DNA of 64,000 nucleotides from Pseudomonadota bacterium (GTDB lineage: Bacteria > Pseudomonadota > Alphaproteobacteria > Sphingomonadales > Sphingomonadaceae). Positions within the stretch are counted from its first letter, which is position 1. Every line of letters starts with the position of its first letter. The translations under genes and the position numbers were made by a program. The stretch lies in the NCBI GenBank assembly GCA_023457895.1, contig JAEXAY010000012.1:2512-66511 (forward strand). Direction: 5' to 3'. Below are positions 1-64,000 of the stretch, in pieces. The notes under the pieces were generated by a model. The model was not told the DNA's origin. It saw nothing but the letters and a program-made list of their open reading frames with translations, and ran no database searches.

Positions 1-971
1 GCCCCGGGGTCGATGAGCCGATCGTGTGGTATGAAGGAGCCGGGACGGCGGACCGCAGGTTCCTGCACGCGGACGAGCGGGGTAGCATTGTTGCGGTGAC
101 GGGTGCCAGCGGCAACCTCATCGGCACCAACCGCTATGACGAATTTGGTATCCCGGCCTCAACCAACATCGGGCGGTTCCAGTATACCGGCCAGATGTGG
201 CTGCCCGAACTCGGGCTCTACTATTACAAAGCGAGAATGTACTCGCCCACCTTGGGACGGTTCATGCAGACAGACCCCATCGGCTATGCCGACGGCATCA
301 ACTGGTACAACTATGTCGGTAGCGATCCAGTGAATTTTACGGATCCAAGCGGGACGCGAGGCTTCAGTAGGTGCCATTCCGTTTACAATTTGGTCGGAGA
401 ATTCACGCTATCACATACTACATGCTATTTCTACGAGATTCCCGATTGGACTGAGTATAGTTACGGAGAACGAGGCGGGGGCGGTGGTGGTCGCGGTACG
501 CCCCGAGGACCAGCCCAACCTCCCGCAGCTTCGCCGCAAAGTGGAAAGGGTAGAAATCCTTACTGTGTTGCTAATGGTGGTCGTGAGGTCAGGGGGCAAG
601 GTCCAAAAACGCTTGATGATGGCGTGGTCACGCTCCATGGTCTTAATTTTGATCTGGCACTAGGAGTTGGTGCGGGAATTACATTCTATCGGTTCAAGGA
701 TTCATATTCAGGCTCTCGGGGCATAATAGCGCTCGGATCGGCTCACGCGGGTGTTTTTGGATCAGTGGGATATACAGCTGGAGTTGCGCCTAATCTACCG
801 GGTCTATTGGGTAATGGATATGCCTATAGAGCGGGCGCGGTTGCTCAGTTTGATTCATCATTCAACGATGATGGCCTCACTGCAATTGAAACCGGTGTAT
901 CAGCCGGTGGTGGCGTGGCAGCGAGCAAAACTAAAGCAAGAATTATCAGTTCAAACATTCCTGATTGTTAG
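1..971 (+). CDS. Rhs/YD-repeat polymorphic toxin, 3' part only (5' end lies left of the window): end of the Rhs core plus a variable C-terminal toxin domain
   Basis: The frame is open from base 3 (..GVDEPIVWYEG..), so the GTG at 24 in the ORF track is not the real start. Rhs core-end signature: RYDEFG..GLYYYKARMYSPTLGRFMQTDPIGYADGINWYNYVGSDPVNFTDPSG, with DPxG at 342-353. The ~200 aa after it are Gly/Ala-rich with no catalytic motif I recognise. G+C visibly drops after ~360. Confidence 0.9.
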   Translation, partial: PGVDEPIVWYEGAGTADRRFLHADERGSIVAVTGASGNLIGTNRYDEFGIPASTNIGRFQYTGQMWLPELGLYYYKARMYSPTLGRFMQTDPIGYADGINWYNYVGSDPVNFTDPSGTRGFSRCHSVYNLVGEFTLSHTTCYFYEIPDWTEYSYGERGGGGGGRGTPRGPAQPPAASPQSGKGRNPYCVANGGREVRGQGPKTLDDGVVTLHGLNFDLALGVGAGITFYRFKDSYSGSRGIIALGSAHAGVFGSVGYTAGVAPNLPGLLGNGYAYRAGAVAQFDSSFNDDGLTAIETGVSAGGGVAASKTKARIISSNIPDC

Positions 972-978
972 TGATGTT

Positions 979-1128
979 ATGATGAGATTAGTTTTCATTT
1001 TGATGTTCATTATCCACTCTATATTCCTAGAGAGGATAGGAAAGTATGCTTTTATATCCTTGCCAGTTTTATTTGTGATTGGCTTGATTGCGTTTGCTCC
1101 ATCTATAACAAAGCGCATTAGGAAGTAG
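979..1128 (+). CDS. Candidate cognate immunity protein, 49 aa with two hydrophobic segments
   Basis: ATG at 979 lies 8 nt after the Rhs stop (969-971). Product is MMRLVFILMFIIHSIFLERIGKYAFISLPVLFVIGLIAFAPSITKRIRK. It shares the low-G+C composition of the toxin tail and sits where Rhs immunity genes are normally found. The longer track ORF (751..1128) overlaps the toxin and is not credible upstream of 979. Confidence 0.5.
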   Translation: MMRLVFILMFIIHSIFLERIGKYAFISLPVLFVIGLIAFAPSITKRIRK

Positions 1129-1162
1129 TGTGGGAACTCTTTCGTCATGCGCCACGCGCCAT

Positions 1163-1338
1163 TGATCTGCCCCCTTCTGAGCCGGTCCATCGACTAAGAT
1201 AGTCGGGACCACGAAGGAGATATTGAATGGCCACGAAGAAGCACACGCCGGAGGAGATTATCGGCAAACTGCGTGAAGCAGAGACTGTGATTGCGCAGGG
1301 CGGCACTGCGCTGGATGCGTGTCGCCGGATCGCGGTTA
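1163..1338 (+). mobile_element. IS3-family (IS407-like) left-end remnant, truncated
   Basis: Terminal sequence TGATCTGCCCCC at 1163 resembles IS407-group inverted repeats (from memory). It is followed by an RBS and an orfA start at 1227. The element is interrupted at TA 1337-1338 and does not resume after the inserted IS630. Confidence 0.55.
1227..1338 (+). pseudogene. IS3-family transposase orfA fragment (first ~37 codons only)
   Basis: MATKKHTPEEIIGKLREAETVIAQGGTALDACRRIAV matches the HTH N-terminus of IS3-family OrfA proteins. The similarity ends exactly at the IS630 insertion point. Confidence 0.7.
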
Positions 1339-2383
1339 GAGCGGTTTTCGACCGATCTGAATCGAAAGGGGATTTCCATGGGGCTGATTTTCTGATTCAG
1401 CATCCTTGCTGGCGAAGGAGGCCAGCATGGATGGCGCTTTCGATGGATTTGCGAGCCCGTGTTCTGGCAGCGATTTCTGAAGGTTCGAGTTGCCGCGCGG
1501 CGGCTTTTCGGTTTGGCGTTGCGCCATCGACAGCGATCCGCTGGCGGGCGCAGCAACTGGCGACCGGAGACTTTGCGCCCAGACCCCAGGGCGGCGACAT
1601 GCGATCCCGCCCGGTCGAGGAGCGCGCGGCGGCCATCCTCGCGATCTGGGAAGCGCGCAGGGACATCACGCTTGAGGAGTTGCGTCTGGCTCTGGCCGGG
1701 GCGGGCCTGATGGTCTCTGTCGCCGGGTTGCATCGCTTCTTCGCGCGCCGGGGCATGACGCGCAAAAAAGACTGGCCATGCCATCGAGCAGGACCGTCTC
1801 GATGTCCTGAGGCAGCGTCGGGAGTGGTTTAAGGGGCAGGTCGATCTGGAACCGGAACGTCTCGTGTTTATCGATGAGACGTGGACAGCAACGAACATGA
1901 CGTGCAGCCATGGCCGCTGTCCGAAAGGCGAGCGGTTGCGGATGGGCTTCCCGCGCGGCCATCGCAAGACCACCACGCTGGTCGCGGGCTTGCGCATGAC
2001 AGGCATGGTTGCATCGATGGTCCTCGACGGCCCGATCAATGGCGACTGGTTCGAAGCCTATGTCGCCCAGGTGCTGATACCGGAGCTGCTGCCCGGCGAT
2101 GTCGTCATCATGGACAATCTGTCGAGCCACAAGCGTGCCTCGGTGCGCGAGCGGATAGAGACCGCGGGCGCAACCCTGTGCTTCCTGCCGCTCTACAGTC
2201 CCGATTTCAACCCGATCGAAAAGGCCTTCTCCCGCCTCAAGGCCATGCTGCGCAAGGCCGGCGAGCGCTCCGTCAGCGGCTCTGGAACCTCATCGGCAAG
2301 CTCGTCGACATCTTCCAAGCTAGACGAATGCGCCAACTACTTCAGATCATGCGGATATGACCCAGAATGATCGAAAATCGCTC
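1339..2383 (+). mobile_element. IS630-family insertion sequence (1045 bp) flanked by a TA target duplication
   Basis: Left end is GAGCGGTTTTCGA (1339-). The reverse complement of the right end is GAGCGATTTTCGA (2383 backwards), matching at 12 of the 13 outermost positions. TA dinucleotides sit at 1337-1338 and 2384-2385, as expected for IS630/Tc1. The element encodes a DDE transposase. Confidence 0.85.
1431..2370 (+). CDS. IS630-family DDE transposase, encoded in two frames joined at an A6G run
   Basis: The N-terminal HTH part (MALSMDLRARVLAAISEGSSCRAAAFRFGVAPSTAIRW..) is in the frame of 1431. The catalytic part (..KKTGHAIEQDRLDVLRQRREWFKGQVDLEPERLVFIDETW..DNLSSHK..YSPDFNPIEKAF) is in the +1 frame, which is open from 1711. 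The switch point is the AAAAAAG run at 1764-1770. An AGGAGG RBS lies at 1416-1421. Confidence 0.8.
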
Positions 2384-2395
2384 TAAGAGCTGGTT

Positions 2396-2587
2396 TTAGT
2401 AACGCCGGAGCGGACGAGAGTTTACCCAAGCATCAACATCCTGTGCTTTCCATCGGATCCGGCCTCCATCGATATCTATGGGCGAGGGAAATTTACCTAT
2501 CTGTACTCGCCGCCAAATTGTCGTACGGCTTTTTATCCCAGTGAGATTCATGACCTCTTTACATGTCAGCAATTCAGGAACGCTCAT
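2396..2587 (-). CDS. alpA: AlpA-family phage/island transcriptional regulator (excisionase-like HTH), 63 aa
   Basis: MSVPELLTCKEVMNLTGIKSRTTIWRRVQIGKFPSPIDIDGGRIRWKAQDVDAWVNSRP is a typical AlpA/MerR-like HTH. The upstream extension in the track ORF has no coding character. Confidence 0.8.
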   Translation of the reverse strand: MSVPELLTCKEVMNLTGIKSRTTIWRRVQIGKFPSPIDIDGGRIRWKAQDVDAWVNSRPLRRY

Positions 2588-3019
2588 AGCAACCTCGCAT
2601 CCTATCAGGCTCCATTGAAAGCCCGTCAACGTCTCATTCCCGGGCCTTAAATATGAACCGCAAGTGTCAAGATAGTGCAATTGGCCAAAGGCGTGAGCAG
2701 AAAAAGAGGGGGGTGAGCGATCAGCCGCGTCGTCTGGATTGCAACGGCCGCTTACGGAAGGTGGCCATTCCATCATGGTTTGACTCAACTGATAGCGAGC
2801 CGAGACCACGGGATGGAGTGGCCGTTAATTACGGCGGCCAATGCCTGAATGCCATCCGCAAATGATCAAAAGAATCATCTCTGTATTGTATCGAATGAAT
2901 ATAGCACCGGAACCAATCCGTTCAAAAGTGTTTCTGCCGGGCTTGCACCACCAGTGCACCACCAACGGCAATGATTGCCTATACGACAGGAAGCGAGATG
3001 TCTAAGTTGTTGAAAAGAT

Positions 3020-3096
3020 TGGTCGGGACGAGAGGATTCGAACCTCCGACCCCCACACCCCCAGTGTGATGCGCTACCAGGCTGCGCTACGTCCCG
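3020..3096 (-). tRNA. tRNA-Pro (anticodon GGG)
   Basis: The reverse complement reads CGGGACG-TA-GCGC-AGCCTGGTA-GCGC-A-TCACA-CTGGGGG-TGTGG-GGGTC-GGAGG-TTCGAAT-CCTCT-CGTCCCG-A-CCA. It folds as a cloverleaf with a 7-bp acceptor stem, a T-loop TTCGAAT and an encoded CCA. Confidence 0.95.
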
Positions 3097-3295
3097 ACCG
3101 GAAGGTGCGCCCATAAGCTGCCCGGCGTGTGCTGGCAAGGGGATTCTGGCATTGGGAGGCACCGCAGCCGGTGATAGAAGTTGCCACCGCCGCTCCCTTG
3201 TGATAGCCGCGCGCCACATTATTGCGGGTCAGGCCGCCCGTCCTTCGCGCCGGGCGCGGGCCGGACCCCGTCAAAAACAGAACGGACTTTAGCTT

Positions 3296-3634
3296 ATGTC
3301 GATTTTCGCGATGGCAGCGCAGGCGGCGCCTGCCGCGGCCGGGGCAGCATCTATCCCCAGTTGGGTTGGCTTTCTGCCCTATCTGCTGATTTTTGCAGTG
3401 ATGTATTTTCTCCTGATCCGGCCGCAACAGCAGAGGATGAAGGCGCATCAGCGGAAGGTGAACGCGATCGGGCGTAACGATCAGGTCGTTACCGGCGGCG
3501 GGCTTGTCGGCAAGGTGACGGCGGTTGATGAAGAATATGCGACTGTCGAGATTGCACAAGGCGTGAAGGTCAAGGTCGTCAAGGCAACGATTTCCGACGT
3601 CATTTCCAGCGCATCGGCACCCGCCAACGATTGA
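3296..3634 (+). CDS. yajC: Preprotein translocase subunit YajC
   Basis: 112 aa with a single TM helix followed by LIRPQQQRMKAHQ and GDQVVTGGGLVGKV-type motifs. Lies directly upstream of secD-secF. Confidence 0.9.
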   Translation: MSIFAMAAQAAPAAAGAASIPSWVGFLPYLLIFAVMYFLLIRPQQQRMKAHQRKVNAIGRNDQVVTGGGLVGKVTAVDEEYATVEIAQGVKVKVVKATISDVISSASAPAND

Positions 3635-3714
3635 TGTGGAAAAGGCCCGCGCCGGCTTTTCCGCCTCTGCGCCCGTCACAGGGCAAAATGACAGGATAGA
3701 CAGGTTTTCTCTCA

Positions 3715-5325
3715 ATGCTCGATTTTCCGCGCTGGAAAACATATTCCATCTACCTCAGCCTGATCCTGGGTCTGGTCTTCGCCATTCCGAGCTTCTTCCC
3801 CGAAAAGACGGTCGAAAGCTGGCCCTCCTTCGTTCCCAAGGAGCGGATCAACCTTGGCCTTGACCTCGCCGGTGGTTCGCACATCCTGCTGGAGGCCGAT
3901 GTTGCCGATGTGACCAAGACGCGGCTCGAAACGATGGAAAGAACCGTCCGTTCGGCCATGCGCGGCGAGCGGGGAACGGGGAAATCGATCGAGATCGGCG
4001 ATATCAGCCGTGAAGGCGGGCGGATCAGCTTCACCGTCACCGATACGACCAAGATCGACGAAGTGCGCGAACGGCTGTTCCGTGAAACGCAAGGGGCGGG
4101 CATGACCGGCCAGCGCGACTGGGACATCGCGGTCAACGACGGCAACCGCTTCATTCTGACGCCGACGCAGGCGGGTCTGTCCAACGCGGTCAACAGTGCC
4201 ATGGATGTGGCGACCGAGGTGGTCCGCAAGCGCATCGACGAGATGGGCACGCGCGAGCCGACCATCATCCGTTCGAGCGCGGACCGCATCGTTGTTCAGG
4301 TGCCGGGCCTTCAGGACCCGCAGGCGCTCAAGGAGTTGCTGGGACAGACCGCCAAGCTTGAATTCAAGATGGTCAACGACGACCCGGCGGCAGTGCAGGA
4401 TGCTGCCAACGGTGTGGCTCCTCCCGGCTATCAGATCGTACCGAGTTCTGAATCGCCTTCGGGGTTCGAATTGCTGCAACGCCAGGTGCTGATCAGCGGC
4501 GAGCGGCTCGTGAACGCAACCCAGGGGTTCGACCCCCAGACCAACCGTCCGGTGGTCGACATTACCTTCGATACGCAGGGGGCGAATGCCTTTGCGCGCG
4601 CGACTCAGGCAAATGTCGGCAAGCGTTTCGCCATGGTGCTCGACGGCAAGGTCCTGTCGGCGCCATCGATCAACGAGCCGATCCTTGGCGGTCGCGCGCA
4701 GATCAGCGGTAACTTCACGACCGACAGCGCCAACTCGCTGGCAATTGCGCTGCGTTCCGGCGCGTTGCCGGTCAAGCTGACTGTAGTCGAAGAACGCACC
4801 GTGGGGCCGGACCTTGGCGCGGATTCGATCCGCAAGGGCGTCCTCGCAGGCGTGATCGCCACGGTTGCGGTGCTCGTGCTGATGCTCGTCACCTATGGCC
4901 GTTTCGGGGTCTACGCGAACATCGCGCTCGTCGTGAACATCATCCTGATTCTTGCCGTGATGGCGTTGTTCAATGCAACGCTGACATTGCCGGGTATCGC
5001 GGGCTTTGTTTTGACAATCGGTGCTGCGGTCGACGCCAACGTCCTCATCAACGAGCGTATCCGCGAGGAATTGCGACGGGGCCGCAAGGCGATCATGGCG
5101 ATCGAGCATGGATACAAGGAAGCGAGCCGCGCCATCTTCGATGCCAATATCACTAACGTCATCGCAGCGGCGCTGATGTTCTGGTTCGGCTCCGGGCCGG
5201 TCAAGGGTTTTGCCGTGGTTTTGACCATCGGTATCATCACGTCGGTTTTTACCGCCGTGACCATGACCCGGCTGTTTGTTTCGCAGTGGGTGCGCCGCGC
5301 GCGTCCCACCGAACTCAATATTTAA
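3715..5325 (+). CDS. secD: Protein translocase subunit SecD
   Basis: 536 aa. Contains GLDLAGGSHILLEAD and LGQTAKLEFKMV periplasmic-domain motifs and a C-terminal 6-TM block. secF follows after 12 nt. Confidence 0.97.
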   Translation: MLDFPRWKTYSIYLSLILGLVFAIPSFFPEKTVESWPSFVPKERINLGLDLAGGSHILLEADVADVTKTRLETMERTVRSAMRGERGTGKSIEIGDISREGGRISFTVTDTTKIDEVRERLFRETQGAGMTGQRDWDIAVNDGNRFILTPTQAGLSNAVNSAMDVATEVVRKRIDEMGTREPTIIRSSADRIVVQVPGLQDPQALKELLGQTAKLEFKMVNDDPAAVQDAANGVAPPGYQIVPSSESPSGFELLQRQVLISGERLVNATQGFDPQTNRPVVDITFDTQGANAFARATQANVGKRFAMVLDGKVLSAPSINEPILGGRAQISGNFTTDSANSLAIALRSGALPVKLTVVEERTVGPDLGADSIRKGVLAGVIATVAVLVLMLVTYGRFGVYANIALVVNIILILAVMALFNATLTLPGIAGFVLTIGAAVDANVLINERIREELRRGRKAIMAIEHGYKEASRAIFDANITNVIAAALMFWFGSGPVKGFAVVLTIGIITSVFTAVTMTRLFVSQWVRRARPTELNI

Positions 5326-5337
5326 GGGGCAGTCCTC

Positions 5338-6318
5338 ATGCGTTTGCTCAAGCTTGTTCCCGACAATACCAACATTGATTTCCTCAGATGGCGTAATGTC
5401 GCCATGGCAATCAGCTTTCTGACCATCCTTGCCTCGCTTGCGCTGGTTGCGACCCGCGGGCTCAATCTCGGCGTTGACTTTGTCGGCGGGCAGATGATGC
5501 GCGTCGAATTTACCAATCCGCCGCCGATGGAGGACCTGCGTGCCAAGATTGAACAACTCGGTGTCGGCGATGCGACAATCCAGCAATTCGGTTCGCCCAA
5601 GGATGTATCAATCCGGACTCCGTTGCCCGAGGGCGGCAAAGGCGCGGCTGACGCTGCGGCAGAAAAGCTGAAGGCGGGGATTCTGGCGGCGTATCCCGAT
5701 GCCAAATTCGGTTCGGTCGATACGGTGTCGGGCAAGGTTTCAAACGAACTGGTGATGACCGGCGCTCTCGCGCTCGGCCTCGCGATGCTCGCGATCTCCA
5801 TCTATATCTGGTTCCGTTTCGAATGGCAGTTCGGCGTGGGGGCGCTGTTCGCGCTGTTCCATGACGTCGCGATCACCTTCGGGTTCTTCGCGCTGACACA
5901 ACTGGAATTCGATCTCAATATCGTTGCGGCGCTGCTGACGATCATCGGTTATTCGCTCAACGATACGATTGTCGTCTATGACCGTGTGCGCGAAAATCTC
6001 AAAAAATATCGCAAGATGGAAATCGTGCCGTTGCTCAACCTGTCGGTCAACGAAACTCTCTCTCGCACGATCATGACCAACCTGTTCATGCTCATCACGC
6101 TCGGCATTCTGCTACTGATCGGTCCGGATGTCATCTTTGGTTTCACGGCGGCGATGCTGCTCGGTATTTTCGTCGGCACTTATTCATCGATTTACATGGC
6201 GGCGCCCCTGCTGGTGTGGATGAAGGTCGGTCCCGACAGCTTCGTTGCCCGCGAAAGCAGCAGCGCGCCGGGCGCGGAACGCGTCAGTTCGCGCGGTGAC
6301 GACGGCGCCGTAGTCTAG
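5338..6318 (+). CDS. secF: Protein translocase subunit SecF
   Basis: 326 aa. Contains GLNLGVDFVGG and a SecD/SecF-type TM bundle (YSLNDTIVVYDRVREN). Confidence 0.97.
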   Translation: MRLLKLVPDNTNIDFLRWRNVAMAISFLTILASLALVATRGLNLGVDFVGGQMMRVEFTNPPPMEDLRAKIEQLGVGDATIQQFGSPKDVSIRTPLPEGGKGAADAAAEKLKAGILAAYPDAKFGSVDTVSGKVSNELVMTGALALGLAMLAISIYIWFRFEWQFGVGALFALFHDVAITFGFFALTQLEFDLNIVAALLTIIGYSLNDTIVVYDRVRENLKKYRKMEIVPLLNLSVNETLSRTIMTNLFMLITLGILLLIGPDVIFGFTAAMLLGIFVGTYSSIYMAAPLLVWMKVGPDSFVARESSSAPGAERVSSRGDDGAVV

Positions 6319-6327
6319 GCGTGTTCC

Positions 6328-7512
6328 TCACTCACTTTTAACGCCCGCGAGTTCGCGCCAGTGCGCGACGAGTTCGCGGGCGTTTTTCGTCCAGCTGAAA
6401 CGCGCATTTACGCTGTCCGCCACGGCTTGCGAGGCAGGCGGCCGGTTGACCAGGCGCTGAACCGCGGCTGCAACCGCTTCTGGTATGCGATCGGCGATCA
6501 CGACAGCGCTTGAGCCCGGCGCAACTTCGCGGGCGCCGCCTACATCGCTGATCACCACCGGGGTTCCGCACGCCAGCGCTTCGAGCCAAGCGTTCGCTAA
6601 GCCTTCGGATTCCGAAACCAGCACCATCGCATCGGACGCGGCGAGTAATTTGGGGATGTCCTGATGCGGCACCGACCCCAGGAAGCGTACCCGGTCGCTG
6701 ACTCCCAGTTGCGCGGCGAGCGCCTTTAGCACCGCTTCATGCGGCCCGTATCCGGCCAAGGCATAGGTCACGCCCGGCAGCGCGGGGAGGGCGCGGATCA
6801 CAATCTCCTGCCCCTTGCGCGGGATCAATGCGCCGATAGTCGACAGGAGTATCCCATCTGGAAAACCGAGCGCGGCTTTGGCGACGGCGCGGTCTTGTGG
6901 GCGGAAGCGATCCGTGTCGAGCCCGGTATAATGGATGCGGATGCGCTCTCCCGGCATGCCGAGCTCCACCATGTCGCGTTTCATCGCGCCCGATACGGCG
7001 AGCATCCCGGTCGCTTTTTGACCTGCTTCGCGCACCATCGTTGCGGTTGCCGGCTGACGGCCCCACAAGCTGATATCCGCGCCGCGCGCCTTGACCGACC
7101 AGGGAATGCCAAGCGTCTCCGCCACGCGCATGGCGGCAGGGCCATCGGGGTAGAAAAACTGCGCGTCGAGAATGTCCGGAGAAAGACCATGCCGCCGGAT
7201 CACGGACAGGATAGCGTTCGACATGGCAGTGGGAGCAAAACGGCCTCCGGTGCCCGGCCATACCCTGAAGCGCGGACGGTATACGGTGAGGTCTTTCCAT
7301 TGCTCCATAGCTGGAAGGCCGAGGAACCGCCGGTAATGCGGATGACGCGAAAGCGGCCAGAGCGGAATCCCGATGGGCGCGATCACAGTCAGGTCGATGC
7401 CCGGATCCTTAGCCGCTTCGAGCAATTGCCGTTCGACAAACACGCCGAAATTGGGCCGCGTCGCATCGGGAAACAGGCTGGCGATAGAAACGACGCGCAA
7501 GCGGGACGACAT
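6328..7512 (-). CDS. Glycosyltransferase family 4 (GT-B, group 1)
   Basis: The N-terminus is LRVVSIASLFPD. The C-terminal segment is SESEGLANAWLEALACGTPVV (E-x7-E). The start is set at ATG 7512-7510, which overlaps the stop of the upstream repressor gene (TGATG), rather than at 7551. Confidence 0.85.
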   Translation of the reverse strand: MSSRLRVVSIASLFPDATRPNFGVFVERQLLEAAKDPGIDLTVIAPIGIPLWPLSRHPHYRRFLGLPAMEQWKDLTVYRPRFRVWPGTGGRFAPTAMSNAILSVIRRHGLSPDILDAQFFYPDGPAAMRVAETLGIPWSVKARGADISLWGRQPATATMVREAGQKATGMLAVSGAMKRDMVELGMPGERIRIHYTGLDTDRFRPQDRAVAKAALGFPDGILLSTIGALIPRKGQEIVIRALPALPGVTYALAGYGPHEAVLKALAAQLGVSDRVRFLGSVPHQDIPKLLAASDAMVLVSESEGLANAWLEALACGTPVVISDVGGAREVAPGSSAVVIADRIPEAVAAAVQRLVNRPPASQAVADSVNARFSWTKNARELVAHWRELAGVKSE

Positions 7513-8075
7513 CACAATATGCGCACCAGGCGCGTTGCGACGGCAACCCATGGCGGGCTTGTGATCACCTGCTGGCGGTGGCCGGCGCCCGGCGGAAGAA
7601 TGTGCAGCATCTCGCCGTCGATGAAGATGAGGCGGCCAAACAGGAAGCGCCCCGCCGGTCGCGGCACGAGGATATCGCGGTTAAGCGCTTGCGGCAGATC
7701 GCCCGTTTCGACTGGGCGGCACCAGATTTCATCCCCTGTACGATAATCTCCGATGCTGCCGGTGACGCGCATCGCGATCATATCATCGCTATGCCGGGCA
7801 GGGGCGAGATATTCCACCCGAGCCGGTGCCCGCGCCCCTTCGGGTGTCAGCAAGGCGGTCACGGCTAGCTCGGCTTCCTCAGGCATGGTGACGAGATCAG
7901 AGGAAGATACCTCCAGCGCATCGGCAATACGGTTGAGCCAGTCGATCGATAGGGTGCGGGTCCCGGTTTCGAGCCGTCCGATCGTCTGCGCCGTAGTAGG
8001 CGGTGAACAGCGCTGCGCCACATCCTCCAGCGTCAGGCCCTTGGCCTTGCGCACCGACCGGATAGAATTGATCAT
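7512..8075 (-). CDS. XRE-family HTH regulator fused to an S24/LexA-like C-terminal domain (CI-type repressor architecture)
   Basis: The N-terminus is KGLTLEDVAQRCSPPTTAQTIGRLETGTRTLSIDWLNRIADAL (HTH_XRE). The C-terminus is IAMRVTGSIGDYRTGDEIWCRP..FLFGRLIFIDGEMLHILPPG (S24-like beta fold). Confidence 0.85.
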   Translation of the reverse strand: MINSIRSVRKAKGLTLEDVAQRCSPPTTAQTIGRLETGTRTLSIDWLNRIADALEVSSSDLVTMPEEAELAVTALLTPEGARAPARVEYLAPARHSDDMIAMRVTGSIGDYRTGDEIWCRPVETGDLPQALNRDILVPRPAGRFLFGRLIFIDGEMLHILPPGAGHRQQVITSPPWVAVATRLVRIL

Positions 8076-8177
8076 GGCGTGCTCCTTGTATGCAAGATAA
8101 CCAATTAGGTTTTTTCTTTCCTACATTCTTATCCATAGCGCAAGAGCGTGACATTGGACGTTTTGCAAGGAGCCATC

Positions 8178-8690
8178 ATGCCCAAAGCCGCTGCCTTCGA
8201 TTCGCTGGCTGCCAATCGCAGCCTTGCCACGCGCCGCCATCCCGATGACGCACCTGATCCCGCCAAGCGCCGCAGCGGTAGCCGTCGCACCGTTACCGTC
8301 AACTTGCGCGAACATGTTACAAGCTGGTTGCATCATCGTGGACTGTTAAGCGATCGCCAGTTGGTGGCGGCCGAGCGGCTGCGTGCCGATTATGAACGCT
8401 CTGGTCTGGGCGCGCGGGTGACGATGCAGTGGGACCGCCCGGCCGCGGGCAAGGGAAGGCAGGGCAGTATGCACGGGAGCGACCCTACGCTGGCGCAGAT
8501 TGATGCGCGGCGCCGCTTCGATGCTGCTCTGGAGCGCGCCGGGCCGGGATTGTCGGATATTTGCTGGCGCATCATCTGCGCAAACGAAGGCATGGCCGAT
8601 GCCGAGCGGATGCTGGGCTGGCCCGCGCGTTCCGGCCGGCTGGTGCTTGCGCTCGCGCTCGACCGGGTCGCGGATTATTATGGCGTGTGA
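8178..8690 (+). CDS. Conserved hypothetical protein, divergent from the XRE-S24 gene; possibly DUF6456-type with an HTH-like C-terminus
   Basis: An AAGGAG RBS lies 7 nt before ATG 8178. The C-terminus LGWPARSGRLVLALALDRVADYYG looks like a winged-helix/sigma region-4-like segment. The family name is from memory and unverified. Confidence 0.6.
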   Translation: MPKAAAFDSLAANRSLATRRHPDDAPDPAKRRSGSRRTVTVNLREHVTSWLHHRGLLSDRQLVAAERLRADYERSGLGARVTMQWDRPAAGKGRQGSMHGSDPTLAQIDARRRFDAALERAGPGLSDICWRIICANEGMADAERMLGWPARSGRLVLALALDRVADYYGV

Positions 8691-8717
8691 GGCCGCAAAA
8701 TTTATTCTTGATCCAAC

Positions 8718-8737
8718 ATTCCTGCGAAAGCGGGAAT
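8718..8737. repeat. REP-like hairpin ATTCCTGC-GAAA-GCGGGAAT between convergent genes
   Basis: An 8-bp stem (one G.U pair) with a GAAA loop. The same GCGGGAAT/ATTCCCGC core recurs at 32149-32164. Confidence 0.5.
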
Positions 8738-8764
8738 CTTGGGTCGGATTTTTCAACTCTACAA

Positions 8765-10558
8765 CTATCCGCCGAGCGCTTCTGCCATCTCAGCTACTTC
8801 GAGCCAGCGCAGTTCGGCACTGTCCTTTTCGTCGCACAGTTCGCTCAATTGCGCCGTCAGTTTCTCGAACAAGGCCGGATCGCGCGTATAGAGTGCTGGA
8901 TCGTGCAGCGCTGCTTCCACTTCGGCCATCTTCTGCTCAATTTCTTCGATCCGGGCGGGAAGGAGATCATAATCGCGCTGGTCTTTATATGACAATTTGA
9001 CGCGCGAGGGCGCCGCCGCCGGGGCGCGGGCGGCGGTGGCTTCGCTCCTGGCGGTGGCCTTGGCCTTGACCTCGGGCGCCTTGCGTTTGGCTTCCCAGTC
9101 GGCATAGCCGCCCGCGATGATGTCGACCTTACCGGAGCCATCCATGCCGAGTGTTACCGTGACGGTGCGGTCGAGAAAGTCGCGGTCGTGGCTGACGATG
9201 AGGACGGTGCCGTCATAATCGGCGATCACCTCCTGCAGCAGATCGAGCGTTTCGAGGTCGAGATCGTTGGTCGGCTCGTCGAGCACCAGGAGGTTCGATT
9301 CGCGGGCAAATTCGCGCGCGAGGAGGAGGCGCGACTGCTCGCCGCCTGACAATGTGCCGACCCGCGCATCGACAAGGCCGGGATCGAACAGAAATTCCTT
9401 CAGGTAGCCTTGCACATGTTTCTTGTGGCCGCGCACCGTGACCCAGTCGCCGCCATCGGCGAGAATGTCGCGCACCCGTTTTTCCGGGCTGAGCAGGCTG
9501 CGCTGCTGGTCGATCATGATGCCGTTGAGCGTCTTCGCCAGCGTCACCGTCCCGCTATCGGGCGCGAGTTCGCCGGTGAGCAGCTTGAGCAGCGTCGTTT
9601 TGCCCGCGCCATTGGCACCGACCAGGCCGATGCGGTCGCCGCGCTGGATGCGCAGGTTGAAGTCGCGGACGATGACGCGATCGCCAAAGGATTTGCTGAC
9701 GCCATCGGCAACGATCACCGACTTGGTCTTGGTCTCGTGGGCGACCACCGCCAGTTTGGCAGCGCCCGAAGGACCGAGCATCGCCGCCCGCTGCGCGCGC
9801 ATCTCGTGCAGCTTGGCAAGGCGCCCCTGGTTGCGCTTGCGACGGGCGGTCACGCCGCGTTCGAGCCAATGCGCCTCGATCTTCAGCTTGGCGTCGAGCT
9901 TTTCCGCCGCGCGGGCTTCTTCGGCATAGATTTTTTCCATCCATGCTTCGAAGCCGCCAAAACCGATCTCGTTGCGCCGCAAATTGCCGCGGTCGAGCCA
10001 CAAGGTCTGGCGTGTCAGACGGGTAAGAAAGGTGCGGTCGTGGCTGATGACAAGAAAGGCGCCGGTATAGCGATTGAGCCAGCCTTCGAGCCAGTCGATC
10101 GCGGCAAGGTCGAGATGGTTGGTTGGCTCGTCGAGCAGCAGCACATCCGGATCGGATGCGAGCGCACGGCAGATAGCGGCGCGGCGGCGTTCGCCTCCGC
10201 TCGCGGTCCCGGCGCTGCGGCTCAAGTCAATGCCGAGCTGGTCGGCAATCGCCTCGACCTCGTGGCGCGGCGGTGCATGGGGTGTATGGATGGCATAATC
10301 GAGCAGCGTCTCGAACGCTGCGACATCGGGGTCCTGTTCGAGCATCACGACATTGGTGCCGGGGACGATGGTGCGCTTGCCCTCGTCCGGCTCGATTTCG
10401 CCCGCTATGAGCTTGAGCAGCGTGGTTTTGCCTGCGCCGTTCCGCCCGATCAGCGCCAGCCGGTCGCGCTCGCCGATATAGAGGTCGAGGTGGCGGAACA
10501 GCCAGCCGGAGCCCTGGACGAGGCCAAGATCTTCATATGCGAGGACGGGTGCAGACAT
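8765..10558 (-). CDS. ABC-F family ATPase (Uup/EttA-like, no membrane domain)
   Basis: Two ABC cassettes: Walker A GRNGAGKTTLLKL and GANGAGKTTLLKL, signatures LSGGERRR and LSGGEQSR. There is a C-terminal coiled-coil tail. The start is set at MSAPVLAYEDL (10558). Confidence 0.93.
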   Translation of the reverse strand: MSAPVLAYEDLGLVQGSGWLFRHLDLYIGERDRLALIGRNGAGKTTLLKLIAGEIEPDEGKRTIVPGTNVVMLEQDPDVAAFETLLDYAIHTPHAPPRHEVEAIADQLGIDLSRSAGTASGGERRRAAICRALASDPDVLLLDEPTNHLDLAAIDWLEGWLNRYTGAFLVISHDRTFLTRLTRQTLWLDRGNLRRNEIGFGGFEAWMEKIYAEEARAAEKLDAKLKIEAHWLERGVTARRKRNQGRLAKLHEMRAQRAAMLGPSGAAKLAVVAHETKTKSVIVADGVSKSFGDRVIVRDFNLRIQRGDRIGLVGANGAGKTTLLKLLTGELAPDSGTVTLAKTLNGIMIDQQRSLLSPEKRVRDILADGGDWVTVRGHKKHVQGYLKEFLFDPGLVDARVGTLSGGEQSRLLLAREFARESNLLVLDEPTNDLDLETLDLLQEVIADYDGTVLIVSHDRDFLDRTVTVTLGMDGSGKVDIIAGGYADWEAKRKAPEVKAKATARSEATAARAPAAAPSRVKLSYKDQRDYDLLPARIEEIEQKMAEVEAALHDPALYTRDPALFEKLTAQLSELCDEKDSAELRWLEVAEMAEALGG

Positions 10559-10704
10559 GGAAGCGGCGGGTAGCGGGGAGGGGGCAAGGATGCAAGAGGC
10601 GCAGCCCTTCGCGGGCAAAAGGCAAAGGCTCACCCGCCGTTCAGGGAACCCGTTTTACAAGCGCTTCGTTATCCCCATCGTCTATGGTAATTGGAGGACC
10701 ATGA

Positions 10705-11433
10705 ATGAAAATGCTTTCCCTCATCGCCGCGCTTGCGCTCGCGGCCAGTCCGGCCGCGCTGGTCGCCCAGGTTCAAACGGTGGCGCCCGTGTCCGTTGAC
10801 TCGCCGCTGGTGACGCTGACCGTCAACGAGGAGGTGCAATCCGCTCCGACGCTCGCCACCATGAGCGCGGGCGTGATGACGACAGCGCCCACCGCAAGCG
10901 AGGCGCTGCGGCAGAACTCGCAGAAGATGAATGCCGTGGTGGCCGAACTCAAGAAACGCGGCATCGCACCGAAGGACATCCAGACGTCCGGGATCAACCT
11001 TTCGCCGCAGTATAATTACAACAACCGGGATGGTCAGCCGCCGCAGCTCACCGGCTATCAGGCCTCGAACAATGTGACGCTGAAGACACGCGAGATCGCG
11101 AAGATCGGCGAGCTGCTCGATGCGCTGGTCGCGGCCGGCGGCAATAACATCAATGGTCCGGCCTTCTCGGTCGAGGACGATACGCAACTCAGGTTCCAGG
11201 CCCGCGACAAGGCGCTCAAGGCCGCCGAGGCACAGGCGAATTTCTATGCCCAGCGGGCCGGGTTCAAACGCGCGCGGCTGGTGTCGATCACCGAAGGGCA
11301 GAGCGGTTATGGTGGCGGCCCGGTTCCGGTCGCTTATGAAATGAAGGCCGCGGCCAGCGACCGCGCCCCGGTCGAACCCGGCGAAGTCGGCACCGGCGTG
11401 ACCCTCACGGTCCAGTACCGCCTCGAAAACTGA
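10705..11433 (+). CDS. SIMPL-domain periplasmic protein (BP26/Omp28-like, DUF541)
   Basis: Has a signal peptide (MKMLSLIAALALAASPAALVAQ) and the typical SIMPL pattern (..TLTVNEEV...APTASEALRQNSQKMNAVVAELKKRGIAPKDIQTSGINLSPQY..). A GGAGG RBS lies 7 nt upstream. Confidence 0.85.
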   Translation: MKMLSLIAALALAASPAALVAQVQTVAPVSVDSPLVTLTVNEEVQSAPTLATMSAGVMTTAPTASEALRQNSQKMNAVVAELKKRGIAPKDIQTSGINLSPQYNYNNRDGQPPQLTGYQASNNVTLKTREIAKIGELLDALVAAGGNNINGPAFSVEDDTQLRFQARDKALKAAEAQANFYAQRAGFKRARLVSITEGQSGYGGGPVPVAYEMKAAASDRAPVEPGEVGTGVTLTVQYRLEN

Positions 11434-11501
11434 TCTTGACGTAAGGCAGGGCGAACCCTAAGGGGTGCGCCCTGTCCCCGCGCATTGGCCGCGCGGATCG
11501 T

Positions 11502-11579
11502 GGCGATCGTAGCTCAGTTGGTTAGAGCGCCGGTTTGTGGTACCGGAGGTCGCGGGTTCGGATCCCGTCGATCGCCCCA
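11502..11579 (+). tRNA. tRNA-His (anticodon GTG) with genome-encoded G-1
   Basis: G-GCGATCG-TA-GCTC-AGTTGGTTA-GAGC-G-CCGGT-TTGTGGT-ACCGG-AGGTC-GCGGG-TTCGGAT-CCCGT-CGATCGC-C-CCA. The extra 5' G pairs opposite the discriminator C73. Confidence 0.95.
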
Positions 11580-11603
11580 TTTTCTCCCCCTTTTATCTTC
11601 CCC

Positions 11604-11654
11604 GCATTGCCCGGTCGCTGGCATTGCCTATTCGCTTGCATTGCCGCGTCGCCT
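11604..11654. repeat. Tandem direct repeat, 3 x 17 bp (GCATTGCC-nnnTCGCyn)
   Basis: GCATTGCC occurs at 11604, 11621 and 11638. The spacers cggTCGCTg, tatTCGCTt and gcgTCGCCt are also related. It lies between tRNA-His and the amino-acid dehydrogenase gene. Confidence 0.85.
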
Positions 11655-11743
11655 TGCGCCGGAGCCTGTCGCTTTTTCTGCTGACAAGTTTGCGGCCATA
11701 TATTATTACGAAACGATGTAATATTATTTCAGATGGTTTAGGA

Positions 11744-12796
11744 ATGTCTATGACTGCAATCTGGGACTTGCCCGACTTTGACGACCATGAATTCGTGCAT
11801 GTCGTGACCGACCGGGCAACAGGGCTGAAAGCCGTGATTGCGGGACATTCGACCCATTTGGGGCCGGCGATGGGGGGAACGCGCTACTGGCACTATGCCG
11901 ACCGGCAGACCGCGATTACCGATGCGCTGCGGCTTTCGCGCGGGATGAGCTACAAGAATGCGATGGCGGGGCTTCCGTTCGGCGGCGGCAAGGCAGTGAT
12001 CCTGGCCGATGATGCGGCTCCCAAGGACGCCGCCTATCTTGCCGCCTTCGGCCGCGCGATCACGGGTCTTGGCGGCCGCTATATCACGGCTGAGGACGTC
12101 GGTATCAGCGTTGCCGATATCGTCGCGATTGCCCGGGAAACCCGCTATATCGCAGGGCTTCCGGTTGCAGGCGAAGAAGCCGGAGGCGACCCCGGTCCGT
12201 TCACCGCCCATGGGGTCTATCTGGGGATCCGCGCGGCGGCGAACGAGGCTTTTGGCAGTGATGACATGGCCGGGCGACATGTTGCGATCCAGGGCGTCGG
12301 CAGTGTTGGCGGCAATGTCGCGCGGCGGCTCGCGGCGGACGGGGCCAAACTCACGCTCGCCGATTTCGATGCCGGCAAGGCGCGCTCGCTCGCGGCGGAA
12401 CTGGGCGCGGAGGCGGCTGACAAGGAAGCGATCCTGCAGGTTGAATGCGATGTGTTCAGCCCCAATGCACTGGGCGCAATCCTGACCGGAGACAGTGTCG
12501 CGGCATTGCAGGCGCCCGTCGTGGCGGGGGCTGCCAATAATCAGCTGGCAACTGCGGCGATCGGGCGATTGATCCACGACCGCCGGATTGTCTACGCGCC
12601 CGATTATGTGATCAACGCCGGCGGCATCATTAATGTCGGCCTCGAATATCTGGGGCAGGGCAGCCGCGCCGATGTAGAAGGGCGGATCGCGCAGATACCC
12701 CAGCGTCTCGCGCAAATCTGGGCCGCGAGCAAAGCGGAAAACCGACCGGCATCGGAAGTGGCGGATGCAATGGCGAGAAGGCTCATCGGACGGTAG
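11744..12796 (+). CDS. Glu/Leu/Phe/Val dehydrogenase family protein (leucine dehydrogenase-like)
   Basis: Contains GGTRYWHY and GLPFGGGKAVI (catalytic Lys region) and a GVGSVGG Rossmann motif. The start is set at ATG 11744; the track ORF start at 11537 would overlap tRNA-His. Confidence 0.85.
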   Translation: MSMTAIWDLPDFDDHEFVHVVTDRATGLKAVIAGHSTHLGPAMGGTRYWHYADRQTAITDALRLSRGMSYKNAMAGLPFGGGKAVILADDAAPKDAAYLAAFGRAITGLGGRYITAEDVGISVADIVAIARETRYIAGLPVAGEEAGGDPGPFTAHGVYLGIRAAANEAFGSDDMAGRHVAIQGVGSVGGNVARRLAADGAKLTLADFDAGKARSLAAELGAEAADKEAILQVECDVFSPNALGAILTGDSVAALQAPVVAGAANNQLATAAIGRLIHDRRIVYAPDYVINAGGIINVGLEYLGQGSRADVEGRIAQIPQRLAQIWAASKAENRPASEVADAMARRLIGR

Positions 12797-12846
12797 TAAA
12801 GTGCCTCTTGCGGTCTTGCGGAGAGCGCATCAAGGGCTGTACGAAA

Positions 12847-14187
12847 TCAGACTTTCGCTAGGGCTTGTTCGAAATCCGCGATCAGGTCGCTGGCATCCTC
12901 GACGCCGATCGAGATTCGCACTAGATTATCGGTGATACCAAGTGCATCCTTGCGCTCCTGCGGTACGGACAGGTGCGTCATCGCGGCCGGGTGGCTCGCC
13001 AGCGTTTCGGTGCCGCCCAGACTTACGGCGAGTTTGGCGAGTTTCAGAGCATCGAGGAAACGGAAACTCTCCTTCTCGCCCCCCTTAATGAACAGCGAGA
13101 AGGTTGATCCGGCGCCGCTGCAATGACGTTTGAAGATGTCTTTCTGCCGCTTTTCGGTAATCTGGCCGAGATAGCCTAGGCCTTCAACCTTGGGGTGTTT
13201 CTTGAGAAACGCGCAGACTTTTTCGGCATTTTCGCCGGCGCGGCTCATCCTCAGTTCAAGGGTTTCTAGGCTGCGCAGCAGCATCCAGGCCGTGTTGGGG
13301 TCACATATCGTTCCGATAACATTACGCATCGGGCGAATGGCGTCGATCAGCTGCTGGCTGCCGAGCACACCGCCCGCGACGAGATCGCTGTGCCCGCCCG
13401 CATATTTGGTGAGGCTGTAGATAACGAGGTCGGCGCCATGCCGCAGCGGTTGCTGCCACAGGGGGCCGAGGAACGTGTTGTCCATCCCAATCGGCGGGCG
13501 GTTGGATTTCTTGAACGCTGCGTCACGCGCATCGCGCACCGCCTCGACGTCGACCAGCGCATTGGTCGGATTGGCCGGACTTTCGAGATAGACCAGCGCG
13601 ACCTTGCCGCCCTTTTCCCGGGCCAGTCCCTTGGCCCGTTCGAGCACGGCGTCGATTTCCTTGCGCGTCGCGCCGGCGGGGAAATCGAGATAGGAAATAC
13701 CGAAGCGGGAGAGGATGCGCGCGATCAGCGTCTCGGTCGCGGCATAGAGCGGCCCCGAATGGACGATCACGTCGTTCTGGCTCACCAGCGCGAGCAGCAT
13801 CGTCGAAATCGCCGACATGCCGGAAGAGAAAACGAGCGCATCATCCGCGCCGTCCCATACCGCCAGCCGGTCTTCGAGAATCTCCTGATTGGGGCCATTG
13901 AAGCGCGAATATACCAAGCCGTCGGCTGGTCCCTGCCGCTTTCCGGTGATATGTTCAAAGAAAGTCTTGCCTGCCTGCGCATTTTCGAATGCGAAAGTTG
14001 ACGTGAGAAAGATCGGCGGTTTGAGCGAGCCTTCCGAAAGTGTTGGCTGATAACCGTGGCCCATCATCAAGGTAGAGGGCTTGAGTTCGCGTCCGCCCAG
14101 TTTGTCGATCGGGGGCTTAGGTTTGCGGCGGGGCACCGCCGGAACGTTGTCAGCAGCTTTTGCGGGCTTTCTTGCCATGATGGTCAC
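12847..14187 (-). CDS. Cys/Met-metabolism PLP-dependent enzyme (cystathionine gamma-synthase family)
   Basis: Has the YSLTKYAGGHSDLVAG PLP-lysine motif and a basic N-terminal extension. The exact reaction cannot be assigned from sequence. Confidence 0.85.
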   Translation of the reverse strand: MTIMARKPAKAADNVPAVPRRKPKPPIDKLGGRELKPSTLMMGHGYQPTLSEGSLKPPIFLTSTFAFENAQAGKTFFEHITGKRQGPADGLVYSRFNGPNQEILEDRLAVWDGADDALVFSSGMSAISTMLLALVSQNDVIVHSGPLYAATETLIARILSRFGISYLDFPAGATRKEIDAVLERAKGLAREKGGKVALVYLESPANPTNALVDVEAVRDARDAAFKKSNRPPIGMDNTFLGPLWQQPLRHGADLVIYSLTKYAGGHSDLVAGGVLGSQQLIDAIRPMRNVIGTICDPNTAWMLLRSLETLELRMSRAGENAEKVCAFLKKHPKVEGLGYLGQITEKRQKDIFKRHCSGAGSTFSLFIKGGEKESFRFLDALKLAKLAVSLGGTETLASHPAAMTHLSVPQERKDALGITDNLVRISIGVEDASDLIADFEQALAKV

Positions 14188-14330
14188 TCTCCTTGGATAA
14201 GATACGAACCTAAACGCGAACTGGTTGCCAGTGCAACAATCTTGGTGGTCCGCTCGCTGACCGCAGGCTGACGAGTTTGATTCTAATGGGTGGAAAATGG
14301 CGAAAAGTTGGCTTAAAGGCTCGGCCAGCC

Positions 14331-15065
14331 ATGCATGCCTACGCCAATCCCACGCGATTTCTGAAGATTGCCAAGCCGCTTACGCCCTGGTTGCTGGGGC
14401 TAGGGGGGTTGCTGTGCCTTGTTGGCGCTTGGGCAGGGCTCACCCAGACTCCGGCCGACTATCTTCAGGGTGAAACGGTGCGGATCATGTATGTCCATGT
14501 ACCCGCCGCCTGGCTCGGCATGGGCGGCTGGACCAGCCTTGCGATCGCCGCGCTGGTGCAACTGGTGTGGCGGCATCCGCTGGCGGGCATCGCTGCGCGC
14601 GCCATTGCCGTGCCCGGCATGTTGTTCACCGCGCTTTGCCTTGCCACCGGTTCCATCTGGGGCAAGCCGACCTGGGGGACCTGGTGGGAATGGGACGGGC
14701 GGATGACATCCATGCTGGTGCTGCTTTTCCTTTACGCTGGCTTCATCGCGCTCGCCAATGCAAGCGAGGATGAAAATGGCCAGAAAGGCTCGCTGTCCAG
14801 AGTAGCAGCAATTTATGGGCTGGTCGGAGCCGTCAACATCCCGATCATCAACCGGTCGGTCGTGTGGTGGAACAGTCTGCACCAAGGGCCGAGCATTACC
14901 GTGCGCGGTTCGGCGATTGATGGCGCGATTTTGTGGCCGTTGTGGCTGACGCTGGCCGGCTTTTCCTTGCTGTTCGGCGGTATCGTGCTGATGCGGATGC
15001 GGGCGGCCATCGCCGACATCCGGGTCGAAGCCCGGATGCGTCGCATGGCGATGGAGGCGGTGTGA
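14331..15065 (+). CDS. ccmC: Heme exporter protein CcmC
   Basis: Has the WGTWWEWDGR (WWD) motif and is polytopic. The start is set at MHAYANPTRFLKI. Confidence 0.92.
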   Translation: MHAYANPTRFLKIAKPLTPWLLGLGGLLCLVGAWAGLTQTPADYLQGETVRIMYVHVPAAWLGMGGWTSLAIAALVQLVWRHPLAGIAARAIAVPGMLFTALCLATGSIWGKPTWGTWWEWDGRMTSMLVLLFLYAGFIALANASEDENGQKGSLSRVAAIYGLVGAVNIPIINRSVVWWNSLHQGPSITVRGSAIDGAILWPLWLTLAGFSLLFGGIVLMRMRAAIADIRVEARMRRMAMEAV

Positions 15066-15202
15066 TGACGGATCAATGGACTTTTGTCTGGGCGGCCTAT
15101 GCCCTGACCCTGTTTTTGAGCGCGGCGGTTCTGGTGTGGGCTTATGGTAGCATGCGCAGCGCCGAACGCCGCGCCGATGCGCTGAGAAGGAATCGTGACT
15201 GA
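15065..15202 (+). CDS. ccmD: Heme exporter protein CcmD
   Basis: 45 aa with a single TM helix (MTDQWTFVWAAYALTLFLSAAVLVWAY). Its ATG overlaps the ccmC TGA (TGATG). Confidence 0.8.
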   Translation: MTDQWTFVWAAYALTLFLSAAVLVWAYGSMRSAERRADALRRNRD

Positions 15203-15732
15203 TGCTCCAGCCCCCCGAGCCCAAACGGATGAAGGCGAAACATCAGCGGCTGGTGCTTGCTCTCCTTGCGCTGGTGGCGATTGTGGGGGCCGGCTTGCTG
15301 GCTGCATCTGCGCTCAAGGACGAAGCTGCCTATTTCTACGCGCCGTCGGAACTTGCCAGCAAGGGCGTTGCGCCGGGACAGGCGATCCGGCTCGGCGGGA
15401 TGGTCGTGCCGGGCAGCCTCGCCAAGGAAGCGGACGGCGTAACGCTGCGCTTTGAGGCAAGCGACGGCAAGGCGACGGTGCCAGTTCGCTTCGCGGGGAT
15501 CGCGCCTGATCTTTTCAAGGAAGGATCGGGCATGATCGCCGACGGCAGGCTTGGTTCTGATGGCGTCTTTGTGGCCGACAAGATCTTGGCCAAGCATGAC
15601 GAGCGCTATATGCCTGCCCAAATGGAAATGAGCCCGGAAATGCGAGCCGAGATGGAGCGGCATCAATCGGTCAAGTCAGATACAGCCAAGGCTTACGGGT
15701 CGTCCGATAACAAGGTGGCTCCGGCCCAATGA
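15202..15732 (+). CDS. ccmE: Cytochrome c-type biogenesis heme chaperone CcmE
   Basis: Has a membrane anchor, an OB fold and LAKHDERYMP (heme-binding His). Its ATG overlaps the ccmD TGA. An internal start at 15229 is also possible. Confidence 0.9.
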   Translation: MLQPPEPKRMKAKHQRLVLALLALVAIVGAGLLAASALKDEAAYFYAPSELASKGVAPGQAIRLGGMVVPGSLAKEADGVTLRFEASDGKATVPVRFAGIAPDLFKEGSGMIADGRLGSDGVFVADKILAKHDERYMPAQMEMSPEMRAEMERHQSVKSDTAKAYGSSDNKVAPAQ

Positions 15733-15763
15733 CAACAGCTCAAATGGGACAGGGACGGCCAAC

Positions 15764-17743
15764 ATGATCGCAGAAATCGGGCTGGCCCTTTTGTGGGTGG
15801 CCGCCGCGCTGGCGATCATGCAGATCATTGTCGGCAGCATTTCACTCCGCCCCGGACGCGAGGCGCTGGGCGGCATTGTGCGCCCTGTCGCCGCCGTTCA
15901 GGGATTGTTGACGCTTGCCGCGTTTGGCTGCCTCATCTGGCTGTTCGTACAAACTGACCTGTCCGTCGATCTCGTCGCGCGCAATAGTCATGTCGACAAG
16001 CCGTTGATGTTCAAGATTGCCGGAGCATGGGGCAATCATGAAGGCTCGATGCTGCTATGGGTTTCAATTCTGGGAGCAGCCGGCGCGGGGGTAGCCCTTC
16101 TTGAACGGCGTATCCAACCGCGCACATTGGTTGCCACCCTAGTTGCGCAGGCAATCCTGTCGCTTGGTTTCTATGCGTTTTTGCTGTTTGCTTCCAATCC
16201 GTTCGCGCGGCTCAATCCGCCTGCGCCGACCGGGATGGGTCTCAACCCGCTGCTGCAGGACCCGGGCCTCGCCTTCCACCCTCCGACGCTTTATCTTGGA
16301 TATGTCGGTCTCTCGGTCGCGTTCAGCTTCGCGGTCGGTGCGCTGCTGACGCGCGATGTCGGTCCCGCCTTTGCCCGCGCCATGCGGCCCTGGGTGATGG
16401 GCGCGTGGATTTTCCTTACCCTCGGGATCACCGCCGGCAGTTACTGGGCCTATTATGAACTGGGCTGGGGCGGCTGGTGGTTCTGGGATCCGGTTGAAAA
16501 TGCCTCTCTCGTGCCTTGGCTCGCTGCGACCGCTCTGCTCCATTCGGTCAGCGTGACCGCAACACGCGACGCTTTGCGGGCCTGGACCGTCATGCTCGCA
16601 GTGGTTGCTTTCTCCATGTCGATGGTCGGCACCTTCATTGTGCGTTCGGGCCTTCTTACCAGCGTTCATGCCTTTGCGGTCGATCCTACGCGCGGTTCCT
16701 TCATTCTCGCGCTGCTGGTCCTTTATATCGGCGGGGCGCTCGCGCTGTTCGGCGCGCGGATTGGTACGGTTGCCGAAGGCGAGAAGTTCGATCTGGTGAG
16801 CCGCGAGGGCGGACTGGTGATCAACAACCTCCTGCTTTCGGTGATCCTCGCCGTCACACTGATCGGAACGCTATGGCCGATGGTCGCCGAGGCGATGGGC
16901 GACAAGGTGTCGATCGGACCGCCTTATTTCAACAAGGTCAACGGACCTGTTGCGCTGTTGCTGGTTGCCGTGATGGCCGTCGGCCCCTTGTTGCGCTGGC
17001 GGCGCGATAACGCCTCCGCGCTTCTCAACAAGCTGTTTGTTCCGCTCGGTGCAGCCTTCGCGACGCTGATCGTCGCGCTCATTGTCAGCAAGGGCATGGG
17101 CGTGCTGCCGCTGCTCGGTTTGGCTTTGGCTGTCGGTGTCGGCATCGCCAGCCTGCTGCCTCTCAGGGGCCGCAAGCTGTTGCGCACCCCGCTGACGATC
17201 TGGGGCATGGTGCTGGCGCATCTCGGGGTGGCCGTAAGCCTTGCCGGGATGGCATCGGAAACCGCCTTTACCACCGAAAAGCTCGTGGCAGCGAAGTCCG
17301 GTGACCTGATCCATGTTGCGGGCTGGCGGGTGCGATTTGTCGATACGCTCCCGGTCGCCGGGCCCAACTGGACGGCCATCGAGGGCCGGATTGCGGCGCA
17401 GAGCGAGGAGGGCGGCAAGCGTCATGTTCTGCGGCCGCAGGCGCGCACCTTCATGCAGCCGATGATGCGCGATCCGTCGGGCCTGCCCGCGAGCACGACC
17501 ACCAACGAGGCGGCCCTGCTCACGCGCTGGAACGGGCAGCTCTACGCGGTCATCGGCGATCAGAACGAGGATGGCCGCTGGCAACTGCGATTGTGGTGGA
17601 AACCCTTTGTTACGTTGATCTGGTTCGGCGGCATCATGATAGCGGCGGGCGGCGGACTGGCGCTGCTCGGGCGTCTCGACCTGTTCCGTCGTCTGCGTCT
17701 TTATTTCCGCCGCCGGGCCGAGCGGCGATGGGAGCGAGCATAA
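15764..17743 (+). CDS. ccmF: Cytochrome c heme lyase subunit CcmF
   Basis: 659 aa, polytopic, with the WGGWWFWDPVEN WWD motif. Confidence 0.96.
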   Translation: MIAEIGLALLWVAAALAIMQIIVGSISLRPGREALGGIVRPVAAVQGLLTLAAFGCLIWLFVQTDLSVDLVARNSHVDKPLMFKIAGAWGNHEGSMLLWVSILGAAGAGVALLERRIQPRTLVATLVAQAILSLGFYAFLLFASNPFARLNPPAPTGMGLNPLLQDPGLAFHPPTLYLGYVGLSVAFSFAVGALLTRDVGPAFARAMRPWVMGAWIFLTLGITAGSYWAYYELGWGGWWFWDPVENASLVPWLAATALLHSVSVTATRDALRAWTVMLAVVAFSMSMVGTFIVRSGLLTSVHAFAVDPTRGSFILALLVLYIGGALALFGARIGTVAEGEKFDLVSREGGLVINNLLLSVILAVTLIGTLWPMVAEAMGDKVSIGPPYFNKVNGPVALLLVAVMAVGPLLRWRRDNASALLNKLFVPLGAAFATLIVALIVSKGMGVLPLLGLALAVGVGIASLLPLRGRKLLRTPLTIWGMVLAHLGVAVSLAGMASETAFTTEKLVAAKSGDLIHVAGWRVRFVDTLPVAGPNWTAIEGRIAAQSEEGGKRHVLRPQARTFMQPMMRDPSGLPASTTTNEAALLTRWNGQLYAVIGDQNEDGRWQLRLWWKPFVTLIWFGGIMIAAGGGLALLGRLDLFRRLRLYFRRRAERRWERA

Positions 17744-18276
17744 TGAAAAGCTGGATCAAATGGGTGCCGCTGGCGATAGCGGCCCTCCTGCTCGGCATGT
17801 TTTTGCGCGGCCTCGTCAATCCTGAAGGCCAGCAACAATTGATTGCATCCAAATGGATTGGCAAGCCGATGCCGGTTTTCGACCTTCCGGCTGCCACCGA
17901 GGGGGTTAAGGGGCTGAAAAGCACCGACCTCGCCGATGGGCAACCGCGCATCGTCAATATCTTTGCGAGCTGGTGCATTCCTTGCGCCGCTGAAGCCCCG
18001 GTGCTGGAACAGCTGAAGCAGAAGGGCGTCATCATCGAAGGCATCGCCATCCGCGACAAGCCGGAAGACGTTGCAAAATTCCTCGTACGCTATGGCAACC
18101 CCTACGCCCGGATCGGCTCGGATATGGATAGCGGGGTTCAGATCGCGATGGGGTCTTCGGGGGTGCCGGAAAGCTTTCTGGTCGACAGCAAGGGGATCGT
18201 GCGCCAGCAAATTCAGGGTGTCATCGTCGAACAGGATATCCCCGATATCATAGCCAAGCTTGAGACGATGAAATGA
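17743..18276 (+). CDS. ccmG: Thiol:disulfide interchange protein CcmG/DsbE
   Basis: Has an N-terminal anchor and a thioredoxin fold with WCIPC. Its ATG overlaps the ccmF TAA (TAATG). Confidence 0.92.
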   Translation: MKSWIKWVPLAIAALLLGMFLRGLVNPEGQQQLIASKWIGKPMPVFDLPAATEGVKGLKSTDLADGQPRIVNIFASWCIPCAAEAPVLEQLKQKGVIIEGIAIRDKPEDVAKFLVRYGNPYARIGSDMDSGVQIAMGSSGVPESFLVDSKGIVRQQIQGVIVEQDIPDIIAKLETMK

Positions 18277-18746
18277 TCGCGCGGTTGATCCTGATACTGA
18301 CTGCCCTGGTGTTGACCTTCCCTGCGACCGCGCAGGACAAGGTGCCGCCCGCGCCCTATGCCTACAAGCAGCTCGAGGACCCGGCGCAGGAAGCGAAGGC
18401 GCAGGCGCTCATGGAAACGCTGCGCTGCCTGACTTGCCAGAGCCAGTCGGTGGCAGACAGCGATGCCTCGATGGCGGGTGATGTACGCAACATCGTGCGC
18501 AACAAGATCAAGGCGGGAGACGAACCCGAAGCGGTGCGGCAATGGCTGGTTGACCGCTACGGCAGCTGGATCAGCTATGATCCGCCGGCGCGAGGGTCCA
18601 CCTTGGTGCTATGGCTCGTTCCCTTGTTGTTGATGGCCGGCGGCATAATATTTGTCTGGCGGCGTTTTGCCAGGTTCGGGGGAGATGCGCCGGTTGTCGA
18701 ACAGCCCGATCGCTTTGATCCTTCGGGCCCGGAGGAGGCGTGCTGA
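18273..18746 (+). CDS. ccmH: Cytochrome c-type biogenesis protein CcmH (CycL)
   Basis: Has a signal peptide, the LRCLTCQSQS CXXC motif and a C-terminal TM helix. It overlaps ccmG by ATGA. Confidence 0.92.
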   Translation: MIARLILILTALVLTFPATAQDKVPPAPYAYKQLEDPAQEAKAQALMETLRCLTCQSQSVADSDASMAGDVRNIVRNKIKAGDEPEAVRQWLVDRYGSWISYDPPARGSTLVLWLVPLLLMAGGIIFVWRRFARFGGDAPVVEQPDRFDPSGPEEAC

Positions 18747-19399
18747 TGCCGAACACATTGCTCGTCATTGCCGGGATTGCGTTGCTGTTGTGGCTGTTGC
18801 TGGCGTTTGCGGCGCGGATGCCCAAGGCCGGCCGCTTGCCGGTCGCTGCCGCACTTGCGCTTGGCCTTGCGGGCTATAGCTGGCAAGGACAGCCCGGCCT
18901 CGCCGGAGCGCCTGCGGAAAAGCCGCTCAAAATGGACGGCTTCGGAGAGGTGATCGATGAGCCCTTGTCGGGACTCACCAACCGTTACGGAGCCCCGGCG
19001 CGATATATCGCTCTTTCCGATGCGCTTGAGCGGCAGGGGAGTTCTGCCAATGCGGCGCGCCTCCTCTATGGCGGGGTGATCCGTTATCCCGAGAGCGCCG
19101 ATCTTTGGGTGGCCTACAGCAATGCTCTGGCCAATGCCTCGGAGGGTGTGATGACACCGGCTGCGGTCGCGGCGGCGGACCGGGCTGCCCAGATCGATCC
19201 CAACCATCCGGGTCCAGCCCTGTTTCTCGGTATGGCGGCGGCGCAGAAACGGGAGTGGGCGGAAGCGCGGCGCCAATGGGAAGGCCTGCTGGCACGTAGT
19301 CCCGACGGCTCTCCCTGGCGGAACGACCTTGAGTCGCGCCTCAAAATGCTCGATGAGGCGGAAGCTGCTGACGCTGATCCGGCGCCCTCTGCGAGATAA
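18746..19399 (+). CDS. ccmI: CcmI/CycH-like TPR protein
   Basis: Has two N-terminal TM segments and then TPR-like repeats. The preferred start is ATG 18746, which overlaps the ccmH TGA and has GGAGGAGG 7 nt upstream. The GTG at 18740 is the alternative. Confidence 0.75.
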   Translation: MPNTLLVIAGIALLLWLLLAFAARMPKAGRLPVAAALALGLAGYSWQGQPGLAGAPAEKPLKMDGFGEVIDEPLSGLTNRYGAPARYIALSDALERQGSSANAARLLYGGVIRYPESADLWVAYSNALANASEGVMTPAAVAAADRAAQIDPNHPGPALFLGMAAAQKREWAEARRQWEGLLARSPDGSPWRNDLESRLKMLDEAEAADADPAPSAR

Positions 19400-19572
19400 A
19401 AACGTCCTATTTCATAGGCTTGTTCGGTTTCCTGGTGACCGCAAAATGTCGCATTGCACGCTCCTGCACTGCATGGTAGCGGCGCGGCTCTTTATCGCTT
19501 GTGGGCGGTTCCTGACAGGGGTAAAGCTAGTCCCGGCTATGCACGTATAGGCAGGCTTTTACAGGGTATTTT

Positions 19573-21528
19573 ATGACCGATACGCCCATGGCTCCGGTGT
19601 CGCAGAGGCCGGACCCGCATCACACCGACATTGATGAAGAACATGGTCATCACCATCAGGGCTCACTTGCCGCGTTGATGGCGGGCGCGATCGGGGTCGT
19701 GTTTGGCGACATCGGTACCAGCCCGATCTACGCGTTTCGCGAAACCTTTGCCGGCCATCATCCGATCCAACCCGACCAGCTTCATATCTATGGCGTGTTG
19801 AGCCTCGTATTCTGGTCGATGATGCTCGTCGTGACGATCAAATATGTCGCGATCATCATGCGCGCCGACAACAAGGGTGAAGGCGGCAGCCTTGCGCTGC
19901 TGGCGCTCATCAACCGCTCGACCGAAGGGGCAAAATGGACGGCGCCCATCATGCTGCTGGGCGTGTTTGCAACGGCGCTGTTTTACGGTGATTCGATGAT
20001 CACGCCGGCCATGTCGGTGCTTTCGGCAACCGAGGGTCTCCAATATATCAGCCCCGGCTTCAAGCCCTATATCGTGCCGATCGCCATCGGCATCCTGTTC
20101 GGCCTGTTCGCAATCCAGTCGCGCGGAACCGAAAAGGTCGGTAAGCTGTTCGGGCCAATCATGATCGTCTACTTCCTGACGCTTGCCGTGCTCGGGATAG
20201 GCCATCTCGTCAAGATGCCCGAAGTCGCACTCGCGATGCTGAACCCGTGGAACGCGGTATTATTCTTCTTGACCGACGGGTTCCGCGCCTTTGTCGCATT
20301 GGGTGCCGTGGTCCTTGCCATTACGGGAGCGGAAGCGCTTTACGCCGACATGGGTCATTTTGGCCGCCGTCCGATCGGCATGAGCTGGATGGGATTTGTT
20401 CTGCCATGCCTGCTGCTCAATTATATGGGACAGGGGGCAATGGTGCTGAGCGCCCCGCCGGAGCAGATGGCCCAACTCATCAAGGATCCCTTCTTCCTGC
20501 TTGCGCCAGACCAGTTCCGCATCCCGGTCGTCATCCTTGCGCTGCTTGCCACCATTATTGCCAGTCAGGCCGTGATTTCAGGCGCTTTCTCGCTGACGCA
20601 ACAGGCGATCCAGCTCGGTTTCCTGCCGCGCATGCGCATCACCCACACCAGTGAAAAAGCGGCGGGGCAGATTTATATTCCAGCCGTCAACTGGGGGCTG
20701 ATGATCGCGGTCATCCTGCTCGTCCTGTTCTTCGGTTCGTCGAGCAACCTTGCGGCGGCCTATGGCATCGCAGTGACCGGCGCCATGTTCATCGACACCA
20801 TTCTGATCGCCGTTGTTCTCTTTTCCCTGTGGAAATGGCCGGTCTGGAAGGCGCTGCCGCTTATCGCCATCTTCATCATGGTCGACATCTCCTATTTCGG
20901 CGCCAACCTCATTAAGGTGCCGGATGGCGGATGGGTGCCGCTTGCCATGGGGCTCATCATTTTCACGTTGCTGACCACCTGGTCACGCGGCCGCAAGCTG
21001 ATGCAGGACCGCATGAAGGAAGCGGCAATGCCGATCCCGGTATTCATCTCGTCGGCCGCCAACAGCGCGTCGCGCGTGCCCGGAACGGCCGTGTTCATGA
21101 CCTCATCGGCGCAAGGCGTTCCGCATGCGCTCCTTCACAACCTCAAGCATAACCGCGTGCTCCATGACCGCATCATTCTGCTGACCATCAAGATCATGGA
21201 CGTGCCGGTCGTTGATGAGGAAAAGCAGACTACGGTCGAGGACCTCGGCAGCGGCTTCCACCGCATGATCATTCGTTATGGTTTCATGCAGGAGCCCGAC
21301 GTGCCGGCGGCGCTTGCGCGTAACACCGGTTGCGGCGCGACCTTCAAGATGATGGATACGAGCTTCTTTCTGTCGCGCCAGACGCTGTTGCCGTCAAAAC
21401 GGCCCGGCATGCCAATCTGGCGCGAAAAGCTGTTTGCGTGGATGATGCGCAACGCGGAAAGCGCGATGGAGTTCTTCCGCTTGCCGACCAACCGCGTGGT
21501 TGAACTCGGCAGCCAAGTGGAAATCTGA
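19573..21528 (+). CDS. kup: KUP/HAK/KT family potassium transporter
   Basis: 651 aa. Has the [11 protein letters not shown] signature, 12 TM helices and a cytoplasmic C-terminal domain. Confidence 0.96.
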
Positions 21529-21536
21529 GCCCGATA

Positions 21537-22037
21537 TTAGCCCGCCAAGGCTTCAAGTTCGCGGCGTAGCGTAGCGGGAGCCGCGTAGCGGTTGCCATCG
21601 ACTTCAACCACCATCGTGCCATCATGGCTCGCCGACCCGGTGATCAGCCGTTCCGTGCCATTACCGCACGACAGCCGAACGACCAGCCGGGGATCGACCG
21701 ATGCCGCCTCGCTCGGCGCCAATGAGATGCGGTCCAGCAGTGCCTCGAGTTGCTTCAGCCGCGGGTCGTTTGTGGTGAACTCGCTGACTGGTCCCTTGGC
21801 TTCAGCCATTTCGGGGGTCATCCGTGCCCGCGTGAGCAGGGATTCCTCGACGAGGGCGATCCTGGCCGATGTGAGGGTGCAGTCAGCACGAAGCGTAGCC
21901 GTCATGTTCTTCTCCGGAACAGCCTTGGTCATGGTGTTGTTCGCCGGTGCAGCGGAGCAGGCGCTCGCCGCGACCGTCCATGGCAGGATTATCAATATCG
22001 AACGGGCAATGTTAGTCCCAATCGCCATGCGGTACAT
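21537..22037 (-). CDS. Hypothetical lipoprotein or secreted protein
   Basis: The N-terminus MYRMAIGTNIARSILIILPWTVAASAC has a lipobox-like VAASAC. I recognise no family. It lies 94 nt downstream of the HExxH protein gene on the same strand. Confidence 0.6.
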   Translation of the reverse strand: MYRMAIGTNIARSILIILPWTVAASACSAAPANNTMTKAVPEKNMTATLRADCTLTSARIALVEESLLTRARMTPEMAEAKGPVSEFTTNDPRLKQLEALLDRISLAPSEAASVDPRLVVRLSCGNGTERLITGSASHDGTMVVEVDGNRYAAPATLRRELEALAG

Positions 22038-22131
22038 CCTCCTCAGATGACCATTAGGTGGTGCGTGATGAGCGCGGCATGAACTGCTTGTCCGGGGAAG
22101 ACGGGCTAGACGACAGCAGGCGCCCGGCCGA

Positions 22132-23061
22132 TCATTCGGCCATGGGTATCATCCGCCCGCCGCGACCGCCGTTGTTACCCGGTTTGGTATAGGGCGTATC
22201 ACTATGGTCGGTCGAGGAATTGACGTGGATGACCTCACCATAATGGTCGGTGCGGGTCGGTTCGCCAAGGTCGTGCGCGATCTGCGTTTCCGATCCGGTA
22301 ATCACACGCTTTTCCTCGGTATTGTCATAGCCGTCGCCTGTCGGCTTGGGATTTTTCTGCATCGCTACGGCATGATCGACCTCATGGATGAAGCCAAGGG
22401 CAGGGGACTGATATTTATCCGTGCCGCCGACCTTCAACGCCGAGCGCGGGTCCCAGTTGATTTCCTTTGTGCGTGGATTGTAGCTGTCATCATGCTGGTC
22501 GTTGATGTTGACCTTCTGCCCCTTGGGCAGTTTGGCCAGCAATTCGACCGCCGTCGGTGAAATCGCCTTGCCGTTGGCATCGGCACGCTGGAGATATTCC
22601 AGCATCGCGGCAAACTCTTTCCTGTCGGCTTCACTGGCACCGGACAGGTCGAAATCATCGATCGTCTTGGCGCCCTTAACCGTTCCGTTGGACGGGGTTG
22701 TTCCTTCGGTCTTGCCAGGTCCTTCGGTCTTGTCCGGCCCGGTTCCGTTGTTTTTGGCGGCCCATTCCTCAATCGCTTTCTTGATCTGGTCGATGAAGTC
22801 CTGGATCGAGTCGCCAAAGCCGTCCTTGCGGCCAAGATCGTCTTTCATGCGCGCCAGTTCGCCTTGTTCGACCGGCGACAGCGATTGTCCCTGCGCAGCC
22901 CGGCCTTCGAGTAACGCAAGCCGGGCATTCGGCGCACTCATGTCGTTCGTGCGGATCAGGCTGTTCTGACCGGCACCGGCGAGCGACGCATAGGGCTGAG
23001 GGGAGGCAGGGGGGAGCGAAAGGGGGGATACGCGGCTGGCGGTATTATCAGCAGAAAGCAT
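22132..23061 (-). CDS. HExxH zinc-metallopeptidase, effector/toxin-like (NleD/HopH1 M91-like by motif pattern)
   Basis: HEVDH lies at 22372-22386. It is followed ~20 aa later by DNTEEKRVITGSETQIAHDLGEPTRTDHYG. The N-terminal 180 aa are low-complexity with a GPDKTEG/PGKTEG repeat. There is no signal peptide. Confidence 0.75.
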   Translation of the reverse strand: MLSADNTASRVSPLSLPPASPQPYASLAGAGQNSLIRTNDMSAPNARLALLEGRAAQGQSLSPVEQGELARMKDDLGRKDGFGDSIQDFIDQIKKAIEEWAAKNNGTGPDKTEGPGKTEGTTPSNGTVKGAKTIDDFDLSGASEADRKEFAAMLEYLQRADANGKAISPTAVELLAKLPKGQKVNINDQHDDSYNPRTKEINWDPRSALKVGGTDKYQSPALGFIHEVDHAVAMQKNPKPTGDGYDNTEEKRVITGSETQIAHDLGEPTRTDHYGEVIHVNSSTDHSDTPYTKPGNNGGRGGRMIPMAE

Positions 23062-23201
23062 GGCGGCACCTCATCGTTGCGGGGTCGTGCAATGACTCCA
23101 TCGTCGAAAGCTACGCCTCGCATGTGAGGGTTGCCATCAGCGATTCGTTTAGATTGGCCTCGGCTGATCGTGTCAAACCACTCGCTTTGCCGGTGAAACG
23201 C

Positions 23202-24170
23202 CTATTTCATTTTCGCGAGCAATTCCTCCTTGGCGGCGCGATATTCGGTTTCAAATTGTGCGACCCGGGCTTCGACGCTCGTCACCTCGTGGACCGCGCC
23301 AATGCCTTGGCCCGAGCCCCAGATGTCCTTCCATGCCTTGGCCTGGGTGTTGCCGCCCGAACCGAAGTTCATCGTCGACACATCGCCTTCGGGAAGATTG
23401 TCGGGGTCCATCCCGGCCTTGACGATCGACCCGCGCAGATAATTGCCATGAACGCCGGTGAACAGGTTGGAATAGACGATGTCGGCTGCGCTCGATCCGA
23501 CGATTTCCTGTTTATATTCCGGCTGCGCATTGGCTTCATGCGTGGCGATGAAGGCCGATCCGACATAGGCGAAATCCGCGCCCATCGCCTGTGCAGCGAG
23601 GATCGAGCGACCATGCGCGATCGACCCGGAAAGCGCGACAGGTCCGTCAAACCAGCTGCGGATTTCCTGCATCAGGGCAAAGGGCGATTGCACCCCGGCA
23701 TGGCCGCCTGCTCCTGCGGCGACCGGGATCAGGCCACTTGCGCCTTTCTCGATTGCCTTGCGGGCAAAGCGGTCGTTGATGATGTCGTGCATCACGATCC
23801 CGCCCCAGCCCTTGACCGCGGCGAAGACATCTTCGCGCGCGCCGAGCGAAGTGATGACCAGCGGAACCTGCCATTTGGCGCAGGTCATCATGTCTGCCTC
23901 CAGCCTGTCGTTCGACTTGTGGACGATCTGGTTAACCGCGAAAGGTGCGGCCGGGCGCTCAGGATTGTCACGGTTATGCGCGGCGAGTTCCTCAGTAATC
24001 TGGTGCAGCCATTCGTCGAGCAGACTCTGCGGCCGCGCGTTGAGCGCGGGAAAGCTGCCGACAATCCCGGCCTTGCATTGCGCAATCACCAGTTCGGGGC
24101 CAGAGATAATGAAAAGCGGCGACCCGATGACGGGCAGGCGAAGATGGCTGAACTGGGCGGGCATCGACAT
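23202..24170 (-). CDS. Nitronate monooxygenase / NAD(P)H-dependent flavin oxidoreductase family
   Basis: LPVIGSPLFIISGPELVIAQCKAGIVGSFPALNAR and PVAAGAGGHAG fit a TIM-barrel FMN enzyme. The start is set at ATG 24170, with GGAG 9 nt upstream. Confidence 0.85.
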   Translation of the reverse strand: MSMPAQFSHLRLPVIGSPLFIISGPELVIAQCKAGIVGSFPALNARPQSLLDEWLHQITEELAAHNRDNPERPAAPFAVNQIVHKSNDRLEADMMTCAKWQVPLVITSLGAREDVFAAVKGWGGIVMHDIINDRFARKAIEKGASGLIPVAAGAGGHAGVQSPFALMQEIRSWFDGPVALSGSIAHGRSILAAQAMGADFAYVGSAFIATHEANAQPEYKQEIVGSSAADIVYSNLFTGVHGNYLRGSIVKAGMDPDNLPEGDVSTMNFGSGGNTQAKAWKDIWGSGQGIGAVHEVTSVEARVAQFETEYRAAKEELLAKMK

Positions 24171-24423
24171 GGGCAAACTCCGGCTGGATGCAGGGATACA
24201 GGCTTTCGGGATTGGCGCGGATCGAGGCGGCTGTCCAGTGCTGTTCACAGGATGCAGCGGGCGGCCAGCGGCGAGCCTCGATGCCCTAGCGTTAGGCTCC
24301 AAAGAAAATTTGGGATTGAGAGGTCCGAGGCGGCTTGCAAGGGCGGCGGTCTCTCCGTGTCCTAAACCCGATTGTAAGGTGGCTGCGTGGCTGTTAAATA
24401 TCCGTCATCCAGGAGGGTAAGAG

Positions 24424-24996
24424 ATGAAACATTATGCGGCGCTGTTATGTTCAACCTTTATGATGGCACAGGTGGCGCCTGCGGCTGCCCAGCTGCCGCC
24501 GGGCCTGCTCGGTGGGGACGGATCGGCAGGGCCGCTGCATAGCGAACCCTTCTACAAGAATCCTGCCGACGGTATGTGGGTGCTGATGCGCAACCCCGAA
24601 AATGACGGGTTCAAATGTTCGGTCAATTTCTTCAACCAGGATCAGATGCTTTCAATCCACGGTCCTTGGGATGATGCGATGGCGCGCAAAAATGCAGGAA
24701 TGGTCTGGTTCGACAGCAAGAAAATACCGAACGGCCCGGCGCGCCCGACTCCCGTTCCGATAACGCTCAACAGTGCGGATGGCCCGCAAAATGTAAATGC
24801 GCTGCACGTTGGCATGGGCGGGAAAGGAATGCTGATCCTGTTCATCGATGTCAAAAAGATGGTGAAGGAAAAGCGCGACAGCGACCGTATCAGCGTCACG
24901 ATGAACGGCCAGACGGTGTTCGATCAGTCGCAGGTTCAGTTTCTCAACGCCTATCGCCGTCTCGACCAGTGTATGCAGGCGCGCCGGAGCCGCTGA
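24424..24996 (+). CDS. Hypothetical secreted protein
   Basis: Has a signal peptide (MKHYAALLCSTFMMAQVAPAAAQ) and a GGAGGG RBS. I recognise no family. Confidence 0.65.
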   Translation: MKHYAALLCSTFMMAQVAPAAAQLPPGLLGGDGSAGPLHSEPFYKNPADGMWVLMRNPENDGFKCSVNFFNQDQMLSIHGPWDDAMARKNAGMVWFDSKKIPNGPARPTPVPITLNSADGPQNVNALHVGMGGKGMLILFIDVKKMVKEKRDSDRISVTMNGQTVFDQSQVQFLNAYRRLDQCMQARRSR

Positions 24997-25029
24997 GGAT
25001 ACAGGCTCCCCTTATCGGCTGCCGCAAAG

Positions 25030-26199
25030 TCAGTTGCGCGGAACCTGCAGCAAATTGGCGCAGACGTCCGGTCCCGCGCCGCTGCCATCACGGAAGCTGC
25101 TGACATTGACGTCGGCGACGCGCTGTACGCCGTTGGGATCGGGGATCAGCACGTAGCGCACGTCGCACTGCTTGTAGACGCCTTCGACCCACTGCTGACT
25201 GGTAAAGACGCGGGTTACCAGCACGCGGTTGTCATAAGACTGGCCATAGGACAGGAAACGGATCCCGCCTGCCTCCTGTATTGCAGGTGGCCCCATCGCC
25301 GCGACCACATCATGCTCGGTCTTGCCCTGCCACACGTAAAGCAGTGAACGTTCCGTTTTCGAAACCTTGCGGCTGCCGCGTAGTTTTGCGGCCGCGCTGT
25401 CAAACCCCGAGCGCGTCTGATGTTCATTGATGATGCCCATCGCCATCGCCTTGGTGGATTCCATCCGGGCCAGCAAGGCTGCCTGGTTCTTTTCATATTC
25501 GGCCTGCTCGGCGGGCGTGAGCTTGCGGCTCGCCATGATGGTCGGCTTGGGAACGTCGTTCCACAGATTGTCCCAAGTGAACTCGGCCGTTTTCCACCAG
25601 GCCATTCCGAGCGGGACCAACATGGCGTGGCCGAGGCCCAAGGGCGTCAGATTGCTGGTCAGTAGCTTCGGATCGAGCATCCCGTCCGGCTTTACAGAAG
25701 CAGCCTGAGCGTGGTTGATTTCGATGGATTGGCAGGCGACGCGATACGCACTGAGGATCGGAAAACTCGAACCCTTCTGCCAGCCGGTCGGCTGAAGATC
25801 GTCGATCACATCCTTGTTCTTGAGACGATTGAGGCCCTTGACCATGCGGAACTCCACCTCGCTGGCTTCCGGGAATTTCCACTTGTCGTTCTTCTTGAGG
25901 CCATATTGCTTGCGGACGTCAGCGTTCAAGCCATTAGGGCATTTGAACTGGAGGTCCATCGCGGTCCAATAGGGCTTGTCCGGCGCCTCATAGACCATGA
26001 TCATCTCAAGTTCCATGATTCTGTCCGGACCAAACAGCGCGTCGCCGACCGGCGTTGCATCTCTCGCGCTTTCATCGACAAAGACGTTGATGCGGTTTGG
26101 CGGCACTCCCTGCAGATCGATTACGAACTTGTTCGCAGCGCCGGGAGTAGCGCTCAATGCCGTCATCGCTGCGCCAGCAAGCAAATATCGTTTCAACAT
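25030..26199 (-). CDS. Hypothetical secreted protein (389 aa)
   Basis: Has a signal peptide (MLKRYLLAGAAMTALSATPGAA) and coding-like composition. I recognise no family. Confidence 0.7.
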   Translation of the reverse strand: MLKRYLLAGAAMTALSATPGAANKFVIDLQGVPPNRINVFVDESARDATPVGDALFGPDRIMELEMIMVYEAPDKPYWTAMDLQFKCPNGLNADVRKQYGLKKNDKWKFPEASEVEFRMVKGLNRLKNKDVIDDLQPTGWQKGSSFPILSAYRVACQSIEINHAQAASVKPDGMLDPKLLTSNLTPLGLGHAMLVPLGMAWWKTAEFTWDNLWNDVPKPTIMASRKLTPAEQAEYEKNQAALLARMESTKAMAMGIINEHQTRSGFDSAAAKLRGSRKVSKTERSLLYVWQGKTEHDVVAAMGPPAIQEAGGIRFLSYGQSYDNRVLVTRVFTSQQWVEGVYKQCDVRYVLIPDPNGVQRVADVNVSSFRDGSGAGPDVCANLLQVPRN

Positions 26200-26366
26200 G
26201 GATCCCCCAACTTGTCCGGAGCGGATTCTGCCAGCACCATCGCCAAAGTCAATCAGGTAAACTCACATCCGCGAGGGGCCTAGACTGCAGCTGCTGCGCA
26301 TAAGCCCAGCGGCTTGCTTGCCCATGTTGCGGCTGGTGGGCTGATCGATCGGCGCGGGGCGCGGGA

Positions 26367-28037
26367 TCACCCTGCCACCCCATTGGCGGCGCTCAAAATA
26401 GCCCGCACGCTCGCGGTGGCGACATCGGTGTCGAGGCCGCAACCGAACACGCTCCGGCCGTCCGGCGTGCGGCATTCGACAAAGGCGGCCGCCTGCACAT
26501 TGGAGCCCTGACCGACGGCATGTTCCGAATAGTCGACGATTTCGAGTTGCGGCCCGGTTGATCCGGCGAGCGCGGCGATGACCGAGGACATGAGGCCGTT
26601 GCCGCGACCCGAAACGCTGGTGGTTTCGCCTTCCACGCCAATCTTGCCGGCGAAGATGCGGTCCGTGCCGCTGTGCGTTTCCTGCCATTCTACCAGCGCA
26701 AAGCGGCCGTTCGGCTGGGCGATATAGGTGCGCTCGAACGCTTCCCAGATGTCGACCGCGTTGAGTTCGCGGCTGGTTTCATCCGCGAGATCCTGCACCA
26801 CATGGGAAAAGCTCGCCTGCATGCGCTTGGGCAGTTTGAGGCCCTTGTCCTGTTCGAGCACCCAGGCGACGCCGCCCTTGCCCGACTGCGAGTTGACGCG
26901 GATCACCGCCTCATAGCTGCGCCCGAGGTCGGCCGGGTCGATCGGCAGATAGGGCACTTCCCAATACTCGTCATTACGCTGCGCCTGCGCGGCAAAGCCC
27001 TTCTTGATCGCGTCCTGATGGCTGCCCGAAAAGGCGGTGAACACCAGTTCGCCCGCATAGGGGTGGCGCGGATGGACGGGGAGTTGGTTGCAATATTCGA
27101 CCGTGTGGATGATCTCGTCGATGTTCGAGAAATCGAGCCCCGGATCGACCCCTTGCGTGTACATGTTGAGCGCCACGGTAACGAGGTCGCAATTGCCGGT
27201 GCGCTCGCCATTGCCGAGCAGGCACCCCTCGACCCGGTCTGCGCCCGCCATCAGCCCCAGTTCCGCCGCCGCAACGCCGGTGCCGCGGTCGTTGTGCGGG
27301 TGAAGCGAGATGATCACGCTGTCGCGCTTCGGGATATTGCGGCCGAAATATTCGATCTGGTCGGCGTAGATGTTGGGCGTCGCCGCCTCGACCGTCGCCG
27401 GAAGGTTGAAGATGATTGGCTTTTCAGGCGTGGGTTGCAACACCTCCATCACCGCCTCGCAGACCTCGAGGCTGAAATCCAGTTCGGCGGTCGAGAAGGT
27501 CTCGGGCGAATATTCGAAATGCCAGTCGGTGTCCGGATAGCGCGCTGCTTCGTCACGCAGGATTTTCGCGCCCTCGATCGCGATCGCCTTGATTTCGGGT
27601 TTGTCCATGCCGAACACGATCTTGCGCCACGTGGGAGAGACCGCATTGTAGAGGTGGACGATGGCGCGGCGGGCGCCCTCCAGGCCGCGGAAGCTGGTTT
27701 CGATGAGATCGCGGCGCGACTGGGTCAGCACCTGCACGGTCACATCCTCGGGGATCCTGTTCTGGCGCACCAGACCGGAGATGAAGTCGAATTCGGTCGC
27801 GCCCGCGCTCGGGAAACCGACCTCGATTTCCTTGAGCCCGACCTTCACCAGCAGATCGAAGAAGCGCTGCTTCTTTTCTGCGTCCATCGGATCGATCAGC
27901 GCCTGATTGCCGTCGCGCATGTCGGTCGAAAGCCAGCGCGGCGCCTTGGTGATGGTTCGCGAGGGCCATTGCCGGTCGGCGATGGCGATTTGCGGAAACG
28001 GACGATATTTTTGCGAAGGGTCGCGGAGCATGGTCAT
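26367..28037 (-). CDS. leuA: 2-isopropylmalate synthase (long form with C-terminal regulatory domain)
   Basis: 556 aa. Has [15 protein letters not shown] and [11 protein letters not shown] catalytic-barrel motifs and a LeuA dimerisation/regulatory tail. Confidence 0.95.
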
Positions 28038-28120
28038 CGAAATTCTTCTTCTGCTGAGGATTGCCGGGTGGGATAGTCAGCCCTTGGGCAGTGCGGCCGC
28101 CGTTCGGGGCAGCGCCAAAG

Positions 28121-28174
28121 TCACGCCCAAGGGCGTGTAAGTCGTAGCAGGAGAAGGGCGGAAGTGACCGTCAT
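28121..28174 (-). promoter_or_regulatory. Leucine-rich leader peptide ORF (17 codons) of a putative leuA attenuator
   Basis: ATG ACG GTC ACT TCC GCC CTT CTC CTG CTA CGA CTT ACA CGC CCT TGG GCG TGA translates to MTVTSALLLLRLTRPWA. It ends 83 nt upstream of the leuA ATG. Complementary 10-mers lie at 28124-28133 and 28080-28089. Confidence 0.6.
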
Positions 28175-28258
28175 GGGGTGGACGCCTAGACCGGAAGGAA
28201 CGGCTATGTCCACCCCAAAAGTTTCATCAGATGCGAAAATGCGGTTTCTATTGAAACA

Positions 28259-28918
28259 TTATTTCTCGAACGCCGCGACGATGTCGAGTGTAACTTCGTC
28301 GCCAACCATCGGGATCGCCATGGTCAGGCCAAAGTCGCTGCGCTTGATTTTCGCGGTGGCGTGGAAACCGATGTTGAGCTTCTTGTCCATCGGATTGATT
28401 GCCGCGCCGTTGAATTTCGCGTTCAGCACGACCGGTTTGGTGACACCGTTTAGGGTGAGATTGCCGGTAATCTGTGCGCGGTTGGCGGCCTTGTTCGCAA
28501 TCACGCGGGTCGAGACAAAGCGTGCATCCGCCGGATTGGCACCGAAAAAGTCGGGCTTCTTGCCATCCTCGGCAGGTTTCAGCAGATGCGCGGTCAGGCC
28601 TTCGCTGGCGGTCGTGACCTTGGAAACGGGGATGGTGACATCGACCTTGGTGGCGTTGAGATTGGCCGGATCAATCGTCAGCGATCCGGTGATATTGCCG
28701 AAAATGCCGAAATAGTCGGTCACGTTGAAATGATTGAGCCGCCAGCCGACCATGGTGTGATTATGATCGACGGTATAGGTTCCGGCGGCGACCATCTTGG
28801 CGGCGGGAGGAAGCGCAGCAGGTGCGCTGCGTGCGGGATTGGCGATCAGCGGAGTGACCGTGGGCGCGGCGGTGAGCGCGGGAAGAACAAGCGCTGCGGC
28901 GAGGATTTTGGCGTTCAT
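28259..28918 (-). CDS. YceI-family periplasmic (polyisoprenoid-binding-like) protein
   Basis: Has a signal peptide and the YceI-like pattern YTVDHNHTMVGWRLNHF .. GNLTLNGVTKPVVLNAKF. Confidence 0.85.
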   Translation of the reverse strand: MNAKILAAALVLPALTAAPTVTPLIANPARSAPAALPPAAKMVAAGTYTVDHNHTMVGWRLNHFNVTDYFGIFGNITGSLTIDPANLNATKVDVTIPVSKVTTASEGLTAHLLKPAEDGKKPDFFGANPADARFVSTRVIANKAANRAQITGNLTLNGVTKPVVLNAKFNGAAINPMDKKLNIGFHATAKIKRSDFGLTMAIPMVGDEVTLDIVAAFEK

Positions 28919-28990
28919 GGGGGAGGCTCCTTGTTGTTTTGATATCGTTCGATGTAGACAATGTTTGCTTCAATGGAAGGTTGCCAGCTG

Positions 28991-29479
28991 ATGGAAAATC
29001 CCGCTCACTCTCTTCGGATAATCGAATTTGACGATGACCGCGCGGTCGCATTCCATGACATCAACCGGGCATGGATCGAGGATATGTTTGTGCTCGAGGA
29101 GGTTGATCGCGACGTTCTGGAAAATCCGCGCGAACGCATCATCGAGCCCGGAGGCGCGATCCTGCTGGTTGAGGCGGAAAGGCGCGGCATTGTTGGCGCG
29201 GGCGCGCTCAAGAAGAGTGGGGAAGGCCAATATGAGCTCACCAAAATGGGTGTCACCGCGGAGGCGCGCGGTCTGAAGGCGGGCGAATATCTGCTCAAGG
29301 CGCTGATTGCGCGCGCCCAGGCGATGGGCGCGACCAAGCTTTATCTCCTCACTAACGCGAAATGCGAAGCTGCCGTACATCTCTATGAGAAGAACGGCTT
29401 TGTCCATGATGCCGCCATCATGCGCGATCATGGCAAAGGCTACGCGCGCTGCAATGTCGCGATGCGGTGGATGGGATGA
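28991..29479 (+). CDS. GNAT-family N-acetyltransferase
   Basis: Has the acetyl-CoA binding segment RGIVGAGAL..EARGLKAGEYLLKALIARAQAMGA. The start could also be 28961. Confidence 0.85.
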   Translation: MENPAHSLRIIEFDDDRAVAFHDINRAWIEDMFVLEEVDRDVLENPRERIIEPGGAILLVEAERRGIVGAGALKKSGEGQYELTKMGVTAEARGLKAGEYLLKALIARAQAMGATKLYLLTNAKCEAAVHLYEKNGFVHDAAIMRDHGKGYARCNVAMRWMG

Positions 29480-29487
29480 TCTAAAAA

Positions 29488-29572
29488 CCGGTGCCCGAGC
29501 TTGTCGAAGTGCGTCTATCGGAGGAGCAATCGCTCACGTTTAGACACGTCCTTCGACAGGCTCAGGACTTCG
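29488..29572. repeat. Imperfect-palindrome intergenic repeat, copy A
   Basis: The left arm GCCCGAGCTTGTCGAAGTGCGT is related to the reverse complement of the right arm ACGTCCTTCGACAGGCTCAGGAC. It lies between the convergent GNAT and metY genes. Confidence 0.65.
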
Positions 29573-29599
29573 TCTAAATAAAATCGTACTTGATCTGTT

Positions 29600-30877
29600 T
29601 CACCCCAAGGCCTGCTGCAAGTCGGCGATGATGTCGTCGATATGTTCGATGCCGACCGACAGGCGGATCACGTCGTCGCCGGCACCTGCTTCCTCGCGCG
29701 CGCCTTCTTCAAGCTGACGGTGGGTGGTGGAAGCCGGGTGGATGATGAGGCTGCGCACATCGCCCAAATTGGCGAGATGCGAATGGAGTTTGGTCTTTTT
29801 GACCAGTTCGATGCCCGCCGCATAGCCGCCCTTCAATCCGAAGGTGAACACCGCGCCTGCGCCCTTGGGCAAATACCGGTCGGCGAGCGCCTTGTACGGA
29901 TCGCCGTCGAGACCGGCATAGGATACCCAGCTTACCTGCGGCTGCTGCTGGAGCCATTGCGCGACCTTGAGTGCATTGGCGCAGTGGCGCTCCATCCGTA
30001 GCGCCAGCGTTTCGATCCCGGTCAGGATGAGAAAGGCGTTGAACGGCGAAAGGGCAGGGCCAAGATCGCGCAGACCGATGGCACGGCAGGCGACGATATA
30101 GGCGGCCGGCCCGAAGGCTTCGGTGAAGATCTTGCCATGATAGCTCGGATTGGGTTCGCTCAGGGCCGGATATTTGCCGTCCTTCGTCCAGTCGAACTTG
30201 CCGGAATCGACGATGATGCCGCCCAGCGAATTGCCGTGCCCGCCAAGGAACTTGCTTGCCGAATGCAGCACCAGATCGGCGCCATGCTCGATCGGGCGGC
30301 AGAGATAGGGCGTCGCCAGCGTATTGTCGACGAGGAGCGGCACGCCGGCCGCATGGGCCACCTCGGCAATCGCGGCGATATCGACCACAACTCCGCCGGG
30401 GTTTGCGACCGATTCGACAAACACCGCGCGGGTCTTGTCGTCGATTGCGGCGGAAACCGCCTTGGGATCGTCGTGATCGACGAAGCGCGCTTCCCAGCCC
30501 ATCTTGGCGAAACTGTGCGCCAGCTGGTTCAATGAGCCGCCATAAAGCTTCTTCGCCGCGACGATGTTGCAGCCGGGCTGCATAAGCGTGTGGAAGGCGA
30601 TGAGTTGAGCCGAATGGCCGCTCGCCAGCGCGAGACCCGCAATACCGCCTTCAAGCTGCGCGACGCGCTCTTCGAGCACACTCGTCGTCGGGTTCATCAG
30701 GCGGGTGTAGATATTGCCCCCGACCTCCAGATTGAACAACCCCGCCGCATGGTCGACGTCGTCGAACACATAGCTGTTGGTTTGATAAATCGGGGTGATC
30801 CGCGCCTTGGTGGCAGGATCGGGTGCTGCGCCAGCATGGACGGCAAGCGTTTCGATATGGGCGGGGGTTTGGGTCAT
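29600..30877 (-). CDS. metY: O-acetylhomoserine aminocarboxypropyltransferase (sulfhydrylase)
   Basis: Has [22 protein letters not shown] and the [19 protein letters not shown]-Lys motif. The start is set at MTQTPAH (30877). Confidence 0.92.
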
Positions 30878-30900
30878 GCTTTGGGCTCCGGATAAAATGA

Positions 30901-30988
30901 CCGAAGCCCTGCGCCTGTCGAAGCGCGTCCATCGGCGAGGCACGTCCTCGCAGCAGTCAGGGCCTTCGAAAAGCGCAGGACTTCGGGC
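30901..30988. repeat. Imperfect-palindrome intergenic repeat, copy B (composite: left arm + extra right-arm-like module + right arm)
   Basis: The left arm is CCGAAGCCCTGCGCCTGTCGAAGCGCGT (30901-). The outer right arm is GGCCTTCGAAAAGCGCAGGACTTCGG (30961-). The inner module is CACGTCCTCGCAGCAGTCAGGG (30941-). Confidence 0.65.
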
Positions 30989-30992
30989 CTGA

Positions 30993-32048
<1,056 letters not shown>

Positions 32049-32082
32049 TTATGCCTATCGGTTACTTGTATTTCCTGTCGTC

Positions 32083-32164
32083 ATCCCCGGCTTGACCGGG
32101 GATCCATCTCCCGGAAGGCAGGTTTGCGATCAAAGTCCGAAGATGGATTCCCGCTTTCGCGGGA
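32083..32164. repeat. Two REP-like GC hairpins in the ilvH-ilvC spacer
   Basis: The hairpins are ATCCCCGG-CTTGA-CCGGGGAT (32083-32103) and TCCCGC-TTTC-GCGGGA (32149-32164). The second shares its core with the hairpin at 8718. Confidence 0.55.
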
Positions 32165-32183
32165 CTGACGGATGATAAATTTG

Positions 32184-32702
32184 CTACGCCCCCTCGGCCC
32201 CTCGCGCGATGGCGACGACGCCGGTGCGGGCGACCTCCACCAGGCCGCATTCGCGCATCAGCGCGACGAAGCTGTCGATTTTCTCGCTATTGCCGGTGAT
32301 TTCGAAGATGAAGCTGGCGATCGTGGTGTCGACCACCTTGGCGCGGAAAACATCGGCCATGCGCAGCGCCTCGATGCGTTTTTCACCGGTCCCCGCGACC
32401 TTGACCAGCGCCAGTTCGCGTTCGACATGCGCGCCGATTTCAGTGAGGTCGGTAACCTTGTGCACCGGCACCTGACGGTCGAGCTGGGCGATGATCTGGT
32501 CGATTACTTCGGGCGGGCCGTTGGTGACGATGGTGATACGCGACAGTGCATGATCGGCGCTGATGTCCGCCACCGTCAGGCTCTCGATATTATAGCCGCG
32601 CGCGGAAAACATCCCCGCTATCCGCGCGAGGATGCCGGCTTCATTGTCCACCATGATGGTGAGGACGTGGCGCTCGGTGATTTCCTGTTTGATTTTCATC
32701 AC
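32184..32702 (-). CDS. ilvH: Acetolactate synthase small (regulatory) subunit
   Basis: Has the ACT domain HVLTIMVDNEAGILARIAGMFSARGYNIESL. It overlaps the ilvI stop by 4 nt. Confidence 0.95.
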   Translation of the reverse strand: MMKIKQEITERHVLTIMVDNEAGILARIAGMFSARGYNIESLTVADISADHALSRITIVTNGPPEVIDQIIAQLDRQVPVHKVTDLTEIGAHVERELALVKVAGTGEKRIEALRMADVFRAKVVDTTIASFIFEITGNSEKIDSFVALMRECGLVEVARTGVVAIARGAEGA

Positions 32703-34465
32703 ACCAGCGCCTTTGCTTCATCGTCCATTTCGCCGGAAACCTCGGCGGCTTGCAGCAGCATTTCGGTATGCGCTGCCCCCGACGGGATCATCGGGAAGCA
32801 ATTGGCGAGCTTGGCCACGCGGCAATCGACCATCACCGGGCCGTCGGTCTCGATCATCTGCCGGATGCCCGTGGCGAGTTCGCCCATATTTTCGATGCGG
32901 ATGCCGGTCCAGCCATAGGCTTCCGCCAGCTTGACGAAATCGGGCAGGCTGTCCGAATAGCTGTTCGAATAGCGGCTCGAATAGGTAAGCTCCTGCCATT
33001 GGCGGACCATCCCCATATATTCATTGTTGAGGATGAAGATCTTGACCGGCAGGCGATATTGGGTTGCGGTCGCCATTTCCTGGATATTCATCTGGATCGA
33101 GGCTTCGCCCGCGATGCAGATCACAAGCGAATCCGGATTGGCCACCTGCGCGCCATTGGCCGCCGGAAAGCCGTAGCCCATCGTGCCGAGCCCACCACTC
33201 GTCAGCCATTTGTTGGGCTCTTCGAAATGGAAATGCTGCGCCGCCCACATCTGGTGCTGGCCCACCTCGGTGGTGACGATACACTTGCCGTCCTTGGCGT
33301 GGCCGCGCGTTGCCTCGAACAGCTGGCGGATCGCCTCTTGCGGCATGATTTCGGCATCGGCTCCGGCTGCTTGCGGGTAATCGAGGCAGCGGGTCTGACG
33401 CCAGCCCTCGATCCGCCGCCACCATTCGCCCTGATCGGTGCCGTTATGGCCTTTCGCCTTCCACTCTGCGATCATCGCGCGCATCGCATGGCCGACATCG
33501 GCCGTGACCGGCAGGTTGACATGGACATTCTTGTTGATCGACGAACGGTCGATATCGACATGGATCTTCTTGCTGTCGGGCGAGAAGGCATCGAGCCGGC
33601 CGGTCACGCGATCATCGAACCGTGCGCCGAGGCAGACGATGAGGTCGGCCTTGTTCATCGCCATATTGGCTTCGTAGGTGCCGTGCATACCCAGCATTCC
33701 GAGCCACTTGTCGGACGAGGCGGGGAAGGCGCCCAATCCCATCAGCGTCGAGGTCACCGGTGCGCCGGTGAGCGCGGCGAGTTCGCGCAGGGCTTCGCTT
33801 GCGTCCGGTCCCGAATTGACGATGCCGCCGCCGGTATAGAGGATCGGCCGTTCGGCCTTGCTCAGCATGTCGACGGCCTCGGCGATCGCGGCGGGGTCGG
33901 GCTCGATCTGCGGGCGATAGCTCTTATGCTCGATCTCGGCCGGGATTTCGTAAGTGCCGGTCGCGACCTGGACGTTCTTGGGAATGTCGATCACCACCGG
34001 GCCCGGTCGGCCATGCGTGGCGATGTAGAAGGCCTCATGCACGATCGCGCCGAGCTTGTTGGGGTCCTTAACCAGATAATTATGCTTGGTGCAGTGGCGG
34101 GTGATGCCGACCGTGTCGCATTCCTGGAATGCATCGGTGCCGATGAGCGTGGTCGGAACCTGTCCGCTGATGACCACCATCGGGATCGAATCGAGCAGCG
34201 CGTCGGTAATGCCGGTCACCGCATTGGTCGCGCCGGGGCCGGAGGTCACGAGCACCACGCCGGGCTTGCCGGTCGAGCGGGCATAGCCTTCGGCGGCATG
34301 GGTCGCGGCCTGTTCGTGGCGCACGAGGATATGCTTGATCTGGGGATGTTCGAACAGCACGTCATAGATCGGAAGCACCGCGCCGCCGGGGTAGCCGAAG
34401 ACGGTATCGACGCCGAGGTCGATCAGGGCTTCAATCAAAATTTCTGCGCCGCTGCGCTCGGTCAC
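32699..34465 (-). CDS. ilvI: Acetolactate synthase large (catalytic) subunit
   Basis: Has the ThDP enzyme motifs GYPGGAVLPIYD and GGLGTMGYGFPAANGAQ. It uses a GTG start with GGGAGAAG upstream. Confidence 0.95.
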   Translation of the reverse strand: MTERSGAEILIEALIDLGVDTVFGYPGGAVLPIYDVLFEHPQIKHILVRHEQAATHAAEGYARSTGKPGVVLVTSGPGATNAVTGITDALLDSIPMVVISGQVPTTLIGTDAFQECDTVGITRHCTKHNYLVKDPNKLGAIVHEAFYIATHGRPGPVVIDIPKNVQVATGTYEIPAEIEHKSYRPQIEPDPAAIAEAVDMLSKAERPILYTGGGIVNSGPDASEALRELAALTGAPVTSTLMGLGAFPASSDKWLGMLGMHGTYEANMAMNKADLIVCLGARFDDRVTGRLDAFSPDSKKIHVDIDRSSINKNVHVNLPVTADVGHAMRAMIAEWKAKGHNGTDQGEWWRRIEGWRQTRCLDYPQAAGADAEIMPQEAIRQLFEATRGHAKDGKCIVTTEVGQHQMWAAQHFHFEEPNKWLTSGGLGTMGYGFPAANGAQVANPDSLVICIAGEASIQMNIQEMATATQYRLPVKIFILNNEYMGMVRQWQELTYSSRYSNSYSDSLPDFVKLAEAYGWTGIRIENMGELATGIRQMIETDGPVMVDCRVAKLANCFPMIPSGAAHTEMLLQAAEVSGEMDDEAKALV

Positions 34466-34567
34466 TTGTCTTCTCCCGATGTTGGCAAGCCGCCACGAGT
34501 TACTGGGTCATAGCCAAAATGCCGCAGTGCAGCAACTTTTGGGTGGCGCGTGCCTAGATGGCAGATT

Positions 34568-35560
34568 CTATCTTGTCAACATCAAGTCGCGTAATTTAAT
34601 TACCAATGAAGAAATATTTTCAGAATTTAGTAATTCATCAAGGCGCGACCATTCTGGAGGCGGCTGGTTGCGGAACCAGGTATATTGGCGCTTGGCATAT
34701 TGGCGCGTGGCAAGCTGCCCGGCCGCGCGCATTTCGTCATGGCTGAGCCGTTGCCCGAGGAAGGCGGCGATTTCCGGAACTCCGATCGCGCGCATCACCG
34801 GCTGTTCGGGCGGCAGCCCGCGCGCCAGCAATGTCTCGACCTCGACGAGCGCGCCCTGTTGCAGCATCGCATCGAAGCGGACGTCGCACTGGAGCCGCAA
34901 GGCATCGCGCGGCGGCAGCAGGATCTGCGGCGTCAGGGCAATGGCATGGCCGATGCCGCCGCTGCGCTCGCGCTGCCATTCGGCCAGTGTCTTGCCGGTC
35001 GAAAGCGCCACTTCGAGCGCGCGCGCGATGCGCTGGCGATCACGCGGATTCAGGTTTTCTGCCGCAACCGCGTCGATCCGTTGCAGTTCTTCATATTGCT
35101 GTTCGGGCGGAAACATGCGCACCCGTTCGCGGATCGCCGGATCGATCGGCGGCACCGGCGCGATCCCCTCGATCAGCGTGCGCAGGTACAGGCCGGTTCC
35201 GCCGACGAGGATACTGACCGCATTTTGTGCATGCGCCGCCACTATTTCGGCCTTGGCTTCCGCCGCCCAGCGCGCCGCGTTATAAGCTTCGGCGCCATCG
35301 ACATGGCCGAACAGGCGATGCGGAATGTCGCCCATCTCGGCTTCGCTTGGCCGCGCCGAAAGGATCGCGAGGTCGCGATAGACCTGGCTCGCATCGGCGT
35401 TGATGACGACCGCGCTGGTGTCCGCAGCGTCCAGCGCATTTGCCAGCGCCACGGCCAATCCGCTCTTGCCGCTCGCGGTCGGACCCGCAATAAGCGCGAC
35501 GCGCGGGCGCTTGCCCGTTGCCACCAGCGCAGCGAAAGGATCCTCGATGTTCATTGCCAC
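34568..35560 (-). CDS. miaA: tRNA dimethylallyltransferase
   Basis: Has the P-loop [11 protein letters not shown]. The start is GTG 35560 or ATG 35554. Confidence 0.93.
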
Positions 35561-36425
35561 CGTGATAGCAGCATCCCCGCGTGATGCAGCCGCTTTTTAT
35601 GCGGTGGCGGAGCGTTTGCAGGCGCTGGGCTGCGCGCCGGGAACGCCCCGCTGGCTTGATGAGGGATGGGCGCTCGACATTCCGTTTGCGAACCGGCTGG
35701 AGGCAGCGCGTGCCGCATTGAAGGACGGGCCCGATGGGCTGGATGTCGCGGTGCAGGAAGAAGCAACCCGCGCTAAGAAGCTGCTCGTCGCCGACATGGA
35801 TTCGACCATGATCGAGATCGAGTGTATCGACGAACTGGCCGATTATGCCGGGATCAAGCCGCAGATCGCCGAAATAACCGAACGCGCGATGCAGGGCGAA
35901 CTGGATTTCGCCGCCGCGCTCAAGGAGCGGGTGGCACTCCTCGAAGGCTTGCCGGAAACGACCGTCGAACAATGTCTGCGCGAGAGGGTCACGCTGATGC
36001 CGGGCGCGACTACGCTGATCCGGACAATGCGCAAGCAGGGCGCTGAGTGCGTTCTGGTATCAGGCGGGTTCATGCATTTCGTGGGACCGGTGGCGGAGCG
36101 GATCGGTTTCAACAAGGGCTATGCCAACCGGCTGGAAATTGCCGATGGCAAGCTCACGGGAGCGGTCGAAGGCCCGATCGTCGACAGCAGCTTCAAGCGC
36201 AATATGCTGGAGGAATGGCTGGTGCGGCTCGATCTGCCGCGCGAAGCCAGCCTTGCGGTCGGCGACGGCGCCAACGATATCCCGATGATCGAGGCGGCCG
36301 GCACCGGCTATGCCTATCACGCCAAGCCCAAGGCGCGCGCGGCAGCGGACGTGGCGGTGAATTACGGCGATCTGACCGCGCTGCTCTATGCGCAGGGAAT
36401 TGCGCGCAAGCAGTGGGTGGACTGA
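35547..36425 (+). CDS. serB: Phosphoserine phosphatase
   Basis: Has the HAD motifs [11 protein letters not shown] (DxDxT), VSGGF and GDGANDIPM. The start ATG 35547 overlaps the miaA start region on the other strand. Confidence 0.88.
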
Positions 36426-36521
36426 CGGCTTGCGCATGACTTGCGAGGGAAGGCTGCCCCTACGCTGACCTGACGCTGCCTCTGTCTCTGGCCTCGCACC
36501 CCGCCGGTCAGACGGGACCGG

Positions 36522-39266
36522 TCACAATCCCTTGCCGCCCAGCTTGTAGGTCAGTTGCAGGAATACGCTCCTGCCGATGCTGTCGAACCAGCTGGTATTA
36601 TAATAGGGATAGCTCGACCAGGTCGGGTCCTTGACCGGCATCTTGTCGAGCAAATTCTTGACCGTCAGCGACCCGCGCATGTGATCGGTGAAATCATATT
36701 GCAGCGTCGAGTTGAACAGATAGCTGGCCTTGATCCAGCCATCCTCATCATAGTTGGGAAGCCGCCCCAGGCGGGTGCCTGAAACGGTCCAGCTGAGGCC
36801 GTCATTCTCCCAGGTAAGGCTCGCATTGCTCTTGTCGCGCGGGATGTAATAGCTGCTGTCGAACGCGAGCTTGTTGACCCAGGCATCGCCCGGATATTGC
36901 TGATATTTATGCTTCAGCGTGTGGGTGTGGCCGAGCGCCAGGGTGAAGCTGCCGATACCGGTGGGAAGCGTGCCGCGAAAGGCGAAATCGAGCCCGCTGA
37001 CGCGCTCCCTGGCGATGTTGATGGGGTTGATGCGTACCGCCTCGATCTCGCCGGCGCGGCTGCCGCTGGCAAAACGTTGGATACGCGCGATCGCATCGAG
37101 ACAGGTTGGCGATGCGGAGTTTGTCGCGCGGCATTCCGCCTCTGCGCGCGCCAGCCGGTCGACGCTGAGATCGTCGACCTGATTGGCGAGCGTCACCCGG
37201 AAATAGTCGACCGAAAAATGAAGCCGCGGCGTCGGCGAAAAGACCACTCCGGCGGTCAGCGTCCGGCCGGTTTCGGGCTTGAGCGTGCGGTTGCCGTTGC
37301 GGTTCACGACGATGCCGGTGTCGGCATAGCTGCAATCGCCGATATCCTCGTCCGGCTCCTCGACCGCGCACAGATAATAATCGTTGACGCTGCTTTCGAC
37401 ATTGCCCGGCCCGGTAAACAAGTAATGGAGATCGGGCGCGCGGAAGGCGGTGCCATAGGCCGCCCTGAACAGCAGACTGCTGACCGGGCGCAGTTCGACC
37501 CCGCCATTATAGGTGAATTTGCCGATCTTGCGGCCGGCAAAGCCGAAATGATCGTAGCGACCAGCGCCGGTCAGGCTGAGGAAATCGAGCACCGGCACGC
37601 GCACTTCTGCGCCGATGGCGGTATGGCTGCGCTTGCCCTGGCCGTCGCTGTCCTTCCAGCTGAAATAATAGTCAGTCAGCGCCAGCGGATCGGGATTGAG
37701 GTCGTAACCCTGCTTGCCATATTCGGCGACCGCAGCGAAGCCGACCGGTCCGGCGGGCAGTTGGAACAGTTCGCCATTATTGACGGTGATCTGCGCATTG
37801 CTGGTCCAGGCGACGGGGCGATACACCGTATCGGCCGCAATACCGGCATAGTCCGCCGGGGTCAGCGCCGTGTAGAGCCGCGCGGGATCGGCATTGTAGA
37901 TGGGATAGCCGCTGTCGGGATCGATGCCGAGGCGAGGGCCGAGGAAGAAATCCTGTGCCCTGCTGTTGATGATCTGCGGCCAGCGCACCACCGACTTGTA
38001 GCGGCTGTAGTTGAACGAGGCTTCGTAATTCCACGCATCGCCAATGGTGCCGCGAATGCCCGGCGTCAGGCTGAAGGTCGTCTGCTTGCTGCGCTGCATG
38101 TGGAAGCCGCCCGATTCTTCGGGCGCGAACTGGCGGCCCCAGTCTTCGATCTGACCGGTGAAGCTGTTGTAGAAATAATTGTCGCTGCTGCTCGACTGCT
38201 GTTCGAACGCCCAGCTTTGCACATCGTACATCAGCCGCACCTTGCTGATGCCGAGTTGCCCATCGAAAAACAGGGTGGTGTTGTCGGACAGCTCGTAGGA
38301 GGCGGTGAGGAAGCTGTTAAAGCCCTTGCGGCCTGAAATGATCGTGCCGTAACCGATCGATTCGGCGCTGCCGCAGAAATCGCCGTAACGCGGGCGGTTG
38401 TAGAGCGCGGTGCTGCCGCCGTTGAGGGGGGAGAGCGCTTCGCAGGCGCCAGCGGGCGGGGCGATATAATCGACATATTCGTCGGCCCGTACGAAGGTGC
38501 GCCGCGCCACGGCCGTCCGATCCGAAGGACTGTCGGCGGTGCTGTCCTGAATGCTGCGCTGGAATCCCCACAAGGGGCGCTGGTCGAGATATTCGATCCC
38601 GCCCGCGATATTGAACGGGCCGCTCGACCAGCCGCCGGTTGCGGTGATGCGGTGCGACATCCCGCCGCCATGTTCGGTGCGGCCGTGGCGGTAATCGAGC
38701 GTCACCCCGTCGAGCTTGTCCTTCATCCTGAAGTTGACGACGCCCGCGATGGCATCCGATCCATAGATTGCCGATGCTGCACCGCTCAAAATCTCCACCT
38801 TGTCGATCAGTCCTGCCGGAATGTTCGAAATATCGGTGAAATTGCTCTTGCCGATATATGGGAGCGGGAAGTCCGCGATGCGCCGCCCGTTGATAAGGAC
38901 GAGCGTATGGTTGGGGCCAAGGCCGCGCAGGTCGACCTGCTGTGCCCCGGGAGTGAAATCGGCGCTGCTGCCCGATTGCGGACTCTGGGTCGCGCCGCTG
39001 TTCTGCGTCACCGAGGCGAGGAGGTCGGGGATGCTGGTATAGCCGTTGGCGCGCATCGCATCGGCATCGATCACGGTGACGGGCGAGGGGCCTTCATCGC
39101 GGATGGTCGGAATGCGCGAGCCGGTGACGATGATCGCTTCGTCGTCCGCCGACACCGTGGCGGGCTCCTCAGTCTGCGCCTGTGCCTGCGCCGGAGCGGC
39201 AAGCGCCCCAACACTCGCCCCCAAGGCGAGAACGACATGAAATGGCCAATGCCGTGCCGTCGTCAT
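36522..39266 (-). CDS. TonB-dependent outer-membrane receptor
   Basis: 914 aa. Has a signal peptide, a TonB-box-like DEAIIVTGSR, the plug motif VEILSGAASAIYGSDAIAGVVNF and a long beta-barrel. Confidence 0.93.
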   Translation of the reverse strand: MTTARHWPFHVVLALGASVGALAAPAQAQAQTEEPATVSADDEAIIVTGSRIPTIRDEGPSPVTVIDADAMRANGYTSIPDLLASVTQNSGATQSPQSGSSADFTPGAQQVDLRGLGPNHTLVLINGRRIADFPLPYIGKSNFTDISNIPAGLIDKVEILSGAASAIYGSDAIAGVVNFRMKDKLDGVTLDYRHGRTEHGGGMSHRITATGGWSSGPFNIAGGIEYLDQRPLWGFQRSIQDSTADSPSDRTAVARRTFVRADEYVDYIAPPAGACEALSPLNGGSTALYNRPRYGDFCGSAESIGYGTIISGRKGFNSFLTASYELSDNTTLFFDGQLGISKVRLMYDVQSWAFEQQSSSSDNYFYNSFTGQIEDWGRQFAPEESGGFHMQRSKQTTFSLTPGIRGTIGDAWNYEASFNYSRYKSVVRWPQIINSRAQDFFLGPRLGIDPDSGYPIYNADPARLYTALTPADYAGIAADTVYRPVAWTSNAQITVNNGELFQLPAGPVGFAAVAEYGKQGYDLNPDPLALTDYYFSWKDSDGQGKRSHTAIGAEVRVPVLDFLSLTGAGRYDHFGFAGRKIGKFTYNGGVELRPVSSLLFRAAYGTAFRAPDLHYLFTGPGNVESSVNDYYLCAVEEPDEDIGDCSYADTGIVVNRNGNRTLKPETGRTLTAGVVFSPTPRLHFSVDYFRVTLANQVDDLSVDRLARAEAECRATNSASPTCLDAIARIQRFASGSRAGEIEAVRINPINIARERVSGLDFAFRGTLPTGIGSFTLALGHTHTLKHKYQQYPGDAWVNKLAFDSSYYIPRDKSNASLTWENDGLSWTVSGTRLGRLPNYDEDGWIKASYLFNSTLQYDFTDHMRGSLTVKNLLDKMPVKDPTWSSYPYYNTSWFDSIGRSVFLQLTYKLGGKGL

Positions 39267-39433
39267 CCGATTATCCCCTTTTTTAAAACCGCCGTTCCCC
39301 GCAAGCGCAAATAATCACGTCCTGACAAGGCGTTGGCGAATGATTATTATTTCAATCTTTTGCATTCCAAGATTATTTGATTACAAAATAAATGTAAATT
39401 GGAATGTCTCATCAGCGAGGGGGGAAGGCGGCA

Positions 39434-40471
39434 ATGCGGCGAATGAGAAAATTGGCTCTGCCGGCCTGTGCGGCGGGACTGTTGATGGCGCTCGCCGGGC
39501 TGTTGATGCCGGTGCAGCCGGTGGCAGCAAAATCGCCAGCCTACCGCCATTACGTGCAGGGCAAGCTCGATACGCCGACGCCGGGACCGGTTTCGGGCGG
39601 GCTGTTGCTGCTCGGCGGCGGCGATCGCGACCATGAGGCGATGCGGTGGTTCTTCAAAAAGGCCGGGAATGGTCATATCGTCATTCTGCGCGCCTCGCTT
39701 GCGGGGCAGATCGGCAAGGAATTCTACCGCGAGATCGGCGGCGTCCAGTCGGCGGAAACCTTTGTCTTCTTCAACCGCTCGGCGGCCTATGATCCGAAAA
39801 TTCTCGCCCGGCTGCGCAAGGCCGACGGCATCTTCGTCGCAGGCGGCGATCAGGCGCGCTATGTCCGCTACTGGAAAGGCACGCCGGTGGCCGCGATCAT
39901 CAATGCCCATGTCGCGGCGGGCAAGCCCTTTGCCGGGACCAGTGCGGGCCTCGCGATCCAGGGCGAGAAACTCTATGGCGCGATGGACGATGGCAGCATC
40001 ACGAGTGCGGAGGCGCTAGCCAACCCGTTTGGTCCGGCCAATACGATCGAGGGCGATTTCCTCGACTTTCCGTTGCTCAAAGGTATCGTCACCGACACGC
40101 ATTTCAAGGAGCGCGACCGGCTCGGACGGCTGTTCGCGTTCGTCGCCAAGGCGCAGGCGTTACGGCCAGCGGACGCGCCCGCGATGATCGGCCTCGGCGT
40201 CGACGAAAGCGCGGCGCTGGCGGTGGAGCCGGACGGCACCGGACGGATTTTCGCGACCGCGCCCGATGGCGGCGCGTGGCTGGTGCGGGGCGAGGCGCTG
40301 CGCCATGTGCCGCGGACCGGCCCGCTGGAGGTAGCGCGCGTGAAAGTTACCGGCGTCGGCACCGCCTCGCGCGTCCACCTGCCGGAGGGCCGGGTCGAGG
40401 AGCCCAAGTTCGTGCGCTATTATGGCGTGCGGTCGGGCCGTCTTGCCGAACTGCCCTGCGCTTGCGAATAA
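39434..40471 (+). CDS. Secreted peptidase S51 / cyanophycinase-like protein
   Basis: Has a signal peptide, plus GIFVAGGDQARY and GTSAGLAI (Ser nucleophile context). A GGGGGAAGG RBS precedes ATG 39434. Confidence 0.8.
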   Translation: MRRMRKLALPACAAGLLMALAGLLMPVQPVAAKSPAYRHYVQGKLDTPTPGPVSGGLLLLGGGDRDHEAMRWFFKKAGNGHIVILRASLAGQIGKEFYREIGGVQSAETFVFFNRSAAYDPKILARLRKADGIFVAGGDQARYVRYWKGTPVAAIINAHVAAGKPFAGTSAGLAIQGEKLYGAMDDGSITSAEALANPFGPANTIEGDFLDFPLLKGIVTDTHFKERDRLGRLFAFVAKAQALRPADAPAMIGLGVDESAALAVEPDGTGRIFATAPDGGAWLVRGEALRHVPRTGPLEVARVKVTGVGTASRVHLPEGRVEEPKFVRYYGVRSGRLAELPCACE

Positions 40472-40474
40472 GGG

Positions 40475-40708
40475 CTACACCCGGTCATTGAGGCCTTCGA
40501 CGCCGGCCTTTTTCGAACAATGATCGCAGCAGTAGAAAGTGCCGTCCGCCTCGAGGCCGTGGCCGATGATCCGGCAGCCGCAATGGGCGCAGGTCGGTGC
40601 GAGCGCCTGGATCGCGCATTCGAAACTGTCGAAGGTGTAAACCCCGGATGGATGGGTGATCTGGAACGCCTTGTCATAATCGTTCCCGCATGTGTGGCAT
40701 TGGGCCAT
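40475..40708 (-). CDS. Small Cys-rich zinc-ribbon/metallothionein-like protein (77 aa)
   Basis: MAQCHTCGNDYDKAF..FDSFECAIQALAPTCAHCGCRIIGHGLEADGTFYCCDHCSKKAG contains 9 Cys in CxxC-type pairs. Only the last 77 codons of the 320-aa track ORF are credible. Confidence 0.7.
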   Translation of the reverse strand: MAQCHTCGNDYDKAFQITHPSGVYTFDSFECAIQALAPTCAHCGCRIIGHGLEADGTFYCCDHCSKKAGVEGLNDRV

Positions 40709-40785
40709 GCTGTCTCTCCTGCTTGCTCTGGCGGTCAACGGCCGGGGACGGGAGAAGGTTCCTGGTCGGCGGCCCGATCGCAGGG

Positions 40786-42069
40786 CTAATCGCAGGCCTT
40801 GTGCAGCTTCCACGCGATCCATGCCGAAACGAGGCAGGCAACCGCGACCGAGAGCAGGGTGTCGGCAACGGTGAAGCCCAGCTTGGTCAGCACCATCAGC
40901 ACCAGCGCCGATGCGACCATGCAGCCCGAATTGACGACATTGTTGGCGGCAATGGTGCGGGCGGTTTCGGCCTTCGAGACGGTGGTGGTGAGAAAGGCAT
41001 AGAGCGGCACCACGAACATGCCGCCGAAAATCGAGATGCCGGCCAGATCGGCCATCACCCAGTCGCCCTTGCCGAGCGCCAGAAATTCGCGCCAGTTGAG
41101 CAGCCCGTCCTCGCCGGTTCCGGGCACATGGACCCAGTGGGTTACGGTCCACCACAGGTGGAGTACGAACAGCCCCATGACGATGACCGAGGCGGGAGCG
41201 AATTTCGCCGACACCTTGCCCTTGAGAAGCGTGTTGATGATGACCGAGCCGATCGCGACGCCGACCGAGAAGAGCGCGGTGAACATCGTCGCGACCGTGC
41301 GGTCTCCGCCCAGCGCATTTTCGACCAGCGGCGGAAACTGCGCCGCCAGCATTGCGCCGATCGCCCAGAAGAAGCTGATCGCCATGATCGCGAGGAACAG
41401 GCGGGGAATATGCATCGTCGCCGACACCTGCCGCCACGAAGCGCGCGCGATGTTCCAGTCGAGCTTCAGCGGCGGCGCATCGGGCTCGGGCGGGGCAGGG
41501 GGGATGAAGGTGCCTGCGAGCCGGCCGACGATCGCGATGCCGACCACCGCGATCGCGGCGATCTTGTAGGGGAGCAGGCCGCCCAGTATGGTGCCTGCAA
41601 GGATTGCCATATAGGTCCCGGCCTCGACCAACCCCGTCCCCGCCAGCACTTCGTCCTTGTGGAGATGCTGCGGCAAGATCGCATATTTGATCGGGCCGAA
41701 GAAGCTCGAATGCACCCCCATGGCAAACAGCGCGGCCAGCATCAGGGGGATGTTATGGAAATAAATCCCCGCACCGCCGACCAGCATGATGAAGATTTCG
41801 GCCGATTTGACAAAACGCGCGATCCGCGCCTTGTCGCTGCTGTCGGCAAGCTGCCCCGCCAGCGCAGAAAACAGGAAGAAGGGCAGGATGAACACCCCGC
41901 TCGCGACGGCGTTGAAGAAAGCGTCCTGCGAGGGATCCTTATAGATGGTGTAGGTTGCCAGCATGACCATCGCCATCTTGAACACATTGTCGTTGAAGGC
42001 GTTGAGGAACTGGGTGACGAACAAGGGCAAAAACCGGCGCTTGCCGAGCAGGCTGAGGGTCGGGGTCAT
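40786..42069 (-). CDS. MFS transporter (LplT-like)
   Basis: Has 12 predicted TM helices and the N-terminus MTPTLSLLGKRRFLPLFVTQFLNAFNDNVFK. Confidence 0.85.
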   Translation of the reverse strand: MTPTLSLLGKRRFLPLFVTQFLNAFNDNVFKMAMVMLATYTIYKDPSQDAFFNAVASGVFILPFFLFSALAGQLADSSDKARIARFVKSAEIFIMLVGGAGIYFHNIPLMLAALFAMGVHSSFFGPIKYAILPQHLHKDEVLAGTGLVEAGTYMAILAGTILGGLLPYKIAAIAVVGIAIVGRLAGTFIPPAPPEPDAPPLKLDWNIARASWRQVSATMHIPRLFLAIMAISFFWAIGAMLAAQFPPLVENALGGDRTVATMFTALFSVGVAIGSVIINTLLKGKVSAKFAPASVIVMGLFVLHLWWTVTHWVHVPGTGEDGLLNWREFLALGKGDWVMADLAGISIFGGMFVVPLYAFLTTTVSKAETARTIAANNVVNSGCMVASALVLMVLTKLGFTVADTLLSVAVACLVSAWIAWKLHKACD

Positions 42070-42181
42070 GGTGTGAGTCTGTCCTGTCTGTCCCGGTTTG
42101 AGGCCGTCTCTAGTGCGGGCGGCGGCAAGGGTCAAAATTCTTTTCTATTTGCGGGGAGCAGGTTAAGGACAGGACATCGCC

Positions 42182-42751
42182 ATGCTTACTCTGCCGAACA
42201 TCCTTACGTTGTCACGCATATTGGCGGTCCCTCTGCTCGTCGCGCTGCTGTGGTTTCCGGGCTGGGAACTGGGCTACGGGCTGGGCTTTGCGCTCTACAG
42301 CCTGATGGGAATCACCGATTATTTCGACGGTTATCTGGCGCGCGCCAAGGGAACGGTGTCGAAACTCGGCGTTTTTCTTGATCCGATCGCGGACAAGATC
42401 ATGGTCGCCGCGGTAATCGTGATGCTTGTCGGAACGCGGCATGAGCCGGCTTCGATTCAGGGTATCCACCTTATCCCGGCGCTGGTCATCCTGCTGCGCG
42501 AGATTGCTGTGTCGGGGCTTCGGGAGTTTCTTGCGGGGCTAAAGGAAACCGTATCGCTCCCGGTATCGCAACTCGCCAAGTGGAAGACCACGCTGCAGAT
42601 CATCGCCCTCGGTGCGCTGATTTTAGCGGGTGCGCTGCCGCAATGGTATTTCATCAAGGCGACCGGTGTCGTAACCCTGTGGGGGGCCGCTATCCTGACG
42701 CTCGTAACCGGATGGGATTATCTGCGCGTCGGCCTGAAGCATATGGATTAG
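42182..42751 (+). CDS. pgsA: CDP-diacylglycerol--glycerol-3-phosphate 3-phosphatidyltransferase
   Basis: Has the CDP-alcohol phosphotransferase motif DYFDGYLARAKGTVSKLGVFLDPIADK. Confidence 0.93.
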   Translation: MLTLPNILTLSRILAVPLLVALLWFPGWELGYGLGFALYSLMGITDYFDGYLARAKGTVSKLGVFLDPIADKIMVAAVIVMLVGTRHEPASIQGIHLIPALVILLREIAVSGLREFLAGLKETVSLPVSQLAKWKTTLQIIALGALILAGALPQWYFIKATGVVTLWGAAILTLVTGWDYLRVGLKHMD

Positions 42752-42785
42752 GAGGCTTCCTCAATATCCTGAAATATATAAAAAC

Positions 42786-43691
42786 TTATTTGTTGCTGTC
42801 GTCTGCCATCAGCTTTGCCAACAGCCGGAATTCTTCTTCGCGCGGGCTGTTCTTGCGCCATACAAGCGCGACCATTCGGCTGTCATGATCGGAGGTGAGC
42901 GGGCGGGTCACGATCCCGGTTCCTTCCAGAATGCCGCTTTCGACCGCCATTTCCGGTAACATGGTAACGCCGAGGCCGCCCGCGACCATCTGCACCAGCG
43001 TGTGGAGCGATGTTCCCATCATCGTCGCGCCGGCGCGCAGGTCCGGCCGGTTGCACGCGGCGAGCACGTGATCCTTGAGGCAATGCCCATCTTCAAGCAG
43101 CAGCATCTCGCTCGAATCAAGTGCGTCCGATGAGACTTCACCGGGTATTTCCCCCGCATAAGAGGGGGGATAGGCGACCAGCAACCGGTCCTCAAACAAA
43201 TTGGCATGGTCGACATCGCCGCAGGCATAGGGAAGGGCAAGGAGGACACAGTCGACCCGCCCATGATGGAGGGAGTCGCACGCCGCCGCGCTGACTTCTT
43301 CGCGCAGATAGAGTTTCAGTTCGGGGCGCTCCTTCCGCAGGCGCGGGAGCAGCGTGGGCAGGAGAAAGGGTGCGATCGTGGGGATCACGCTCATGCGCAA
43401 TTCGCCCGCCAGCGGCTTCGACGCGGCGACCGCCATATCGGCCAGTTGTTCTGCTTCGCGCAAAACCTTGTGCGCCTGTTCGACCATTCGGTCGCCGAGC
43501 GGGGTGAAGCGGACCACGCGCCGGGTGCGCTCGACCAGCATCAGCCCCAGCAGCGATTCGAGTTCGCGAATCCCGGCGGAAAGGGTTGATTGCGTCACGA
43601 AACAAGCCTCGGCAGCGCGCCCGAAATGTCCATGCTCCTTGAGCGCGGTGAGATATTGCAGCTGCTTCAATGTGGGAAGATAAGGGTGCAT
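42786..43691 (-). CDS. oxyR: LysR-family peroxide-sensing regulator OxyR
   Basis: The HTH is LKQLQYLTALKEHGHFGRAAEACFVTQSTLSAGIRELE. The redox Cys pair sits in LLLEDGHCLKDHVLAAC (C-x8-C), as in OxyR. Confidence 0.85.
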   Translation of the reverse strand: MHPYLPTLKQLQYLTALKEHGHFGRAAEACFVTQSTLSAGIRELESLLGLMLVERTRRVVRFTPLGDRMVEQAHKVLREAEQLADMAVAASKPLAGELRMSVIPTIAPFLLPTLLPRLRKERPELKLYLREEVSAAACDSLHHGRVDCVLLALPYACGDVDHANLFEDRLLVAYPPSYAGEIPGEVSSDALDSSEMLLLEDGHCLKDHVLAACNRPDLRAGATMMGTSLHTLVQMVAGGLGVTMLPEMAVESGILEGTGIVTRPLTSDHDSRMVALVWRKNSPREEEFRLLAKLMADDSNK

Positions 43692-43702
43692 GGCGCATAT
43701 TT

Positions 43703-43719
43703 AATCGATTTTTTCGATT
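43703..43719. promoter_or_regulatory. Inverted repeat AATCGA-TTTTT-TCGATT in the oxyR/cysE divergent region (candidate LysR box)
   Basis: Perfect 6-bp arms lie 12-28 nt upstream of the oxyR ATG. Assigning it as a LysR-type autoregulatory operator is inference. Confidence 0.35.
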
Positions 43720-43795
43720 GAAGCCAGAGGCGGCGTAGTAATTTGGAAAGCCCGTGCCTATACTGGCAGGAACAGATCAAGAGCGGGACGCACCG

Positions 43796-44515
43796 ATGCT
43801 GAATGACCTCATCGATTATCTGGATTCGATCAAGGCGCGCGACCCTGCACCGCGGTCGCGTTGGGAAATCCTGCTCTATCCCGGTGTGTTGGCGGTCGGC
43901 CTGCATCGCGTGGCGCATTGGCTGTTCGAAGCACGGCTGTTTTTCCTGGCGCGGCTGATCAATCATTTTTCAAGGCTGATCACCGCAATCGACATTCATC
44001 CAGGTGCGAGGATCGGCAAGCATCTGTTTATCGATCATGGTTTTACCGTGATCGGTGAAACGGCGGAAATCCATGACAATGTGACAATCTATCAGTGCGT
44101 CACTCTGGGCGGCACCAATCCAGCCAATGGTGTACCGGGAAAGCGCCACCCTACCTTGATGAATGACGTGATCGTAGGCTCTGGCGCGCAGATATTGGGG
44201 CCGATCACGGTCGGTGCCCGAGCGCGTGTGGGTGCCAACGCGGTGGTGACTCGCGAGGTGCCTGAGGGGGCGGTGATGGTCGGCATTCCGGCCAAGCCAA
44301 CACTCGTCGATGCGAGCGAATATCAGAAGGCATTCGTGCCCTACGGGACGCCGTGCAGCGAATTGTTTGATCCTGCAACGCAGAAGCTGGAAATGCTGCA
44401 ATGCCAGCTTGAAACGGCGCAGAAGCAGCTCGCGCAATTGATGACTGAACGCGATGCGGCGAAGGGCAAGGAGCAGGGAGGTTCCAAACCAGCCAAGTCG
44501 AAGCGTTCGGCCTGA
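43796..44515 (+). CDS. cysE: Serine O-acetyltransferase
   Basis: Has N-terminal SATase helices (SIKARDPAPRSRWEILLYPG) and hexapeptide repeats (IHPGARIGKHLFIDHG..). ATG 43796 is preferred over GTG 43754. Confidence 0.92.
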   Translation: MLNDLIDYLDSIKARDPAPRSRWEILLYPGVLAVGLHRVAHWLFEARLFFLARLINHFSRLITAIDIHPGARIGKHLFIDHGFTVIGETAEIHDNVTIYQCVTLGGTNPANGVPGKRHPTLMNDVIVGSGAQILGPITVGARARVGANAVVTREVPEGAVMVGIPAKPTLVDASEYQKAFVPYGTPCSELFDPATQKLEMLQCQLETAQKQLAQLMTERDAAKGKEQGGSKPAKSKRSA

Positions 44516-44537
44516 AGAAGGATGATTTTCGCCCGGC

Positions 44538-44882
44538 ATGCATAATGTCACCCCTTTTCCGCTCCCCGCCACAGGGCCTCGCCAGGTCGGCTTCGAGCGT
44601 GAGGAACTGATGCGCATTCTGGACCTCTATGGCCGCATGGTCGCGGCAGGCCATTGGCGCGATTATGCGATGGACTTTGAACGCGATCTCGCGGTTTTCT
44701 CCTGCTTTCGCCGCACCGCCGAACGCCCCGAATACCGCATCGAGAAACGCCCGGCTTTGCGCCAGCGGCAGGGCATGTGGGCGCTGATCGGCGAAGGCGG
44801 CGCGATACTGAAGCGCGGACATGAGCTGGCGGGCGTGCTCGCCCCGATCGAACGCAAATTGCTCAAGATCATCGAAGATTAG
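44538..44882 (+). CDS. DUF2794-like conserved alphaproteobacterial protein
   Basis: VGFEREELMRILDLYGRMVAAGHWRDYAMDF pattern. The family name is from memory. Its stop overlaps the stop of the convergent gene (TTAG at 44879-44882). Confidence 0.7.
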   Translation: MHNVTPFPLPATGPRQVGFEREELMRILDLYGRMVAAGHWRDYAMDFERDLAVFSCFRRTAERPEYRIEKRPALRQRQGMWALIGEGGAILKRGHELAGVLAPIERKLLKIIED

Positions 44883-45925
44883 GCCGCGGACCGGCTCATG
44901 CGCCACTTGGTCCACAAGTGACGCGCGAGCATCATCGGCGGCATGCGCAACAGGTGTGAGCGCAGGTAGAAAAGGAGCCGCAATATTTTGCACCTTTCCT
45001 GCCCCCAGCCATTGCGCGCGAGTAGCCGGCGTTCGACAAGCCGGATAAATATGCCGGCTTCCGGCCAGTTCTCGGGCACGGGCGTGCCATAAAGGCGCGC
45101 GGCGAGCCGGGCGGTGAGATGGAGTTCGTGCAGCAAGCCATGGTGCGCGGCGCGCCCTTCCAGTTGTCGCCACCAGCCGGGATCGGCGGCGCCCTCTTGC
45201 AGCAGGCAGTGAATGTCCCACAGGTTCCGGAGACCCCCCTGAAAGTCCCCGTCGGCCATGAAATGTGCAACCGCGTGGCAGACGCGGTCGGTCGGGGAGA
45301 GGAGGTAGAGTGTGGTGTCTTGCCCGGCCGGAACGGCATCCGCGATCATCGCTTCCGCGTCCGGCCTGGTCCGCGCCGTCAGCGGCAGGATCGTGTGATG
45401 CACGTCGATCATCCGGTCGCGATCGCGGTGGATGAGGGGTGGCAGTTCGTGCATCCATTGCCGGTAATAGTTATCGTCATACGGATCCGATTTGACCCAC
45501 TCCCATCCGGCAGTGATGAGGGCCTGTTCGGCGTCTTGGAGCCGTGCGCGCGGAACCAATATGTCGAGGTCGCCGATCTGGCGTCCTCGCGCTGCGGCGA
45601 GGTTGGCGGCGGCATAGGCTGTCCCTTTGAGCAGGATCGTGCGGATGCCCAACGGCGAGAGGGAGCGGCGGCACATTTCCGCTTCCCATAGCGCGGCGCG
45701 CTGCGCAGCGGCAGCGCCTTCGCGATGATCGGCAAGCAGCGCAGCGACCTCTGCCGGCATCGGCTGATCTCGTACCTGCTCCGCCAGCGTTCCCATCAGC
45801 GCCTCGGCGCGCGCTATCGTGATCAGCCCGGTCCAGTCAGCGACGCCCAACTGGGCGACCGTGGCGGGATCGCGCAAGGCTTGCGTCAACAGACGCGCAT
45901 CGGCGTGGTGGACCGGCGCACTCAT
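44879..45925 (-). CDS. Nucleotidyltransferase-fold protein (NTP_transf_5-like), third gene of the HPr-kinase-related cassette
   Basis: Has the polymerase-beta-type NT motif LLKGTAYAAANLAAARGRQIGDLDILV. Start ATG 45925 forms an ATGA overlap with the kinase stop. Confidence 0.8.
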   Translation of the reverse strand: MSAPVHHADARLLTQALRDPATVAQLGVADWTGLITIARAEALMGTLAEQVRDQPMPAEVAALLADHREGAAAAQRAALWEAEMCRRSLSPLGIRTILLKGTAYAAANLAAARGRQIGDLDILVPRARLQDAEQALITAGWEWVKSDPYDDNYYRQWMHELPPLIHRDRDRMIDVHHTILPLTARTRPDAEAMIADAVPAGQDTTLYLLSPTDRVCHAVAHFMADGDFQGGLRNLWDIHCLLQEGAADPGWWRQLEGRAAHHGLLHELHLTARLAARLYGTPVPENWPEAGIFIRLVERRLLARNGWGQERCKILRLLFYLRSHLLRMPPMMLARHLWTKWRMSRSAA

Positions 45926-46788
45926 GCAAGCGCACTCCATAGATGCTCGACCAGTTCCAGTGCTTCCTCGCCCGACTGGTAATCGATCGCACGCGCTGGG
46001 ACATTGGCGGCAAAGCGCGTGAGGCAGTCATAGCCAGCTTCTCCGAGTGCGACATAATTGGTCGACGCCTGCGTCAGCCTGATGAAGGTTTCCGACGGAG
46101 TCACCGGCCGTATCTCGCGGGCAAAGCCGAAGCGGGGGAACAGCAAAAGTGAAGGGCTTGCTGGTGCTTCCATGCGCGCAATGGCCTGGGCGCGCGGGCG
46201 CAGATGGCGGATATCGCCCTTGGGCGTACCCGTGAGCAAGGGGCCGAACCGCTCCGTAGGCACAAATGACGTCATGGCGGCAATCGCGTCATTCTTGAGG
46301 CTGACGGGACGGGGGAAAGCAAAAGCCTCGCCGTTCGAGGGCGCGATCAAGGTGAATTCGTCGCCCATCAGGCGCCAGCCCTTTTCGCCAAGCAGCGCAG
46401 CGAGGGTGGATTTGCCGCTGCCGCTTTCGCCCGTCATGATGAGCGCACGGCCATCCTTCTCGACTGCGCTCGCATGGAGCAGCAGATGCCGCCGCCAGCC
46501 CAGCGCCATCTGCAGGTTCATCGCCATTTCCGCCGCAAGCAGCCCCTGCGCGAGGGGCAGCGGCGCGGCATCGGGTATCATATAGTCGGCGCGAATGGTG
46601 ATCGATGGCCGGACCCACCGGCGCCAAGGCCGAAATGCTTCGAGCCGGACCGTGAAATCGTGGAAGCCTGTGGAGTTCGCGGCCGGGTAATCGCGATAGA
46701 GCGCGCGCAGCGCGGCGATCGGGCCGGGCCAGTCCGAGCCGATCCGGAAACGTGCGGGGCCGACCTTGATGCCAAACTGATGTCTCAT
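45922..46788 (-). CDS. HPr-kinase-related P-loop kinase (HprK-related kinase A type)
   Basis: LLLHASAVEKDGRALIMTGESGSGKSTLAALLGEKGWRLMGDEF mirrors the HprK C-terminal domain (H..V, P-loop, acidic pair). The P-loop lies at 46405-46431. It overlaps the upstream PqqD-like gene by ATGA. Confidence 0.85.
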   Translation of the reverse strand: MRHQFGIKVGPARFRIGSDWPGPIAALRALYRDYPAANSTGFHDFTVRLEAFRPWRRWVRPSITIRADYMIPDAAPLPLAQGLLAAEMAMNLQMALGWRRHLLLHASAVEKDGRALIMTGESGSGKSTLAALLGEKGWRLMGDEFTLIAPSNGEAFAFPRPVSLKNDAIAAMTSFVPTERFGPLLTGTPKGDIRHLRPRAQAIARMEAPASPSLLLFPRFGFAREIRPVTPSETFIRLTQASTNYVALGEAGYDCLTRFAANVPARAIDYQSGEEALELVEHLWSALA

Positions 46789-47081
46789 GCCGCGCCGTCC
46801 GGCGGGAGCCGCTCGACAAGGCCGAGTACCGCCAGTTCCTCGAGCCGCGCCATGACGCTAGCGATATGATTCTCACCTTCGGCGAGGTCGAATTTGCCTC
46901 TCAGGCGGGAGACGATAGCTTCGGGCGTAAGCACGTCTTCTCCCATCACTTCCAACATTTCCGGAACCGGCATCGCGACGAGATGCGTGGTGCCTGAGCG
47001 CCGGTCGTAAAGCGCGGAAAGCTGGTCGAGCGGGGTCAGGCGATAGCGGGCGAAAGGAAGGGCGCGATAGCGTGCGGACAT
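46785..47081 (-). CDS. PqqD-family small protein (RiPP recognition element-like peptide chaperone)
   Basis: 98 aa. The pattern ..LSALYDRRSGTTHLVAMPVPEMLEVMGEDVLTPEAIVSRLRGKF..VMARLEELAVLGLVE is a PqqD-like winged helix. Confidence 0.75.
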   Translation of the reverse strand: MSARYRALPFARYRLTPLDQLSALYDRRSGTTHLVAMPVPEMLEVMGEDVLTPEAIVSRLRGKFDLAEGENHIASVMARLEELAVLGLVERLPPDGAA

Positions 47082-47119
47082 GCTCGGTTCACGCAGGGTT
47101 GGCGGCGAGCCCGGGAAAA

Positions 47120-47545
47120 TCAGCTGCGTGGCATCTGGATCGAGGCATAGCAGGTGAAACCGCTCTGTCCCATCTGGAGGCGGCGGATATAGTTCACATA
47201 AGCCTGGCTCTGATCATAGGTCGTGCCAGGGAGCGAGCGGCCATTGATGGCGGCCTTCACATCCTGACCCTTGAATGGCTGCGGTGCGGGCGGAAAGGCC
47301 CCCTGTGTCCCGGCCGGGACCAGCGTCCCATCGGCAGCGATATATTGCCCGGCGCGCGCCGGATCAGGCACCGGGATCTCGCAGTTGAGGATCGACACGG
47401 CGGTATTGGCGAAAGCGGGCTTCACGCTCACCACCATAGAAGCCGAAACCGCGCCAAGCGCCAGCATCTGCCGCCGCGTCGGAACGGCAAGGCCATCGGC
47501 GTTCGTTGATGCTGCTTGCGGATCGCTTTCGGGATGGTCGGTCAT
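47120..47545 (-). CDS. Small Tat-signal exported protein of unknown function (141 aa), first gene of the cassette operon
   Basis: It has a 22-aa n-region, the twin-arginine motif TRRQML, the h-region ALGAVSASMVVSV and an AFA-N cleavage site. The mature part is ~93 aa with 2 Cys and ends ..QMPRS. It lies 38 nt upstream of the PqqD-like gene. Confidence 0.7.
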   Translation of the reverse strand: MTDHPESDPQAASTNADGLAVPTRRQMLALGAVSASMVVSVKPAFANTAVSILNCEIPVPDPARAGQYIAADGTLVPAGTQGAFPPAPQPFKGQDVKAAINGRSLPGTTYDQSQAYVNYIRRLQMGQSGFTCYASIQMPRS

Positions 47546-47607
47546 GCCTTCATCCTAGACCGAAAGCAGCACGACATAAAGCCGCTTTGCACGGATTTAC
47601 CGTAGCA

Positions 47608-47643
47608 GCCCGCGCCAGTCCCTGATTGGAACATGGCGCGGGC
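47608..47643 (-). other. Perfect 10-bp GC stem-loop between the porin gene and the cassette operon
   Basis: GCCCGCGCCA (47608-47617) pairs with TGGCGCGGGC (47634-47643) across a 16-nt loop. There is no U-tract on either strand. Confidence 0.6.
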
Positions 47644-47663
47644 CATGTGTAAACCGGATCTGC

Positions 47664-48893
47664 TCAATAGAAGATCTGGAAGCGGAACAGCATCGTGTCG
47701 ACATCATAGTCGCGCGTGCCATCACTCGCCGCGATGATTGCATCCTTATAGCTCAGCCGTCCGTAATTGGCGGAAAAGCGAACCTGCTCGATCGGCGTCC
47801 AGACGAGCGACCCCAATAATGCATCCTGTTTGCCGCCGCGAAAACCGCTGCTGTTGAGATCAAGATGATCATAGCGCACGTTGAGCTGGAGTGCGCCGAA
47901 TCCGCCGCTGCCCAGCGGCTTTTTGGGTTTTACGGTGCCCCAGGCACCGCCCTTGTAGGGGCGTTTGTCGTCGGTGAGGAAGAAACCGGCTTCAGCATAA
48001 CCTCCCCAGAGCGTGGGATTGGCCATATTGGGCACGTCAGGGCGGAGCCAGAAAGCCTCACCGGTAGCGTGAAAGCGCCCCATCACAGCGCCCGCTTCAA
48101 GTCCGTAACCCAGTTCCTTTTCAACCCGGAGCGAGGGCGTCGAAACAAAGCGGGTGTCGGTTGTCCGCAGGACTGGACGAGTTCGATAGCGCATGCCGCT
48201 ATTGGCAAGATCGTTGCGGTCGCGCCAATGCGCGGAAGCCGCCAGATGCAATTGGGTGTCGCCCATCTTGGGTGCCCACACCGCGCGGCCATGAACGCCA
48301 AGGCTGTTGTCCTTGACGTCGTTTAACCCGATCAGCGGCTCGGTCGAAACCCCGCCCTGAAACATCAGATCGCCCTGCTTCAGCGTCGAGGTCAGTGCAA
48401 GGCGGCGAGTAAAACCGAATGCCTGCACGAAGCCCGCGCGCTCGGCAAAGCTGGTATTGAGATCGCTCGTCAAGTCGTCAAGCGACTGGAACACCTTTTG
48501 CTGGCCCGCGGTAATGTTTAGATTCTTGGTGTCATAGGCGACATAGGCGTCGACGAATTCGGGGTCCGAGGTAGCCATGTCGCCCTCGACGCGGGCGCTC
48601 CAGCCGCCGCCAAACTTCGCATCGACCCCGATATAGGCTCGGCGCAATATGTCGTTCCAGCCCATGCCTCCGGCGGTGACATTATCCGGCGGTGAAACCT
48701 TGCCGACATCATATTGGACACGCCAGCGCGGGCGCAGTTCGAACCCGTCCTTTTCGGACTTGGCAGTTTTTTGGGCTGCGGCATCCTCTACCGGTGTAGG
48801 CGTATCAGGAGCGGCGGTACTGGCAGCGGGTGTCGCATGAGCCGTAGCGGGGAGCAGAGCAAGGACGGCGGCTGCGTGGACAAGGCGGGTCAT
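47664..48893 (-). CDS. OprO/OprP-type (phosphate-selective-like) porin
   Basis: Has a signal peptide, RPRWRVQYD and AYIGVDAKFGGGW segments, and a C-terminal FRFQIFY aromatic end typical of outer-membrane beta-barrels. Confidence 0.8.
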   Translation of the reverse strand: MTRLVHAAAVLALLPATAHATPAASTAAPDTPTPVEDAAAQKTAKSEKDGFELRPRWRVQYDVGKVSPPDNVTAGGMGWNDILRRAYIGVDAKFGGGWSARVEGDMATSDPEFVDAYVAYDTKNLNITAGQQKVFQSLDDLTSDLNTSFAERAGFVQAFGFTRRLALTSTLKQGDLMFQGGVSTEPLIGLNDVKDNSLGVHGRAVWAPKMGDTQLHLAASAHWRDRNDLANSGMRYRTRPVLRTTDTRFVSTPSLRVEKELGYGLEAGAVMGRFHATGEAFWLRPDVPNMANPTLWGGYAEAGFFLTDDKRPYKGGAWGTVKPKKPLGSGGFGALQLNVRYDHLDLNSSGFRGGKQDALLGSLVWTPIEQVRFSANYGRLSYKDAIIAASDGTRDYDVDTMLFRFQIFY

Positions 48894-49170
48894 GATTCGG
48901 CAACCCTTTCAACAAGAAGGCGTGGATGGTGGCGACGCCCTATGCGTCAATTATGACAATTATGTTACGTTTATGCGTCGAATTGAGGACGGTGGGTCAA
49001 TCATGCTGGCAAAAAGCCCAAATGCGTTTCTACAATACCTGACTGACTTGGGAGCTTAGCCCCTCGGCGCCGTAACGGCGGTTTACGTAAACGTAATTTG
49101 GTCTTGCGCTGCACCGCAACATAGCTCATCACGATCACCGATACAGCTAATTTCTACGGAGTGTTCTTCC

Positions 49171-50076
49171 ATGTCGATCAGCTTCCAGGACAAAGTAGCC
49201 ATCGTTACCGGCGCCGGTGGCGGTCTGGGTCGCACCTATGCGCTCGAACTCGCCAGACGCGGCGCGAAGGTCGTGGTCAACGATCTCGGCAGTTCGCGTG
49301 ACGGCACCGGTCATTCCGATGCGGCGCTGAAGGTGGTCGAGGAGATCAAGACCGCAGGCGGCGAAGCCATGCCGAACGGCGGCAATGTCGCCGAATATGA
49401 ACAGATGGTCGAAATGGTTGCCAAGGTCAGGGAAGCCTGGGGCGGCGTCCATGTCCTGATCAACAATGCGGGCATCCTCCGGGACAAGAGCTTCGCCAAG
49501 ATGGAAATGGCCGATTTCGACCTCGTGGTGAAAGTGCACCTCCTGGGATCGGCCTATTGCTCCAAGGCGGTGTGGGAAACGATGCGTGAGCAGAATTATG
49601 GCCGCATTCTGATGACGGCCTCGTCGACCGGCCTCTACGGCAATTTCGGTCAGGCCAATTATGGCGCGGCCAAGCTCGGCCTTGCCGGTCTCACCAAGAC
49701 GCTGGCGATCGAGGGCGCCAAGAACAATATCAAGGTCAACACGCTGGCACCGGTCGCGGGCACGCGCATGACGGAAGACCTCGGCATGCCGGAGGAACTC
49801 TACAAGGCGCTGGCACCCGAAAATGTAACGCCGGCCGCCGTCTATCTGGTCAGCGAGGATGCGCCCACCAACATGATCGTCGGCGCTGGCGCAGGCGTTT
49901 ATCAGGCGGCCTATATCACGATGACGCAAGGCATTGCATTGAAGCCTGAAGACCGCACCGCAGAAGGCATCGCGGCGAACTGGGACAAGATCATCGACCG
50001 TGCGGGCGAAGTCGTCCCCCAATCCGGCGGTGAACAGTCGATGCATATCATGAGCATGCTGCAGCAGGCAGGCTGA
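49171..50076 (+). CDS. SDR-family oxidoreductase (MFE-2 dehydrogenase-domain-like)
   Basis: Has TGAGGGLGR, NNAG and the YGAAK catalytic motif. Confidence 0.9.
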   Translation: MSISFQDKVAIVTGAGGGLGRTYALELARRGAKVVVNDLGSSRDGTGHSDAALKVVEEIKTAGGEAMPNGGNVAEYEQMVEMVAKVREAWGGVHVLINNAGILRDKSFAKMEMADFDLVVKVHLLGSAYCSKAVWETMREQNYGRILMTASSTGLYGNFGQANYGAAKLGLAGLTKTLAIEGAKNNIKVNTLAPVAGTRMTEDLGMPEELYKALAPENVTPAAVYLVSEDAPTNMIVGAGAGVYQAAYITMTQGIALKPEDRTAEGIAANWDKIIDRAGEVVPQSGGEQSMHIMSMLQQAG

Positions 50077-50184
50077 GGCCGGAGTTCCCTCTTGCCGGAA
50101 CCGGGCCGTGCCGCTCGCGTTGGTGGATTGCGCAGCCGTCCTTTCCGGGCGGCGGCTTTCCCAATCGAGAGCGGAGAAACTATC

Positions 50185-50982
50185 ATGGTCAAGGCAGGCA
50201 GAAAAATCGAAACCTTTCCCGTACTGAAGGACAAGGTGGCGATTATCACCGGTGCCGCCATGGGCATGGGGGAGGCGACCGCGCGGCTGTTTGCCGATGC
50301 CGGGGCGAAGGTCGTGGTTGCGGATTTCAACGAGGAAGCGGGCGAAAAGGTCGCCACTTCGATTGTCGCCGAAGGCGGAGAGGCTGCCTTCGTCAAGGTT
50401 GACGTATCGAAATCCGACCAGGTCGAGCGCATGGTTGCCTTCGCGGTGGAGCTCTTTGGCCGCCTCGATGTAGCGGTCAACAATGCCGCGTTGCGGCCGG
50501 ACAACGCGCCGGTCGCGGAACTTGACGAGGAGTATTGGGACCGGCTGATGTCGGTCGACCTCAAGGGCACCGCCTTGTGCATGAAATATGAGCTGGCGCA
50601 GATGGTGGCGCAGGGTGACGGTGGCTCGATTGTCAATATTTCGTCGGTTTCCGGCTTTCGCCCGCAGCCCTATACCATTGCCTATGTTGCCGCCAAACAT
50701 GGGGTGAATGGCCTCACAAAGAATGCCGCCATGGAATATGGCCCGCACAATATCCGGGTGAATGCGGTTGCGCCCGGCGCGATCGACACGCCGATGCTCA
50801 AGGCTTCGCTTGACGAGATGGGGCTCGACCGCACGGAATTCGCCAAGAAACTCAGCGTGCTCGGTCGCTTCGGCCAGCCCGATGAGGTGGCACAGGGCAG
50901 TTTGTGGCTCGCGTCCGACGCATCGTCCTTTGTCACCGGATCGGTGCTGTTCGTCGACGGAGGCTATACCGGGGCGATGTAA
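50185..50982 (+). CDS. SDR-family oxidoreductase (classical, glucose/3-oxoacyl reductase-like)
   Basis: Has TGAAMGMGE, NNAA and YVAAK. A GGAG RBS precedes ATG 50185. Confidence 0.9.
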   Translation: MVKAGRKIETFPVLKDKVAIITGAAMGMGEATARLFADAGAKVVVADFNEEAGEKVATSIVAEGGEAAFVKVDVSKSDQVERMVAFAVELFGRLDVAVNNAALRPDNAPVAELDEEYWDRLMSVDLKGTALCMKYELAQMVAQGDGGSIVNISSVSGFRPQPYTIAYVAAKHGVNGLTKNAAMEYGPHNIRVNAVAPGAIDTPMLKASLDEMGLDRTEFAKKLSVLGRFGQPDEVAQGSLWLASDASSFVTGSVLFVDGGYTGAM

Positions 50983-51106
50983 CGCCAGGGGCGGCGACGC
51001 CTGAGTCGGACGACCGCAATGCAGCGCGTCGGAACAGAGATGCTGGCACATTTCTGCCGGCCGTGGCAAAGGCCGCGCAATAATTTCATCTCGCCGGAGT
51101 TTTTTC

Positions 51107-52474
51107 ATGATAACACCGCTTGCCGCCATCATCCTTGCCGCCGGGCAGGGGACGCGGATGAAGTCCGATCTACACAAGGTGCTGCATCCGATTGCGGGCA
51201 AGCCGATGCTGCTGCACCTACTCGATACGGTCGAGACGATTCACGTGACGCAGTCGGTTGTCGTGGTCGGCAAGGGGCGCGAGCAGGTCGAGGCTGCTTG
51301 CGCGGGGCGGACCGTCTCGATCGCCGTGCAGGACCCCCAGCACGGCACCGGCCATGCCGTCCAGCAAGCGGAAAGCGCCCTTGCCGACTTCACCGCGCAG
51401 CATCGCGACGGGGATATTCTGATCCTGTATGGCGATGTCCCGCTGGTACCCGCCGCGACGATGACCGCGATGGTCGAACGGCTGCACGCACCCGATGCAC
51501 CCGCAATCGTCGTGCTCGGCTTCGAACCTGACGACACGCTCAAATATGGCCGCGTTATCGCCGGTGCGGACGGGGTTATCGAGAAAATGGTCGAGCATAA
51601 GGATGCGACCGAAGCCGAGCGCGCCTGCCGCTTGTGCAACAGCGGGCTGATGGCGGTGAAGGCGAAGGACCTGTTCGCGCTGCTCGCCCGCGTCACCAAC
51701 GATAACGCGGCGGGCGAATATTATCTGGTCGACATCGTCAATATCGCGCGCGAGGACGGTCGCAAATCGGCGGTAGTCAAGACCAACGCGTTCGATGTTA
51801 CCGGCATCAACAGCCGCGCCGAACTCGCCGCCGCCGAGGCGCAATGGCAGCAGTTCAAGCGCGAGGAGGCGATGGCCGGCGGTGTCACGCTACGCGCCCC
51901 CGAAACCGTGTTTTTCAGTTACGATACCGAGCTTGCCAATGACGTGACGGTCGAGCCGCATGTGGTGTTCGGCCCCGGCGTCAAGGTGGCGAAAGGGAGC
52001 ACGATCCGCGCCTTCTCGCACCTCGAAGGTGCGAATGTAGGCGAAAATTGCGAGGTCGGTCCCTATGCCCGTCTGCGCCCCGGTACGGTGCTTAAAGAAA
52101 AAGCCAAGGTCGGCAATTTCGTCGAAACCAAGAAAGCGGTGCTGGGCCAAGGTGCCAAGGCCAACCACCTGTCCTATATCGGCGATGCCGAAGTGGGCGC
52201 AGGCGCAAATATCGGAGCGGGCACGATTACGTGCAATTATGATGGCTATTTCAAATATAAGACAGTGATCGGGGAAGGCGCCTTTATCGGCTCCAACTCG
52301 GCGCTGGTCGCACCCGTCACGATTGGTGCGGGCGCAATCGTTGGCGCTGGCAGCACGGTGACGCAGGACGTCGAAGCTGATGCGCTCCGCCTGGTCCGCC
52401 CTGCGCAGGAAAGCAAGTCCGGCTGGGCCAAGCGCTTTCGCGAGGTGAGTGCGGCAAAGAAGGCCACAAAATAG
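51107..52474 (+). CDS. glmU: Bifunctional UDP-GlcNAc diphosphorylase / GlcN-1-P N-acetyltransferase
   Basis: Has LAAGQGTRMKS and a C-terminal hexapeptide-repeat left-handed helix. Confidence 0.97.
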   Translation: MITPLAAIILAAGQGTRMKSDLHKVLHPIAGKPMLLHLLDTVETIHVTQSVVVVGKGREQVEAACAGRTVSIAVQDPQHGTGHAVQQAESALADFTAQHRDGDILILYGDVPLVPAATMTAMVERLHAPDAPAIVVLGFEPDDTLKYGRVIAGADGVIEKMVEHKDATEAERACRLCNSGLMAVKAKDLFALLARVTNDNAAGEYYLVDIVNIAREDGRKSAVVKTNAFDVTGINSRAELAAAEAQWQQFKREEAMAGGVTLRAPETVFFSYDTELANDVTVEPHVVFGPGVKVAKGSTIRAFSHLEGANVGENCEVGPYARLRPGTVLKEKAKVGNFVETKKAVLGQGAKANHLSYIGDAEVGAGANIGAGTITCNYDGYFKYKTVIGEGAFIGSNSALVAPVTIGAGAIVGAGSTVTQDVEADALRLVRPAQESKSGWAKRFREVSAAKKATK

Positions 52475-52493
52475 GGCTGGGCCGCGTCCCCGA

Positions 52494-53717
52494 TCAGAAA
52501 TCCCGGGTGAAGCTGACGAGGTCGCTGTCCGGATCGCCGTTGCCGGTGATCAACCCACGCAGCATCTGGGCTGCCATCATCGAAAAGGTGATGCCGTTGC
52601 CGCCATAGCCCATTGCTGCATAGCAGTTAGCCATGCGCGGGACACGGCCGATGGTCGGCGTTCCGGTCTTGCTGTCACCGAAGCTCCCGGTCCAGGCATA
52701 AGCGGGTTCGGGATCGAGCGCGGGGAGGAGTCGGCCAAGCTTTTCGCTCAGGATTCTGCTTTTGGCGGCAAGTTTGGCGTCGCGTTCGGCCGCATCGCTG
52801 ATCTCCTCATCCTCTCCGCCACAGACGACCTCGCCGGCGGGCGTGGTGCGGATGTAGAGATAGGGGGCGGCGGCTTCCCAGATGATTGACGCGGTAGGCC
52901 AGATGTTGCGCGGTTGCGGGCGAGTGGCGATCGCCCAGGTCGAAATGATCTGGTGGCCCTTCATCGGAATGCCTCTCAGCATCTCGTAACCCGTCGCAAA
53001 GACGACTTGATCGGCGTGGATTTCGGGTCCCTCAACGCTGTGGGCGACCACGCCGTTAACAGAAGGTTCAACGCTGCCAATGTCTACAGGCGTGTAGATC
53101 CGTGCGCCGCGTGTTATCGCGACACGGAGATAACCCGCCGCGAGCTTGCGCGGATCGGCGAGATAATTGCCGAACCCGGCAATCGCATGGCGTCCGCTGA
53201 TGCCATATCGTTCGCGAACCTGGGCCGGTTTGAGCAGTTCGACCTCGAACCCGGCGCGTCGGCGCGCTTCGGCTTCTTCGGCAAGCCCTGCCGCGTCCAG
53301 CACGTTGCCGTCGAGATAAAGCGACCCGCGCGTTGCCTGACCGGCGGCAATGCCCAGCCGTTCGGTACGCTCGCGCAGGGCATCGACCGCGAGTTTCGAG
53401 CGCCGCCACAGCCGTTCTGCGCGTTCGCGGCCAATACTGTTGGCAAGCTGAAACAAGGGCATGTCGATTTCATATTGGAGCAGCGCGGTCGATGCGGCGG
53501 TCGATCCGGTGACGGGGCGGCGACGGTCGGCAATCACCACCCGTAATCCAGCTTCGGTCAGGGTTTCGGCGATGATCGCGCCCGAGATACCGGCGCCGAC
53601 CACCAGCACATCGCACTGAACCTTGCGAACGAGCGGCGCGGTTTCGATCGGCGGCAGCCGCTTGGCGAGCCACAGCGGGCGCCCGGTGCGCAGATCGCGA
53701 TGCTTGGTGATGGACAC
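52494..53717 (-). CDS. FAD-dependent oxidoreductase (DAO family)
   Basis: Has the VLVVGAGISGA dinucleotide-binding motif. Confidence 0.88.
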   Translation of the reverse strand: MSITKHRDLRTGRPLWLAKRLPPIETAPLVRKVQCDVLVVGAGISGAIIAETLTEAGLRVVIADRRRPVTGSTAASTALLQYEIDMPLFQLANSIGRERAERLWRRSKLAVDALRERTERLGIAAGQATRGSLYLDGNVLDAAGLAEEAEARRRAGFEVELLKPAQVRERYGISGRHAIAGFGNYLADPRKLAAGYLRVAITRGARIYTPVDIGSVEPSVNGVVAHSVEGPEIHADQVVFATGYEMLRGIPMKGHQIISTWAIATRPQPRNIWPTASIIWEAAAPYLYIRTTPAGEVVCGGEDEEISDAAERDAKLAAKSRILSEKLGRLLPALDPEPAYAWTGSFGDSKTGTPTIGRVPRMANCYAAMGYGGNGITFSMMAAQMLRGLITGNGDPDSDLVSFTRDF

Positions 53718-53862
53718 GCCAGAACTCTCCCACTAAAGGCTCGAACCGTGGGCGTTTGCCGCTGCGCTGTCACGCCTTTTCCGGTGAATTTCGATAAGTT
53801 TCGGAAGAAGTGCTGAAGGGCAGACGCAAAGGTAATGCGGTTTTTTGCGAGGGCCAGAATCT

Positions 53863-55686
53863 ATGTGCGGTATTATCGGTATCATCGGCAACGCGGAAGT
53901 TGCGGACAGCCTTGTCGATGGTTTGCGGCGGCTGGAGTATCGCGGTTATGACAGTGCAGGTGTCGCGACTATCCATGATGGTCAGCTTGATCGCCGCCGC
54001 GCGGAAGGGAAACTCAACAATCTCGCCAAAGTGCTGGCCGACCAGCCGCTCCCCGGCAGTATCGGGATCGCGCATACCCGTTGGGCTACCCACGGCGCGC
54101 CGACGACGAGCAACGCCCACCCCCATGCGACCGATCATGTCGCGCTCGTCCACAACGGCATCATCGAAAATTTCAAGGAATTGCGTGACGAACTGCAGGG
54201 CAGGGGCCGGACCTTCACCTCCGATACGGACACCGAGGTGGTGGCGCATCTGGTAAGCGAGGAAATTGAGGCGGGCAAGTCGCCCGAGGAAGCAGTCAAG
54301 GCCGTGCTGCCGCGGCTGCGGGGCGCGTTCGCGCTGGCCATCCTGTTCAAGGATCATGCCGATAAGCTGATCGGCGCACGGCTCGGCTCACCGCTCGTGG
54401 TGGGCTATGGCGATGATGAGAATTACCTTGGCTCCGATGCGCTCGCGCTGGCGCCCCTGACGCAGCGGATCGCTTATCTCGACGAGGGCGACTGGGTCGT
54501 GGTGACGCGCGAGGGCACGCAGATTTACGACAAGGACAACCACCCGGTCACGCGCGAGATCGTGACCTCGGGGGTGTCGGCGGCGGCGGTCGAGAAGGGC
54601 AATTACCGTCATTACATGCAGAAGGAAATCTTCGAGCAGCCGACCGTCGTGGCGCAGACATTGCGCAGCTATATTCGGCCGGTCGAGCAGCAGGTGGCGT
54701 TGCCGCAGATGGATTTCGACCTGTCGGCAATCCGCCGCATCACCATCGTTGCCTGCGGGACCAGCTATTATGCCGGGATGGTCGCCAAATACTGGTTCGA
54801 GCAATTCGCGCGCGTGCCGGTCGATATCGATGTCGCTTCCGAATTCCGGTACCGCGAGCCGGTGATGGAAGAGGGCGGCCTTGCGCTGTTCATCTCGCAA
54901 TCGGGTGAAACCGCCGATACGCTTGCGGCGCTGCGCCACGCGCGCGCCGAAGGACAGAAGATCGCGGTCGTCGTCAACGTGCCGACCTCGTCGATGGCGC
55001 GCGAGGCGGACCTGTTGCTTCCGACCCATGCCGGCCCGGAAATCGGCGTCGCCTCGACCAAGGCGTTTTCGTGCCAACTCGCGGTGCTGGCCGCGCTGGC
55101 GGCGCATCTTGCCGTGGTCAAGGGCCGCATCACCCGGGCGGAAGAGCAGGATGTGGTCGCTCATCTCACCGAAACTCCCGCCGCGCTCAATGCCGCGCTG
55201 GCGCACGACGGCGAGATCGAGAAGATGGCGCCGCTCATTGCACCCGCACGTGACGTGCTCTATCTCGGGCGTGGGCCGGACTATCCGCTGGCGCTGGAAG
55301 GCGCGCTCAAGCTCAAGGAAATCAGTTATATCCACGCCGAAGGTTATGCGGCGGGCGAGATGAAACATGGCCCGATCGCGTTGATCGACGAAAATGTGCC
55401 CGTGATCGTGCTCGCGCCTTCCGGCCCGTTGTTCGAAAAAACTGTCAGCAACATGCAGGAAGTGCGCGCGCGTGGCGGCAAGATCGTACTGATTTCTGAT
55501 GCCGAGGGGCTGAAGGAAGCGGGCGAAGGGTGCCTCGCCACGATCGAAATGCCGCAGGTCCATCCGTTGATTGCGCCGCTGGTCTATGCCGTGCCGGTCC
55601 AGCTCCTCGCATATCATGTGGCGGTGGCCAAGGGTACCGACGTCGACCAGCCGCGCAATCTTGCCAAAAGCGTTACGGTGGAATAG
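53863..55686 (+). CDS. glmS: Glutamine--fructose-6-phosphate aminotransferase
   Basis: Has the MCGIIG Ntn-Cys start, two SIS domains and the C-terminus KSVTVE. Confidence 0.97.
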   Translation: MCGIIGIIGNAEVADSLVDGLRRLEYRGYDSAGVATIHDGQLDRRRAEGKLNNLAKVLADQPLPGSIGIAHTRWATHGAPTTSNAHPHATDHVALVHNGIIENFKELRDELQGRGRTFTSDTDTEVVAHLVSEEIEAGKSPEEAVKAVLPRLRGAFALAILFKDHADKLIGARLGSPLVVGYGDDENYLGSDALALAPLTQRIAYLDEGDWVVVTREGTQIYDKDNHPVTREIVTSGVSAAAVEKGNYRHYMQKEIFEQPTVVAQTLRSYIRPVEQQVALPQMDFDLSAIRRITIVACGTSYYAGMVAKYWFEQFARVPVDIDVASEFRYREPVMEEGGLALFISQSGETADTLAALRHARAEGQKIAVVVNVPTSSMAREADLLLPTHAGPEIGVASTKAFSCQLAVLAALAAHLAVVKGRITRAEEQDVVAHLTETPAALNAALAHDGEIEKMAPLIAPARDVLYLGRGPDYPLALEGALKLKEISYIHAEGYAAGEMKHGPIALIDENVPVIVLAPSGPLFEKTVSNMQEVRARGGKIVLISDAEGLKEAGEGCLATIEMPQVHPLIAPLVYAVPVQLLAYHVAVAKGTDVDQPRNLAKSVTVE

Positions 55687-55702
55687 CGATGCCCTTGCCT
55701 CA

Positions 55703-56254
55703 ATGACGTTGGACGGGGTGCAGCGATTATGGACGGTCCAGCGCCGCGGCTTTTTCGAGCAAGTTTCGCGGGACGGCGTTTCACGCGTCGAATGGTCTCG
55801 CATCTCGCGCTCATGGCGCGCTGCCTACCGGTATATGCAGGCCAGGACGGCGCTTCACAGCGGGCGACCCATTCCCCCTTTCGCGCCGGTCTGGGCCTTT
55901 CATTCCTGCGGCGCGTGGCAGCATCCGCCCGACCGGTCAGACATCGACATGCTGTGTAATCTCGACCATCCAAGAACTGAGCAATTGATGATCGGCCTGC
56001 TGGAAGTGCCGCCGCAACAATTTTTGTTGAGCGTTTACGGCCCTTGGTGCGATCTCCTTTACGAGACCGATTTTTCCATCGAAACGCCCGCGCTGCAGGC
56101 GTTATGGCAGACATCCGGACCGCAGTTCGGACCACTCAACAGCCAGCATCTCCAGGCTGTTCTCCTCGAATTGCCGGCCAGCCAGATACGCGTGGTGGCA
56201 ACGCTCGATCGCGCCTTTACCAAGCGCGGCACATTACGGAAATTCTTGCGATAG
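55703..56254 (+). CDS. Hypothetical protein, possibly DUF3841-like
   Basis: Has LWTVQ near the N-terminus and a PVWAF segment, as I recall for DUF3841 (unverified). Third-position G+C is visibly lower than in neighbouring genes. Confidence 0.55.
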   Translation: MTLDGVQRLWTVQRRGFFEQVSRDGVSRVEWSRISRSWRAAYRYMQARTALHSGRPIPPFAPVWAFHSCGAWQHPPDRSDIDMLCNLDHPRTEQLMIGLLEVPPQQFLLSVYGPWCDLLYETDFSIETPALQALWQTSGPQFGPLNSQHLQAVLLELPASQIRVVATLDRAFTKRGTLRKFLR

Positions 56255-56323
56255 CCCCTGCGACACCCATGTGTCCGGCGTTTTACCGGTTGCGCGGCAT
56301 CCCGATTGCGATAAACCGCGCCG

Positions 56324-56536
56324 ATGTCTGATGAAGTCAAAATCATCGCGGCGGTCGTTTTGATCGTTATCGGCGCGCATTTGCTGCTCTATGGTTTCAT
56401 CCGGCGCAAGGTTGCGCTGGCCAAGGCCGAAGGCTATCGTCGCCAGCGTGAAGCCGAAGGCGGGGGAATGGGTGACGCAACAACACGGGCGGGAATGGGT
56501 GAGGGTGCCGAAAACCACGGCGACGACACCGTTTAA
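56324..56536 (+). CDS. Small membrane protein (70 aa), hypothetical
   Basis: Has a single TM helix (IIAAVVLIVIGAHLLLYGFI) and a charged tail. There is no clear RBS. It ends 24 nt before the CDF gene. Confidence 0.4.
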   Translation: MSDEVKIIAAVVLIVIGAHLLLYGFIRRKVALAKAEGYRRQREAEGGGMGDATTRAGMGEGAENHGDDTV

Positions 56537-56560
56537 GTGCCGCGGGAAAGCGGCTTGATT

Positions 56561-57523
56561 ATGTCTGGTAACGACGCTCATGATCATTATGAGCACGATC
56601 ATGATGCCCATGATCATCGGGGCCACGATCATGGCGGCCATGACCACGATCACGCCAGGGGTGCTCCCGCGCGCAGCCTTGCCATCGCGCTGGCGCTGAC
56701 CGGCAGCTTTCTCATTGCCGAGCTTGTCGGGGCATGGTGGTTCAACAGTCTCGCGCTCCTGTCGGATGCGGCGCATATGTTCACCGACAGCGCGGCGCTG
56801 GCGATTGCGCTCGTGGCGGTTAAGGTCGGCCAGCGCAAGGCAGACGAGCAGCGCACCTATGGCTATCGCCGCTTTGAAATCCTGGCGGCCGCGATCAATG
56901 CCGTGCTGCTGTTCGTGGCGGCCGCTTTCATCCTGTGGGAGGGCATACAGCGCATCATCGACCCCGCGCCGGTGCAATCGATCGGCATGATGGCGGTGGC
57001 GGGACTCGGCCTCATCGTCAACCTCGTTGCGATGGCGGTGCTGGTCAGGGGCAAGGAGGAAAACCTCAACGTCAAGGGCGCGTATCTGGAGGTGTGGGCT
57101 GATATGTTGGGCTCGCTCGGCGTGATCGCGGCGGCGGCGATGATCTGGTTCACCGGCTGGGATCTGATTGACCCGATTGTCGCCATCGGCATCGGTATCT
57201 GGGTACTTCCGAGGACCTGGGTATTGCTGCGCGACACTACGCATATCCTGTTACAGGGTGTTCCCAAGGGCAAGAGTCTTACCGAAATCCGGTCGGCAAT
57301 GAATGCGAGTTCGGGCGTGGCCGGTATCCATGACTTGCATCTCTGGTCAGTGGCGGGAGATGATGCGAGCCTCACCGCCCATGTCGTACTCAAGGATGGC
57401 GCAGACGGCGAGGCGGTGCGCATCGCGCTGAGGGCAATGCTTGATGCCCGCTTCCACATTCATCATGTGACGCTGCAGACCGAACGCATACCTTGCCCGG
57501 ATAGTGAAGGCCTGCATGATTAG
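56561..57523 (+). CDS. Cation diffusion facilitator (CzcD/ZitB-like) with a His-rich N-terminus
   Basis: The N-terminus is MSGNDAHDHYEHDHDAHDHRGHDHGGHDHDH. It has the CDF TM core (SLALLSDAAHMFTDSAA, HxxxD in TM5) and a C-terminal cytoplasmic domain. Confidence 0.92.
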   Translation: MSGNDAHDHYEHDHDAHDHRGHDHGGHDHDHARGAPARSLAIALALTGSFLIAELVGAWWFNSLALLSDAAHMFTDSAALAIALVAVKVGQRKADEQRTYGYRRFEILAAAINAVLLFVAAAFILWEGIQRIIDPAPVQSIGMMAVAGLGLIVNLVAMAVLVRGKEENLNVKGAYLEVWADMLGSLGVIAAAAMIWFTGWDLIDPIVAIGIGIWVLPRTWVLLRDTTHILLQGVPKGKSLTEIRSAMNASSGVAGIHDLHLWSVAGDDASLTAHVVLKDGADGEAVRIALRAMLDARFHIHHVTLQTERIPCPDSEGLHD

Positions 57524-57542
57524 TCACCGAAAGGGGAGCAAT

Positions 57543-58076
57543 ATGACTGAAATCATTGCGGATAAATCAGCTGGCCGGATCATCGCCGGGTTGCTGGGGA
57601 GCATCCTTTTTGTCGTAACGGGGGCATGGATCGCCGGATGGTTTGGCGAACCTCTGCAATCGCGCGATGGCCTCGCGGCGGACCTCGCCTATTTTTTCGG
57701 AACCGATCAGGCGATGATCGGCAAGATCATTGGCTGGGCATGCATGTTGCTGTTCGCGGCATTTGCGCTCGTCCACGTCAAATTACTGTTCAGCAGCGGT
57801 CCGGTGGTACGGATCGACAAGGAAGGCATGTGGGTCGCGCGTTGGCGCAAGCCGGCGGTGCCGTGGCATCATATCGAAAGGTTAACGCAGATTTCGGGGC
57901 CCGGCGGGCGCTTATTCGGCCTTGTTTTGACCGAAAAAGGACGCGCCGCGCTTGGCTTTAAACAACGCAGCTTCAACCAGCCTGATCTGGTCCTCAATCT
58001 CGTCGGCACCAAGGCAAAGTTTGATAGCGTCTATGACTATGTCCAGCGCCATCATCCAAGACTGCTGCAAATCTGA
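57543..58076 (+). CDS. Membrane protein with two N-terminal TM helices and a PH-like soluble domain (hypothetical)
   Basis: A GGGGAG RBS precedes ATG 57543. It has two TM helices and then VVRIDKEGMWVARWRKPAVPWHHIERL. Confidence 0.65.
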   Translation: MTEIIADKSAGRIIAGLLGSILFVVTGAWIAGWFGEPLQSRDGLAADLAYFFGTDQAMIGKIIGWACMLLFAAFALVHVKLLFSSGPVVRIDKEGMWVARWRKPAVPWHHIERLTQISGPGGRLFGLVLTEKGRAALGFKQRSFNQPDLVLNLVGTKAKFDSVYDYVQRHHPRLLQI

Positions 58077-58141
58077 TGATCGATGGCGCGGGCGGGGTTG
58101 CAAGCCATGCCACGCTCCGCTATTTTCGCAGGCCTGAAAGG

Positions 58142-58167
58142 AGCGGCCCGTCGTGGTCGCTTTTTTG
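58142..58167 (+). terminator. Rho-independent terminator
   Basis: AGCGGCC-CGTCGT-GGTCGCT followed by TTTTTTGTTT, 66 nt after the stop at 58076. Confidence 0.7.
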
Positions 58168-58201
58168 TTTGACCTATTAGCGAGCAGGGAGGCTCTCTGT
58201 C

Positions 58202-59389
58202 ATGACAATCACTGCGTTGATGCCCGTTTATCCCCGGTGCGAATTTCGTCCGGTGCGCGGCGAGGGCAGCTGGCTGATTTCGGAGGATGGCAGCCGTGCG
58301 CTCGATTTTGCCGCGGGAATTGCGGTCAACTTGCTCGGCCACGGCCACCCGCATCTGACCAAGGCGATCCAGGATCAGGCTGCCACCCTGATGCATGTCT
58401 CAAACCTGTATGGCAGCCCGCAGGGGGAAGCCTTTGCCCAGCGGCTCGTTGACACGACTTTTGCCGACACGGTGTTCTTTACCAATTCGGGCGCCGAGGC
58501 GGTGGAGTGCGCGATAAAGACCGCGCGCGCCTATCACCAGTCGCAAGGCTCGGAACGCTACGAGATCATCACCTTCAAAAATGCCTTCCACGGCCGCACC
58601 ATGGCGACCATTTCGGCATCCAATCAGGAGAAGATGCACAAGGGCTTCTCGCCGCTACTCAACGGCTTCAAATATGTCGACTTCGACGATCTTGAAGGCG
58701 CGCGGGCCGCCGTCGGCTCACAGACCGCCGCGTTCCTGGTCGAACCGATCCAGGGAGAAGGCGGCGTGCGTCCGGCTTCGGAGGCGTTCATGAAAGGCCT
58801 GCATGCGCTCGCGGACGAGCATGACCTGTTGCTCATGCTCGACGAGGTGCAGTGCGGGGTTGCGCGGACCGGTGCGCTCTACGCCCACGAGCTTTACGGT
58901 ATTGTCCCCGATGTCATGGCGACCGCCAAGGGAATTGGCGGGGGCTTTCCGCTCGGCGCCTGTTTGGCCACCGAAAAGGCGGCGCGCGGCATGACGGTCG
59001 GTACGCACGGATCGACCTATGGCGGCAATCCGCTGGCCATGGCGGCCGGTCAGGCGGTGTGGGATGTCGTCGCGAACGACGAATTCTTGAGTGAAGTCCG
59101 CCGCTTGGGGGATAAACTTCGCGCCTCCATTGAGCAATTTATCGGCAATTATCCGGACCTGTTCACCGGCGTGCGCGGCAAGGGGCTGATGCTCGGCATC
59201 ATGATGACGCATGAAACGCGCGCCTTTGTGGCGCATCTGCGTGACAATCACGGGCTGCTCACCGTCGCCGCGGGTGACAACACGCTGCGCGTGCTGCCGC
59301 CGCTCAATATCACCGACGAAGAGGTCGACCTGTTCATCGAGAAACTGTCTGCCGGGGCCGCGGATTATGTGAAGCCGGAAGGCGTGTAA
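58202..59389 (+). CDS. argD: Acetylornithine (class III) aminotransferase
   Basis: Has [12 protein letters not shown] and [12 protein letters not shown] (PLP Lys). It lies adjacent to argF. Confidence 0.93.
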
Positions 59390-59396
59390 AAACAGG

Positions 59397-59469
59397 CCGA
59401 AGCCCTGCGCTAGTCGAAGGGCGTTGCGTTTGGCGGAAGGGGCGTCCTTCGACAGACTCAGGACTACGG
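59397..59469. repeat. Imperfect-palindrome intergenic repeat, copy C
   Basis: The left arm is CCGAAGCCCTGCGCTAGTCGAAGGGCGT and the right arm is GGCGTCCTTCGACAGACTCAGGACTACGG. It lies in the 89-nt argD-argF spacer. Confidence 0.65.
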
Positions 59470-59478
59470 ATATATTTT

Positions 59479-60405
59479 ATGAGCAGAAATTTTCTCAATC
59501 TCTCGGATGCCGGCGGCGATGCCCTCGCGGCGATTCTCAACGATGCGATGGAGCGCAAGGCGGCGCGTGCAGGTATGCCCAAGGGCGCGGTCGATGCCGA
59601 TGCGCCGCTTGCGGGGCACGTGCTGGCGATGATCTTCGAGAAAAATTCGACCCGTACGCGGATGTCGTTCGACATGGCGATCCGCCAGCTGGGCGGGCGC
59701 AGCATCGTGATGGACGCGGGCTCCATGCAGATCGGGCGAGGGGAGAGCATCGCGGATACCGCGCGCGTCGTATCGGGGTACGCCGATGCGATCATGATCC
59801 GCACTGACGATCACGCCAAGGTCGAGGAAATGGCCGCAAACGCAAGCGTTCCGGTGATCAACGGACTCACCGACCTGTCGCATCCGTGCCAGATCGTCGC
59901 CGATCTCCAGACCATTCTCGAAAATGGCAAGGCCCTGCCTGGCCTCGAGGTGGCGTGGCTGGGCGATGGCAACAATGTGCTCAATTCGATCATCGAGGCG
60001 GCCGGGTTGATGAAGTTCAACGTCCGCTGCGGCTGTCCCAATGGCTATGAACCCGACGCGAAGTTCGTCAAGGCCGCCCAGCAGGCGGGCGCCGACATCA
60101 CGCTAACCGGCGATGCGAAACAGGCCGTGAGCGGCGCTGATGTCGTCGTCACCGACACATGGGTTTCGATGGGCCAGGAGCATGCCGACGAAAAGATCGC
60201 AGCGATGATGTCATTCCAGGTAAACGAGGCGTTGATGGGCGTAGCCAAGCCTGATGCCATTTTCCTTCATTGCCTGCCCGCGCATCGCGGCGAGGAAGTC
60301 ACCGCGGGTGTGATCGACGGTCCGCAATCGCGCATCTTCGACGAAGCGGAAAACCGCCTCCACGCACAAAAATCGATTCTGCTCTGGGCCCTTGGCAAGA
60401 TTTAG
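59479..60405 (+). CDS. argF: Ornithine carbamoyltransferase
   Basis: Has the [13 protein letters not shown] and [10 protein letters not shown] motifs. Confidence 0.96.
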
Positions 60406-60532
60406 CGCGTTGGGCCGGTGAGCTCCGCCACTTCGGCACGAGGGGCTGCCCGGTACGGCGCGATCCATTGGGTGTCGTCGTTCCGCCTGGCCAAGGGCCG
60501 CTTCACACTCGGCGAACGCAAAAAGGTAACAC

Positions 60533-61426
60533 ATGACCCAGAGTGAAATCTATTTCGATCAGCCGCTGATTTTCACGCTCCCGGACCAGCATGCGCGCGG
60601 GCGATTTGTGCGGCTGGGACCAGTGCTCGACCTGATCCTTTCGGCGCATGGTTATCCGCCCGCGATCGAGCGCGTGCTGGCTGATGCGCTGACGCTTACC
60701 GCACTGCTTGGTTCAACGCTCAAGGATGAACAGGGGCAGCTTACCCTGCAGGCGCAGACCGAAAACGGGCTGATCGAACTGCTGGTATGCGACTACAAGG
60801 CGGGAGAACTGCGCGGCTATCTGAAGTTCGATCCCGAGTGTGCGGCCGAAATGCCCGAAGATCCCTCACTTTTTGCCCTGTTCGGCAAAGGCTATCTCGC
60901 CATTACGTTCGATCAGGCGGCCTCTGACGAACGCTATCAGGGCATCGTCCCGCTGGACGGGGAAAATCTAGCGGAAGCCGCACAGAATTATTTTGTGCAA
61001 TCGGATCAGTTGCCGACGCTGGTTCGGCTGGCGACGCGGCAGGAGAAAGGCGCTGGCTGCATTGCCGGGGGCATGCTGGTCCAGTATCTTCCCGACGGGG
61101 AAGAAGGGCGCGAACGGCTCCATGTGCGCGAAGACCATCCGCAATGGGAGCATGTCCGGGCGCTGGCCGAAACCATCAGTTCCGAGGAACTGACCGATCC
61201 TCGACTCAGCCTTGAAACACTGGTGTGGCGCTTGTTCCACGAAGAACAGGAAGTACGCGTTCTTCCAGCGGAAAAGCTGGTGCGCGGTTGCCGCTGCAAC
61301 CCCGACTATCTGAAGTCAGTAATCGAGCGGTTTCCTCCGCAGGAGCGCGCCGAGATGGCGAATGATGAGGGCGATATCGTGATCGATTGCGCTTTCTGTT
61401 CGAAGCTTTTTCCTATCCCGGCGTAA
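60533..61426 (+). CDS. hslO: Hsp33-family redox-regulated chaperone
   Basis: Has the C-terminal zinc centre CRC..(x27)..CAFC. Confidence 0.93.
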   Translation: MTQSEIYFDQPLIFTLPDQHARGRFVRLGPVLDLILSAHGYPPAIERVLADALTLTALLGSTLKDEQGQLTLQAQTENGLIELLVCDYKAGELRGYLKFDPECAAEMPEDPSLFALFGKGYLAITFDQAASDERYQGIVPLDGENLAEAAQNYFVQSDQLPTLVRLATRQEKGAGCIAGGMLVQYLPDGEEGRERLHVREDHPQWEHVRALAETISSEELTDPRLSLETLVWRLFHEEQEVRVLPAEKLVRGCRCNPDYLKSVIERFPPQERAEMANDEGDIVIDCAFCSKLFPIPA

Positions 61427-61564
61427 CAGACCTGTTCATTGGACGGGATGAACCGTGTTCATATTGCGCTAAGCCGTGTAATTATACAAAATATACGGAT
61501 CGGACTGGCCTCCATCGATGTGATTCGGTTATGGTGCCGGTCCGGCATGAACAGGATGATTGAT

Positions 61565-61966
61565 ATGAAATTGCGTTATCTTGCAACCTTCCCCGCAACC
61601 GTTGCCCTCTTTGCAGCCGGGGCACCGGCCCAGGCGCCGAGCTTTGCGATGCTGGGCACGCTGGAGAAGGGACAATGGACGCTGGTGGAACGCGGTGACG
61701 GCGGCTCCAGAAAGACCCTGTGCTTGGGCGATGCAACGCAGATGCTCCAGACCGAGCATAGCGGTGCCCAATGTTCGCGCTATACCATCCGTGACGATGC
61801 TGAGCAGGTCACGGTGCATTATACCTGCGGCCGGCAGGGGCATGGCAAGACGACGGTGCGCAAGGAAACCGCGCGGCTGGTGCAGATCGACACGCAAGGC
61901 ATGCTGAACGGACAGCCCTTTTCGTTTGGCTACGAAGCGCGAAAGACTGCACCCGCCTGCCGGTAA
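61565..61966 (+). CDS. Hypothetical secreted protein (DUF3617-like pattern)
   Basis: Has a signal peptide (MKLRYLATFPATVALFAAGAPAQA) and four spaced Cys. The family guess is from memory. Confidence 0.6.
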   Translation: MKLRYLATFPATVALFAAGAPAQAPSFAMLGTLEKGQWTLVERGDGGSRKTLCLGDATQMLQTEHSGAQCSRYTIRDDAEQVTVHYTCGRQGHGKTTVRKETARLVQIDTQGMLNGQPFSFGYEARKTAPACR

Positions 61967-62077
61967 ACCGATTGGGCTGGGTGGTTAACCCGGTCTTTAC
62001 CATTGCGGGCTAGAGAGGGATGGTCGCCCTTGATTTGGGTACAGCTTTCCTCTCCCAAGGCTTTTGCCTTTCCTCAA

Positions 62078-62106
62078 GGCCGCTCTGCCGAGCGGCCTTT
62101 TCTTTT
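62078..62106 (+). terminator. Rho-independent terminator
   Basis: GGCCGCTC-TGCC-GAGCGGCC is a perfect 8-bp stem, followed by TTTTCTTTT. Confidence 0.8.
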
Positions 62107-62134
62107 GGCCGCGAGCGGTCTATCCGCCGCGGCA

Positions 62135-62857
62135 ATGACGGACAGGATCAATCACGGACTTCAGGATGACCTTGCAGTCGTTCTGCTTTCGGGCGGCCTC
62201 GACTCGATGGTGTGTGCGGGGCTCGCGCGTGAGGCAGGCCGGCGCGTGCTGGCGCTGACGGTCGATTATAATCAGCGCCATGCGATCGAACTTGAAGCTG
62301 CGTCTCGGATTGCCGCCGCGATCGGGGCCGTGCGGCATATCCGTTTGCCGATCGACCTGCGCGCTTTTGGCGGGTCGGCGCTGACCAGCGACATTGCCGT
62401 GCCGAAGGACGGGGCAGGGATTGCCGAAACGGAAATCCCGGTGACCTATGTTCCGGCGCGTAACACGATCTTCCTCTCGCTCGCGCTGGGCTGGGCGGAA
62501 GCCGCCCGCGCGCGCCACATCTATGTCGGCGTCAATGCGCTCGATTATTCGGGCTATCCCGATTGCCGTCCGGAATTCATTGCCGCCTTTACCGAAACCG
62601 CGCGGCTGGCGACACGCGCAGGAGTAGAAGGCGATCCGTTCCGGATCGAAACGCCGCTTCTCCATATGAGCAAGGCGGATATCGCTGCGGAGGCCGCCCG
62701 CTTGGGCATGGACGCCGGGATGAGCTGGTCTTGCTATGATCCCACGGCCGATGACCGTCACTGCGGTGAGTGCGATGCCTGCCGCTTGCGCCACAAGGGT
62801 TTCGTCGAAGCGGGGCTCAAGGATCCCACCCGTTATGCAAGGACCCCGGACTTGTGA
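62135..62857 (+). CDS. queC: 7-cyano-7-deazaguanine synthase
   Basis: Has the VVLLSGGLDS PP-loop and the C-terminal zinc cluster CGECDACRLR. Confidence 0.95.
   Translation: MTDRINHGLQDDLAVVLLSGGLDSMVCAGLAREAGRRVLALTVDYNQRHAIELEAASRIAAAIGAVRHIRLPIDLRAFGGSALTSDIAVPKDGAGIAETEIPVTYVPARNTIFLSLALGWAEAARARHIYVGVNALDYSGYPDCRPEFIAAFTETARLATRAGVEGDPFRIETPLLHMSKADIAAEAARLGMDAGMSWSCYDPTADDRHCGECDACRLRHKGFVEAGLKDPTRYARTPDL

Positions 62858-64000: not shown

Follow-up and report, generated by a model that had tools for sequence, protein, structure and literature searches.

A four-gene HPr-rel-A cassette with a conserved Tat-type leader protein as its likely substrate

The four genes and their products

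The window analysed here is a stretch of 64,000 nucleotides from a Pseudomonadota bacterium (GCA_023457895.1, JAEXAY010000012.1:2512-66511). Between 47545 and 44879, ORF calls place four genes on its minus strand, encoding a small protein, a PqqD-like protein, a kinase and a nucleotidyltransferase (NTase). In the orientation of the genes, the features are:

47546..47663, minus strand: upstream intergenic region, likely the cassette promoter region (sequence reading)
47120..47545, minus strand: ORF of the candidate precursor or substrate, a small protein of 141 aa with a twin-arginine leader and a mature domain of about 95 aa
47408..47545, minus strand: leader of the precursor, residues 1-46 (direct sequence reading)
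47082..47119, minus strand: spacer of 38 nt between the precursor gene and the PqqD-like gene
46785..47081, minus strand: PqqD-like leader-binding protein (predicted RRE), 98 aa, TIGR04353 match
45922..46788, minus strand: HprK-related kinase A, a P-loop phosphotransferase of the PEPCK/HprK fold, 288 aa, TIGR04352 match
44879..45925, minus strand: pol-beta-type nucleotidyltransferase, NTP_transf_5, 348 aa, PF14907 match

The close packing described by an earlier note on this DNA was recovered. The 38-nt spacer, in which an Rfam search found no family, is followed by two ATGA stop/start overlaps, at 46785-46788 (PqqD-like/kinase) and 45922-45925 (kinase/NTase); the NTase is counted from the ATG inside the latter, its longest ORF beginning at 45940. 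The motifs quoted in that note are all present in the translations, i.e., PTRRQML...KPAFA in the small protein, LLHASAV...GESGSGKST...MGDEF in the kinase and GRQIGDLDILV in the NTase. In the related loci, a median of about 16 nt separates the precursor stop codon from the beginning of the PqqD HMM envelope. Upstream of the cassette, a perfect 10-bp stem (47634-47643 and 47608-47617, with a 16-nt loop) lies 20 nt past the stop of the preceding porin gene. A consensus scan of 47546..47663 detected neither a sigma-70-like promoter nor a T-run terminator, so that the function of this region is presumed. The porin was left out of the system because it adjoins the cassette in a few relatives only.

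All three enzymes scored above the cut-offs of their models. The kinase matches TIGR04352 (HprK_rel_A) with 236.3 bits (cut-off 200) over profile positions 3-280 of 280, the PqqD-like protein matches TIGR04353 (PqqD_rel_X) with 51 bits (cut-off 35), and the NTase matches PF14907 with 181 bits (cut-off 31.2) over positions 3-249 of 249. By these matches, to both curated equivalogs and to NTP_transf_5, the cassette is a bona fide HPr-rel-A system, as the earlier note had proposed, and its two markers are adjacent and share an overlapping stop/start (i.e., they are translationally coupled). NCBIfam defines this system by two proteins only, TIGR04352 and TIGR04353, and names no substrate; the window and its relatives add a Tat-type precursor. 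The names of the library models reflect neither the regular NTP_transf_5 partner nor the XrtA/PEP-CTERM context described below. The statement that its function had no published account also held, our literature search having found no publication on the HPr-rel-A system.

The kinase carries the invariant residues H105, G123-x-G125-K-S-T128 and D143-E144, and its AF2 model (pLDDT 95) matches PEP carboxykinase (E 1e-7, TMq 0.54) and HprK/P (E 2e-4, probability 1.0) in Foldseek. Like HprK/P, it has a P-loop GxSGxGKS, a preceding His and a following acidic pair, which align between the two, in a matching fold. However, its N-terminal domain is different, and as a whole the model resembles the two-domain PEP carboxykinase more closely. 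An assignment as HPr kinase/phosphorylase proper was rejected, since TIGR00679 gives 22.4 bits against a cut-off of 240, with only the P-loop region aligned. No HPr or PTS gene was found near the window cassette.

The PqqD-like protein of the window falls, on its own, short of the Pfam PqqD model (PF05402), which matches 27 of 50 cassette homologues. Searches with a profile built on these 50 homologues retrieve the lasso RREs TfuB1 (6jx3_B, E 2.4e-4) and TbiB1 (5v1u, E 0.012); the closest solved relatives of the PqqD-like protein are thus lasso B1 proteins, and by this homology it is a RiPP recognition element (RRE) of the winged-helix type. In the NTase, the pattern G-x-x-I-G-D-L-D-I-L-V is conserved in relatives, and a sequence search found no solved relative.

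The same gene order is observed in 80 Sphingomonadales genomes and in distant lineages. The overlap between the PqqD stop and the kinase start is kept as well: of 154 loci, 96 have an overlap of exactly 4 nt and another 35 one of 1-13 nt. This recurrence, with the overlap maintained, argues that the order is not due to chance. Moreover, natural fusions join the PqqD-like protein to the kinase (P0156, P0417, P0418 and P0268) and the kinase to the NTase (four representative clusters, P0167, P0175, P0190 and P0230; locus L089). Together with the overlapping stop/start codons found in most loci, these fusions indicate that the PqqD-like protein, the kinase and the NTase act together.

The leader of the small protein across related loci

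The leader of the window protein reads T-R-R-Q-M-L...V-K-P-A-F-A. It comprises a twin-arginine motif (T23-R24-R25-Q-M-L), a weakly hydrophobic h-region and a basic c-region (V-K-P), and A44-F-A46 forms the predicted signal-peptidase site, after which come the invariant S51 and C55. The mature domain has two invariant cysteines, C55 and C132. In its AF2 model, the mature part reaches a pLDDT of 82-91 while the leader is disordered, and no structural match was found in the PDB. The family consists of 1738 clusters, every one named 'hypothetical'. The columns R25, L28, G31, A32, P43, A44, A46, S51 and C55 are invariant. The family has no Pfam match, and no NCBIfam or Pfam family covers the conserved Tat-type precursor. 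The curated Tat-signal models (PF10518, TIGR02811-type) do not match the small protein of the window, and two relatives stay below threshold (13.3 bits vs 22.7, and 15 bits vs 48). The window protein ends in ...MPRS and its sphingomonad homologues in PR, PRG, PRS, PRA or PGR, the C-termini of other clades being unrelated; the conserved C-terminal Ser that is the lasso-kinase hallmark was not found.

One leader is common to the sphingomonad lineage of the window and to distant lineages, e.g., Massilia and Thiobacillus. Its consensus is S-R-R-R-[LF]-x-[KR]-x-G..APV[IL]LTL.S.P..A, with a Cys at a constant distance behind it, and its profile fits the Tat consensus S-R-R-x-F-L-K: S, G or A at -1, RR in 100%, L or F at +3 in 84%, K or R at +5 in 61%, R common in the c-region, and A at the -1 position of the AxA-like site. 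The first Cys lies 25-31 residues past the RR in 55 of 63 leaders (30-32 in sphingomonads), and the 16-residue stretch starting at this Cys contains 20.6% Ser. The cargo, on the contrary, ranges from 17 to about 266 aa and cannot be aligned between clades, while the leader is kept.

When the gene neighbourhoods of the trio were compared, the Tat-leader gene recurred upstream. Of the 80 Sphingomonadales loci, 74 have a homologue of the small protein; in about 68, its gene immediately precedes the PqqD gene, and in six others it lies upstream at a distance of about 1.4 kb. Among the 68 non-sphingomonad loci with enough sequence (Massilia, Thiobacillus, metagenomes), 60 have a leader-HMM-positive gene immediately before the PqqD gene, and inspection by eye reveals divergent RR leaders in most of the other 8. 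Adjacency is not strictly required, since the precursor gene and the trio are unlinked in Sphingopyxis. This leader is also specific. Indeed, on 40,344 six-frame ORFs, the leader HMM gave significant matches essentially only just upstream of the PqqD gene, and ordinary Tat signals in the same loci did not score. The small protein is its only match in the window (34 bits, E 3e-8), and extra precursor copies were matched in two loci (L165 and L169). On this comparative evidence, no other partner of the trio is as conserved or as specific, across classes of Proteobacteria, as the leader of the small protein, and the first gene likely encodes the cognate substrate, a proposal that is new here. We give a probability of about 55% to the reading of the locus as a complete four-component member of the HPr-rel-A system, with its substrate encoded by the first gene.

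The surroundings of the cassette vary between lineages. About 40% (7-10 of 23) of the long non-sphingomonad loci lie in XrtA/PEP-CTERM exopolysaccharide loci; no XrtA-system marker gene was found in this window, the criterion being a position within about 5 kb. In six Sphingobium loci, a GT4 glycosyltransferase gene separates the precursor gene from the PqqD gene, which hints at a link with glycans.

Known systems and alternative readings

The tailoring of paeninodin (PadeK/ThcoK) and pseudomycoidin shares three protein families with the cassette, namely PqqD-like RREs (B1), HprK-like kinases and NTP_transf_5-type NTases. In lasso-peptide tailoring, a kinase of the HprK family O-phosphorylates a Ser of the linear precursor; in the pseudomycoidin cluster, hexoses are then transferred to the phosphopeptide by the NTase (PMC8498205). 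The cassette differs by its precursor, with a Tat signal, a cargo of 17 to 266 aa and no conserved C-terminal Ser, and in that no lasso cyclase, B2 protease or ABC exporter was recognised near it or its relatives.

Bufferins are RiPPs exported through a Sec signal peptide, which is dispensable for their modification (PMC11626156). Hence, a conserved signal peptide need not be a recognition element, and the conservation of the cassette leader could have another cause, e.g., a dedicated targeting or anchoring step. Bufferins and other MNIO RiPPs (BufA/BufB/BufC) resemble the proposed cassette by their small Cys-containing precursors, RRE partner and cytoplasmic modification, and by the use of general secretion and signal-peptidase cleavage with no dedicated protease or exporter (PMC11626156; PMC12710340). 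On the other hand, their Sec signals share no conserved motif and they rely on an iron oxidase making thiooxazoles, whereas the cassette combines a highly conserved Tat-type signal with a kinase and a nucleotidyltransferase. Binding of Tat signal peptides is known from the cytoplasmic chaperones of the TorD/DmsD/NapD class, which serve cofactor insertion into redox enzymes. As in this class, the cassette binder is encoded beside a (here predicted) Tat substrate and is proposed to bind the signal peptide before export. However, the folds are unrelated, the cassette binder being a predicted PqqD-type winged-helix RRE coupled to two transferases.

The earlier note had read the locus as a RiPP-like system free of lasso parts, and as an orphan. 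The former part is supported. In the window, the only Asn-synthase-like match of a tblastn search is glmS (53863-55683). Neither the ORFs on either side of the cassette nor the top neighbour families included a recognisable transglutaminase-like B2 protease or ABC exporter. The homologous trios do not sit in lasso clusters either, no lasso gene having been found in about 165 related loci. The orphan status, in the sense of lacking a substrate, a protease and an exporter, probably does not hold: the small protein, which the note had listed as a neighbour, is the likely precursor and the system is probably complete, as housekeeping Tat and signal peptidase I would supply export and leader removal. 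One could still see in the cassette a functionless, decayed paeninodin-type remnant from which the cyclase, the B2 protease and the exporter have disappeared, as the same three families also serve as tailoring genes in lasso clusters. This is highly improbable, since the four genes are intact and conserved (32-73% identity across the 80 Sphingomonadales genomes, and in distant lineages as well), the kinase forms its own equivalog family, apart from the lasso kinases, and the 25 neighbour families found most often in 23 long loci include no lasso cyclase. The Asn-synthase-like neighbour in locus L088, the only one checked individually, is not a lasso cyclase but the XrtA/PEP-CTERM amidotransferase TIGR03108 (1014 bits, cut-off 817).

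Two other readings keep the trio active and give the small protein another place. The trio might modify a different target, i.e., an unannotated short peptide or an envelope or exopolysaccharide precursor, the Tat protein being a related periplasmic partner such as a binding or receptor protein for the product. The unlinked gene of Sphingopyxis, the many relatives inside XrtA/PEP-CTERM polysaccharide loci, the position of the sphingomonad copies beside glmU/glmS and the missing C-terminal Ser of lasso-kinase substrates all fit with it. Yet an RRE implies a peptide leader, and in the vicinity of the trio only the N-terminus of the small protein is both conserved and leader-like. Behind this constant leader, the cargo varies in length and sequence, as a recognised substrate would but a fixed partner would not. 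Moreover, no further conserved small ORF upstream of the kinase is evident on inspection of the ORF listings, and we consider such a target unlikely. The conserved part being the signal peptide itself, in front of a highly variable cargo, the PqqD-like protein, the kinase-like NTPase and the NTase could also form a Tat proofreading or escort system which times export, with no stable modification of the cargo, any modification being transient or on the signal peptide; chaperones of the TorD/DmsD/NapD class are an established example of Tat signal-peptide binding. This escort role seems quite improbable to us, given the invariant catalytic residues of the kinase (P-loop, His, D-E) and of the NTase (GD-x-D), the stable phospho or phospho-glycosyl marks that the same two enzyme families leave in lasso clusters, and the fixed-spacing Cys and Ser-rich motif of the cargo just beyond the cleavage site.

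A proposed modification pathway

The gene order, the family memberships, the folds, the fusions and the conserved, specific leader are observations. Taking the first gene as encoding the substrate of a complete HPr-rel-A system, we infer a pathway in its leader binding, modified residue, chemistry, Tat dependence and biological role. The 141-aa precursor would be made in the cytoplasm, its N-terminus being a special, conserved subtype of twin-arginine signal peptide. The PqqD-like RRE would bind this leader, the likely contact being APV(I/L)LTL.S.P, added as a beta-strand in the manner of lasso B1 proteins. Complexed with the kinase and the NTase, this PqqD-like chaperone would present the precursor to both enzymes. 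The HprK-like kinase would phosphorylate a hydroxyl of the cargo, candidates being the invariant S51, and S128, T131 and S135 near the C-terminal Cys. The NTP_transf_5 enzyme may then extend or cap the phosphate with a nucleotidyl or glycosyl(-phospho) group. Pseudomycoidin offers a precedent, with a kinase and a nucleotidyltransferase reportedly named PsmK and PsmN in the original paper. The modified, possibly folded protein would leave through the housekeeping Tat system, and signal peptidase I would cleave it after A-F-A46. The signal peptide probably doubles as a recognition handle, the cargo being tagged before ordinary export. The mature protein of about 95 residues, with a probable C55-C132 disulfide, would work in the periplasm or the envelope; in other lineages, it is probably tied to an exopolysaccharide or floc matrix.

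We advance more tentatively, and at somewhat less than even odds, that this is the first RiPP-like or protein-modification pathway in which a Tat signal peptide itself serves as the leader read by a PqqD-like protein, with a cargo modified in the cytoplasm, exported by Tat and acting, in many Betaproteobacteria, in the XrtA/PEP-CTERM floc matrix. If so, there would be a dedicated subclass of Tat substrates, ranging from 17-residue peptides to proteins of about 270 residues, which are phosphorylated and then nucleotidylated or phospho-glycosylated. In many Betaproteobacteria, these modified Tat cargos would be components or regulators of the XrtA/PEP-CTERM floc matrix.

The cassette and its three enzymes

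ORF calling agrees with the four same-strand genes proposed in the earlier note, all of them on the minus strand, and on reading this strand we found the 38-nt spacer, the two ATGA stop/start overlaps and, in the translations, every motif that had been quoted. The family guesses for the kinase, the PqqD-like protein and the nucleotidyltransferase (NTase) also agree with the HMM check. Base composition is uniform along the window, so that there is no sign of a recent insertion.

Genes of the cassette, and the tRNA genes of the window
47120-47545, minus: small protein, 141 aa; ORF without family match in NCBIfam or Pfam
46785-47081, minus: PqqD-like protein, 98 aa; TIGR04353, 51 bits (cut-off 35)
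45922-46788, minus: kinase, 288 aa; TIGR04352, 236 bits (cut-off 200)
44879-45925, minus: NTase, 348 aa counted from the ATG inside ATGA; Pfam NTP_transf_5, 181 bits
3023-3096, minus: tRNA gene
11503-11576, plus: tRNA gene

The locus belongs to the named, functionally uncharacterised HPr-rel-A system (TIGR04352 kinase plus TIGR04353 PqqD-family chaperone), a curated name for which we know of no substrate or function. The kinase is predicted to have the known PEPCK/HprK P-loop fold: its AlphaFold model (pLDDT 95) resembles ATP-dependent PEP carboxykinases (E 1e-7, TMq 0.54) as well as the HPr kinase/phosphorylase (HprK/P) catalytic domain (E 2e-4, probability 1.0). Taken whole, N-terminal domain included, the 288-aa model fits the two-domain PEP carboxykinase (TMq ~0.54) better than HprK/P (~0.27), which aligns with its C-terminal half only. 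In diverse alignments, H105, G123-x-G-K-S-T128 and D143-E144 are invariant, and they align with the His, the P-loop and the acidic pair of HprK. That the protein is HprK/P proper is ruled out by the corresponding model, TIGR00679, which gives 22 bits against a cut-off of 240.

On sequence evidence, we assign the PqqD-like protein as a RiPP recognition element (RRE), because a profile of 50 cassette members run against the PDB finds two leader-binding proteins of lasso-peptide pathways, TfuB1 (nearly full-length match, E 2.4e-4) and TbiB1 (E 0.012), and because 27 of the 50 match Pfam PqqD. The NTase carries the pol-beta GD-x-D motif, and a PDB sequence search found no solved relative of it. 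Natural fusions occur at both junctions of the trio. Four representative clusters of ~690-720 aa join the kinase, as N-terminal half, to NTP_transf_5, as C-terminal half (one of them located in genomic context, at the related locus L089), while the PqqD-kinase fusions P0156, P0417, P0418 and P0268 have an N-terminal domain that matches the HMM of the cassette PqqD-like proteins (E 1e-10 to 1e-7). These fusions are good evidence that the three proteins would form one complex.

Upstream of the cassette lies a perfect 10-bp inverted repeat (gcccgcgcca / tggcgcgggc, 16-nt loop, 47608-47643) without a T-run, 20 nt past the stop codon of a porin gene and ~60 nt ahead of the precursor start, which may be a terminator or a processing hairpin dividing the porin from the cassette. 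A scan for promoter and terminator consensus sequences gave no excess over shuffled expectation, and no regulatory RNA was found upstream of the cassette, the two tRNAs being the sole Rfam matches in the 64-kb window. At the other end, the NTase gene runs tail to tail into a convergent DUF2794 gene on the plus strand (44538-44882), with an overlap of 4 nt (44879-44882). In relatives, DUF2794/cysE/LysR lie on the opposite side of the cassette, which points to a local rearrangement in the window genome. We did not retain DUF2794/cysE or glmU/glmS as functional partners, since their synteny is at the level of gene order only and the side differs between the window and its relatives, nor the porin (47664-48893) as a fifth member, since it adjoins the cassette only in a few Sphingorhabdus-like loci. 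Elsewhere in the window, the product of 6343-7497 (minus) is 24-32% identical (tblastn) to four neighbour ORFs of the metagenome locus L129.

The small protein and its twin-arginine leader

We infer from sequence comparison that the first gene encodes the cognate precursor of the trio. In distant loci, the first gene is BLAST-similar to the sphingomonad small protein at the N-terminus only, that is, again, at the twin-arginine signal. The leader profile, [S/G/A]-R-R-R-[L/F]-x-[K/R]-x-G-..-A-P-V-[I/L]-L-T-L-x-S-[R]-P-x-x-A, shows a canonical Tat motif together with a weak h-region, a basic c-region and a cleavage site of AxA type; on these leaders the curated Tat models stay below threshold. 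The first Cys stands 25-31 residues after RR in 55 of 63 distinct leaders (30-32 residues in all sphingomonad leaders but one), and Ser makes up 20.6% of the 16 residues that begin with this Cys, which often read C-x-x-P-S-G-x-x-S-G-N-x-S. Past this Cys/Ser-rich stretch the cargo is variable, with ~17-38 residues in L121, L090, L104 and L089, ~95 in sphingomonads, and 130-266 in others.

The small protein of the window has 1,738 relatives, all 'hypothetical' and none with a Pfam domain, and the precursor proteins as a set matched no NCBIfam or Pfam family. Its AF2 model has a disordered leader and a fairly confident mature domain (pLDDT 82-91), for which Foldseek returned no PDB match with E <= 0.001. 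In the window precursor, S51 (four residues ahead of C55) and, around C132, S128/T131/S135 are the invariant Ser/Thr candidates. In the Thiobacillus-type precursor of L086 (8966-9727), a long (Ser-Asn)n low-complexity insert lies in the middle of the cargo; the L087 precursor is devoid of it and is elsewhere 65-73% identical.

The specificity of the leader was measured with an HMM built from 20 leaders and run on the 40,344 ORFs that six-frame translation gives for all loci together with the window, in place of a crude RR-plus-hydrophobic regex that was too permissive (1412 background matches). This HMM was trained partly on loci that it scored, and what is informative is its specificity (no off-target matches) rather than its sensitivity. 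Below E 0.03, the match is essentially always the same-strand ORF that ends immediately before the PqqD-like gene; in the window, the small protein is the one match (34 bits, E 3e-8). The only other clear matches are extra downstream precursors in L165 (two) and L169 (one), with a weak one in L007 (E 0.02). The L165 copies are tandem paralogues right after the kinase (2059-2721, 2769-3407), and the L169 copy lies downstream of the NTase (8071-8673). Of the 68 non-sphingomonad loci whose upstream sequence reaches at least 750 nt, 60 are positive, and several of the eight negative ones have, by eye, divergent RR leaders. Ordinary Tat-type signals of the same loci, e.g., MTFRISRRRLLGGAAAFTAIPYSAFAAAQ, get no score from the HMM, which argues that the leader is, as judged from its sequence, a distinct Tat-signal subtype.

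Distribution, gene order and neighbourhoods

The HPr-rel-A system is widespread: at 90% identity, kinase homologues form more than 5,000 protein clusters, and an exhaustive representative search gives 259 representative clusters at 50% identity (E <= 1e-30). The closest homologues (65-74% identical) are found in Sphingomonadales, e.g., Sphingorhabdus, Sphingobium and Sphingomonas, where the cassette seems close to being a core gene set. Clade sampling is uneven, as the genome scan, which returned Sphingomonadales only, and the metagenome scan each contributed their best 80 matches (80 Sphingomonadales genomes with flanks and 80 further loci, respectively); distant contexts were drawn from profile matches, cluster look-ups and the metagenome scan.

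Among the best 80 Sphingomonadales matches, the cassette keeps a near-invariable gene order (small protein, PqqD-like protein, kinase, NTase), with glmU usually next. The earlier note had asked which fourth gene co-varies with the trio, and the neighbourhood comparison designates the small protein, a homologue of which is present in 74 of these 80 loci (47-73% identity); its conservation equals that of the kinase and exceeds that of the PqqD-like protein (32-53%). Its gene lies immediately upstream of the PqqD-like gene in ~68 of the 80 loci and ~1.4 kb further upstream in six Sphingobium loci (L030, L051, L064, L071, L078, L081). However, this linkage is not universal: in Sphingopyxis, the precursor gene lies at a separate genomic site and the trio follows a MarR-family gene, which speaks against obligatory linkage. 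In the Sphingopyxis-like loci L025, L031, L047, L056 and L077, no precursor gene lies upstream of the trio, and its place is taken by the MarR-family regulator together with a long, TonB-dependent-receptor-like ORF. A precursor homologue of a Sphingopyxis MAG (P0519, L170:6001-6414) sits in an unrelated locus, flanked by genes for a histidine kinase and an FAA hydrolase. In one Sphingomonadales MAG (L056:10876-12048), a ~390-aa ORF on the opposite strand, transposase-like by eye, separates the kinase from the NTase.

Of 154 loci, 96 show an overlap of exactly 4 nt between the PqqD-like stop and the kinase start, and a further 35 show one of 1-13 nt; such conservation argues for translational coupling. 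In Massilia, Thiobacillus and unclassified Pseudomonadota, the four-gene layout is the same with kinases 33-39% identical to that of the window; for the Desulfacinum member, the locus was not found.

Neighbour clustering and NCBIfam scans covered the 23 non-sphingomonad loci with a length of 9 kb or more.

Recurrent neighbours in the 23 non-sphingomonad loci
XrtA-system chain-length determinant: 9 of 23 loci
XrtA/PEP-CTERM export protein: 8 of 23 loci
XrtA-associated tyrosine autokinase: 7 of 23 loci
trypsin-like serine protease: 10 of 23 loci
flocculation-associated PEP-CTERM protein PepA: 6 genes
PEP-CTERM/XrtA glycosyltransferase: 4 genes

From the XrtA/PEP-CTERM counts, the HPr-rel-A system is often a module of XrtA/PEP-CTERM exopolysaccharide loci. 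Indeed, the cassette lies within or beside such loci in L085 (1-9000), L088 (1035-5327, where it adjoins exosortase A itself and the XrtA amidotransferase), L096, L125-L127, L130, L138, L158 and L167, whose XrtA/PEP-CTERM neighbours also include the TIGR03016 outer-membrane protein and the floc protein PepA. The window itself contains no XrtA/PEP-CTERM genes. In L030 (8476-9660) and L071 (8489-9649), the two inspected of the six Sphingobium loci with a displaced precursor gene, a ~390-aa GT4 glycosyltransferase gene (Glycos_transf_1 + Glyco_transf_4) is inserted between the precursor and PqqD-like genes, on the same strand, and may hint further at a glycan link.

Proposed mechanism and related systems

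A conserved leader on a hypervariable cargo, next to an RRE that is coupled with two transferases or fused to them, marks the cassette as a probable RRE-guided modification system, in which every functional step is a proposal. The kinase would phosphorylate a Ser/Thr of the cargo, with S51 or S128/T131/S135 as candidates, and the NTase would act second, on the phosphorylated cargo, as in the two-step chemistry of lasso tailoring. The precursor would then be exported by the housekeeping Tat machinery, and its leader removed by signal peptidase I. Tat, unlike Sec, carries folded or bulky cargo. Because the leader combines a Tat signal with a site for signal peptidase, these housekeeping functions would suffice, and the lack of a recognised dedicated protease and exporter, pointed out in the earlier note, would be explained.

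The proposed chemistry has parallels in lasso-peptide clusters, whose linear precursors are phosphorylated on a Ser by HprK-type kinases; in the pseudomycoidin cluster, an NTase then decorates the phosphorylated peptide with one or two hexoses (PMC8498205, review). The cassette could thus be seen as a remnant of such a cluster, and it would work like the lasso tailoring enzymes. On the other hand, the cyclase, a defining lasso feature, was searched for and is absent from the window, as the earlier note had claimed, so that the cassette is not a lasso cluster. The earlier note had also considered that homologous trios might always sit inside lasso clusters; the neighbourhood comparison detected no lasso family among the neighbours of the 23 long non-sphingomonad loci. 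With no cyclase in the window or among the neighbours of these 23 loci, and with four strongly conserved genes, the remnant explanation is rejected.

Bufferins provide a precedent for RiPPs with a general secretion signal, and their signal peptide is dispensable for modification (PMC11626156). The borrowed secretion signal is common to both, but the cassette differs in its pathway (Tat), in leader conservation and in its enzymes. In the literature searched, we found no paper on the HPr-rel-A system, its substrate or an RRE reading a Tat signal, and searches on HPr kinase with PEP-CTERM, on RRE with twin-arginine and on PF14907 returned nothing relevant. The new elements of the proposed RRE-guided system are the predicted precursor family and its putative Tat-leader logic, both derived from comparison of loci.

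With a predicted cognate precursor family that has a diagnostic leader, the substrate question becomes directly testable. If the proposed system is true, the emerging use of general secretion signals by RiPPs would reach beyond the Sec and lipoprotein pathways to Tat, the RRE would represent a new class of Tat signal-peptide binders, and the leader HMM would offer a genome-mining handle for an unannotated protein family. Moreover, a post-translational modification would be tied to XrtA/PEP-CTERM floc-formation loci, which are of importance in wastewater microbiology.

What the first reader, a model, noticed from the sequence alone, without database searches (positions are those of the whole stretch)
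47120..47545. Tat-exported 141-aa protein ending in Ser as candidate substrate of the kinase/NTase cassette
Seen in sequence: the ORF immediately upstream of the PqqD-like gene has an unusually long acidic n-region (MTDHPESDPQAASTNADGLAVP). This is followed by a twin-arginine motif (TRRQML), a hydrophobic core and an AFA-N cleavage site. The mature ~93-aa part has two Cys and its last residue is Ser (..SIQMPRS). Inference: RiPP recognition elements bind N-terminal leaders, and the extended n-region could serve as that handle. Tat export is the route expected for a cargo that is folded or covalently modified in the cytoplasm before export. The C-terminal Ser parallels the phospho-acceptor of paeninodin-type precursors. 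No other small ORF is available in the 38-nt and 118-nt flanking spacers.
Basis: inference. Interest (0 to 1): 0.6.

Follow-up and report, generated by a model that had tools for sequence, protein, structure and literature searches.

The report
Tat-signal protein heading kinase-transferase cassette

Summary
The three downstream genes are the catalogued but uncharacterised "HPr-rel-A system": a PqqD-type peptide chaperone, HprK-related kinase A, and an NTP_transf_5 nucleotidyltransferase.

The proposed co-occurrence test came out strongly positive. In 61 related genomes, all 31 with the cassette have a homologue of this protein directly upstream on the same strand. None of the 30 without the cassette has one.

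Two details of the interpretation fail. The terminal Ser occurs in only 5 of 120 close homologues. The acidic n-region has no conserved sequence. The conserved parts are the twin-arginine/hydrophobic segment, a Cys just after the cleavage site, and an invariant [ST]-C-x-x-S motif 3-20 residues before the C-terminus. That motif recurs across the phylum.

The most likely mechanism is inferred, not shown. The PqqD-type chaperone holds the Tat-like leader. The kinase and nucleotidyltransferase decorate a Ser/Thr of the flexible tail. The folded protein is then exported by Tat.

I found no paper describing this. In other families of the order the operon carries the PEP-CTERM/sigma-54 regulatory site. 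Interest is moderate to high, but all evidence is comparative.

The parts
47120..47545 (-). Gene for the 141-aa precursor-like protein with a Tat-type leader (candidate substrate)
   Evidence: ORF and translation. 1738 homologues. Always directly upstream of the cassette.
47483..47545 (-). Acidic n-region (residues 1-21). Composition is conserved; sequence and length are not.
   Evidence: Mean pairwise identity 0.13. Net charge negative in about 85% of members, length 5-58 aa.
47408..47479 (-). Twin-arginine motif, h-region, c-region with K42, and the A-F-A site (residues 23-46). This is the conserved leader/signal segment.
   Evidence: R24, R25 and G31 are invariant; L28, A32, A44 and A46 are nearly invariant in 24 order-level sequences. 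Segment identity 0.46. This segment alone picks out the cassette-adjacent ORF in 14 of 21 cassette genomes of the class, against 3 of 380 others.
47381..47383 (-). Cys55, a conserved Cys 9 residues after the predicted cleavage site
   Evidence: Nearly invariant in A1. The spacing from RR to the first Cys is 29-37 aa in all 24 sequences.
47138..47164 (-). C-terminal motif S128-G-F-T131-C132-Y-A-S135-I136, containing the family-wide [ST]-C-x-x-S
   Evidence: C132 and S135 are invariant in A1. Segment identity 0.47. The same motif, as [ST]-C-W-x-S-[FL], is found in 18 of 30 phylum-level loci. It lies in the low-confidence flexible tail of the AlphaFold model.
47123..47125 (-).
   Evidence: Not conserved: 5 of 120 close homologues end in S. 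Tail identity is 0.09.
46785..47081 (-). PqqD-family peptide chaperone (RRE) of the HPr-rel-A system
   Evidence: TIGR04353 scores 51 bits against a cut-off of 35. AlphaFold pLDDT is 87.7. The best PDB fold matches are leader-binding RRE domains: TbiB1 5v1v (TM 0.63/0.68), LynD 4v1t, lasso B1 6jx3 and CteB 5why.
45922..46788 (-). HprK-related kinase A
   Evidence: TIGR04352 scores 236 bits against a cut-off of 200. Walker A GESGSGKST at residue 120 and GDE at residue 142. There is a weak match to HPr kinase structures.
44879..45940 (-). NTP_transf_5 nucleotidyltransferase. The likely true start is the ATG at 45925, which overlaps the kinase stop codon.
   Evidence: PF14907 scores 181 bits. The GDLDILV (D-x-D) motif is visible in the translation. 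ATGA junction. No solved homologue.
47608..47643 (-). 10-bp GC stem-loop between the porin gene and the precursor gene, with no U-tract
   Evidence: Read directly from the sequence. Not called as a terminator.
47664..48893 (-). Porin_O_P family porin, the upstream same-strand neighbour (context only)
   Evidence: PF07396 scores 176.7 bits. The same neighbour is found in the congener G001.

Best explanation
The 141-aa ORF is the substrate-encoding fourth gene of the HPr-rel-A system, which is catalogued in NCBIfam but has no known substrate.

It encodes a precursor with four parts:
- a Tat-type twin-arginine leader;
- a small folded domain, roughly residues 55-127;
- a flexible C-terminal tail carrying the invariant [ST]-C-x-x-S motif (T131-C132-Y-A-S135);
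- a short variable end.

The proposed sequence of events is inferred, not shown:
1. In the cytoplasm the PqqD-type RRE protein binds the conserved RR/hydrophobic leader. It does not bind the acidic n-region.
2. The P-loop HprK-like kinase phosphorylates a conserved Ser/Thr. S135 or T131 is most likely; S51 near Cys55 is an alternative.
3. The NTP_transf_5 enzyme builds on that phosphate, as PsmN does in pseudomycoidin, adding a hexose or possibly a nucleotide-derived group.
4. The folded, decorated protein is exported by Tat and cleaved after A-F-A.
5. Cys55 and Cys132 may then form a disulfide that ties the tail to the start of the mature chain.

What is shown: the gene partnership, the conservation pattern, the RRE fold of the chaperone, intact catalytic motifs, and the presence of TatC.
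For: Partnership:
- 15 of 15 single-sequence homologues in 61 relatives lie directly upstream of HprK_rel_A on the same strand.
- With a profile and direct reading, 31 of 31 cassette genomes have the gene and 0 of 30 cassette-less genomes do. No full-length orphan copy was found. Fisher p = 4e-18, uncorrected for phylogeny.
- A same-genus genome, G002, lacks both the gene and the cassette.
- One genome has two such genes flanking PqqD (L019).

Breadth:
- The leader part of the profile finds the cassette-adjacent ORF in 14 of 21 cassette genomes of the class, against 3 of 380 others.
- 18 of 30 phylum-level loci have an RR-signal protein ending in [ST]-C-W-x-S-[FL].

Leader-plus-core pattern:
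- Segment identities are RR/h/c 0.46 and C motif 0.47, against n-region 0.13, middle 0.11 and tail 0.09.

Enzymes:
- Both NCBIfam models score above their curated cut-offs, and PF14907 matches.
- The chaperone's fold matches leader-bound RREs.
- Walker A and GDE in the kinase, and D-x-D in the NTase, are intact.
- None of the three has a signal peptide.

Precedent:
- The HprK-like PsmK phosphorylates a Ser, and the NTase-family PsmN adds hexose(s) to that phosphate (PMC6993621; PMC8498205).

Export:
- RR is invariant.
- The c-region is basic in 16 of 24 sequences, by my reading of the alignment.
- TatC is present in the genome.
- The profile's weak off-target hits are N-termini of large proteins.

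Tail accessibility:
- The AlphaFold model has pLDDT 83-91 for residues about 60-120 and under 70 for residues 128-141.
Against: - There is no biochemical or expression evidence.
- Characterised HprK-like RiPP kinases act on a C-terminal Ser, whereas the conserved Ser here is internal.
- The window protein does not reach the Tat-signal HMM TIGR01409.
- The substrate is a 95-aa folded domain, unlike typical RiPP cores.
- Other clades pair the same cassette with RR-leader proteins that lack the C-terminal motif. These include the C-S-L-S-G-N-L-S type and short peptides. The acceptor may therefore lie near the leader-proximal Cys instead.
- I did not check that PsmN belongs to PF14907.
- The co-occurrence statistics ignore shared ancestry.
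Confidence: 0.58

Rival explanations
1. The protein is a co-regulated Tat-exported partner of the cassette, for example a periplasmic or matrix component, but not its substrate. The kinase and NTase would act on something else, such as a polysaccharide, a lipid or a protein encoded elsewhere.
For: At class level some cassettes sit in polysaccharide-export loci next to Wza-like genes (L048, L056). In other families of the order the operon carries the PEP-CTERM regulatory site. No modification has been observed.
Against: The chaperone has the fold of leader-binding RREs, which argues for a peptide or protein substrate. No other conserved small ORF exists in or beside the operon: the spacers are 38 nt, with ATGA overlaps elsewhere. 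The RR-leader gene is the only constant neighbour across very different flanks.
Confidence: 0.15
2. The protein is the substrate, but the modification site is the leader-proximal region around S51/C55 rather than the C-terminal [ST]-C-x-x-S motif. The C-terminal motif would then serve folding or disulfide formation.
For: A Cys 5-10 residues after the cleavage site is the only mature-part feature shared by all substrate types. These include those without the C-terminal motif, such as C-S-L-S-G-N-L-S in L053, L112 and L116, and the short peptides in L051 and L052. S51 is invariant in 98 close homologues. RiPP enzymes often act close to the leader.
Against: S51 is not invariant at order level, whereas S135 is. 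The C-terminal tail is predicted to be flexible and exposed. Known HprK-like RiPP kinases act at the C-terminal end.
Confidence: 0.15
3. The RR segment is only a RiPP-type leader that resembles a Tat signal. The product is not exported by Tat and either stays in the cytoplasm or leaves by another route.
For: The window protein gives no hit to the Tat-signal HMM TIGR01409, and relatives score below its cut-off. The segment is more conserved than signal peptides usually are. The acidic n-region is atypical for signal peptides.
Against: The twin arginines are invariant. They are followed by a 16-residue uncharged stretch, a basic c-region residue and an A-x-A site. The profile cross-hits N-termini of large proteins in other genomes and, weakly, the nitrous-oxide reductase N-terminus. 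TatC is present. No dedicated exporter or leader protease gene is in the operon.
Confidence: 0.08
4. The neighbourhood is inherited gene order with no functional meaning.
For: Within the order the block sits at one ancestral locus, between phoR and a gph-like gene, in 18 of 20 loci.
Against: The four-gene block stays together when its flanks change. The window and its congener have a porin neighbour, and class- and phylum-level loci have unrelated flanks. Gene and cassette are lost together, for example in G002.
Confidence: 0.02

Closest known systems
HPr-rel-A system (NCBIfam TIGR04352 HprK-related kinase A, plus TIGR04353 PqqD family peptide chaperone, with a PF14907 nucleotidyltransferase)
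   Same: The window's kinase and chaperone pass both curated cut-offs, and the PF14907 gene follows them. This locus is a member.
   Different: The catalogue entries name no substrate, and I found no paper on the system. The upstream RR-leader gene is shown here to be a constant fourth component.
Phosphorylated and phosphoglycosylated lasso peptides: paeninodin (PadeK) and pseudomycoidin (PsmK kinase plus PsmN nucleotidyltransferase-family enzyme)
   Same: The enzyme logic is the same: an RRE, an HprK-like P-loop kinase that phosphorylates a Ser near the C-terminus, and an NTase-family enzyme that builds on the phosphate (PMC6993621; PMC8498205).
   Different: There is no lasso cyclase or B2 protease in the locus, and PF13471 is absent from the whole genome. 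The substrate is a 141-aa protein with a Tat-type leader and a folded domain. The conserved Ser is internal, not C-terminal.
Bufferins and other signal-peptide-bearing RiPP precursors (DUF2282 precursors with DUF2063 RRE partners)
   Same: The precursors carry an export signal, are modified in the cytoplasm with the help of an RRE-type partner, and act in the periplasm (PMC11626156, listed; PMC12710340).
   Different: Those use Sec signals and MNIO enzymes. Here the signal is Tat-type and is itself the conserved element, and the enzymes are a kinase and a nucleotidyltransferase.
Tat proofreading chaperones (TorD, DmsD, NapD; from established knowledge, not tested here)
   Same: A small cytoplasmic protein that would hold a twin-arginine signal peptide until maturation of the cargo is complete.
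   Different: Those chaperones belong to other fold families and supervise cofactor insertion. Here the chaperone has a PqqD/RRE fold, and the maturation step would be a covalent modification.
PEP-CTERM/exosortase system and its PrsR/sigma-54 cis-regulatory site (Haft et al. 2006, PMC1569441)
   Same: In 8 of 20 order-level loci the precursor operon is preceded by a 17-nt upstream motif and then, 70-92 nt after that motif's start, by a -24/-12 sigma-54 promoter. The same upstream motif precedes PEP-CTERM protein genes in those genomes. This layout matches the one described in PMC1569441. All 31 cassette genomes have an exosortase.
   Different: The precursor has no PEP-CTERM tail. The window's own operon lacks the site.

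Membership tests
HPr-rel-A system (NCBIfam) | Kinase scores above the TIGR04352 curated cut-off (200 bits) | tested here: met
   236.3 bits
HPr-rel-A system (NCBIfam) | PqqD-family protein scores above the TIGR04353 cut-off (35 bits), adjacent to the kinase | tested here: met
   51 bits. ATGA overlap with the kinase gene.
HPr-rel-A system (NCBIfam) | Adjacent PF14907 (NTP_transf_5) nucleotidyltransferase | tested here: met
   181 bits. ATGA overlap with the kinase gene.
Tat (twin-arginine) export substrates | Conserved consecutive arginines in an [ST]-R-R-x-hydrophobic-L context, followed by an uncharged stretch of at least 13 residues and an A-x-A site | tested here: met
   T-R-R-Q-M-L, uncharged Q26-V41, and A-F-A at 44-46. 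R24 and R25 are invariant in 24 order-level sequences.
Tat (twin-arginine) export substrates | Match to the Tat-signal HMM TIGR01409 above its cut-off (16.7 bits) | tested here: not met
   No hit for the window protein at E<=10. Relatives score 13.3 and 8.6 bits.
Tat (twin-arginine) export substrates | Tat machinery present in the genome | tested here: met
   TatC scores 235 bits, above its cut-off, on contig C4.
Tat (twin-arginine) export substrates | Tat-dependent export shown | not testable with these tools
   Needs fractionation or a reporter assay in a tat mutant.
RRE-dependent RiPP precursors | Conserved N-terminal leader with a variable core across homologues | tested here: met
   Segment identity is 0.46 for the leader against 0.11 for the middle. 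The leader alone retrieves distant cassette-adjacent ORFs.
RRE-dependent RiPP precursors | Partner protein has the RRE (winged-helix) fold | tested here: met
   pLDDT 87.7. The top Foldseek hits are TbiB1, LynD, lasso B1 and CteB RREs, with probability 0.99-1.00 and TM about 0.6. E-values are only 6e-3 to 5e-2.
RRE-dependent RiPP precursors | Core is a short, unfolded peptide | tested here: not met
   The predicted mature part is 95 aa with a confidently modelled domain (pLDDT 83-91 for residues about 60-120).
RRE-dependent RiPP precursors | Leader is bound by the RRE | not testable with these tools
   Needs a binding assay or complex modelling.
Phosphorylated lasso peptides (paeninodin/pseudomycoidin type) | Lasso cyclase and B2 leader protease in the cluster | tested here: not met
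   None among the neighbours. PF13471 is absent from the whole genome.
Phosphorylated lasso peptides (paeninodin/pseudomycoidin type) | The acceptor is the C-terminal Ser of the precursor | tested here: not met
   The window protein ends in Ser, but only 5 of 120 homologues do. The invariant Ser lies 3-20 residues from the end.
Phosphorylated lasso peptides (paeninodin/pseudomycoidin type) | The NTase is of the same family as PsmN | not tested
   PMC6993621 places PsmN in a family of uncharacterised nucleotidyltransferases. I did not compare the sequences.
PEP-CTERM (PrsR/sigma-54) regulon | Bipartite upstream site: a 17-nt motif, then a -24/-12 promoter 70-92 nt downstream of the motif's start | tested here: not met
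   Absent upstream of the window's operon and of the porin gene. Present in 8 of 20 order-level loci.

The most novel reading that the evidence does not exclude
A twin-arginine signal peptide doubles as an RRE-recognised leader. A PqqD-type chaperone then couples cytoplasmic phosphorylation, and further phospho-linked decoration, of a folded protein to its release for Tat export. This would be a covalent-modification counterpart of Tat proofreading. The exported phospho-decorated protein would be a component of the exosortase/PEP-CTERM matrix programme.
Probability: 0.35. Interest if true: 0.85.

Novelty: new variant of a known kind. Interest (0 to 1): 0.65.

Why it matters
The HPr-rel-A trio is found in about 15% of sampled genomes of this phylum (62 of 401). 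It has curated family models, but no known substrate or function.

Pinning a constant, recognisable substrate gene to it makes the system directly testable by co-expression and mass spectrometry. If the model holds, three things follow:
- RRE-guided modification extends from short peptides to folded, Tat-exported proteins.
- A Tat signal can serve as a recognition leader.
- A phospho-linked modification joins the repertoire of bacterial envelope or matrix proteins.

For this window specifically, the work redirects experiments away from the terminal Ser and the acidic tip, towards S135/T131 and the RR/hydrophobic leader.

Tried and rejected
- Pfam and NCBIfam scans of the protein and seven relatives found no family. 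The Tat-signal model stayed below its cut-off.
- Sequence search of the PDB found only non-significant N-terminal matches, such as the nitrous-oxide reductase signal at E = 0.1.
- An AlphaFold model plus Foldseek against the PDB found no fold relative; the best E-value was 0.98.
- Terminal Ser as a conserved acceptor: rejected.
- Acidic n-region as a sequence-specific handle: rejected on conservation. Its acidity is a family trait, however.
- Cassette as a stray lasso-peptide tailoring set: rejected, because the genome has no B2 protease family.
- A link to phosphate regulation was examined. PhoR and pst genes flank the operon in 18 of 20 order-level loci, and a phosphate-type porin flanks it in the window. 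No E. coli-type Pho box was found. The adjacency is confined to this order, so I treat it as inherited synteny.
- Word-based search for homologues of the PqqD-like protein returned only 4 sequences, so its structure model rests on a shallow alignment.
- Literature searches for the system returned nothing relevant.

Full report
**Observation.** All the listed features are present:
- an acidic n-region;
- T23-R-R-Q-M-L28;
- an uncharged stretch Q26-V41, followed by K42;
- A44-F-A46 before N47, which gives a 95-aa predicted mature part;
- Cys55 and Cys132;
- a terminal Ser141.

The spacers are 38 nt (to the next gene) and 118 nt (from the porin gene). The next two gene junctions are ATGA overlaps. 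The gene is genuine: it has 1738 homologues at E<=0.001, nearly all unnamed and mostly from Sphingomonadaceae. No Pfam or NCBIfam model covers it.

**The downstream cassette.** The three genes that follow are:
- a PqqD-family peptide chaperone (TIGR04353, 51 bits against a cut-off of 35);
- HprK-related kinase A (TIGR04352, 236 bits against a cut-off of 200);
- an NTP_transf_5 nucleotidyltransferase (PF14907, 181 bits).

Together they form the catalogued "HPr-rel-A system". The chaperone models confidently (pLDDT 87.7). Its best structural matches are leader-binding RiPP recognition elements: TbiB1 with its leader, LynD, lasso B1 and CteB. The kinase keeps its Walker A motif and a GDE motif, and the transferase keeps a D-x-D motif. 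None of the three has a signal peptide, so they must act in the cytoplasm.

- In 61 related genomes, a single-sequence search found 15 clear homologues. Every one lies directly upstream of the kinase hit on the same strand.
- Reading the DNA upstream of every other cassette in the order showed a more divergent protein of the same design. That design is: RR motif, a Cys 5-10 residues after an A-x-A site, a hypervariable middle, and an [ST]-C-x-x-S motif near the end.
- A profile of 24 such sequences (A1) then found 31 strong hits. All are beside a cassette. One is split across contig ends. One further case (G040) was found by reading the DNA.
- The only other hits were weak matches of the signal segment to N-termini of large proteins.
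- The result is 31 of 31 cassette genomes against 0 of 30 cassette-less genomes (Fisher p = 4e-18, not corrected for phylogeny).
- A same-genus genome lacks both the gene and the cassette. One genome has two precursor genes flanking PqqD (L019).

**Breadth beyond the order.**
- In 401 genomes of the class, 21 have the kinase. The order-level profile, matching mainly through its first 56 positions, picks out the cassette-adjacent ORF in 14 of them, against 3 of 380 other genomes.
- In 401 genomes of the phylum, 62 have the kinase. Of the 30 loci examined, 18 have an upstream RR-signal protein of 150-200 aa ending in [ST]-C-W-x-S-[FL]. The window's T-C-Y-A-S-I is thus a local variant of a phylum-wide motif.
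- Other loci pair the cassette with different RR-leader proteins. One type is larger, with C-S-L-S-G-N-L-S just after the signal. Another is a short peptide of 65-90 aa.
- The constant element everywhere is the RR leader followed soon by a Cys.

Mean pairwise identity by segment is:

| Segment | Identity |
|---|---|
| n-region | 0.13 |
| RR/h/c segment | 0.46 |
| middle | 0.11 |
| C-terminal motif | 0.47 |
| final tail | 0.09 |

- The n-region is acidic in about 85% of members, but varies from 5 to 58 residues with no conserved sequence.
- Only 5 of 120 close homologues end in Ser.
The leader-like RR segment and the internal [ST]-C-x-x-S motif are the most conserved. C132 and S135 are invariant at order level.
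- The AlphaFold model gives a confident small domain (residues about 60-120, pLDDT 83-91) and a low-confidence C-terminal tail that carries the motif. No PDB fold relative was found.

**Mechanism.** The characterised precedent is pseudomycoidin. There an HprK-like kinase phosphorylates a Ser, and an NTase-family enzyme adds hexoses to the phosphate (PMC6993621; PMC8498205).

By analogy, I infer that the PqqD-type protein binds the RR/hydrophobic leader, the kinase phosphorylates S135 or T131, and the transferase elaborates the phosphate. The folded product would then leave by Tat (TatC is present) and be cleaved after A-F-A.

This is not a lasso system: there is no cyclase or protease in the locus, and no B2 family anywhere in the genome. 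None of these steps has been observed.

**Context.**
- In 18 of 20 order-level loci the operon is divergent from a phoR homologue, with pst genes beyond it. In the window and its congener the operon instead follows a Porin_O_P gene. I found no Pho box, and the phoR adjacency does not extend beyond the order.
- More telling, 8 of 20 loci carry TGTCGG-N5-TTTACA 150-265 nt upstream of the precursor gene, followed 70-92 nt later by a -24/-12 sigma-54 promoter.
- The same upstream motif occurs many times in those genomes. It lies mostly in front of genes for Sec-signal proteins with PEP-CTERM tails. The layout matches the PEP-CTERM cis-regulatory site of Haft et al. 2006 (PMC1569441).
- All 31 cassette genomes have an exosortase.
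- The window's own operon lacks this site. The motif is barely enriched in its genome.

**Novelty.** I found no paper on TIGR04352, TIGR04353 or a PF14907 system of this kind. Earlier AI notes of this scan describe the same association in many other genomes. They agree with my reading, but they are not independent evidence. I rate this a new variant of a known kind: RRE-guided kinase/transferase tailoring, applied here to a Tat-leader protein.

Noticed in passing
L078, L082, L083, L084, L085, L086, L088, L089 (150-265 nt upstream of the precursor gene): A bipartite site precedes the precursor operon in other families of the order. It consists of TGTCGG-N5-TTTACA and then, 70-92 nt later, a TGGYNY-N5-TTGCW sigma-54-type promoter. 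In those genomes the first motif mostly precedes PEP-CTERM protein genes. This matches the PrsR/sigma-54 site of PMC1569441.
   Followed up: partly
61 relatives: Exosortase (PF09721) is present in 31 of 31 cassette genomes against 23 of 30 others. The long-ORF form is present in 31 of 31 against 14 of 30. In about 14 genomes it lies 8-14 kb from the cassette. G002, of the same genus as the window, lacks cassette, precursor and exosortase.
   Followed up: partly
L071-L076, L078-L089; L067 1029-2246 (minus strand): In 18 of 20 order-level loci the precursor gene is divergent from a PhoR homologue, with pstB 3-5 kb beyond. A gph-like HAD gene lies past the NTase. No E. coli-type Pho box was found, and the adjacency does not extend outside the order.
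   Followed up: partly
window 48940-48990 (minus strand): Repeats phased at about 11 nt (GACGCATAAAC / GTAACATAATT / GTCATAATTGA / CGCATA) lie upstream of the Porin_O_P gene. They could be direct-repeat binding sites for a response regulator such as PhoB. Untested.
   Followed up: no
window 47608-47643: A perfect 10-bp GC stem (GCCCGCGCCA / TGGCGCGGGC) with a 16-nt loop and no U-tract lies between the porin gene and the precursor gene. It may allow read-through from the porin promoter.
   Followed up: no
L019 16-426 (+) and 825-1373 (+): One genome (G038) has two paralogous precursor genes flanking the PqqD gene. The second has an Asn/Gly-rich low-complexity insert.
   Followed up: no
L051 686-979, L052 717-992, L056 3456-3812: Some class-level cassettes pair with short peptides of 65-90 aa. 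These have the leader RRR(I/V)(I/L)KAAL..P(L/V)ILTLKSGPARA and a core of only 15-25 residues. In L056 the peptide gene lies downstream of the NTase, and a Wza-like exporter gene lies upstream of PqqD.
   Followed up: no
L053 530-1174, L112 486-1139, L116 594-1166 (also L047, L054, L091-L093, L096): A second substrate type is seen: RR-leader proteins of 190-280 aa with several Cys. L053, L112 and L116 carry C-S-(L/V)-S-x-(N/A)-L-S directly after the signal. None has the C-terminal C-x-x-S motif.
   Followed up: no
L067 2328-3047 (G040): This precursor homologue carries a duplicated, extremely Asp-rich low-complexity insert, yet keeps the RR leader, the leader-proximal Cys and S-T-S-C-W-T-S. Its kinase scores just under the NCBIfam cut-off (188 bits).
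   Followed up: no
P0003-P0005, L002: The closest relatives of the window protein have n-regions expanded to 35-58 residues by Gly/Gln/Asp-rich repeats. This underlines that the n-region is free to vary.
   Followed up: no
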